The notes below the pieces were generated by a model that had not been told where the DNA came from, did no database searches, and was given only the letters and a program-made list of their open reading frames with translations. Shown here one piece after another: positions 1 through 21,325 of a stretch of DNA of 21,325 bases. Source of the DNA: Promethearchaeota archaeon (lineage in GTDB: Archaea > Asgardarchaeota > Lokiarchaeia > Sigyniarchaeales > SOKP01). The DNA is taken from NCBI GenBank assembly GCA_048940645.1, contig JBHLOI010000058.1, positions 1 to 21,325 on the forward strand. The letters run 5' to 3'. A program made the position numbers and the translations under genes. How positions within the stretch are numbered: the stretch's first letter is position 1; every line of letters begins with the position of its first letter.

Positions 1-563
1 GCAAGAGGAAATAATCCCACAAATGTTCCAAAAGAGAAATAAAACACTATTAAGAACCCTTCAAGAAACCCATAACCTAAAGAATATTGCAAACACCAAG
101 AATATACGATTAATTCAAATATACACGGAGCAAATCCTACTAAGATCCCAAAAAAATATGGAGTTTTTTTACTTTCCCAGTTCAAGCCCACTATGCTTTT
201 TGAATATTTTGAATGGGGCATATAACCACGTCGTGTAATAAAAAATAGAAGAAATATACCTGCAAACATAGAAGTAAAAGCACCAAAAAAATTGATGACA
301 TAAGGGTCTGGTACAAATCCTGGAATTACAAGTTTAGGTACCGAACTCACCAAAATAGTCCCCCCCGCAATAATCATATTAGAAGTCATCAAACCAATTC
401 CATAAAGTGCTAATATGATAATACTTCTTTTTGGATTTTTAGCAATTCCAAAAGACCAGAAAAAAAATATTGCTTTATCTTCACATGGGATAGCTGTATG
501 TAAAAAACCTAAAGTAAATGCTGGAATAAAAATGATTAAAAACTCTTGAACCAATTTTATCAA
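1..563 (-). CDS. Partial multi-pass membrane protein, CcdA/DsbD_2/UreH-RcnA-like; 3' end lies beyond the window start
   Basis: Not in the ORF track. Manual translation from TTG at 563 (alternative TTG at 554) is open to position 1: (M)IKLVQEFLIIFIPAFTLGFLHTAIPCEDKAIFFFWSFG...TPYFFGILVGFAPCIFELIVY...FYFSFGTFVGLFPL. About 6 hydrophobic segments, two Pro-Cys motifs and an FxxGT motif. Confidence 0.7.
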   Translation of the reverse strand, partial: MIKLVQEFLIIFIPAFTLGFLHTAIPCEDKAIFFFWSFGIAKNPKRSIIILALYGIGLMTSNMIIAGGTILVSSVPKLVIPGFVPDPYVINFFGAFTSMFAGIFLLFFITRRGYMPHSKYSKSIVGLNWESKKTPYFFGILVGFAPCIFELIVYSWCLQYSLGYGFLEGFLIVFYFSFGTFVGLFPL

Positions 564-656
564 CTCATTTATCGGTCTTCTGGATTTTCAATTTGAAATA
601 TAATTCAATTAAAGTTGGGAATTAAAATTATTTAAATTTAGCTATTTGATTTTAAA

Positions 657-1946
657 TCACTCATCAGATTTTTTTCTTTTTTTAGTTATGCAATATTTAA
701 TTATACCGTAAAAATTTAAAATGAGAAATATCGTTACTCCAAAATTATATGGGAAAAAATTGTAAGTAAGTACAAATATTAATAAAAATGCAAGATGTAG
801 AAAGTTATAGACATAAAAACTTGGTTTGATAAACTTTTTCAAAATTTTTGAGTCTTCTGGTAAAATAGAAAGGAATATAATTAAGAATGGAACTAATGTT
901 AAAAGATGATGCTCCCAAACTTCAAAATAACTAATAAAAGTAATTAAAATTCCAAATATAAAACCAATAAGTATTGAATTCTTGTTATTTCTTCTGAAAA
1001 CATAAAAAAGAAATCCTATTAATCCAAATATAATTAAAATAGTAAAGAAAATGAGTGTTTGACTAAAATCTATGTTAAAATAGACAAAAAAATTCATTAT
1101 TAGTTTAGTTAAGCTAAAAGAAAAACTTATATCTGTGGGGTTAGATCCTGTAAAATTAACTTCCATGAAGCCATTCCATAAATTAGGATAAATAACAAAT
1201 ATGATAACGTTAAAAAATATTGGTATTATAGCGCTAAATAATCTTACTAAACTTCTTTTTACTAAAAAATTGATTTTTCTTTTCTCTAGATTAATATTTA
1301 CCAATATTAAAAATGGTATTAATAAAACTGTAATGGGCTTTAGTATTACACTTATTCCTAAAATAAAGCTTCCAATAAAATCCCATTTTATGCTATCATA
1401 TTTAAGGAATATATAAAGGGCTAATAAGGTTAAAAAGACAACATATAAATTTATTTGACCTAAGAAATAGTTCACTAATTGAGGTACTCCTATTAAGTAT
1501 ACAGAAATATAATACATTTTGTTAACTTTATCTTTTTCCGTTTGGTTGGGCTTTAACATGCTGATAATCCTAAATAAGGTTACACATATTAACAGATTTA
1601 CAATAAAGTTAAAAATTGTAAATAAAACAAATCCCACATCAAATCCTAAGATGTAAAATGGGATAAATACTAAAGGAGATAATGGAAAGTATCGATATTC
1701 CCATGCTGAACCATATTCAACAGGATTATATAAATCTTGGAAATTTTTAAGAAATACTTCAGCAGATCTATAAAAAACAAGAAAGTCATTAGTCTCACGA
1801 AGAAATGTAAGTGTTAGAATGATGGATGTGATAATAAAACCTATTTGAATATAGAAGGCAGCTTTAAATGATTTATATCCCCAAAATACCTTCAAGATTC
1901 TTTTAAAATAAGCTATATACGATTTCAACTTCATTAAGCAAGGCAT
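657..1946 (-). CDS. GT-C fold membrane glycosyltransferase, GT87/DUF2029 family
   Basis: About 10-11 TM segments; motifs NDFLVFY, YRYFPL, GQIN, ILKP and VWEHH typical of GT87. The exact start Met is uncertain. Confidence 0.8.
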   Translation of the reverse strand: MPCLMKLKSYIAYFKRILKVFWGYKSFKAAFYIQIGFIITSIILTLTFLRETNDFLVFYRSAEVFLKNFQDLYNPVEYGSAWEYRYFPLSPLVFIPFYILGFDVGFVLFTIFNFIVNLLICVTLFRIISMLKPNQTEKDKVNKMYYISVYLIGVPQLVNYFLGQINLYVVFLTLLALYIFLKYDSIKWDFIGSFILGISVILKPITVLLIPFLILVNINLEKRKINFLVKRSLVRLFSAIIPIFFNVIIFVIYPNLWNGFMEVNFTGSNPTDISFSFSLTKLIMNFFVYFNIDFSQTLIFFTILIIFGLIGFLFYVFRRNNKNSILIGFIFGILITFISYFEVWEHHLLTLVPFLIIFLSILPEDSKILKKFIKPSFYVYNFLHLAFLLIFVLTYNFFPYNFGVTIFLILNFYGIIKYCITKKRKKSDE

Positions 1947-1995
1947 TTTTTAAATAATCACGAATATTTGAATAAAAGAACAATTAAATATATTT

Positions 1996-3087
1996 TTATT
2001 TGTTTCTCTTAGTATTCCAAATTTTTTTAATAATTATTGCTCTTTTATATAATTCTTCAATTTCATTTCCTATTTTATTGAAATCATGCAGTTCTGCTGC
2101 TTTATTGTAAGCATTTGTTATAATTTTTGCTTTAAATTCAGTATTAGAGAGAATTTTTTTAATACTATCAATAAACTCGTCGATAGTTTTAGCTTTACAG
2201 CATGAATAATTATGTTCAACCCAATCATATACTGGAATATCTCTAACTACGATGGGGAGTTTGCATATAGCTGCTTCAATTAAAGGGATTCCTTGATTTT
2301 CATTTAAAGATGTGCTTAAAAATAAATCTGCTCCATAATATGCCTCCCTTACATCATCATAAAAACCAGTAAAAATTACATTTTTTAATTTTAATGCTTC
2401 ATCAATATCTGGATTTTTATTTATTGGTCCAACCCAAATAAAATAATAATTAGGAAGAGCTTTAGCTATACTACTAAATGTATTTACTCCTTTCCTTTTC
2501 CAACTTAACCCTACATTAATTATTAAAGTGGCATCTAATGGAATTTTATATTTTCGATTTAAATTTTTCCTAAAATTCATTCGATAACCTTCTTTTTTAG
2601 TAAAAAAATCCAACCGAATTCCATTACTCACAACATAAATAGGATAAGTCATGCTTGTTTGAATATTAGTTAAACATTTCTTAGAATATTTACTGGGAGT
2701 AATTAAAAGGTGTGCTGTCCCATACAAAATTTTCAACCAGTATTTAAATATTTGATTAAATATTGGTTTGTCTGGTAAAAAGTTACTAACTAAATCCTCA
2801 ACTGTTGTATGGGCATGAATCACAACTGCAGCTTCTTTTCGATACTTTTTTTTTAATTTACTCACTTGTAAATACGTAATTGGATCAAATGTAGAAGCAG
2901 CAATGATATTCACTTTGCCTTGTTTTGCCCAATCCGGTTCTTTTTGTTTATTAAAAATCCATACATTATGCCCTCTCTTTAATAATTCCCCTATTACATC
3001 ATTAGTATTTGTCTCTATACCCCCAACTGTCTTGATGTTAGTAAATTTCTTATAGATTTGAATATTTTCAACGAAAATAATGTTCAT
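1996..3087 (-). CDS. GT4 family (GT-B) glycosyltransferase
   Basis: GGIE N-terminal motif, HAHT, SNGI, RKG, and ENQGIPLIEA (EX7E). Confidence 0.9.
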   Translation of the reverse strand: MNIIFVENIQIYKKFTNIKTVGGIETNTNDVIGELLKRGHNVWIFNKQKEPDWAKQGKVNIIAASTFDPITYLQVSKLKKKYRKEAAVVIHAHTTVEDLVSNFLPDKPIFNQIFKYWLKILYGTAHLLITPSKYSKKCLTNIQTSMTYPIYVVSNGIRLDFFTKKEGYRMNFRKNLNRKYKIPLDATLIINVGLSWKRKGVNTFSSIAKALPNYYFIWVGPINKNPDIDEALKLKNVIFTGFYDDVREAYYGADLFLSTSLNENQGIPLIEAAICKLPIVVRDIPVYDWVEHNYSCCKAKTIDEFIDSIKKILSNTEFKAKIITNAYNKAAELHDFNKIGNEIEELYKRAIIIKKIWNTKRNK

Positions 3088-3156
3088 AACTTTTAAAATT
3101 TTTTTTAAGAAAAAAATTTAACTAAATTTAATTAAAGTAAGTATTTACAAGAATAA

Positions 3157-3172
3157 GGAGGTTATAAACTCC
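3157..3172. promoter_or_regulatory. Near-perfect 16-bp palindrome between divergent genes (possible operator)
   Basis: GGAGGTTATAAACTCC: 7 of 8 symmetric pairs match, with GC-rich arms in an AT-rich spacer. Confidence 0.3.
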
Positions 3173-3296
3173 CTGAGAATCAAAACAATATAGATTTTCT
3201 TCTATTTGAGATTTTGACAGAAAAGAAAGAAAATACACGATTCTATTATTACATTTCTTCACAATCTTTTTATTTTAATCAATATAATATTTAGAT

Positions 3297-3953
3297 GTGA
3301 GCAATAAAAAAGTATTTAACAATTATTACTTTAAAGGGGAGAATTCACATTTCTCAGAAATCTGGAATTATGATTTACTTACAAAGCTTAACCCATGGCG
3401 TTTAAGGAAATATCGTAAATTTACAAAATTTTACTCATCTTTTCATGAAACACTTCTAGATATTGGTTGTGCTTATGGACATTTTCTAAAACTCTTAAAA
3501 AAAAATTATAAAGTGTATGGAATGGATATTTCTGAGCATGCTGTAAAAATTGCAACTAATAGATTAAATTGTGAAATTAAACAAGGGGATGTTGAAAAAG
3601 ACATTCCTTTTAAGAGGAAATTTGATATTATTACTGCTTTGTCTGTAATAGAACATCTTGAAAATCCTGAAAAAGCAATTAAAAACATACGTAATCACCT
3701 GAATGATAATGGCCTATTCTGTTTTGAGGTTCCAACAATAAGTAATAAGAGGAGTAAATTTATTTATAATCGATTTTACTCTAAAGATGAAACTCATGTA
3801 TTTATTAAATCTGCGGATGAAATTAAAGATTTTATAAGTTCTTGTGGTTTTAATAAATTAGCAATTTTTTGTGCATTTTTCCCTATCTTTACTAAACAGA
3901 AGAATTGGGTTGATAATTTTAGTGTTATCTTTGGTGTGTTTCAAAAGGTTTAA
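3297..3953 (+). CDS. Class I SAM-dependent methyltransferase
   Basis: LLDIGCAYG (motif I), GMDIS, FDIITALSVIEHL, LNDNG; GTG start. Confidence 0.9.
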   Translation: MSNKKVFNNYYFKGENSHFSEIWNYDLLTKLNPWRLRKYRKFTKFYSSFHETLLDIGCAYGHFLKLLKKNYKVYGMDISEHAVKIATNRLNCEIKQGDVEKDIPFKRKFDIITALSVIEHLENPEKAIKNIRNHLNDNGLFCFEVPTISNKRSKFIYNRFYSKDETHVFIKSADEIKDFISSCGFNKLAIFCAFFPIFTKQKNWVDNFSVIFGVFQKV

Positions 3954-4088
3954 ACCCTTCAAAAATAAATAAATAGAAAATTTAAATTTCCTCGAATAAA
4001 ATCACTCTTTTTTGATTTTTAGAAAAAAAATAAATATGCAACCAAGAATTAAATTTAATAATTCTAATTAATAGAATTTTGGATTTTT

Positions 4089-5525
4089 ATGGTATTTTTG
4101 AATAAATCAAATAGAAGATCAAAAACTACATTTGGAATTATTTTGGGAAACAGAGATGTATTTCCTGATCATTTAGTAGAAGAAGGTAGAAAAGATATTA
4201 TAGATTTAATGAATGAATTAGGATATGAAATTGTTATTTTAGATGAGGAAGATACTCCTCTCGGAGCAGTTGAGACATACTCAGATGCTAAGAAATGTGC
4301 AGAACTTTTTAAAAAGAATTCTGATAAAATTTTGGGTATCATTGTATGTCTTTCTAATTTCGGTGACGAGAAAGGAATTGCCAATACAATAAAAATAGCA
4401 AATCTCGAAATACCTATCTTGATTCAAGCATCCTCAGATGAGGTCGAAAAAATGAATAGAAAAAATAGAAGAGATGCTTTCTGTGGAAAAATTTCTATAT
4501 GTAATGTCTTATATCAAAATGGTATTCCCTTCACCCTTACTAGCGTACATACATGTCCTATCAAATCTGATATATTTAAAAGAGATATCAGAAGATTTGA
4601 AAAGATTTGTAGGATTATAAAAGGCCTTAAAAGTGCCAGATTTGGTCAGATTGGAACTAGGCCCAATGCTTTTGAAACTGTAAGATACAGTGAAAAAATT
4701 TTAGATTTTTATGGAATTACAATTGAACCGATTGATTTGTCCGAGATATTTGGTGAAATTAATAGATTAAATGATCAAGATCCTAAAGTTAAAGAAAAGA
4801 TACAGTTGATAAAAGAATATACTTCAACTAGTTCTTTTCCAGAAGAAGGATTACTAAGATTAGCTAAACTGGCAGTCATAGTTGAGAAATGGGTGATCGA
4901 AAATGAACTAGATGGTTTTGCATTTCAATGCTGGCCGAGTATCCAAGATAATTTTGGAATAGTTCCATGTGCGGTAATGAGTATGTTCAGTGAGGGCCTT
5001 ATACCTGCTGCGTGTGAAGTAGATATTGCAGGTTTGATAGGAATGTATATATTACAATTGGCATCAGAAAATCCATCTGCTATATTAGATTGGAATAATA
5101 ATTATGGAGAAGATCCAAATAAAATGGTTCTATTCCATTGCAGTAATCTCCCCAAATCATTTTTTAAAGATACTAGAATGACAATCCATCCAATTATTTC
5201 AGACCTTAAAGGAGAAGAAAAAACATTTGGAGCGATTCAGGGAAGAATAAAAACTCAGTCTTGTACTCTATTAAGAATTGAAACAGACGATATTTTTGGC
5301 GAAATTAAAGCGTTTTTAGCAGAAGGAAATTATACAGATGATCCTTTGAATACATTTGGAGGATATGGAGTTATTACAATTCCTAATCTTCAAGAAGCTT
5401 TGAAAAAACTATGTATAGAAGGATTTGCACATCATATCGCTGCCACATTGAATCAAGTTGCTGAGATTGTATATGAAGCATTAGTTAATTACTTAGGTTG
5501 GAATGTGATATATCATGAAAAATAA
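4089..5525 (+). CDS. L-fucose/L-arabinose isomerase-like protein (FucI-related family)
   Basis: GNRDVFP, NFGDE, RRDAFCGK, QCW, ACEVD, FHCSN and the C-terminal GFAHH metal-site motif. Confidence 0.85.
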   Translation: MVFLNKSNRRSKTTFGIILGNRDVFPDHLVEEGRKDIIDLMNELGYEIVILDEEDTPLGAVETYSDAKKCAELFKKNSDKILGIIVCLSNFGDEKGIANTIKIANLEIPILIQASSDEVEKMNRKNRRDAFCGKISICNVLYQNGIPFTLTSVHTCPIKSDIFKRDIRRFEKICRIIKGLKSARFGQIGTRPNAFETVRYSEKILDFYGITIEPIDLSEIFGEINRLNDQDPKVKEKIQLIKEYTSTSSFPEEGLLRLAKLAVIVEKWVIENELDGFAFQCWPSIQDNFGIVPCAVMSMFSEGLIPAACEVDIAGLIGMYILQLASENPSAILDWNNNYGEDPNKMVLFHCSNLPKSFFKDTRMTIHPIISDLKGEEKTFGAIQGRIKTQSCTLLRIETDDIFGEIKAFLAEGNYTDDPLNTFGGYGVITIPNLQEALKKLCIEGFAHHIAATLNQVAEIVYEALVNYLGWNVIYHEK

Positions 5526-5530
5526 TAATT

Positions 5531-6634
5531 TTATTTTTTTCTTCTTATAGTAATATTTTTATTAAAAAATCCAGAATTAATAATTTCTTTATGTTCATTA
5601 TTTAGATTTGTATAGATACTAATTGGATGGAGACTTTTTTGACTATGAGTTAGATCCCTTCTATAAGAAAATATTCTCTTACGTGTTAAGTAAATCGAAT
5701 ATTTGGAGATGTCACATCCAATCCATTTTCTCCCAAGTGTATCTGCCACCAATAAAGTTGTGCCAGAACCACAAAAAAAATCTGCAATAACATCCCCTTT
5801 ATTGCTTCCTAATTGGATAATTCGGTTAAGCAATTCATGATGTTTTTGCGTTGGAAAACCTGTCCATTCTTTAGATGCGGGTTGTAAACATGGAATCTTC
5901 CAAACATCATCTAATTTTTTATCATTTACAATTCTATAAACAACATGTCCGTTTTTATCTTTTATATTTTTCAATACACCATTAACCATTATTCTTTTCA
6001 GTTGTTTACGAGGTTTTTTCCGAGGAATTCTGATTTCATTCAGTTTGTAACGATTTGTTTTTGAATATACCAAAATATTATCATGAGCACGAGGTAAATT
6101 CTTTTTGCCTGCGGAATATTTATTATAATAATACCAAATAATATCATTTACAAATCTATTGTCACCAAAAATTTCATCTAAAATTAATTTTATATAATGG
6201 CTCGCATGCCAATCTAGATGAATAAATAACAATCCCGATTTTGCCAATAATTTTTTAAAAATAATTAGTCTCTCATAAATCATTTGCAAATAAGAATCTA
6301 AATCTTTATCCCAATGGTCAATATAGGCTATTGAATTATATAAATTACCATCTTCTTCTATTTCAATTGGATAATTCGCGCCAGAAAAAAATGGTGGATC
6401 TATATAAATCAAATTTATTTTATTCTCAAAATTGTTTAACAAATAATAAAGAACTTCTAAATTTTCTCCCCAAAATAATAAATTTTCCCAATTTACTTGG
6501 TTTTTCAACTTTTGTATATCATTATTCGAATTAGGATAACTTTCAAACTTGGTAAATCTCTGCTGATAAATTTTTTCTTGTTCTTTTATAAGGTGTGAAA
6601 TGTCTTTCTTTTTATCCCAGATTAACTTAACCAT
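5531..6634 (-). CDS. Site-specific DNA methyltransferase (N6-A/N4-C, beta class, Mod-like); no cognate restriction gene in the window
   Basis: LIYIDPPF (motif IV) precedes FPTQK and ADFFCGSGTT (motif I), followed by GRKWIGCDIS. Confidence 0.9.
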   Translation of the reverse strand: MVKLIWDKKKDISHLIKEQEKIYQQRFTKFESYPNSNNDIQKLKNQVNWENLLFWGENLEVLYYLLNNFENKINLIYIDPPFFSGANYPIEIEEDGNLYNSIAYIDHWDKDLDSYLQMIYERLIIFKKLLAKSGLLFIHLDWHASHYIKLILDEIFGDNRFVNDIIWYYYNKYSAGKKNLPRAHDNILVYSKTNRYKLNEIRIPRKKPRKQLKRIMVNGVLKNIKDKNGHVVYRIVNDKKLDDVWKIPCLQPASKEWTGFPTQKHHELLNRIIQLGSNKGDVIADFFCGSGTTLLVADTLGRKWIGCDISKYSIYLTRKRIFSYRRDLTHSQKSLHPISIYTNLNNEHKEIINSGFFNKNITIRRKK

Positions 6635-6644
6635 TTAATTTCAA

Positions 6645-6657
6645 TTTTTTTTTTTTT
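6645..6657. repeat. 13-nt homopolymer (A13 on the minus strand) 10 nt upstream of the MTase start
   Basis: Run of 13 T at 6645-6657; on the minus strand it directly follows an ATG at 6660-6658. Confidence 0.85.
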
Positions 6658-6784
6658 CATAAGTAAAATTAAAGAAACTCTAGTTTGTAGATACATAGGA
6701 TTAATTACTTACTAAAATTTTTATTCAAATTAATTTTAAAAAGGAAATCATAGTAAAGATAAGATTTAAAATAAAAATTATTAC

Positions 6785-7516
6785 TTATTGGTTTAAATGC
6801 TTTTCTAATATATCATCAAGCTCTTTATCCGAAAGAAAACCTTTATGTACCATTACATCTTTAATCTCCTCAAGCACTTGAGGGGCACCTTTCGCTTCTT
6901 GAATATAATCTTCAAGAGACTTTATCTTAAGATTTAATGCCTCAACTTCTCTATGTTTTCCATCAGTTTCATTTTTACTTTTTGCTATTTCATCCTCTTT
7001 TTCTTGTATTATCTTATTTAAATCATTTTTAAGGCTTTCAATTTCTATGTACTTATCTGAAATCGTTTGTTGTAAATCTTTCTTCACACTTTCAAGCTCT
7101 CGTTCTTTTTGTTCTAAATCCTCATGCAAAGCTGTCATCTTTGGTTCAAATTCTTTAAGTTTTTCTAACTCTGAAACTTTTGAGTTAGCATCAGATAACT
7201 TTTTTTCTAGTTCTGATTCATTAGATTTAAGATACTCAATATCTTTATTCGCCTTTTCTTTTTCTTCTTTAATAGCTCCTAATTCTTTTTTAGATGCAGA
7301 TAATTCTTCATTTTTATCACTTAAACTTTTTTCTATTTCAGCTAATTTTTCTTTAGTTTCATTTAATTCTTTTGTTGTTTTTTCAAGCTTATCTGCTCTT
7401 ATTTTTAATTTCTGCTCTAAATCATTTATTTTCGTTCTGAGGTCCAATAGAAAACGACCTTCAACTTTTTGAGATTTTTGAGGATTCTCGTTAGCTTTAG
7501 ACCAGTCGATCGCCAA
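6785..7516 (-). CDS. Long coiled-coil protein, paralog A (conserved head, SHOCT-like tail)
   Basis: Heptad-rich rod. Start revised from 7528 to TTG at 7516 (MAIDW...) because it aligns with paralog B (MGIDW...) and has AGGTG at 7530-7526 as a Shine-Dalgarno. Confidence 0.8.
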   Translation of the reverse strand: MAIDWSKANENPQKSQKVEGRFLLDLRTKINDLEQKLKIRADKLEKTTKELNETKEKLAEIEKSLSDKNEELSASKKELGAIKEEKEKANKDIEYLKSNESELEKKLSDANSKVSELEKLKEFEPKMTALHEDLEQKERELESVKKDLQQTISDKYIEIESLKNDLNKIIQEKEDEIAKSKNETDGKHREVEALNLKIKSLEDYIQEAKGAPQVLEEIKDVMVHKGFLSDKELDDILEKHLNQ

Positions 7517-7731
7517 CCTTATTAACACCTACAATTTTTTGATTTGTTTTACTATAATTTTTCTTTAATGTATATTATTAAGTTTATGATATTATATATA
7601 TATTTTTTCAAGCTGTATATTTAATCTATTATAATTTAATTTTAAAATTAGCAATAATAAAAGGTTATCAAGATTTTATTTAAAAATCCATTGAAGGCTA
7701 ATTTTAGCTTATCAATGATATTCGCTGTTTT

Positions 7732-8394
7732 TTATTCAAATTGCGCAGTTATTTTTTCAAATTCTTTATCTGAAAGAAAACCCTTGTGCATCATCACTTC
7801 TCGAATTTTTGCTAATATTTCTGGAGAAAATTCTACTTCAGCTAATTGCCTTTCAAGACTTTTAATCTTCTCAATAAACTTTTCATTCTCATTTTGATTT
7901 ATAGCTATTTGATCCTTTAATCTATCGATTTCTCTGTTTCTTTTCATTAATTCTTCCTTCTGATTATCAATCATTTTATCTTTAAATTTTATAGTTTGTT
8001 CCATTTCGTTTGCTTTTTCATTAGAAAATTTAAACTCTTGCTGTAATTGTAAAATTCTTGCATTTGCTTCTGATAATTGTTTTTTCAATTCTGAGATGTG
8101 AGGTTTCAATTTTGTTAGCTCAATATCCACATTTAGTTTCTGTTCGGCAACATTATCCAAATTCTTTTTAGCAGAGGAGAATTTTTCTGTTATTTTCACT
8201 AGACTTTTCTCTCTTCCTGTCAACTTTTTTTGGGTTTCTCTAAATTCTTCCTTGGATTTTCTTAATTGTTCTTTACTTAGAGCCAAATCGTGTTCTAATT
8301 GATTTACTTTAGCCCTAAGGTCTAATAAAATTCTCCCTTCAACCTTTTGAGCCTTTTGGGGCGCAATCTCACACTTCTCCCAATCGATTCCCAA
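7732..8394 (-). CDS. Long coiled-coil protein, paralog B
   Basis: TTG start with a GGGTGA Shine-Dalgarno at 8406-8401. Shares the IDWxK...PQKxQKVEGRxLLDLRxK head and VMxHKGFLSDKE tail with paralog A. Confidence 0.85.
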   Translation of the reverse strand: MGIDWEKCEIAPQKAQKVEGRILLDLRAKVNQLEHDLALSKEQLRKSKEEFRETQKKLTGREKSLVKITEKFSSAKKNLDNVAEQKLNVDIELTKLKPHISELKKQLSEANARILQLQQEFKFSNEKANEMEQTIKFKDKMIDNQKEELMKRNREIDRLKDQIAINQNENEKFIEKIKSLERQLAEVEFSPEILAKIREVMMHKGFLSDKEFEKITAQFE

Positions 8395-8624
8395 TTATAA
8401 TCACCCGTTTAATACATATACCCTTCAAATTTTATTTTTTATTAAAAACCTTAAACATTTGTAATTACGCACTCATTCTTATTAAAGATAAGAAATAAAT
8501 GGTACTTTCTTAGATAGATATCTCAAAAAAATAATTATTTATAAAAGTAATGTATTTTACTACGTTTTTTATTGATTAATTTAAATAGAATGTAAAAAAT
8601 TACAATTTATACTACTCGATACTT

Positions 8625-9434
8625 ATGGTTAAAATTTCAGTAGGTACAGCAGGCTGGGACTATAAAGACTGGAAGGGAACATTTTATCCTCAACGATTAG
8701 ATAAAAGGCAGAATTTGGAATTTTATTCTAATTTCTTTGATGTTATTGAAATAAATTCAAGTTTTTATAATCTTCCTTCAAATGAAATGGTTAATAACTG
8801 GGCAAATAGAGTACCGCCAAATTTTCGATTTATAATTAAAGTTTGGCAAGAAATTACTCATAATTTAGGAGATTTTGAGATATATACACGTGTTGCCAAA
8901 TTTTTTCAACGTTTTGAACCGTTAAAGGGTAAAATTTTGGGTTTTCTCTTTCAATTTCCTCCAAGATTCAAATATTCTGAAAATCATATTGAAAAAATAA
9001 TGGGTTTAGTTAATGAACTTCCAAAAAATACAGATAGTCTTTACATTTTCGAGTTTCGTGATGTCAGTTGGTTTATTACTGAAAATTTAACTCGCTTCAT
9101 TGATGGAAATAAATTTATCTTGGGAACAACTTACAAACCAAGCATCATACCTTATTATTTACCAAACCAAAAATATTACTATGTGCGACTAATAGGAGAC
9201 CGTGAATTAAGCGTATTTAACCGAATTCAAAGAGAACAAAGAGAACCTTTAATAGATTTATTTCAAAACGTTCTTATCTTAAAAGAAAATCCTGATATAT
9301 ATGAAATATTCATTATTGTTAACAATCATTTTCAAGGCTTCGCTCCTGAATCAGCAAATTTCATAAAGAAGCGATTAAATTTACCATTCAAGCCTTTAAA
9401 TCAACAAAAAAGTTTAGTAGAATATTTTAAATAA
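8625..9434 (+). CDS. DUF72 (YecE-like) TIM-barrel protein
   Basis: VGTAGWDYKDWKGTFYP, IEINSSFY, LFQFPP, FEFR, YVRLIG, NNH. Confidence 0.9.
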   Translation: MVKISVGTAGWDYKDWKGTFYPQRLDKRQNLEFYSNFFDVIEINSSFYNLPSNEMVNNWANRVPPNFRFIIKVWQEITHNLGDFEIYTRVAKFFQRFEPLKGKILGFLFQFPPRFKYSENHIEKIMGLVNELPKNTDSLYIFEFRDVSWFITENLTRFIDGNKFILGTTYKPSIIPYYLPNQKYYYVRLIGDRELSVFNRIQREQREPLIDLFQNVLILKENPDIYEIFIIVNNHFQGFAPESANFIKKRLNLPFKPLNQQKSLVEYFK

Positions 9435-9454
9435 AAAAAAGGAAAAAATTTTCA

Positions 9455-10147
9455 CTATAAGAGGTTAGGAATTGAAACTCCAAATCCCCATAATGCTATT
9501 CCTTGAGCAAAACAAAATATCATAATAACGAATGCTATGGGGGGCCATGATAATATTTTCGAAATCCATTGCAAAATACTAATATAAAACTTAGCTGTAA
9601 GTGCCACTATTGCAGTAACTATAATAAAAACAATTATCAATAGCAATTTTGGATTAATCCACTCACCAATCGGTTCCCATGCTCCTTCAGGTATAAGTGA
9701 AGCAAGTATAAAAGTAGATGCTGCTCCTGCTAATAACCCTAATATACTTGCTATAGGCAAATCATTAATAGGCTTGAAGAACATTGCTATACCTATAACA
9801 ATTAAAAAGATACAAGTAAAATGATTAGCTTCATATCCAGTTACAGCTGCATATCTAAAACTAGGAGGTACATTTCGAATCAAACCCCAAGCTCCTGCCC
9901 AGACATCCAGAAGGCCCACAACACATCCAAGAAAAGAAAATATCTTTAAGAATGTTGTCACACCAAATGTTTTCCCTTCCTCTAGTTTTCTCTTAGTGAA
10001 AGAGCCTCTACGTTTCCATTCATAGAGGAAAGTGCATAGAGCAATAAAGCCAGTAATCAGAATCATAATCCCACTCGATTGACCTACCCAATCAAAGAAG
10101 TTTTGTAAATATGTCCAATAATCTCCTTGAAGTATCAATATACTCAC
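9455..10147 (-). CDS. Hypothetical multi-pass membrane protein (about 6-7 TM)
   Basis: 230-aa ORF with repeated hydrophobic segments; no recognisable motif. Confidence 0.7.
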   Translation of the reverse strand: MSILILQGDYWTYLQNFFDWVGQSSGIMILITGFIALCTFLYEWKRRGSFTKRKLEEGKTFGVTTFLKIFSFLGCVVGLLDVWAGAWGLIRNVPPSFRYAAVTGYEANHFTCIFLIVIGIAMFFKPINDLPIASILGLLAGAASTFILASLIPEGAWEPIGEWINPKLLLIIVFIIVTAIVALTAKFYISILQWISKILSWPPIAFVIMIFCFAQGIALWGFGVSIPNLL

Positions 10148-10246
10148 ATTTTAAGTTAATTTTTTTAAATATTAGATCGTGCATCATTTTAAATACTTAT
10201 ACATTGCACTAAAAAATTTTAAATTTCTCTACCCTATCATTTTTTT

Positions 10247-11542
10247 ATGGAATTTATTGATAATTTAAAAAAGTTAGGTTTAAAAGAAAATCGGAAATAT
10301 TTAATTCTCGTTATTTGGCTTTTAATTGATATTACTCTCATTCAGATCCCAATCCAGATTAATATTCAAATAGGTGCGATTGAAGTTGAATTATGGGATC
10401 TCATTGGAGTTGTAATATTTTTACCTTATCTAACGTTTTTAATGTTTTTGTTTCTATTATCAATAGTTTTTAAAAAAGACATAAAGGAAGTGTCTTCGTG
10501 GAAGATAGTTATTATCTTTTTGTTAACATTGCCACTCATGTTTTTTATTTCAGTAATTTTAGTGGCAATATTTGCGTTTTCAGTATTTAGTTACATTTTT
10601 TTTTCCTCTTGGTTTATTCTCTATGGAGCTTATTTGATTGCAAGAAATATAGATGAGCGATTAAAAAGACATGATTATCGAAAAATAACACGAAGTTTAA
10701 CTTTTTCTGGAGGTGTATTATTCTCATTATTTTTATTAGTGATTATGTTTGTGCCCGCTCTCGGAATATTAGATATAATATATACTTTCATTCCTGAACT
10801 ATCCACTTATCCCATAATAATATTGGGCGTAAGAATACTTTTTATCATAGTTGGTGTAATTCTTGTCACCTTTGCGTTTTTAACCCTTGTCGGCTTAACA
10901 AGAAAGACATTTAATGCATGGATTGGAATATTTGCAATTTTAGTGGTTATTTATACATACTATTTAGTTGTAAAGGTGTTTATCGCTTTAAAAAGCGTTG
11001 GAGGCGGCGGCTCATCCTCACCTGTTACCCAAATCTTAATGATACTTATTGATATATTCATCATTTTATATTCAATCAGTACTCTAATGGGATCTCAAGC
11101 AGAACTGCTGGGTAAACGGGTTTTCAAAAAATCAATGCGTATTGGTATTGATACTATATTATTATGGTTAGTCTTTTCGAAAGTGGCTTACGAATTTGTA
11201 CACTACTTTCCATATGATTGGCTTCAGGGTTTGCCATATATTGACTTTATTACGATATTAAATGAATCAATTATAAACTTATTACGAAACATTGGAATAT
11301 TAATCTTTTTCATTGCCGTTTTAGTGATTTTGGGTTTATACGAAATTAGGAAATATAATATCAACGAAAAAAAATTTATGGTACATGTTGAAAAGCAAAT
11401 TAGGGAAAATTTAAGTCTAAAAGGAGAGATGGAATATTTCACCGAATTATCTGAAAAAAAGTATAGTGAAATTGATAAGGAGGAGGAACAAAGTAGAGAA
11501 GAAACAACTGAAGAACAAGATATTGAGAAAGATTTTTCTTAA
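10247..11542 (+). CDS. Hypothetical multi-pass membrane protein (about 10-11 TM) with acidic C-terminal tail
   Basis: 431-aa hydrophobic ORF with a GGGGSSS loop and Glu-rich tail; divergent from the previous gene. Confidence 0.75.
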   Translation: MEFIDNLKKLGLKENRKYLILVIWLLIDITLIQIPIQINIQIGAIEVELWDLIGVVIFLPYLTFLMFLFLLSIVFKKDIKEVSSWKIVIIFLLTLPLMFFISVILVAIFAFSVFSYIFFSSWFILYGAYLIARNIDERLKRHDYRKITRSLTFSGGVLFSLFLLVIMFVPALGILDIIYTFIPELSTYPIIILGVRILFIIVGVILVTFAFLTLVGLTRKTFNAWIGIFAILVVIYTYYLVVKVFIALKSVGGGGSSSPVTQILMILIDIFIILYSISTLMGSQAELLGKRVFKKSMRIGIDTILLWLVFSKVAYEFVHYFPYDWLQGLPYIDFITILNESIINLLRNIGILIFFIAVLVILGLYEIRKYNINEKKFMVHVEKQIRENLSLKGEMEYFTELSEKKYSEIDKEEEQSREETTEEQDIEKDFS

Positions 11543-11661
11543 TTTTTTATTTTAGTTATAACTAGAAATTAGAAATCCATAAGAGATTAATACTTTAATA
11601 ATTACTTTTATTAACGAATTTTTCAGAAAATGTAATATTTATATCCAAGTTAGTGTATCAA

Positions 11662-12186
11662 ATGAGTAAAATGGAGAATCTTATAGGTAAAGAATTATTT
11701 TTAGAAAAATTTGAAAAATTGTCGTTAAAAGTAGAACAACTCACAGAAGAAATTACCAAACTGAAAAATAAATTAGATAAATCAAATCTAGTTAATAGAT
11801 CATTTGGTTTAAAATCGATTAGAACTTCAGAACCTTTGAGTTTTGCCAAGGATGTTCATGGGATTGGAAGTCCGACAAAAAGGTATATTCTATCCATTAG
11901 AGCTATCACAGAAATGTGGAAAGGCCGTAAAAATGATATTTTATTTGTAATCCGTCAACAAGAAAAGGAAACTCATATGGATCTTAAAGCATTAGGGATA
12001 AGAATACCCATAGATGATACTCAGAATTTCGAAGTTTTAGCAAAACAAGTATTATCACTTTTATATATTTCATGTGAATTAAAAAATATTGAAATTAGTG
12101 AAATATTAAGGGATATTTTCTCGCAAGTAAACAGAGAGGGTGCCAAATTAGTACAAGAAATTAAGCAAAAAATGGTTTTGCATTAA
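11662..12186 (+). CDS. Hypothetical protein: N-terminal coiled coil plus possible PC4/YdbC-like nucleic-acid-binding domain
   Basis: ATG at 11662 preferred over GTG at 11653. The coil is FEKLSLKVEQLTEEITKLKNKL, followed by a beta-rich segment ...EMWKGRK...FVIRQ...KALGIRIP. The gene is well supported; the fold call is tentative. Confidence 0.6.
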   Translation: MSKMENLIGKELFLEKFEKLSLKVEQLTEEITKLKNKLDKSNLVNRSFGLKSIRTSEPLSFAKDVHGIGSPTKRYILSIRAITEMWKGRKNDILFVIRQQEKETHMDLKALGIRIPIDDTQNFEVLAKQVLSLLYISCELKNIEISEILRDIFSQVNREGAKLVQEIKQKMVLH

Positions 12187-12228
12187 AGATTGATAATACC
12201 TCTGTATCTTTGACTATATCATCTATTA

Positions 12229-12250
12229 TCGTGAAATATAGGTTTCACGA
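12229..12250. promoter_or_regulatory. Perfect 8-bp inverted repeat (operator or hairpin) upstream of the LuxE-like gene
   Basis: TCGTGAAA-TATAGG-TTTCACGA, followed by T-runs and TATA-like sequence; GAGGT RBS-like site before ATG 12325. Confidence 0.5.
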
Positions 12251-12324
12251 AATGTAAAGTTTTTTTAATTTATAACAAAAGTTTTTAAATTGGTTCAAAT
12301 AAATTATAGATTGAGGTTATCATT

Positions 12325-13509
12325 ATGGCATCTCAAATAATATTTAATGACTTAAGGAATGAAGTTGAGGCAACTTCTAATGACTGCAAGTTATATAAAC
12401 AAATCTGTGAAGAAACAGAATATGATTTAGATCAAACGATTAAAGAATCAAATTTGGATGAAATTCCTTATGTCAACTGGAATTACTTTAAAGAATCTAA
12501 TGGAAAATTTCCCGAATTATTACGGATACCTTATAACAAATTAGCATATTGGACATTAAGTTCGTCTACAACTGGGGATCCAAGCTTAATAGGGAGGGAT
12601 GCTGAGGATATTGAAGTATTCAAAAATAATTACAAAAAAGTGTTTGAAGAATTTTCAAACATGCAAACTATTAAACGTCTCATTTTATTTGCTCCATCAC
12701 TTGCATTTATGAATAAAATGCCAGGAGAGTGGCATGGAAAGCGTGGTTTTCTTTTTTATAGAGATATTACTGATATTTGGAAAAATTATGATATAGATTA
12801 TTTATTGAAATTTAAACTTGTGAAAACTATCTCCTACATAATGAGCCATTTTAAGAAAAAAGTATTTATTGAACTTGATGGTAAATTGATGGAAAGAAGT
12901 CTTAAAGAGATAGAGCACAAACAAATTCCTGCATTAGTTGCAAATTCTGCTCCCTTAATGTTTCAAAATTTCAAAGATTATTATAAGAAACATAAACAAG
13001 GTTTTAGCATGCCTGAAACCTTCAGAGTTCAGCTAGGTGGTGGAGGATGGGATGGCATAAAAGGTAGAGTAAAACTCGGGTATAAAATAAACAAAGCAGA
13101 GTTTATGGAAACCATTTCGGATTTTTTTAACATCCCGTATGATAATATTGTTGATAATTATGGTGCAACCGAAATTCCTATTGCTTGTGGGGGCCATTGG
13201 AGTAAAAAGTATGAGGATTTTCTTTTTCATCTTGATAAAAATGAAGCTCATATAATTATCCGCGAGATTGGTAGTCTTGAAAGAATTAAAAAAACAAATG
13301 AACCTGGTATAATAGAAGTATTGACCCCTTATGGTGTGAAATCTTACGCTGGAGTTGCAGTCATGCTTGATGATATAGTTGAAGTAGTAGATTTTAATAA
13401 GTGTACTGAATGCGGTAGAGAAGGAACAGTATTTAGAATAACGGGAAGAATGACTCCTGATATTGGAAAAGGATGTAGTTCTTTCACGAATTTGTACCCT
13501 TTTAAATAA
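12325..13509 (+). CDS. LuxE/PaaK-like acyl-protein synthetase (ANL adenylating superfamily)
   Basis: LSSSTTGDPS (P-loop-like), GGGGW, DNYGATE, and C-terminal GR...KGCS carrying the LuxE-type Cys. Confidence 0.75.
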   Translation: MASQIIFNDLRNEVEATSNDCKLYKQICEETEYDLDQTIKESNLDEIPYVNWNYFKESNGKFPELLRIPYNKLAYWTLSSSTTGDPSLIGRDAEDIEVFKNNYKKVFEEFSNMQTIKRLILFAPSLAFMNKMPGEWHGKRGFLFYRDITDIWKNYDIDYLLKFKLVKTISYIMSHFKKKVFIELDGKLMERSLKEIEHKQIPALVANSAPLMFQNFKDYYKKHKQGFSMPETFRVQLGGGGWDGIKGRVKLGYKINKAEFMETISDFFNIPYDNIVDNYGATEIPIACGGHWSKKYEDFLFHLDKNEAHIIIREIGSLERIKKTNEPGIIEVLTPYGVKSYAGVAVMLDDIVEVVDFNKCTECGREGTVFRITGRMTPDIGKGCSSFTNLYPFK

Positions 13510-13528
13510 CTCTTTTAAATAACTCTTT
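13499..13528. repeat. 13-bp tandem duplication spanning the LuxE-like stop codon
   Basis: CTTTTAAATAACT CTTTTAAATAACT CTTT (2.3 units). Confidence 0.8.
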
Positions 13529-13647
13529 CGCAATCCAAAAATTTGTTGCTTTTTTGTTCATTAGAGATTGTTTATATATATTACGCTCATTTTTAATGAT
13601 TAATTTATAAATTTCATAATTATAAAAAACTTTTTGAGATGTACTAA

Positions 13648-14436
13648 ATGAGTTATGAAGACATTATTTATGAGAAGAAAGACAGAATTGCACGTATAAC
13701 GATAAATCGCCCTGAACGATATAATGCTTGTACACAACATACCGTCCATGAATTAATTGATGCCTTCAATCGATGTATGGATCCTGAAATTGGCATAGTG
13801 GTTTTCACGGGTGTTGGAGATAAAGCTTTTTGCACAGGTGGTGATCAAACAACCCGAGAAAAAGGAGGATATAAGGGCGAATATATGTTGCCATTGGAAG
13901 TAGGTTGGCAACATGTAACTCATCAAATTCGTACCCTTCCCAAACCCGTTATTGCTCGTATAAACGGTTATGCAATAGGAGGAGGACATGTATGGCATGT
14001 AGTTTCTGATCTAAGTATTGCAGCTGAACATGCCCAAATAGGACAAGCAGGACCACGAGTAGGATCTTTTGATCCCGGGTATGGAACTGGGGATCTAATG
14101 CGTGCTGTAGGTATAAAGCGTGCCAAAGAGATATGGTATCTATGCCGTCGTTATACAGCAAAACAAGCACTCGAGATGGGACTTGTAAACGCTGTTGTAC
14201 CATATGAAAAGTTAGATGAAGAAATCGACCTTTGGTGCCAAGAAATCTTAGAAAAGAGCCCAACTGCATTAAAGATGCTTAAATATGCCTTTTTGGCTGA
14301 GAGTGATGGAACCACTGGCATTACACAATTAGGTGTTGGTGGACTTTCGCTCTATTATGGTACGGATGAAGCTGTTGAGGGAAAAAATGCATTTTTAGAA
14401 AAACGCAAACCCGATTTTAATCAGTTTAGGAAGTAA
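13648..14436 (+). CDS. menB: MenB/BadI-family crotonase (1,4-dihydroxy-2-naphthoyl-CoA synthase-like or 2-ketocyclohexanecarboxyl-CoA hydrolase-like)
   Basis: ITINRPE, AFCTGGDQ, GGY, GYAIGGGH, QAGPRVGSFDPGYG, EIWYLCR, LYY, EKRKPDF. The family is clear; the exact function is not. Confidence 0.75.
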   Translation: MSYEDIIYEKKDRIARITINRPERYNACTQHTVHELIDAFNRCMDPEIGIVVFTGVGDKAFCTGGDQTTREKGGYKGEYMLPLEVGWQHVTHQIRTLPKPVIARINGYAIGGGHVWHVVSDLSIAAEHAQIGQAGPRVGSFDPGYGTGDLMRAVGIKRAKEIWYLCRRYTAKQALEMGLVNAVVPYEKLDEEIDLWCQEILEKSPTALKMLKYAFLAESDGTTGITQLGVGGLSLYYGTDEAVEGKNAFLEKRKPDFNQFRK

Positions 14437-14518
14437 TGGTATTAAGTTACCTATTAAAAATAAATATGCTATTGGATATTTGTTTTAATAAATTAATTCT
14501 TTTTTTTAAAATTTTGAC

Positions 14519-15433
14519 TTATTTTGTTGGTTTTAAAAAATCAGAATCAAAATATTCTGGATTTGGGTATGTATAAAAGCCCTTACCAGATTTTACGCCA
14601 AGCTCACCTTTTCTAATCTTATCCATAAGTGCTTTTGGTGGGTGATCTTTTGGATCTTTAGAATCATTATAATATACCATTTCAATATCATAGACTACGT
14701 CTAATCCCACTTTATCCATGAGTCCAAACGGACCTTCTTTAGACCCTGTAAACACCATCCATGCACGATCAACATCCTTAAAATTAACAAAACCATTCCC
14801 CCACATGTAAAGTGTTTCACGCTTGATTGCTCTCCAAACACGATTAAAACAAAATCCTAATAATTCTTTTTTAACAGTGAGAGGAATGAAATTTAAGGAA
14901 CGAACCCACTCAACTCCTTTTGAGAAGACTTCAGGTAAAGTACGAGTTCCCCCCATTACATCAGCAATATTTAATCCTTGGAGAGGAAAGTAGAAATGAA
15001 TATTAAGACAGTATTCAGGGCGTCCACTACTTAACTCTAATCTAGAAACGGGTATTGAAGAACTATTTGTTGCGATAATAGCTTTAGACATTGCATTTTC
15101 CCCGATTTTCTTAAATATTTCTCGTTTAAGTTCAATTTTCTCTGGTACAGCTTCAATAATTAACTGTGCGTCTTTGACAATTTCTTCTATAGTTCTTTTT
15201 TGGAGTATTTTTTTTTGACATTCATCCCACTTATCCCACGGAATTAAAGGGCGTAAATTTTTACTCTTTAATTCTGAGCGAATTCTCTTGAAATTTTGTT
15301 TTAATGCACCTTCAACTGAGTCATAAGTTTGGATCTTATACCCATTATATGCTGCTATCATTGAAATCTGTGTTCCTAATACACCAGTGCCTATAACAGC
15401 AACTTTTTCAATCGGATTTGAAGTTTTGGTCAT
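14519..15433 (-). CDS. 3-hydroxyacyl-CoA dehydrogenase family protein
   Basis: VIGTGVLG Rossmann motif, IIEAVPE, ATNSSS, HFYFP, GFCFNR, GPFGLMDKVGLD, GVKSGKGFY. Confidence 0.9.
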   Translation of the reverse strand: MTKTSNPIEKVAVIGTGVLGTQISMIAAYNGYKIQTYDSVEGALKQNFKRIRSELKSKNLRPLIPWDKWDECQKKILQKRTIEEIVKDAQLIIEAVPEKIELKREIFKKIGENAMSKAIIATNSSSIPVSRLELSSGRPEYCLNIHFYFPLQGLNIADVMGGTRTLPEVFSKGVEWVRSLNFIPLTVKKELLGFCFNRVWRAIKRETLYMWGNGFVNFKDVDRAWMVFTGSKEGPFGLMDKVGLDVVYDIEMVYYNDSKDPKDHPPKALMDKIRKGELGVKSGKGFYTYPNPEYFDSDFLKPTK

Positions 15434-15554
15434 ATTATTATATTATCAAGGAATAATATAAAATTAATACTTTATTTGTTAAAAAATATCGAATTGATGG
15501 AAGAATCCATGTGCTGAAAGAAAAAACACCTAAGTTGATAGAAATTTTACTAAC

Positions 15555-16697
15555 TTAATTTAATTCTTCTCGCGCTATGATTAAATTCTGAATTTCAGAA
15601 GTTCCTCCTCCAATTTGGAAGAATTTTGCATCTCTCATATATCTTTCAACAGGGTACGTGTCTGTATAACCATCACCCCCATGGATCTGAACTGCTTCTG
15701 ATGTAATTTCTACTGCAGTCTTGCTTGAGAAAGCTTTTGCCATTGAAGCTTCTTTTGTGATATCAATTTTCTTTTCTTTTAATGCTGCTGCACTATATGC
15801 TAATAGTCTCGCTGCTTGAAGTTTTGTAGCCATATCCGCAATTTTTATTCTTATTAGTTGAAAGGAAGAAATGGGTTTATTAAATTGAATTCTATTTTTA
15901 GCGTAACTTTTAGAATCTTCTAGAGCTGCGATAGAAATTCCATTACACTCGGAACTTAGAGTTAATCTCTCTACGTTGAAAGTATCCATTAAACTCTGAA
16001 AACCTATTCCTTCTTCTCCTATAAGATTTTCTTTAGGTACTTCCACATCATTTAATTGAATAATTCCATTATATATTCCATTAACTCCCATTAATTCATA
16101 GGGATTTTCAATAGTTAAGCCGGGTGTATCTTTTTCGACTATGAACACACTCATACCATTTCGGGGATTAATGTTAGGATTTGTAATACTCCAGACAAAA
16201 TAATAATCTGCGATTCCTGCGTTAGTGATAAATTTTTTTGAACCATTTAAAACATAGAAATCCCCTGTCTTTTTTGCGATTGTTTTAATTCCTGCTACGT
16301 TCGAGCCAGCCTCTTCTTCAGTTACACATATGCTACAAATTTTTTCTCCTCTTGCGATTTTTTTTAAGAATGTGTTTTTCTGTTCTTCATTACCGTGTTC
16401 ATTTAAAAGGTATCCATCTAAAATGCAGGGTGTACGAGTAACTGACACTGCTACGTTAAGTCTGGAAATATTTTCTGTAATTTGGCAGTGTCCAACCATG
16501 CCTAAATCTGTACCACCATATTTTTCAGGGATTAAAGGTCCAAAATACCCCTCATTTCCCAATTTTCGAATTAAAGGAAGTGGAACTTTCTTTTGGTTAT
16601 TTATATCATTTTTTAACGGTTCTAATTCTTTAATTAAAAAGTTTTTAAGGTTTTCTTGTAATCTGTAATGTTTTTCTGTAAAGAATATATTGTTCAT
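15555..16697 (-). CDS. Acyl-CoA dehydrogenase (IVD/LCAD-type catalytic arrangement)
   Basis: [20 protein letters not shown]-x-[19 protein letters not shown]. There is no MCAD-type Glu; the candidate catalytic Glu is in VERL. Confidence 0.93.
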
Positions 16698-16807
16698 GGA
16701 ATCATCTCTAATTATATAAACTTATTTAACTAATAATAAAGATTTTTTATAATTTTTGATTGTATAATTAATCAATAATTCATCAAAATATTTTATAAGT
16801 GATTAGG

Positions 16808-16978
16808 TTGGGTCAAGTCTTATGCGAAAATTGTGGTGATGAAGCTCCTGAGGGAATTCTTTATGAATGTATTGATTGTTTTAGCCCACTATGCGATAAC
16901 TGCGCAAATGTTTGTAAAAACTGTGGGGCTTATATCTGCGATGGATGTTATCATTATCATAAGAAAAAATGTTATTGA
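16808..16978 (+). CDS. 56-aa Cys-rich multi-zinc-finger mini-protein (missed by the ORF track)
   Basis: TTG at 16808 (alternative GTG at 16799): MGQVLCENCGDEAPEGILYECIDCFSPLCDNCANVCKNCGAYICDGCYHYHKKKCY*. Five CxxC plus HxxxC; the stop abuts the next ATG. Confidence 0.85.
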   Translation: MGQVLCENCGDEAPEGILYECIDCFSPLCDNCANVCKNCGAYICDGCYHYHKKKCY

Positions 16979-17389
16979 ATGAAGGGCTCTTATATCTTAG
17001 TAATACTGCTTGAAAGAGAAAAAATTATTAAAATCGGCTCACTTAGAAATCTCCTCTTTTCTAAGGGATTCTATCTTTATATAGGTTCTGCAATGGGAAA
17101 TACTGGGTCCTCTACATTGCTGAATCGAGTAAAAAGGCATTTTTTAAATAAAAGCGAAAAAAAGCTTCACTGGCATATAGATTATTTATTGGCAGATAAA
17201 AATTCTATTATAGTAAAATTATATCTCATTCCTTCAATCAAACCTTTAGAATGTATAATAGCTCGAGAATTCCTAGAGCAATGTGATAATTTCATTAAAG
17301 ATTTTGGATCATCAGACTGTAATTGCATTAGTCATTTATTCTATTTCCAAAATTTTAAAAATATAAATCCAAATCAGAATTGTTCTTAA
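16979..17389 (+). CDS. DUF123 / Uri-superfamily GIY-YIG endonuclease
   Basis: KGSYIL, GFYLYIGSA, RVKRH, HWHIDYL, FGSSDCNCISHLF. Confidence 0.88.
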   Translation: MKGSYILVILLEREKIIKIGSLRNLLFSKGFYLYIGSAMGNTGSSTLLNRVKRHFLNKSEKKLHWHIDYLLADKNSIIVKLYLIPSIKPLECIIAREFLEQCDNFIKDFGSSDCNCISHLFYFQNFKNINPNQNCS

Positions 17390-17412
17390 AAATACCATGA
17401 TAAAAAAATGCA

Positions 17413-18483
17413 TTATCTAAGCTGAGCACCACAATGTGGGCAATATATTAGATTTTCTTCTCTATCTATCTTTTCACCACAATATCTGCAATAACTTGGG
17501 TTTTGATCTGTTTCTTCATTCGGTTTTCTTGAAACATATTTTTCTAATTTTTTGAGGCTTTCTTCTAACTCTATAATACTATTTAACATATCTGGATTAC
17601 TTTCCTCACTTTGCAATTTTACATATTCAGAAGATAATAAGTGGGATTCCATCAATTTGTCGGTTATTTTCCTCAATCTTTCGATCGCATTATTTAAAAT
17701 TCTCTTTCCGTAATCTAATCTTTGACGCTCTAATTGTATGAGCTTTTTTTCAATTTCTATTTTATGGATTCTTTTCTCTAATTTTCTAGTGTATGATAAT
17801 AATTCTTCTATAATTTCTCTATTTCTATTAAAATTTTTTCTATGGTCAATACTATTATTATATGATAAAATATTTCCCCATTCATCTAATTTTGCAATCC
17901 AATTATTAATTTTAAATCTAGTATCTTCGGTAATTCTAACGATTTCGTTTGGAGGTGTTGTTTTTTCAACAACTAATCTCATTAGTCCTGATTTATTATC
18001 AATTTTTGGTGATTTTCTGAATATTTTTACAATCTGATTAATTGGATTACTGGGATCGCTGATTTGAAAACCCTTCGCTAAAATGTCAATCACATCTCCT
18101 TTGACTACAGGTTTATCAATTAATATTAATTTAAGTACTTTGGAAAGGGTTATTAGATCTATATAAGTAAAAGTTGGAGTAAACTCAATTTCTTCAGCAG
18201 TAATTACAACTGTCTTTCTTATTTTAACAATTTCCCCAACTTTCACACCTGCATTCAATCGGAGAAGATCGTCTAATCTTATTATATTTGTCCCTTTATC
18301 TCCGATACTAGGCATAACTATTCCAGCTGTCCTCTTTTTACCTGTAATCTCAATAATACTTCCTGTTGATAAAAATAATCTGTCTACAACATATTGATCT
18401 ATATAACATAATGAGTGTCCAGCAGAATTATTTTGTAAAGCCTCAACCCTTAACCCACCACCCTCAAATCTCTGCCTTATCAA
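17413..18483 (-). CDS. Chimeric protein: Cdc48/p97/VAT N-domain (no AAA ATPase) + PAN-like coiled coil + C-terminal Zn ribbon
   Basis: aa 11-192 match the CDC48_N/CDC48_2 pattern (GSIIEITGKKRT, IIRLDDLLRLNAGVKVGEIVKI, PVVKGDVI, VVEKTTP, VRITEDT). No Walker A/B motifs. Coiled coil at aa 227-272; CRYC...CPHC at aa 332-351. Confidence 0.8.
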   Translation of the reverse strand: MIRQRFEGGGLRVEALQNNSAGHSLCYIDQYVVDRLFLSTGSIIEITGKKRTAGIVMPSIGDKGTNIIRLDDLLRLNAGVKVGEIVKIRKTVVITAEEIEFTPTFTYIDLITLSKVLKLILIDKPVVKGDVIDILAKGFQISDPSNPINQIVKIFRKSPKIDNKSGLMRLVVEKTTPPNEIVRITEDTRFKINNWIAKLDEWGNILSYNNSIDHRKNFNRNREIIEELLSYTRKLEKRIHKIEIEKKLIQLERQRLDYGKRILNNAIERLRKITDKLMESHLLSSEYVKLQSEESNPDMLNSIIELEESLKKLEKYVSRKPNEETDQNPSYCRYCGEKIDREENLIYCPHCGAQLR

Positions 18484-18680
18484 TATAAATCAAACTTTTT
18501 GATTTCAATGTATGATGCACTGTATATTATCTGTATACTAAGTATTTAAAGTTTTGCTAATTAAGGTATGAATATATTGTTAGTAACCTTAAATTTATAT
18601 ATGATGATATACAATCAATATACAGAAGCAGATAAAAAAATTAAATATTATAAAATTGTAACATTGGGAGATTGATATAA
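18484..18680. promoter_or_regulatory. Bidirectional archaeal promoter region with mirrored direct-repeat boxes
   Basis: Minus strand: TTTAAATA (18550-18543) then TATACA-GATAA-TATACAG (18537-18520). Plus strand: TTTATATA (18594-18601) then TATACA-ATCAA-TATACAG (18608-18625). Also an inverted repeat AAATCAAA-CTT-TTTGATTT (18487-18505) and a GGGAG RBS-like site (18666-18670). Confidence 0.55.
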
Positions 18681-21325
18681 ATATCAATAGAAGTATTTGA
18701 GCCATTAAGTTCTCAACTTGGTATACCTGGGACTTCTTATAGGATTCAACTGGGATTAATTAATGGAAAATGGGCATCAAGACTCTTGAAAGGACAAAAT
18801 GTCATCGATTCATACATTTATAAGGATGAAGATATAGCAGAGGGGGGATTTCCTAATCAAAATATCATTGTAGGCTGGGTATTGCGTACTGTAGCCATTC
18901 CAAACATAAACCCACATCAAATAATGAAAACAACTCAGGCTTTAATGAAACAAGCAATCGAAAAGAAAGAACAAAAAAAGGTAATGGTTCCCGTAAAAGA
19001 AACTAAAAAGGTTGAATTAGAAAAAGTACCTGAAAGTTCTAGAGAATTACCATCTGAAATTAAAGTTGAACACATAGGAAATAATAATCGTGAAGATAAT
19101 TTATTAATAAAATTATTAAAAGAAAAAGATGAAGAGTTTGAACAATTAAAACTTGAATATGAACTATTAAATCAAGAATTAAGATCAGGTAAACCATCAT
19201 TTGAAATTCAATCAGAAGGTAATCTGGGTAACAAAGAACGGATATTGAATCTCCTTAAATCAAAATATCTAACCAGCAATGAAATTGCTGAAAGACTTAG
19301 TTTAAGTAAACAAGATACTCGCACTTATCTTCAAAGACTTAAAGCAGAAGACAAAATCAAGGTTATTGATAAAAAGGGGCGATTTTTAGTTTATGCCTTA
19401 AAGAAACCTATTAGTTCAGCAAAAGAACACTATGCGCCCGAATCCTTAGAATATGATTTAAGTTATTTACTCAATCTGATAGAGATGAAAATGACTCCTA
19501 AGGATGGTGTGAAATTCACTCCAATTGATCTCATGCATATCAAAAAAATCGAAAAACGAATTGCAGATAAAAAATGGGAAAACAAGCAAGAAATAAAAGC
19601 CCTAAGAGAATTAATCGACTTTGAAAAGACCTATAAAGAAGAAATAGATGAAAAGTTGGCTGAACTGGAAGCAAGAGTTAATTATATTGCATCTGGAGTA
19701 GAATTAAAACAAAAAGTAATAGAACAAAAAGAAGAAGAGGGATTCAGGGCAGCCAAAAATCAAGTATCCACTGAAGCGATTTATAAGGTTATAGTAATCG
19801 GTGACCCTGCTGTGGGAAAAACAGAACTTCTTAAAAAGTTTGCGACTAGAGCATTTGAGGAAAGGTATCTTCCTACTGTTGGTGTTAATATTTTGAAAGA
19901 ATCTATTAATTTAGATGATTTGAATGCCACAGTAAATTTAATGTTCTGGGATGTGCCAGGGCAACCTCAATTTTATATGCTCTATCGACCGTATTTTAAT
20001 GGAGCAGATGGTATGATCTTAACTTTCGATATAACTCGTTCAAGTACGTTTAGCAATATTAACAATTGGTATTCGACTGCTATAAAATACGGATTAAGCG
20101 GAATTCCTAGAATCTTAGTTGGAATTAAAAAGGAGTTAAACTCAGAAGAGCAACGCAAAATAATTTTACCCATGGCTGAGCATTTAAGTGAAAAACTCAA
20201 TGCGCCATATTTTGAAGTGTCTCTTGATACTGGAGAAAATGTTGAGCTCATTTTTCAAACTATTGCAGAATTAGTTCATAGATATAAAAATGGCGAAAAT
20301 TGGAACGTTCATGGCATTGAACAAAAAATAGCAGCAGTTCCAGAAACCCCTTCTATAAAGTCACCTGAACCTAAACCCGCTTCCGTGATATCTGAAAAAA
20401 TTCCAATCGCCTTAAAAGAAAGTCCAATTTTTCCATCATCATTCCAATCATCTCACATATCAAGTAGTCAATCCTTCGTCAATTATATGCCACAAACTAT
20501 TTCATCAAAGAAATTAGATGAATTACGATGTCAATATTGTGGTTATATTATTTTAAAACCTTATCCTAAAGATCAACTCTGCCCTAAATGTAGGAAATTT
20601 CTTCCTGAGTTATATAAATATGTAAATAATTCAGAAGTAGAAGGAAAAAAGGAGCCCAAACAGTTTAAGACTAAAACTTCAACTCTTAGTTCAAAATTTC
20701 AAGGAAAAATTAAAGTTAAAACAAAAGCAGAATCATTTTCAGTTGAAGATGAGATTATTTATTTAAAAAATGAAGAGGAATACGTTAAATTTTTAGGTAT
20801 CACCTCTGTAGAAAGAACTCCGTTATTTAATAATAATCATCGATATAAATATCTTTTAGAATTGACAAATAACTTAGATTACATTGCAACAAGTATTCTG
20901 GGTGGAGAATTAGATAAAATGCTTCTTATTACCGATAAAAACATCGAAGAAAAGTGTCATTTCTATGTTAAGGATGAAATCATATATATTGTATATGGAG
21001 TCTTTCCTGATAAAAAAGGTAAATGGATGCTTGAGCAAATGGCAAACTATTATTCTGAATTAGTTCGTGGTAAGGATGTAAATAATTTATCTAAACTTGA
21101 AAAAAGTAATATTAACCATAAATTCATAGGGCTTCTTAAGTTCATGTTAAATGAGTATCTAGGTTTACAAGAAGTATTTACAGATCAAGAGATTCCTTAC
21201 CTTGAAGATTGGATTAGAGTTGATTATGTAGGATTATCTTCAATGTCAATAGGGGTAATATCACTCCTTTTAGATGAAGAAGGAAATCTAAATGTGGAGG
21301 TGACTGGAGAATTTGATAATCACGC
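18681..21325 (+). CDS. Giant multidomain protein (>880 aa, runs off the window): unknown N-domain - coil - winged HTH - coil - Rab-like small GTPase - Pro/Ser linker - Zn ribbon - longin-like domain(s)
   Basis: Not in the ORF track because there is no stop in the window. Manual translation is open from 18681 (after TAA 18678-18680) to the end. wHTH about 19230-19400 (KERILNLLKSKYLTSNEIAERLSLSKQDTRTYLQRLKAEDKIKV...GRFLVY); GTPase about 19782-20280 (YKVIVIGDPAVGKT, YLPTVGV, WDVPGQ); CQYC...CPKC at 20529-20591; longin-like about 20781-21160. Confidence 0.88.
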   Translation, partial: MSIEVFEPLSSQLGIPGTSYRIQLGLINGKWASRLLKGQNVIDSYIYKDEDIAEGGFPNQNIIVGWVLRTVAIPNINPHQIMKTTQALMKQAIEKKEQKKVMVPVKETKKVELEKVPESSRELPSEIKVEHIGNNNREDNLLIKLLKEKDEEFEQLKLEYELLNQELRSGKPSFEIQSEGNLGNKERILNLLKSKYLTSNEIAERLSLSKQDTRTYLQRLKAEDKIKVIDKKGRFLVYALKKPISSAKEHYAPESLEYDLSYLLNLIEMKMTPKDGVKFTPIDLMHIKKIEKRIADKKWENKQEIKALRELIDFEKTYKEEIDEKLAELEARVNYIASGVELKQKVIEQKEEEGFRAAKNQVSTEAIYKVIVIGDPAVGKTELLKKFATRAFEERYLPTVGVNILKESINLDDLNATVNLMFWDVPGQPQFYMLYRPYFNGADGMILTFDITRSSTFSNINNWYSTAIKYGLSGIPRILVGIKKELNSEEQRKIILPMAEHLSEKLNAPYFEVSLDTGENVELIFQTIAELVHRYKNGENWNVHGIEQKIAAVPETPSIKSPEPKPASVISEKIPIALKESPIFPSSFQSSHISSSQSFVNYMPQTISSKKLDELRCQYCGYIILKPYPKDQLCPKCRKFLPELYKYVNNSEVEGKKEPKQFKTKTSTLSSKFQGKIKVKTKAESFSVEDEIIYLKNEEEYVKFLGITSVERTPLFNNNHRYKYLLELTNNLDYIATSILGGELDKMLLITDKNIEEKCHFYVKDEIIYIVYGVFPDKKGKWMLEQMANYYSELVRGKDVNNLSKLEKSNINHKFIGLLKFMLNEYLGLQEVFTDQEIPYLEDWIRVDYVGLSSMSIGVISLLLDEEGNLNVEVTGEFDNH

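What the first reader, a model, noticed from the sequence alone, without database searches (positions are those of the whole stretch)
17413..21325. Divergent, apparently co-regulated pair of mosaic proteins built from pieces of proteostasis and trafficking machinery
Seen: two head-to-head genes, each a string of modules normally found in separate core proteins. One has a Cdc48 N-domain, a PAN-like coil and a Zn ribbon; the other has wHTH, Rab-like GTPase, Zn ribbon and longin-like domains. In both, the catalytic part is missing (no AAA domain) or degenerate (GTPase G4/G5) while interaction surfaces are kept, and their promoters share mirrored boxes. Inference: an undescribed adaptor, scaffold or decoy module linking Cdc48/proteasome status, small-GTPase signalling and transcription in an Asgard archaeon. 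One speculative option is an integrated-decoy sensor baiting factors that target the real Cdc48/PAN/Rab proteins. A mundane alternative is a lineage-specific domain-shuffling hotspot.
Basis: partly seen in the sequence, partly recalled or inferred. Interest (0 to 1): 0.85.

Follow-up and report, generated by a model that had tools for sequence, protein, structure and literature searches.

The report
Conserved Cdc48N-adaptor / GTPase-longin gene pair
Two back-to-back genes of a Lokiarchaeial (Asgard) genome, an ATPase-less Cdc48-N/PAN-coil protein and a modular winged-helix/small-GTPase/double-longin protein, are a real, undescribed module that recurs in related archaea. In every copy examined the two genes flank an almost invariant mirror-image promoter, even though their domains are constantly reshuffled.

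Summary

**Gene A** (17413-18483, minus strand) has a Cdc48 N domain, a coil 49% identical to the genome's own PAN coil, and a Zn ribbon. It has no AAA domain. It belongs to a family of about 25 protein clusters, all from Lokiarchaeia.

**Gene B** (18681/18786 to the contig end; 959 aa in four other assemblies) has these modules in order:
- an N-terminal domain
- a coiled-coil/wHTH core
- a Ras-type GTPase with G4/G5 lost
- a Zn ribbon
- two longin domains (AF2 pLDDT 85)

**It is not an assembly chimera.** It is one member of a combinatorial family.

**Evidence that the two genes are linked:**
- The head-to-head pairing recurs in at least 10 loci.
- The GTPase clade found in gene B is fused to gene A homologs in other lineages.
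- The shared control region has two outward TATA boxes, each followed by a TATACA-N5-TATACAG operator. It stays 86-100% identical where gene A third codon positions are only 44-51% identical.
- A scan anchored on the operator found only this module.

**Most likely function (inferred):** a locally autoregulated adaptor pair switched by the GTPase.

**Limits:** the links to proteostasis and to transcription are inferred. The decoy idea is neither supported nor excluded. The same scan also flagged these stretches on this window, and an AAA-less Cdc48N gene beside GTPases on another contig.

The parts
17413..18483 (-). Gene A: Cdc48-N + PAN-type coiled coil + Zn ribbon, 356 aa, TTG start, no AAA domain
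   Evidence: ORF. Pfam. Family alignment of 23 sequences, conserved end to end. The exact protein occurs in four other assemblies.
17908..18453 (-). Cdc48 N domain: double-psi barrel (aa 11-91) and beta-clam (aa 117-192), with a family-specific insert at about aa 136-166
   Evidence: CDC48_N E 2.9e-17 and CDC48_2 E 1e-6. VAT-N E 2e-13. 48% identical to the N domain of the genome's true Cdc48 on contig C22.
17668..17808 (-). PAN-type coiled-coil segment (aa 226-272), inside a long predicted helix (aa 218-281)
   Evidence: 49% identity, ungapped, E 5e-9 to the N-terminal coil of the genome's own PAN on contig C7. AF2 helix.
17419..17493 (-). C-terminal C4 Zn ribbon of gene A (aa 331-355)
   Evidence: Weak Zn-ribbon Pfam hits. 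The four Cys are invariant in the family.
18521..18556 (.). Control block L: operator TGTATATTATCTGTATAC (18521-18538), plus the TATA box for gene A (TTTAAATA on the minus strand, 18543-18550) and a BRE-like GTTTTG
   Evidence: Invariant or nearly so in 8 loci. 86-95% identical to the window where gene A third codon positions are 44-51% identical. Unique in this genome.
18587..18626 (.). Control block R: TATA box for gene B (TTAAATTTATA, 18589-18599), plus operator GATGATATACAATCAATATACAG (18603-18625). The operator mirrors the one in block L.
   Evidence: 90-100% identical across loci. The operator-anchored scans returned only this module. Unique in this genome.
18681..21325 (+). Gene B, cut at its 3' end by the contig end. 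Its full length is 959 aa counted from the TTG at 18786. The coding region probably starts at ATA 18681.
   Evidence: ORF. Full-length copy in L014 and three other assemblies. The 35 upstream codons are conserved at amino-acid level with synonymous changes.
18681..19061 (+). N-terminal domain of unknown fold, shared with a stand-alone 'N-domain + Zn ribbon' protein family (C54 paralog, 85% aa identity)
   Evidence: tblastn and blastn to C54. Present at the N-terminus of P0125-P0128. Atlas cluster of 89 Promethearchaeota members.
19062..19745 (+). Coiled-coil / winged-helix / coiled-coil core (aa 93-320; wHTH at aa 150-192 = 19233-19361). This is the only part shared with the sister species' ortholog.
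   Evidence: HTH_24. 87.5% DNA identity to L020 across this block only. Core present in 10 long GTPase proteins.
19785..20276 (+). Ras-superfamily GTPase module of clade 'G-X'. G1 and G3 are intact. G4 NKxD is replaced by IKKE and G5 SA by SL.
   Evidence: Ras E 3.8e-36. 72-77% identical to the C122 GTPase and to the GTPase fused to gene A homologs; the next paralog is 36% identical. Motif alignment. dN/dS 0.09 against C122.
20526..20591 (+). Zn ribbon of gene B (aa 581-602). It begins the 'Zn ribbon + di-longin' module.
   Evidence: The CxxC...CxxC is shared by most full-length members of the stand-alone family.
20775..21325 (+). Longin domain 1 (aa ~664-794, to 21167) and the start of longin domain 2 (aa ~811-959, cut by the contig end)
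   Evidence: AF2 pLDDT 85, with beta-beta-alpha-beta-beta-beta-alpha-alpha topology twice. Foldseek top hits are Fuzzy/Inturned, Mon1/Ccz1 and HPS1/4. VIA-align Z 8-10.5 to Bet5/Trs23, VAMP7, Sec22b, Ykt6 and sigma-adaptin.

Best explanation
**What is shown**

The two genes form a conserved, divergently transcribed module of Lokiarchaeia (Promethearchaeia).

- **Gene A** is an ATPase-less chimera. It joins the substrate- and adaptor-binding N domain of Cdc48 to a coiled coil homologous to that of PAN, followed by a Zn ribbon.
- **Gene B** is one member of a combinatorial protein family. The family is built around a coiled-coil/winged-helix core, to which small GTPase domains, a Zn ribbon and a double-longin module are added or removed.
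- **One GTPase clade ('G-X') moves between the two genes.** It sits inside gene B here and in L029. In other lineages it is fused to the N-terminus of gene A.
- **Both genes share a mirror-symmetric control region.** Two outward-facing TATA boxes are each followed, at the expected transcription start, by a TATACA-N5-TATACAG operator. This region is under far stronger constraint than the proteins.

**What is inferred**

- A dimeric or tetrameric DNA-binding protein occupies both operators and represses both genes. The most economical candidate is gene B's own winged helix.
- The GTPase and di-longin part acts as a nucleotide-state switch or sensor. It would work in the way longin platforms regulate Rab, Rag and Arf GTPases, and would control either DNA binding or partner binding.
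- Here the guanine-specificity motifs are lost, so the switch is probably locked or altered.
- Gene A's product, dimerised through its coil, works with the G-X GTPase as an adaptor. It would present a Cdc48-type N domain and a PAN-type coil to clients, or to the unfoldases themselves.
For: **Domain content:**

**Gene A is a real family.** About 25 clusters at 42-79% identity, conserved along the full length.

**Fusions.** P0017, P0020, P0022 and P0025 are G-X GTPase + Cdc48N + coil + Zn ribbon. The neighbour in L030 is G-X GTPase + coil-Zn ribbon.

**G-X is a tight clade.**
- Gene B's GTPase is 72-77% identical to its relatives, and the fused GTPases are 79-81% identical to the C122 copy.
- The next paralog is only 36-44% identical.

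**Divergent pairing.** Seen in the window, L020, L028, L029, L022, L023, L030, L036, L037 and L040.

**Control region.**
- Blocks L and R are 86-100% identical to the window.
- The spacer between them is 43-83% identical. In the distant loci, gene A third codon positions are 44-51% identical.
- The operator arms occur only once in this genome.
- The operator-anchored scans found 6 metagenome contigs and 1 species genome. Each shows gene A-family modules, gene B-family modules, or both in the sequence held.

**Selection on gene B.** Its modules are under purifying selection, with dN/dS 0.09-0.34.

**Not a one-off assembly.** Four further assemblies carry the same full-length 959-aa gene beside gene A.
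Against: - No expression data could be obtained.
- The wHTH assignment is marginal. HTH_24 scores 23.1 bits against a cut-off of 21.9, and PDB matches are only E 0.01-0.05, some of them to protein-binding winged helices such as DDRGK1. A different regulator may therefore bind the operators.
- In at least one locus (L022) the gene on the B side shows only the N-terminal domain and a Zn ribbon, with no detectable wHTH core.
- Gene A evolves fast. dN/dS is 0.55-0.70 between close relatives, against 0.09-0.20 for flanking genes. The sister species' copy has lost its TTG start.
- The module is rare, found in 3 of 154 species genomes of the order.
- Nothing ties the module experimentally or by genomic context to Cdc48, PAN or the proteasome.
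Confidence: 0.6

Rival explanations
1. The locus is a shuffling hotspot only. Lineage-specific recombination pastes domains together, adjacency of A and B is inherited synteny, and the products have no joint function.
For: - Between sister species, both flanks of gene B's core were replaced.
- Each module has a close paralog elsewhere in the genome: 85% identical to the copy on C54, 77% to C122, and 89-92% to C103.
- Family members permute the same modules.
Against: - The pairing survives all the rearrangements, and also survives changes of the flanking genes.
- The G-X GTPase is fused to gene A in several lineages.
- The shared control region is far more conserved than the synonymous sites of the genes it serves.
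- Gene B modules show purifying selection.
Confidence: 0.15
2. The module is a conflict or surveillance system. The ATPase-less Cdc48-N/PAN-coil protein is bait for factors that attack the real unfoldases. The GTPase-longin-wHTH protein senses its modification and switches on a response.
For: - Patchy distribution: 3 of 154 species genomes in the order, all in one genus.
- Fast evolution concentrated in the N domain: dN/dS 0.78-0.82, against 0.09-0.20 for flanking genes.
- Rapid module swapping.
- A TIR-LRR gene lies next to gene A in one lineage. A DUF123 gene lies beside the pair in another.
Against: - No match of A, B, DUF123 or the TIR-LRR protein to PADLOC models. The only hit was one weak wHTH match.
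- No mobile-element or defence-island context in the window, which carries beta-oxidation genes.
- No effector is consistently linked.
- dN/dS stays below 1.
Confidence: 0.15
3. The pair is an artefact or is decaying. Gene B is a mis-joined assembly of paralogous pieces, or both genes are pseudogenes.
For: - The contig ends inside gene B, where a 94%-identical paralog (C103) exists. That match includes a 380-bp block of 100% identity.
- Gene B lacks a canonical start codon at its conserved N-terminus.
- The sister species' gene A has TTA in place of the TTG start.
Against: - Four other assemblies carry the uninterrupted 959-aa gene in the same context.
- A 2.9-kb frame stays open in DNA of about 30% G+C.
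- The same overall architecture occurs in a distant lineage (P0128).
- Module dN/dS is 0.09-0.34.
Confidence: 0.04

Closest known systems
Cdc48 / VAT / p97 (AAA+ unfoldase), N domain
   Same: Gene A residues 11-192 form the same two-part N domain. Pfam finds CDC48_N and CDC48_2, the VAT N domain matches at E 2e-13, and identity to the genome's own Cdc48 is 48%.
   Different: Gene A has no D1/D2 AAA modules, so it cannot unfold anything itself. It carries a family-specific insert in the beta-clam and a coil plus Zn ribbon in place of the ATPase.
PAN / proteasomal Rpt ATPases, N-terminal coiled coil
   Same: Gene A residues 226-272 are 49% identical, without gaps, to the coil of the genome's own PAN.
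   Different: No OB ring and no AAA domain follow the coil.
Ufd1 (eukaryotic Cdc48 cofactor with a Cdc48-N-like UT3 domain) - from general knowledge, not tested here
   Same: Ufd1 is also an ATPase-less protein that uses a Cdc48-N-type fold as a binding module. It is a precedent for an adaptor role.
   Different: No sequence relationship was tested. Ufd1 has no PAN-type coil or Zn ribbon and is not linked to a GTPase.
Tri-longin-domain Rab GEFs (Mon1-Ccz1, Fuzzy-Inturned/CPLANE, HPS1-HPS4/BLOC-3)
   Same: They are the best multi-domain structural matches to gene B's C-terminal module, with Foldseek E 2e-5 to 6e-4 and probability 0.96-1.00. They are tandem longin domains that act on small GTPases.
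   Different: Gene B has two longin domains, not three. It shows no sequence similarity to these GEFs, and overall TM-scores are low (0.2-0.26). Its module is fused in cis to a GTPase and a Zn ribbon. Heterodimer formation and GEF activity are untested.
Asgard small GTPases fused to longin or roadblock domains (Commun Biol 2024, PMC10933270)
   Same: Asgard proteins with a GTPase and a longin domain in one chain are already described.
   Different: Those are Rag/Arf-like GTPases with a single longin or roadblock domain. That paper does not mention a winged helix, a Zn-ribbon/di-longin module, a Cdc48-N partner or the mirrored operator.
Archaeal autorepressors whose operators lie just downstream of the TATA box (e.g. 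MDR1, Phr, TrmB-type regulators) - from general knowledge
   Same: The operators sit between the TATA box and the expected transcription start. At that position a bound protein blocks RNA polymerase recruitment.
   Different: Here two such promoters are arranged as mirror images about 70 bp apart. The candidate regulator carries GTPase and longin modules.

Membership tests
Cdc48/VAT/p97 AAA ATPase | N domain (double-psi barrel + beta-clam) | tested here: met
   CDC48_N E 2.9e-17 and CDC48_2 E 1e-6. VAT-N E 2e-13.
Cdc48/VAT/p97 AAA ATPase | Two AAA+ ATPase modules (D1, D2) | tested here: not met
   No AAA hit in Pfam or NCBIfam. TIGR01243 matches only model positions 4-204 of 733 and scores 74 bits against a cut-off of 803. 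The family length is about 355 aa with a conserved stop.
PAN proteasome-activating nucleotidase | N-terminal coiled coil | tested here: met
   49% identity over 47 aa, ungapped, E 5e-9 to the genome's own PAN.
PAN proteasome-activating nucleotidase | OB domain and AAA+ module after the coil | tested here: not met
   Nothing beyond the coil aligns significantly. No AAA hit.
Ras-superfamily small GTPase | Overall G-domain fold and sequence; G1 P-loop and G3 DxxGQ | tested here: met
   Ras E 3.8e-36 and small_GTP E 2.8e-22. GDPAVGKT and WDVPGQ are present.
Ras-superfamily small GTPase | G4 NKxD and G5 SAK/L guanine-recognition motifs | tested here: not met
   The motifs read GIKKEL (with a 2-aa insert after it) and EVSLD. 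Six clade relatives have GNK[IV]DL and ETSAL.
Longin domain | beta-beta-alpha-beta-beta-beta-alpha-alpha fold | tested here: met
   The AF2 model (pLDDT 85) shows this topology twice. VIA-align Z 8-10.5, rmsd 2.6-3.4 A over 114-124 residues, to Bet5/Trs23, VAMP7, Sec22b and Ykt6.
Longin domain | Match to a curated longin sequence family | tested here: inconclusive
   No Pfam hit for residues 500-959 at E up to 5.
Tri-longin-domain Rab GEF (Mon1-Ccz1 type) | Three longin domains per subunit | tested here: not met
   The model has two longin domains, at gene B residues ~664-794 and ~811-959.
Tri-longin-domain Rab GEF (Mon1-Ccz1 type) | Heterodimer with nucleotide-exchange activity on a Rab | not testable with these tools
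   Needs biochemistry.
Winged-helix transcription regulator | wHTH sequence signature | tested here: inconclusive
   HTH_24 scores 23.1 bits against a cut-off of 21.9 on the sub-sequence, and 21.3 bits on the window-truncated (846-aa) protein. PDB matches reach only E 0.01-0.05.
Winged-helix transcription regulator | Sequence-specific DNA binding at its own promoter | not testable with these tools
   Inferred from the conserved operators and from the wHTH core being present in the B-side gene in most loci.
Known anti-phage defence systems (PADLOC) | Match of any component to a defence-system model | tested here: inconclusive
   No hits at E <= 0.01 apart from one weak wHTH match to SoFic at E 0.007. 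The library dates from 2023.

The most novel reading that the evidence does not exclude
The module is an Asgard surveillance ('guard/decoy') system. A fast-evolving, ATPase-less copy of the client-binding parts of both proteasomal unfoldases (Cdc48 N domain and PAN coil) serves as bait. A GTPase/di-longin/winged-helix protein reads the state of the bait and converts it directly into transcription from an ultra-conserved mirrored operator. This would be an archaeal forerunner of integrated-decoy immune sensing, and of longin-regulated GTPase signalling.
Probability: 0.12. Interest if true: 0.92.

Novelty: new variant of a known kind. Interest (0 to 1): 0.72.

Why it matters
**Relevance to Asgard biology.** Asgard archaea are studied as the closest prokaryotic relatives of eukaryotes. 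Their expanded small GTPases and longin/roadblock proteins are seen as seeds of eukaryotic membrane-traffic regulation. What these GTPases actually do in the archaeal cell is largely unknown.

**What this module offers.** It gives a concrete, testable circuit:
- a specific GTPase clade;
- a double-longin platform that structurally resembles the tri-longin Rab GEFs;
- a candidate DNA-binding domain;
- a defined operator;
- a partner built from the client-binding parts of the two proteasomal unfoldases.

If the inferred links hold, an Asgard small-GTPase/longin switch would be wired to gene regulation and to protein-quality-control adaptors rather than to membranes.

**A case study in module exchange.** The locus also shows rapid exchange of modules between two neighbouring genes while their cis-regulatory region stays frozen.

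Tried and rejected
- **Complex prediction.** Gene A family against the G-X GTPase family gave no verdict (score 0.00, controls not run). It counts neither for nor against binding.
- **Sequencing runs.** I did not pursue it by other means.
- **RNA genes.** ARAGORN and Rfam found nothing in the window. A T-arm-like string in the 5' part of gene B (GGATTTGAACC in homologs) is instead protein-coding, as the synonymous substitution pattern shows.
- **AF2 model of gene A.** Mediocre (pLDDT 60), so I did not use it for fold searches.
- **Inverted repeat in the window alone.** Not significant; 8% of shuffles match it. Only comparison across lineages makes it convincing.
- **Small ORFs at gene A's 3' end.** Those in different loci are not homologous to the window's 59-aa Cys-rich gene, so they are not part of the module.
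- **PADLOC.** No matches.
- **Literature.** Searches on Asgard with GTPase/longin/roadblock, on tri-longin, and on Lokiarchaeota with CDC48 and GTPase found no description of this pair. The library lacks most subscription journals.
- **Regulon search.** Looking for the operator arms elsewhere in the genome found no second site at up to 2 mismatches for either arm, and none at 3 for the 23-nt arm. The 11 other 3-mismatch matches of the 18-nt arm were not followed up.

Full report
**Setting**

- The window is a whole contig (C112) of a 3.8-Mb, 126-contig, roughly 90%-complete MAG.
- G+C is 25-35%.
- The genome has more than 60 small-GTPase paralogs.
- Public sources label the homologs of the genes studied here as Promethearchaeia, Lokiarchaeota or Promethearchaeota.

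**Observation: gene A (17413-18483, minus strand, 356 aa, TTG start)**

- It carries both halves of the Cdc48 N domain and no AAA module.
- A profile of its family hits the VAT N domain at E 2e-13.
- Residues 226-272 lie inside a long predicted helix. They align without gaps to the N-terminal coiled coil of the genome's own PAN, at 49% identity and E 5e-9.
- A C4 Zn ribbon ends the protein.
- Gene A is thus a chimera of the client-facing parts of the two archaeal proteasomal unfoldases.

**Observation: gene B**

- It starts at the TTG at 18786 as listed and runs off the contig.
- Four NCBI assemblies and two Logan assemblies carry gene A letter for letter. The four NCBI assemblies also carry an uninterrupted 959-aa gene B in the same head-to-head arrangement.
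- Its parts, in order:
  - an N-terminal domain of unknown fold;
  - a coiled-coil/winged-helix core (HTH_24, marginal);
  - a Ras-type GTPase;
  - a low-complexity linker;
  - a Zn ribbon;
  - a 300-aa region without Pfam hits.
- With a 23-sequence alignment, that last region folds at pLDDT 85 into two longin domains.
- Foldseek ranks the tri-longin Rab GEF subunits first: Fuzzy/Inturned, Mon1/Ccz1 and HPS1/HPS4.
- VIA-align gives Z 8-10.5 for each domain against classical longin domains.
- The GTPase keeps G1 and G3. It has IKKE for NKxD and SL for SA, whereas all six closest relatives keep those motifs.

**Is gene B an artefact?** No.

- Each of its modules has a close paralog elsewhere in the genome:
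  - N-terminal domain: C54, 85% identity;
  - GTPase: C122, 77% identity;
  - Zn ribbon + di-longin: C103, 89-92% identity.
- The contig ends exactly where the C103 paralog is 94% identical, including a 380-bp identical block. This explains the assembly break.
- The independent assemblies span all the junctions.
- Pairwise dN/dS of the modules against their paralogs or ortholog is 0.09-0.34.

**Gene B is one member of a combinatorial family**

| Protein | Length | Architecture |
|---|---|---|
| P0128 | 1074 aa | N-domain, core, GTPase, Zn ribbon, di-longin (same order as gene B, different GTPase clade) |
| P0127 | 894 aa | same as P0128 but lacks the GTPase |
| P0125, P0126 | 823, 898 aa | no Zn-ribbon/di-longin module detected; a roadblock gene follows downstream |
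| P0123, P0124 | 879, 1148 aa | two GTPases |
| P0046 | 929 aa | core, Zn ribbon, di-longin |
| Sister species' ortholog P0044 | 591 aa | GTPase, core, Zn ribbon |

- Between the window's species and that sister species (about 90% DNA identity in the flanks), homology inside gene B is limited to codons 88-309. Both sides were replaced.
- The Zn ribbon + di-longin unit is mostly a stand-alone protein family of 77 cluster representatives.

**Gene A is a family**

- About 25 clusters at 42-79% identity have the same length and are conserved end to end.
- It is rare in genomes: 3 of 154 species representatives of the order, all in one genus.
- Many of the carrying contigs are short.
- It evolves fast. 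dN/dS is 0.55-0.70 between close relatives and 0.78-0.82 in the N domain. The flanking DUF123 and acyl-CoA dehydrogenase genes give 0.20 and 0.09 at the same divergence.

**Three lines of evidence tie A and B together**

1. *Fusion.*
   - Four family members carry a Ras GTPase fused to the N-terminus of Cdc48N-coil-ribbon.
   - One neighbour (L030) is GTPase + coil-ribbon without the Cdc48 N domain.
   - That GTPase belongs to the same tight clade as gene B's GTPase and the stand-alone C122 copy, at 72-81% identity. The next paralog is 36-44% identical.
   - The same GTPase is therefore found on the A side in some lineages and on the B side in others.
2. *Conserved divergent pairing.* The gene A family faces the gene B family in the window, L020, L028, L029, L022, L023, L030, L036 and L037. 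It also faces a B-side operon in L040. This holds although the flanking genes differ.
3. *The control region.*
   - Alignment of eight loci shows two almost invariant blocks separated by a variable spacer.
   - Block L (18521-18556) holds the operator TGTATATTATCTGTATAC and a TATA box reading TTTAAATA towards gene A.
   - Block R (18587-18626) holds a TATA box towards gene B and the mirror-image operator.
   - Each operator is a TATACA-N5-TATACAG direct repeat with one-turn spacing. It lies between the TATA box and the expected start, the position where archaeal repressors typically act (general knowledge).
   - Against the most distant loci the blocks are 86-93% identical. The spacer is 43-57% identical and gene A third codon positions are 44-51% identical.
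   - The arms occur once in this genome.
   - A scan of the metagenome collection with block R returned six contigs, and a scan of 185,579 species genomes returned one. Each shows gene A-family modules, gene B-family modules, or both.
   - Taken alone, the window's inverted repeat is not significant. The comparative evidence is what makes it real.

**Mechanism**

- *Shown:* a conserved two-gene module with a shared, strongly constrained, mirror-symmetric promoter/operator, and a GTPase clade that alternates between the two genes.
- *Inferred:* both genes are repressed by one oligomeric DNA-binding protein. The simplest candidate is B's own winged helix, which is present in the B-side gene in most loci where that gene is visible.
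- *Inferred:* by analogy with longin platforms that regulate small GTPases, the GTPase/di-longin part modulates this activity or partner binding.
- *Inferred:* A acts with the G-X GTPase as an adaptor exposing a Cdc48-type N domain and a PAN-type coil.
- Loss of G4/G5 in this particular copy suggests a locked or re-specified switch, while the intact C122 paralog remains.
- I put 0.6 on this overall reading. Of its parts, 'conserved co-regulated functional pair' is near 0.9. 'Autoregulation by B's wHTH' and 'adaptor towards the unfoldase systems' are each nearer 0.4-0.5.

**Rivals**

- *Pure shuffling hotspot.* The shuffling is real, but it does not explain the fusions or the frozen operator.
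- *Conflict or decoy system.* This fits the patchiness, the fast N domain, the module swapping and a TIR-LRR neighbour in one lineage. No known defence family matches and no effector is consistently linked.
- *Artefact or pseudogene.* Effectively excluded.

**Novelty**

- Asgard GTPases fused to a longin or roadblock domain are described (PMC10933270).
- I found no description of any of the following in the library searched:
  - the Cdc48N-PAN-coil-ribbon family;
  - the wHTH/GTPase/Zn-ribbon/di-longin family;
  - their pairing;
  - the operator.
- Every domain belongs to a known family. The architectures and the system-level arrangement are new, so I file the module as a new variant of a known kind, with a more radical reading not excluded.

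Noticed in passing
window 18681-18785 (also L028, L030, L031, C54 78022-78126): The 35 codons upstream of gene B's listed TTG start are conserved at amino-acid level, and many of the differences are synonymous (for example Ser TCA/AGT, Arg AGA/CGT). The frame opens directly after a TAA with ATA (window), ATA-ATT (L028, L030) or GTA-ATT (L031). The C54 paralog has ATG at that point. This suggests initiation at AUA or AUU. Gene callers picked different, arbitrary starts.
   Followed up: partly
G000 contig C103 10086-11237 (L002 1161-2315, minus strand): A stand-alone Zn-ribbon + di-longin paralog, 92% identical to gene B's C-terminal module (dS 0.17). In this assembly it shares a 380-bp block of 100% identity with gene B. 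It also lacks an ATG: ATA stands where homologs have Met (MLF/MFF...). The paralog probably caused the contig break at 21325.
   Followed up: partly
G000 contig C54 76677-81654 (L027): The 208-aa 'N-domain + Zn ribbon' paralog of gene B's N-terminus sits among three JAB/MPN-domain genes (316, 490 and 466 aa). This is a possible link to ubiquitin-like systems.
   Followed up: partly
G000 contig C41 5289-10461 (L025): A second AAA-less Cdc48-N protein (565 aa; CDC48_N is its only Pfam hit) follows two small-GTPase genes and a 416-aa protein of unknown function. This is an independent Cdc48N-GTPase neighbourhood in the same genome.
   Followed up: partly
L020 5833 (sister species, ENA ZHAO22-1 scaffold_85): The gene A ortholog has TTA where the family's TTG start stands, while the frame stays open. 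The gene caller started it 55 codons later.
   Followed up: no
L022 2817-4148, L023 1888-3219, L028 1989-3320: In one lineage a 443-aa TIR + LRR protein is encoded next to gene A's 3' end. In the window's lineage and in L029, a DUF123 gene lies beside the pair instead.
   Followed up: partly
window 18473-18519: An imperfect 22-nt inverted repeat spans gene A's start codon and 5' leader (TGCCTTATCAATATAAATCAAA / TTTGATTTCAATGTATGATGCA). The leader is also well conserved across loci. It may be a translational hairpin.
   Followed up: no
L040 330-1877; remnants in L028 and L030 intergenic regions: In the locus of the fused form P0020, a 515-aa helical protein (MDKKDGNIL...) lies between the operator and the wHTH-core gene. 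L028 keeps a short remnant of its 5' end inside the intergenic region. L030 has a 50-aa ORF there that I did not compare with it.
   Followed up: no
L031 3-314: In one operator-bearing locus, the gene on the A side is not a Cdc48-N protein.
   Followed up: no
P0017, P0020, P0022, P0025 (GTPase fused to gene A family): The fused G-X GTPases keep NKxD and SA, but the G3 Asp is replaced by Asn or Ile (WNIAGQ / WIIAGQ). Different members of this clade have therefore lost different catalytic or binding motifs.
   Followed up: no
window 16799-17389: A 59-aa protein with 11 Cys is immediately followed by a DUF123 gene (E 4e-28). Both lie tail to tail with gene A. DUF123 stays next to the module in L020 and L029.
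   Followed up: partly

Follow-up and report, generated by a model that had tools for sequence, protein, structure and literature searches.

A motor-less Lokiarchaeal protein family that joins the N-terminal tips of Cdc48 and PAN1

Protein degradation in archaea is thought to use few adaptors, and the N-terminal tips of the unfoldases themselves recognise clients. In Cdc48, VAT and p97, which are type II AAA unfoldases, the N domain binds both substrates and cofactors. According to PMC3493965, Cdc48 and PAN are parallel proteasomal ATPases in archaea, and archaeal Cdc48 docks on the 20S proteasome by a C-terminal HbYX motif. In the window analysed here (the whole stretch of 21,325 nucleotides, ~28% GC), one gene encodes a protein in which a Cdc48-type N domain is followed by a PAN-like coiled coil, with no ATPase module behind either. 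The locus raises the question of what such a protein is made of, where its parts came from, and what the two tips could do in the absence of their motors. The gene and its parts are listed below, with amino-acid positions in parentheses; we refer to the encoded protein as the chimera.

17413..18483, minus strand: whole chimera gene, 356 aa, TTG start, stop codon at 17413-15
18175..18465, minus strand: double-psi beta-barrel subdomain of the N domain (aa 7-103), from Pfam CDC48_N, PDB matches, the AF2 model and Foldseek
17854..18144, minus strand: beta-clam subdomain of the N domain (aa 114-210), from Pfam CDC48_2 and the model
17986..18075, minus strand: insertion loop of the beta-clam, ~30 residues (aa 137-166), from alignments and pLDDT below 50
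17803..17871, minus strand: vestige of an AAA D1 leader (aa 205-227), now a fast-evolving linker, from alignments and dN/dS
17638..17802, minus strand: PAN1-derived coiled coil (aa 228-282), including the hinge remnant ESHLLS, from BLASTP, HMM, heptads and the model
17533..17595, minus strand: second amphipathic helix (aa 297-317), from the model, the conserved L306, L310, L313 and E314, and a heptad pattern
17416..17496, minus strand: C-terminal C4 zinc ribbon (aa 330-356), YCRYCG...CPHCG, from invariant Cys and sub-threshold Pfam matches

The AF2 model of the chimera, for which an 18-sequence alignment served as input (mean pLDDT 71), contained five elements: a barrel, a beta-clam, an uninterrupted helix, a second helix and a small ribbon. 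Both subdomains of the N domain scored above the Pfam cut-offs, CDC48_N at aa 11-91 (E 2.9e-17, 63 bits) and CDC48_2 at aa 117-192 (E 1e-6, 28.8 bits). The N part matched VAT-N and designed double-psi barrels among PDB sequences. In the model, the barrel (aa 7-103) had a pLDDT of ~90, and the N part resembled p97-N and VAT-N in Foldseek (E ~1e-11, TM by target 0.70-0.78). The full Cdc48 N domain claimed by the original prediction is thus borne out by both sequence and fold. The insertion loop of the beta-clam, modelled as disordered, carries a conserved SDPxxPxNxI motif, in which D143, P144 and N149 are invariant in the family alignment. Such a loop is common to the C22-type Cdc48 ATPases, the type found in the host genome as a 762-aa paralog on contig C22.

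Beyond aa 227, the model showed the two helices and the zinc ribbon, and no AAA D1 or D2. Pfam gave no AAA-family match in the chimera at E values up to 0.1 and no OB domain (Prot_ATP_ID_OB) after the coil, where the model has a helix and the ribbon. Neither an AAA nor an OB domain was found in the family members, about 25 proteins of the same architecture. The C-terminus reads ...HCGAQLR, and the family members terminate in the zinc-ribbon sequence. As the Pfam AAA match is missing and the chain ends in ...CGAQLR, the chimera has neither Walker motifs nor a C-terminal HbYX, in agreement with the first reading of the sequence. The four ribbon cysteines, C332, C335, C348 and C351, are invariant in 18/18 aligned sequences and form two CxxC knuckles about 10-13 residues apart. 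The corresponding Pfam matches (PF13240-like) score 16-18 bits, under the gathering score, so the zinc-ribbon assignment comes from the motif and the model. We rejected the idea that the C-terminus came from a third donor, since stand-alone ORFs of ~160 aa match the zinc-ribbon motif only and are membrane proteins. In the ESM Atlas, the C-terminal half retrieved generic long-helix folds only. The chimera is an ATPase-less protein that consists of a Cdc48 N domain, a PAN-type coil, a second helix and a zinc ribbon, and is composed wholly of known domains. Of this architecture, the original prediction had recognised the N domain, the leader and the PAN coil; it had missed the second helix, the zinc ribbon and the GTPase link described below.

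The host assembly (3.83 Mb in 126 contigs, 90% complete) encodes three full-length Cdc48 proteins (748, 780 and 762 aa), two PAN proteins (402 and 404 aa) and, in addition, a second ATPase-less N-domain protein. The 762-aa Cdc48 from contig C22 aligned with aa 11-231 of the chimera at 48% identity and with zero gaps. This alignment spans the insertion loop and enters the D1 leader, where GNILSYNNSIDHRKNFNRNREIIEELLSY of the chimera stands opposite VTYDDVGGL...IREMVELPL of the paralog. The single-AAA ATPase P0041 was 46% identical to the chimera and likewise ungapped, also through the loop and leader region. The two alignments substantiate the decayed D1 leader that had been proposed at aa 205-226. 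The family consensus at the leader, IVSYEDP...RKVIEDLL, is closer to the Cdc48 leader than is the sequence of the window member. In a maximum-likelihood tree of 84 N domains, the family (SH-aLRT 93) grouped with the C22-type ATPases in a 99%-supported clade, and the two other host Cdc48 paralogs fell outside it. The C22-type ATPase clade contains real single-AAA genes of 471-485 aa. The family thus has a single origin in the C22-type Cdc48 lineage. Residues up to ~227, that is, the N domain and ~22 residues of decayed D1 leader, derive from a C22-type Cdc48 paralog.

From aa 227, the chimera tracks PAN1, with EELLSYTRKLEKRIHKIEIEKKLIQLERQRLD opposite EYLITYTRHLEKRLRNLETEKQLLDAERIRLE. BLASTP with composition adjustment aligned the host PAN1 with the chimera at 42% identity over 65 aa (E 1e-9), the homologous region on PAN1 being residues 17-69; PAN2 gave no significance in this comparison. 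We also ran a family coil HMM, with filters off, against the host genome in the form of 13,972 six-frame stop-to-stop ORF segments of at least 50 aa, a set that takes in the many other coiled-coil proteins of the genome. The chimera itself scored 2e-33, PAN1 9.6e-11, PAN2 0.0038 and the next best segment 0.03. In a database of 5.8 billion sequences, the 40.7 bits that PAN1 scored with this profile would still correspond to an E value of ~4e-5. The PAN-like coil that had been predicted at aa 227-272 (17805-17668) is confirmed by both searches, and the coil is not merely generic when compared with all ORFs of its own genome.

An L/I stripe runs unbroken through the eight heptads of the coil, which belongs to a single helix of the model (aa 218-282, 65 residues). 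The heptad stripe and an unusual second core row, Y-R-E-E, are common to the chimera coil and PAN1. Relative to PAN1, the chimera carries an extra 7-residue insertion, corresponding to one heptad. Past the inserted heptad, ESHLLS (family consensus ESPLLS) aligns with EPPLVS of PAN1, the hinge preceding the OB domain, and the coil does stop just before that domain, as had been claimed. The hinge proline of PAN is absent from the chimera's own subclade. In ~200 other genomes of the phylum, the best match of the C-terminal half placed aa 224-272 of the chimera at the N-terminal end of an ORF with 400-425 aa, and the loci fetched among these (16/16) were end-to-end PAN1 orthologues (E at most 1e-171). 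Among PDB sequences, the coil profile matched no PAN, Rpt or generic coiled coil and gave one chance match at E 1.5. Since the solved PAN coils of other archaea went unmatched, the donor was a Lokiarchaeal PAN1 and not PAN in general. The coil alone (aa 222-292) retrieved family members only in a word-indexed database search, which needs shared 5-residue words. Residues 228-282 derive from the N-terminal coil of PAN1 up to the pre-OB hinge, and the junction with this coil interrupts D1 after ~22 residues. With both donor types present in the host genome, the claim that the tips of both proteasome ATPases are united in one motor-less protein is well supported.

The chimera is not a solitary gene. 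A word-indexed protein search yielded about 25 clusters of like length and architecture at 42-82% identity, and all family members came from Lokiarchaeota/Promethearchaeia metagenomes. The chimera and its relatives have the same start position in the family alignment, across which the coil segment LERQRLDYGKRILNNAIERL is nearly invariant. No protein longer than 623 aa with both junction and coil was found, in a search that we rate as weak evidence. We also searched 301 genomes of the phylum, a sample of species representatives only, with the C-terminal half of the chimera. Full-length relatives were present in three of them, namely the host genome, G141 (81%) and G113 (42%), which indicates that the family is dispensable. 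The G141 assemblies are broken at the chimera locus.

The dN/dS ratios were obtained by the Nei-Gojobori method (NG86), which is rough in a 28% GC genome; contrasts within the gene and with its neighbours are still informative. Against distant members, the ratio was 0.26-0.28 overall. The coil was the most constrained part (0.11-0.17; about 0.13 against distant members) and the leader vestige the least (0.7-1.9; 0.7-1.2 against distant members). Against the two closest relatives, the ratio was 0.6-0.67 for the whole gene and ~0.75 for the N domain, and the latter value could reflect relaxed constraint rather than a maintained binding site. The chimera (0.67) and its divergent neighbour (0.52) evolve quickly as a pair, several-fold above the syntenic flanking genes (0.05-0.16). 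Judged from its sequences, the family is a conserved, lineage-specific product of domain shuffling that is maintained by selection.

The other side of the chimera's start codon is occupied by the following features.

18484..18785, no strand: AT-rich divergent intergenic region common to the chimera and its neighbour, from reading the sequence; presumably holds both promoters
18786..21323, plus strand: divergent neighbour, >846 aa, cut by the contig end, from Pfam, GTPase identity and the conserved wHTH

The neighbour contains a coiled-coil/wHTH module (aa 82-314), a Ras-like GTPase (aa 334-497), a zinc ribbon and a C-terminal region. Four family members of the chimera (546-563 aa) carry an in-frame Ras-like GTPase, inserted directly behind the first N-domain strand. 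The GTPase of the neighbour is 76% identical to the one fused in the family member P0018. In P0045 and P0047, the same GTPase type stands ahead of an N domain of the ATPase-side branch, without coil or ribbon, so the fusion of GTPase and N domain arose more than once. On L012, the syntenic contig of a close relative, the wHTH module of the neighbour is kept at 79%, and the GTPase is a different one (29%) that sits at the opposite end. On L038, from a clade with 50% identity, the divergent upstream gene starts with the wHTH module (61%) and then meets the contig end; on L014, a small zinc-ribbon gene is found upstream of the chimera relative instead. Within the genus, the wHTH module was found in no genomes other than the two with close chimera copies. 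G113, which has a family member, gave no match to the wHTH module at E 1e-5, and the link to the GTPase protein is therefore not universal. From these contexts, few in number and several of them from near relatives, the divergent neighbour is likely a functional partner of the chimera, and the genomic evidence points to a partnership with the wHTH/Ras-like GTPase protein rather than with PAN. The host C22 Cdc48 gene lies 1.4 kb from a GTPase as well; a general link between N domains and GTPases based on this proximity was dropped, as two C22-type loci elsewhere have no GTPase within 6 kb.

The reading that we prefer, and consider somewhat probable, is that the chimera is a coiled-coil dimeric, non-catalytic adaptor or regulator that works with its wHTH-GTPase neighbour. 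The weight of this assessment falls mainly on the general idea of an adaptor or regulator rather than on a specific ligand. PAN coils are parallel two-stranded coiled coils in the solved PAN-N structures. By analogy, the coil of the chimera would dimerise as that of PAN does. In the dimer, a rod of ~9 nm would carry a pair of Cdc48-type N domains at one end and a pair of zinc ribbons at the opposite end. Dimerisation through a PAN-type coil, if it occurs, would make the protein a bivalent, ATP-independent binder, and the chimera could act in an ATP-free manner as a bivalent adaptor or regulator. Its N domains may bind the same ligands as the N domain of the C22-type ATPases, and these ligands would be tethered or sequestered, not unfolded. 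The chimera would act together with, or be controlled by, the divergent wHTH/Ras-like GTPase protein.

The PAN1 ancestry of the coil also suggests a different role, which we regard as unlikely. The chimera would be a putative PAN-docking adaptor or inhibitor, as the original prediction proposed, and its PAN1-like helix would pair with a PAN1 subunit in a mixed coiled coil. The idea comes in two variants: clients of the N domain would be brought to PAN-20S, or PAN assembly or substrate capture would be poisoned. The coil is indeed specifically PAN1-like, neither PAN2-like nor generic, it has the heptad core pattern of PAN1, and its place as the most constrained part of the protein (dN/dS 0.11-0.17) would fit a need for compatibility with PAN1. 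However, the six helices in the solved structures of the PAN N domain already pair with one another inside the hexamer, in an arrangement dictated by the OB ring, and the chimera has no such ring. Moreover, we observed no genomic link to the pan genes, PAN1 and PAN2 being encoded on contigs other than that of the chimera, and the family occurs in 3/301 genomes, among which PAN1 is nearly universal.

The rapid evolution of the gene pair could also mark a variable conflict or signalling (defence-like) module, in which the chimera would be a sensor or scaffold acting with the GTPase, the wHTH and, in another clade, a TIR-LRR protein. We find this improbable. Besides a rate several-fold above that of the flanks in both genes, the patchy distribution (3/301 genomes), the breaks of the G141 assemblies at the locus and the domain swaps of the neighbour, with different GTPases at different ends of a conserved wHTH module, would suit such a module. 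A TIR-LRR gene lies directly downstream of the chimera in three contigs of the 50%-identity clade, but these contexts belong to near-identical relatives and count as one observation. PADLOC gave no significant match for the chimera or the TIR-LRR gene. Furthermore, the flanks of the window are ordinary beta-oxidation genes in conserved synteny, and no mobile-element genes were found near the chimera in the window.

Another function, in our view quite improbable, would be that of a competitive decoy, whose free N domain soaks up C22-type Cdc48 cofactors or substrates and in this way down-regulates the ATPase. The coil and the ribbon would then have no role beyond stability or localisation. In favour of a decoy, the C22-type ATPases form the clade closest to the N domain, which retains their signature insertion loop with SDPxxPxNxI, and the motor domain is absent. 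Nevertheless, this N domain shares just 48% identity with the host paralog and is fast-evolving in comparison with close relatives. The strongest constraint falls on the coil rather than on the N domain, and the recurrent GTPase fusions would be left unexplained.

That the gene is a decaying cdc48 remnant or a functionless gene-call artefact is hardly tenable: the D1 leader is visibly decayed and dN/dS against the two closest relatives reaches 0.6-0.67, but ~25 clusters, with identities as low as 42%, retain an open frame of equal length. In comparisons over larger distances dN/dS is 0.26-0.28, the coil has values of 0.11-0.17, and none of the zinc ligands varies. A convergent DUF123 gene abuts the chimera, leaving no AAA remnant. 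The recent frameshift of a cdc48 gene, named as an alternative in the original prediction, is excluded by the same evidence of a conserved family under purifying selection (~25 intact relatives, dN/dS ~0.27 overall).

The adaptor or regulator that we propose can be compared with several known systems. With Cdc48, VAT and p97, the chimera has the same N domain in common, a double-psi barrel followed by a beta-clam, but it is devoid of the D1/D2 rings and of HbYX, and only the 22-residue decayed leader is left of the ATPase. With PAN/Rpt, it shares the PAN1 coil sequence, the heptad stripe, the odd core residues and the hinge end (EPPL/ESPL), whereas the OB ring, the AAA domain and the HbYX tail are missing, one heptad is added, and the hinge Pro is lost in its subclade. 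Among PAN coils, detectable likeness is limited to Lokiarchaeal PAN1, and the solved ones from other archaea show no detectable similarity to that of the chimera.

In eukaryotes, the Cdc48 cofactor Ufd1 bears an N-terminal UT3 domain with the Cdc48-N fold. It is also an ATPase-less protein with a Cdc48-N-type binding module and offers a precedent for such a domain as an adaptor. Unlike the chimera, Ufd1 lacks both a PAN coil and a zinc ribbon, and the chimera gave no match to the UFD1 signature (PF03152) in Pfam at E values up to 0.1. The N domain of the chimera is a recent offshoot of Lokiarchaeal Cdc48, and not a Ufd1 orthologue.

As reported in PMC10933270 and bioRxiv 10.1101/2020.10.19.343400, Asgard small GTPases (Rab/Rag-like) are fused to longin, roadblock and other domains. 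The GTPase-fused relatives of the chimera and its wHTH-GTPase neighbour fit the extensive domain shuffling of these multidomain GTPases. The main texts of both papers name no Cdc48 N domains as fusion partners, and Cdc48 N domains are likewise absent from the main texts of the Asgard gene-content papers. The VAT-N-like domain described in an ESCRT survey belongs to a Vps4-like ATPase of haloarchaea and is a different case. No description of the chimera family was found in the literature searched, most subscription journals being outside it.

Asgard archaea are the archaeal group closest to eukaryotes. In the family described here, two motors have contributed their tips to a protein that has no motor, has been maintained by selection and has repeatedly undergone fusion to a Ras-like GTPase. 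Donors, junction and descendants are all visible in living genomes, which makes this an unusually clean case of domain shuffling. If Cdc48-type clients or cofactors are bound by the chimera, the family would provide a traceable example of how free-standing adaptors, such as Ufd1, are born from the machines themselves, and it would link small-GTPase signalling with proteostasis in Asgard archaea. A bolder candidate mechanism, to which we give very little probability, is a GTPase-controlled, ATP-independent selector built from the tips of both unfoldases, in which the nucleotide state of the partner GTPase would gate the transfer of clients from the Cdc48-type N domains to PAN-20S by coil exchange with PAN1. 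Should this be true, Asgard archaea would offer, in the chimera, a precedent for switch-regulated delivery adaptors of the eukaryotic style, made from the motors' own heads.

The GTPase of the gene divergent from the chimera was compared with those carried in frame by some of the chimera's relatives (the fused orthologues).

Window 19758-20300, + strand: GTPase domain of the neighbour gene.

In this alignment, the G4 motif of the neighbour reads GIKKE instead of GNKxD, and its G5 motif reads EVSLD instead of ETSAL. Most fused orthologues keep G4 and G5 intact but lack the Asp of WDxxGQ (WNIAGQ, WIIAGQ, WSIAGQ). The broken element seems to differ from lineage to lineage. These observations agree with a separate early proposal, made from the sequence alone, that the domain is a possible pseudoGTPase.

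The neighbour was also compared with its orthologue on L012, the syntenic contig of a close relative.

Window 18786-21323, + strand: neighbour gene.
L012:5835-7610, - strand: orthologous neighbour gene.

The coiled-coil/wHTH module is 79% identical between the two proteins, whereas their GTPases are different, sharing 29% identity and lying at opposite protein ends. The difference is a domain swap between close relatives. In G141, the genome of the nearest species, the chimera and the wHTH module are on separate, very short contigs (C322 and C197), both in terminal position. The break in the assembly seems to fall within or close to the intergenic region that the two genes share.

Variant architectures were observed among related proteins. 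In P0059 (317 aa), a GTPase runs straight into the rear half of the coil, and the second helix and zinc ribbon come after it; the protein looks like a GTPase-fused member that has lost the N domain and the front coil half in frame. This form is represented by one cluster, which may be an artefact of assembly. The Cdc48-type barrel occurs in two or three tandem copies in P0049 (667 aa), P0048 (466 aa) and P0053 (347 aa), for which scoring covered the N-domain repeats only. Moreover, an 82-aa ORF at L040:2955-3203 (+), with CDC48_N as its sole match, adjoins a reverse-transcriptase gene of >1000 aa; a single-AAA Cdc48-type gene is located 3 kb downstream of this ORF.

The host genome (G000) also encodes another ATPase-less Cdc48-N protein.

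G000 contig C41:8746-10458 (locus L005:1462-3159), + strand: second Cdc48-N protein, 565 aa.

Its N domain is of the chimera type but without the insertion loop, ~350 aa match no Pfam family, and the C-terminus is a zinc ribbon. At 409 bp upstream of the gene there is an ORF for a Ras-like GTPase. Among chimera relatives of the 50%-identity clade, the gene directly downstream of the chimera encodes a TIR-LRR protein with no significant match in PADLOC.

L014:2817-4148, L035:1888-3219 and L038:2510-3841: TIR-LRR gene, 443 aa.

The insertion loop of the chimera lies in the β-clam.

Window 17986-18075, - strand: β-clam insertion loop, aa 137-166.

The loop, disordered in the structure model, is common to the chimera family and the C22-type ATPases (a host Cdc48 paralog and its relatives). 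It carries the conserved sequence SDPxxPxNxI and may act as a short binding motif.

Follow-up and report, generated by a model that had tools for sequence, protein, structure and literature searches.

PseudoGTPases and longin-based Rab exchange factors are both treated as eukaryotic regulatory inventions. The eukaryotic pseudoGTPases, such as CENP-M, the pG domains of p190RhoGAP and AAGAB, have kept the GTPase fold with degenerate nucleotide-binding motifs, and serve as interaction modules. PseudoGTPases have been reviewed as a class (PMC10211241), and our literature search found no paper on archaeal ones. The engineered Rab Ypt7-N125I has been described as nucleotide-free and in stable complex with the longin GEF Mon1-Ccz1 (PMC5216073). 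Combinations of Asgard small GTPases with longin or roadblock domains have been reported for 26 of the 74 GTPase-related sequences in MK-D1 (Tran et al. 2024, PMC10933270). The architectures described in the available part of that paper are mostly Rag/Arf-like, and degenerate G motifs are not mentioned there.

The window, the whole stretch of 21,325 nucleotides from a Promethearchaeota archaeon that was analysed here, encodes a protein of another kind, in which a Rab-like domain lies between a winged helix and coiled coil on one side and a Zn ribbon and two longin domains on the other. The domain resembles the eukaryotic pseudoGTPases in its retained fold and degenerate motifs. It differs from them in being archaeal, in having diverged by only about 23% from a canonical paralog encoded in the same genome and in having intact phosphate motifs. 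Furthermore, in contrast to the eukaryotic cases, all examined fused copies of its family are degenerate, in a different manner in each lineage.

Domain order and G motifs

The following features were assigned to the locus.
17413..18483, minus strand: protein with Cdc48 N-domain, coiled coil and Zn ribbon, the divergently transcribed neighbour (Pfam CDC48_N, E 2.9e-17)
18786..21323, plus strand: multidomain gene, its ORF running past the contig end
19233..19361 (aa 150-192), plus strand: winged helix-turn-helix (Pfam HTH_24, E 5.7e-5; FaeA, E 1.3e-4)
19785..20276 (aa 334-497), plus strand: Rab-like GTPase-fold domain, candidate pseudoGTPase (Pfam Ras, E 3.8e-36)
19800-19823 (aa 339-346), plus strand: G1 P-loop GDPAVGKT, intact, followed by Glu347 (to 19826)
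19866..19886, plus strand: G2/switch I YLPTVGV with the conserved Thr intact (recomputed motif coordinates)
19947..19964, plus strand: G3 WDVPGQ with Asp, Gly and Gln intact and Ala replaced by Pro (family alignment)
20121..20135 (aa 446-450), plus strand: G4 GIKKE in place of GNKxD, Asn to Ile447 and Asp to Glu450 (family and Rab1 alignments)
20139..20144, plus strand: two-residue insertion Asn-Ser after G4, common to the "GI+2" clade
20214..20228 (aa 477-481), plus strand: G5 EVSLD in place of ETSAL, Thr to Val478, Ala to Leu480 and Leu to Asp481 (alignments)
20529..20591 (aa 582-602), plus strand: Zn ribbon CxxC-x12-CxxC (motif; Zn_Ribbon_1 matches in homologs)
20757..21164 (P0003 aa 658-793), plus strand: longin domain 1 of the C-terminal module (AF2 pLDDT 92, Mon1 match)
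21213..21323 (P0003 aa 810-951), plus strand: start of longin domain 2, the remainder lying past the contig end (structural matches)

The reading frame of the multidomain gene is open across 846 codons, and it has a near-identical counterpart of full length (959 aa), P0003, with 2 residue differences across the 846-aa overlap. The domain order is winged helix, coiled coil, Rab-like domain, Zn ribbon and tandem longin module. The Rab-like domain matched Pfam Ras (PF00071) with 124.5 bits, against a cut-off of 21.6, over positions 1-160 of the 162 in the profile, and the strength of this match identifies it as a real GTPase fold and not a chance string of motifs. It also matched TIGR00231 (E 2.8e-22). 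The best PDB sequence match was the Thorarchaeota Rab structure 7ezb (E 2.3e-29), followed by 2wwx_A, a Rab1 chain reading GIKCDL where the query reads GIKKEL. Being internal to the protein, the domain is without the C-terminal prenylatable Cys motif of the Rab family proper, and the C-terminal ends of the stand-alone relatives (the paralog on contig C122, P0033, P0034 and P0043) contain no Cys at all. Because this motif is missing, "Rab-like" is the safer term.

On recomputation, the G motifs lay where an earlier note on this DNA had placed them, inside the Pfam Ras match. The G1 GxxxxGK[ST], the G2 Thr and the G3 DxxG are present. G4 [NT]KxD, the motif that confers guanine specificity, is missing from the query, which reads IKKE; in 112 canonical relatives, the Asn and the Asp of this motif are each invariant to at least 97%. 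G5 SA[KL] is missing as well and reads SLD, with Val for the preceding Thr. When the query was aligned with HMMER to Rab1 and Thorarchaeota Rab chains of known structure, its LVGIKKEL fell on the Rab1 LVGNKCDL and its EVSLD on ETSAK, which upholds the register and the earlier description of both motifs as broken. The same note had pointed to the Glu after GKT and to the Pro in place of Ala in G3. Both changes (Ser to Glu and Ala to Pro), like the two in G4 and the Thr to Val and Ala to Leu of G5, fall in alignment columns with an invariance of 97% or more among the 112 canonical members. The query has an intact P-loop, switch I Thr and DxxGQ, as expected if phosphate binding still mattered.

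The Asn to Ile change at the first position of G4, on a Rab-type fold, is also that of the engineered Ypt7 N125I and of Rab1 2wwx. The earlier note identified this change with the classic nucleotide-free mutation that sequesters GEFs, and it is indeed the one by which nucleotide-free Rabs trapping a longin-type GEF are made in the laboratory (PMC5216073; PDB 2wwx). The engineered Rabs carry single laboratory substitutions, whereas that of the query is natural, is accompanied by Asp to Glu, Thr to Val, Ala to Leu and a two-residue insert, and has been kept in a clade under purifying selection.

The parent family and the Ile-type clade

The parent family consists of highly conserved Asgard small GTPases, with about 112 stand-alone members of 185-191 aa in which G1-G5 are invariant. 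One canonical stand-alone paralog (contig C122, 185 aa), 77% identical to the query domain, is encoded in the same genome. Across the 112 canonical stand-alone members, 105 columns were at least 97% invariant; the query was changed in four of the six base-recognition columns, in none of the 11 phosphate/Mg columns and in seven of the 88 other invariant columns (Fisher p 9e-4). The alignment with Asgard paralogs proposed in the earlier note thus revealed a clustering of substitutions on base recognition, and not the uniform spread of neutral decay. The alpha3-beta5 surface is 91% identical to that of the canonical paralog, and the stretch from switch I to switch II 79%. The fold has thus been retained with hardly any change in the switch regions or the alpha3-beta5 face, while the guanine-reading Asn, Asp and Ala have become Ile, Glu and Leu.

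The combination of Asn to Ile, Thr to Val, Ala to Leu and the two-residue insert defines an Ile-type clade comprising P0003, P0033, P0034, P0004, P0043, P0026/27 and one congeneric genome. Its members include stand-alone proteins of 190-192 aa without a longin domain. Over a core of 165 codons, dN/dS was 0.16 against the closest relative, P0033 (dS 0.24), and 0.05-0.15 against other relatives; the value for the closest member argues for selected change and not decay. The phosphate-binding motifs have fared differently among the members. P0033, P0004 and P0043 keep G1, the G2 Thr and G3 DxxGQ intact, as the query does; the P-loop Gly is replaced by Asp in P0034, and in P0026/27 the P-loop carries a deletion and the switch I Thr is gone. 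P0007 is a further clade member in which the P-loop or this Thr has been lost. The erosion in P0034 and P0026/27 argues that phosphate binding, too, is dispensable.

The clade is rare, being found in two of 154 species genomes of the order (that of the window and one other), and therefore offers a small sample for evolutionary inference. An order-wide search with the segment from G4 to alpha5 revealed a single further Ile-type copy, in genome G313, and an ortholog search of 40 congeneric genomes gave no match to the query domain above 81% identity. When the G-motif columns were left out, the free tree did not recover the Ile-type clade. Its monophyly was nevertheless compatible with the data (p-AU 0.55), the constrained tree having an lnL 3.4 higher. 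Part of the conflict is explained by P0034, a recombinant or chimeric sequence. The query domain also has a mosaic look, its N-half being 98% and its C-half 88% identical to P0033 at the nucleotide level.

None of the fused copies examined retains the full set of canonical G motifs, and what has been lost differs from lineage to lineage. Canonical domains made up 112 of 121 in proteins of up to 200 aa and none of 44 in longer proteins, although these counts are not phylogenetically independent. An independent sample, the species genomes of the genus, gave none of eight long-protein domains as canonical against about 30 canonical stand-alone copies. The residue after GKT is Ser in 117 of the 121 short proteins and Glu in 30 of the 44 long ones. 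In a lesion tally of 53, D119 was altered in 34, A146 in 36, D57 in 20, T35 in 15 and S/T17 in 13, and the catalytic Gln in only eight. The lesions are thus concentrated at the residues holding nucleotide or Mg in place. Sister fused lineages have instead had their Mg/phosphate ligands destroyed (GKR, D57N/V). P0006, a syntenic positional ortholog, has lesions that differ from those of the query, namely GKR and WVIQGQ, with NKxD intact.

The tandem longin module

The AF2 model of the C-terminal 308 aa reached a pLDDT of 92 and a pTM of 0.89. The pLDDT depended on alignment depth, rising from 42.5 with 12 sequences to 92 with 40 when more distant homologs were included. The model contains two longin units, at residues 7-142 (with an extra N-terminal strand) and 159-300, of the fold beta-beta-alpha-beta-beta-beta-alpha-alpha. 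A downstream longin domain had been claimed before; the region is predicted to fold as two. Among the 50 best structural matches, almost all were longin or roadblock proteins, and the atlas rows were consistent with this. The best single-domain match of the first unit was Mon1 (9rs7_A, Z 8.3, rmsd 3.0, 127 residues aligned), and the second gave matches of the TRAPP/sedlin/zeta-COP type (Z 6.0-6.5).

With Foldseek, the top 13 PDB matches were subunits of Mon1/Ccz1, Fuzzy/Inturned and BLOC-3 (E 3.8e-5 to 7.5e-4, probability 0.97-1.00). The global TM-score to these Rab-GEF subunits was only 0.24-0.31, with an rmsd of about 20 A, so that the likeness is one of serial longin arrangement. The tri-longin-domain Rab GEFs, namely Mon1-Ccz1, Fuzzy-Inturned/CPLANE with RSG1 and BLOC-3, a class that also takes in HPS1 and HPS4, have three longins per subunit, whereas the module has two, and its likeness to them lies in the predicted structure, with no match at the sequence level. 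Searches of aa 600-959 against Pfam (E up to 10) and NCBIfam gave no match. A profile scan of 40 module homologs yielded nothing significant, the isolated weak matches being Sedlin_N (0.033) and Longin (0.12). A feature search of the ESM Atlas gave a weak lead (0.81) to Roadblock/LAMTOR2.

The module is not confined to this protein. A stand-alone copy that is 92% identical is located on contig C103, and a small-GTPase domain is present in four of the 12 proteins that carry the module. P0152, a close relative of the scaffold, has the module without any GTPase domain. The roadblock protein encoded beside P0004 showed no sequence similarity to the longin module. A complex prediction for the longin module and the GTPase domain, run without controls, scored 0.00 and speaks neither for nor against binding.

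Possible roles and genomic setting

Since the lesions are selective, conserved in the clade and under purifying selection, "candidate pseudoGTPase" is a fair label. This half of the earlier proposal stood. The other half, a functional tether to the longin domain, was weakened: two longins do lie downstream, but the same lesions occur in the stand-alone proteins of 190-192 aa, and P0152 carries the module with no GTPase. The domain is probably a Rab-like pseudoGTPase that selection has maintained, or else no more than a nucleotide binder of very low affinity and no guanine specificity, and derives from the highly conserved stand-alone Asgard GTPase. The equivalents of residues 447 and 478 presumably make a polar Asn-Thr contact, as in Ras. 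In the query, Ile447 and Val478 would form a hydrophobic pair in its place, and Leu480 would fill the base pocket. The domain may then sit in a state like that of its canonical paralog when free of nucleotide and engaged by an exchange factor, acting as a nucleotide-independent binding module and not as a timed switch. The partner-binding surface of the family would be kept and coupled to the fusion partners, that is, the winged helix, the coiled coil, the Zn ribbon and the tandem longin platform.

In Ras, a single substitution of N116 or A146 does not empty the protein but makes exchange fast, and the query domain could likewise still carry nucleotide at the concentrations present in cells. 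A possible but not a likely reading is that the domain is a functional NTPase whose base specificity has been altered or relaxed, or a fast-exchanging, GEF-independent GTPase, with the phosphate and catalytic residues still at work. The intact G1, G2 Thr and G3 DxxGQ of the query, P0033, P0004 and P0043 and the purifying selection across the whole core are consistent with it, as are Ras N116I and A146T, which exchange fast and yet stay nucleotide-loaded in cells, and YchF/OLA1, which has NxxE and binds ATP. However, three base-pocket residues have changed together, two of them to bulky hydrophobic ones; the P-loop or the Thr of switch I was later lost in P0034, P0026/27 and P0007; and the GKR and D57N/V of the sister fused lineages are more in keeping with the cycle being lost altogether than with a new specificity. 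A redundant duplicate in neutral decay, or an artefact of sequencing or assembly, might be suspected from the rarity of the gene, whose winged-helix scaffold is present in one of 40 congeneric genomes, and from the young-mosaic look of its 98% and 88% halves and of the longin module so similar to the C103 copy. We rejected both as highly improbable: dN/dS is 0.16, the substitutions are not uniform, the same residues recur in independent metagenome contigs and another genome, and the frame is open.

A pseudoGTPase could also be a natural trap for an exchange factor acting in cis, with the Ile-type domain permanently docked on its own longin platform or sequestering the factor that acts on the canonical paralog, as in the dominant-negative idea of the earlier note. 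This speculation draws on the identity of Asn to Ile with the laboratory GEF-trap mutation, on the two-longin module whose best multi-domain PDB matches are Rab-GEF subunits, on the four module-bearing proteins with a small-GTPase domain and on switch regions nearly identical to those of the canonical paralog. We nevertheless consider it unlikely, as the lesion set is found in stand-alone proteins without longin, P0152 combines scaffold and module without the GTPase, and the module matches no longin or Mon1 family by sequence. To our knowledge, no GEF activity is known for the module. Equally doubtful is the broader form, with natural GEF-trap Rabs in Asgard archaea whose Ile/Val/Leu variant would be a permanently nucleotide-free mimic of the canonical Rab-like switch, able to dock on a tandem longin platform resembling Mon1/Ccz1, which would be in cis in the present protein and in trans where the variant stands alone. 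If true, it would provide a prokaryotic precedent for longin-type Rab exchange-factor complexes and their pseudoGTPase regulation, and joining the family GTPase to a partner, whichever it is, would be accompanied by loss of its switch cycle.

A natural experiment is thus seen in the closest prokaryotic relatives of eukaryotes, with one conserved Rab-like switch and many degenerate fused copies, and one lineage reproduces the exact laboratory Rab-GEF-freezing mutation beside a tandem longin module. Three questions follow: whether Asgard longin proteins act on Rab-like GTPases, whether nucleotide-independent GTPase scaffolds are older than eukaryotes and which surface of the family is under selection. 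As the system is small and soluble, with the same-genome paralog as an internal control, all three are directly testable.

Under the preferred pseudoGTPase reading, the multidomain protein may work next to the Cdc48-N adaptor gene. The full length of this neighbour is 49% identical to the C-terminal 355 aa of P0008, and its ortholog elsewhere is fused to the same GTPase family. The pair of Cdc48-N gene and multidomain gene recurs at the syntenic locus L116. In G141, the congeneric genome that has the winged-helix scaffold, TPR-like repeats occupy the place of the GTPase.

Domain architecture and nucleotide-binding motifs

The Rab-like domain is part of a long open reading frame on the forward strand (18786..21323) that is truncated at the contig end. 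The window spans the whole of contig C112, from an assembly of 3.83 Mb and 29% G+C; with 82 Ras-family matches, this assembly bears the mark of an Asgard (Promethearchaeota-type) archaeon. A near-identical 959 aa protein from a longer contig, P0003, has two residue differences from the query protein where they overlap; the missing C-terminus was taken from it. The following features were recognised by Pfam or by sequence motif.

Features of the query protein
aa 150-192, forward strand: winged helix (Pfam)
aa 334-497, forward strand: Ras-family domain (Pfam E 3.8e-36)
aa 582-602, forward strand: zinc ribbon, CxxC...CxxC (sequence motif)

An earlier note, made from the sequence alone, had read the nucleotide-binding motifs as GDPAVGKT followed by Glu, YLPTVGV, WDVPGQ, GIKKE and EVSLD; on recomputation all its coordinates were exact. 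The register of G4 and G5 was confirmed by HMMER alignments with solved Rab1 and Thorarchaeota Rab chains, and Ras numbering is used here (N116-K117-C118-D119; E143-T144-S145-A146-K147; PMC6695279).

The genome holds a single close gene, on contig C122; its product, a stand-alone protein of 185 aa, is 77% identical to the query domain and fully canonical (GDPAVGKTS, YLPTVGV, WDVAGQ, GNKIDL, ETSAL). None of the remaining ~80 Ras-like genes exceeds 37% identity; the query domain is no generic Rab paralog. This stand-alone GTPase is highly conserved in Asgard archaea, with database matches labelled Loki-, Thor-, Hermod- and Hodarchaeota that are ~72-82% identical to the query. Within the taxonomic family, 115 of 134 species genomes encode it, and its G motifs are invariant across 112 canonical stand-alone sequences. 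Family-wide, Pro and Ala stand where Ras has Gly12 and Gly13 (GDPAVGKT; 19800-19823 in the query), without exception among the canonical stand-alone copies, and the family may use an unusual mechanism of intrinsic hydrolysis. A second stand-alone paralog of 189 aa, with Asp57 replaced by Glu (WEVAGQ), lies in tandem with the canonical gene, a few hundred bases apart, in four congeneric genomes (L069, L071, L073, L080).

We compared the query with these 112 proteins at the 105 alignment positions that are at least 97% invariant among them (Fisher p 9e-4 for the column classes).

Changes in the query at invariant columns
Base recognition (G4 Asn, Lys, Asp; G5 Thr, Ser, Ala): 4 of 6
Phosphate/Mg (P-loop, switch I Thr, G3 Asp/Gly/Gln): 0 of 11
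Other invariant columns: 7 of 88

The four base-site changes are Asn to Ile, Asp to Glu, Thr to Val and Ala to Leu; two more invariant columns are altered by Ser to Glu after GKT and Ala to Pro in G3. Identity to the canonical paralog is 91% in beta4-alpha3-beta5, 85% from beta1 to alpha1, 79% from switch I to switch II and 67% from G4 to G5. The earlier note had named a uniform spread of substitutions as the mark of neutral decay; the pattern found is the opposite. The query is a real, conserved Rab-like domain in which the guanine-reading residues have been selectively replaced, while the phosphate-binding residues are intact.

In Ras structures there is a polar contact between the G4 Asn and the G5 Thr. 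In the query, Ile447 and Val478 would take the place of this contact and Leu480 would fill the base pocket. Judged from these residues, guanine-nucleotide affinity and specificity have probably been largely lost, and the domain may serve as a nucleotide-independent binding module presenting the conserved surface of the family. A direct precedent is the laboratory mutant Ypt7-N125I, with the same Asn to Ile change in G4, a nucleotide-free form used to obtain a stable Mon1-Ccz1 complex (PMC5216073). A Rab1 chain that carries GIKCDL in its own sequence (2wwx_A) ranks second among the PDB sequence matches to the query.

PseudoGTPases have been recognised as a class in eukaryotes (PMC10211241), and proteins joining Asgard small GTPases to longin or roadblock domains have already been described (PMC10933270). 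Our literature search found no paper that describes pseudoGTPases or tri-longin proteins in archaea, Asgard lineages included. The domain is of relevance to the GTPase and eukaryogenesis fields, within the limit set by the rarity of the clade to which it belongs.

A small clade sharing the altered base pocket

The changes Asn to Ile, Thr to Val and Ala to Leu, together with a two-residue insert after G4, are common to a small group here called GI+2.

Members of the GI+2 group besides the query
P0033: 192 aa, 90% identical to the query over the searched 191-aa region
P0034: 191 aa
P0043: 190 aa, stand-alone length (judged from protein length)
P0004: first domain of a tandem-GTPase protein
P0026 and P0027
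A 282 aa protein from another species of the genus (genome G313)

The genes of P0033 and P0034 are complete, stand-alone and contig-internal, and P0043 has the length of a stand-alone protein; the altered pocket therefore did not arise as a by-product of fusion. Over a 165-codon core, dN/dS between the query and P0033 is 0.16 (dN 0.038, dS 0.237), and comparisons with more distant members gave 0.05-0.15, dS being saturated there; the query domain is under purifying selection. With the G-motif columns left out, the tree grouped the query with P0033 (support 97) and did not resolve the remainder. Constraining the seven GI+2 proteins then in the tree to group together gave a slightly higher likelihood and was not rejected (p-AU 0.55). 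The base-pocket changes are shared by a clade.

The paralogs at L091:320-898 and L092:50-625, compared with the query domain, are mosaic. P0034 has a nucleotide identity to P0033 of 93% in the C-terminal half and 72% in the N-terminal half; for the query (19785-20276) the values against P0033 are 98% in the N-terminal half and 88% in the C-terminal half. These differences imply either gene conversion or recombination between paralogs, or that the short contigs are chimeric. P0034 has since lost the second P-loop Gly, and in P0026 and P0027 the P-loop is partly deleted and the switch I Thr is gone, which suggests that phosphate binding may not be indispensable either.

Fusion and motif loss across the family

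Among 165 collected family domains, all key positions are canonical in 112 of the 121 in proteins of up to 200 aa versus none of the 44 in longer proteins, counts that are not phylogenetically independent and in which some short entries could be fragments. An independent sample of species genomes of the genus gave ~30 canonical stand-alone copies and no canonical domain among eight in longer proteins. Fusion is generally associated with loss of the canonical motifs in this family.

The lesions vary from lineage to lineage and, besides the Ile type, comprise loss of the G4 Asp (GNKAHL, GNNLHL, GNKVNP), of the Mg-ligand Ser/Thr (GKR, GKM, GKG) and of Asp57 (WNIAGQ, WVIHGQ, WIIAGQ), with at least 8-12 state changes per key site on the tree. 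The sites most often altered in the 53 non-canonical domains are those holding the nucleotide or Mg (D119 in 34, A146 in 36, D57 in 20, T35 in 15, S/T17 in 13), whereas the catalytic Gln is altered in only eight; the trend is therefore towards weaker nucleotide binding and not towards a GTP-locked state. P0002 and P0032 (L120:1898-3280, forward strand) each carry two tandem family domains, both degenerate: the first reads GDPASEKT and GNKINL in P0002 and WIVTGQ in P0032, the second WVIGAV or WVIGEV plus GNSINL or GNRLNL.

The tandem longin module and the gene neighbourhood

The C-terminal 308 aa gave no Pfam match. An AF2 model from a 40-sequence alignment (pLDDT 92, pTM 0.89) predicts two units of longin topology, placing a tandem longin module downstream of the Rab-like domain. 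In Foldseek, each of the 13 best PDB matches of the module is a subunit of a tri-longin Rab exchange factor (BLOC-3, CPLANE Fuzzy/Inturned, Mon1-Ccz1; E 3.8e-5 to 7.5e-4, probability 0.97-1.00). Given the low global TM-scores (0.24-0.31), the resemblance lies in the serial longin arrangement. With an exhaustive structural aligner, domain 1 best matched Mon1 (Z 8.3, rmsd 3.0, 127 residues) and domain 2 longins of the TRAPP, sedlin and zeta-COP type (Z 6.0-6.5). Longin and roadblock proteins made up nearly all of the 50 best matches, and Atlas matches agree. The earlier note had called this part a GEF-type longin domain. The model and structural matches uphold the longin fold; membership of the tri-longin exchange factors is not established, as those subunits have three longins whereas the module has two and shows no sequence match to them.

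The module is conserved within the taxonomic order: a phylum-wide sample gave matches in 65 of 68 genomes from the window's own family and in 6 of 7 from a sister family, with no match in any genome outside these two. It is mostly a separate gene of ~390 codons, and a stand-alone copy on contig C103 of the same genome is 92% identical to the query's module. Stand-alone zinc ribbon plus tandem longin genes lie at L095:1084-2268 (reverse strand; C103) and L031:1498-2680 (reverse strand). Their frame spans ~392 codons from stop to stop and the first ATG/GTG/TTG follows the zinc ribbon (only at codon 128 in C103), yet the ribbon is conserved in frame; the gene may have an unusual start or a wrong gene model.

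The scaffold of winged helix, coiled coil, zinc ribbon and longins carries different inserts elsewhere: a canonical Rab-like domain of another subfamily in P0154 and P0156, a gelsolin repeat (Pfam E 3.8e-6) in place of the GTPase domain in the 986 aa metagenome protein P0158, and none in P0152, P0153 and P0155. The query gene is thus a rare mosaic and probably a young one.

Neighbouring genes in the window
13648-16697: enoyl-CoA hydratase, 3-hydroxyacyl-CoA dehydrogenase and acyl-CoA dehydrogenase cluster
17413-18483, reverse strand: divergently transcribed gene for a Cdc48 N-domain, coiled coil and zinc ribbon protein without AAA domain

A positional ortholog, P0006, shares 67% identity with the query across the winged helix, coiled coil and GTPase, and is flanked by the same three enzyme genes and the divergent Cdc48-N gene, whose pairing is kept in this syntenic locus (L116). 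P0006 retains NKxD and SAx and is instead altered to GKR and WVIQGQ. The enzyme cluster, at L116:1591-4398 on this distant metagenome contig, adjoins the Cdc48-N and winged-helix gene pair in both loci.

The 17413-18483 protein aligns over its full length with the last 355 aa of P0008 at 49% identity; in P0008, a GTPase domain of the query's family, with Asp57 replaced by Asn, is fused ahead of the Cdc48-N part. Further fusions of the family involve roadblock domains (P0013), and a roadblock gene follows that of P0004. These links tie the GTPase family to Cdc48-N adaptors and longin/roadblock platforms. Cdc48-N orthologs also stand behind degenerate GTPases of the same family in P0010, P0014 and others, as in P0008.
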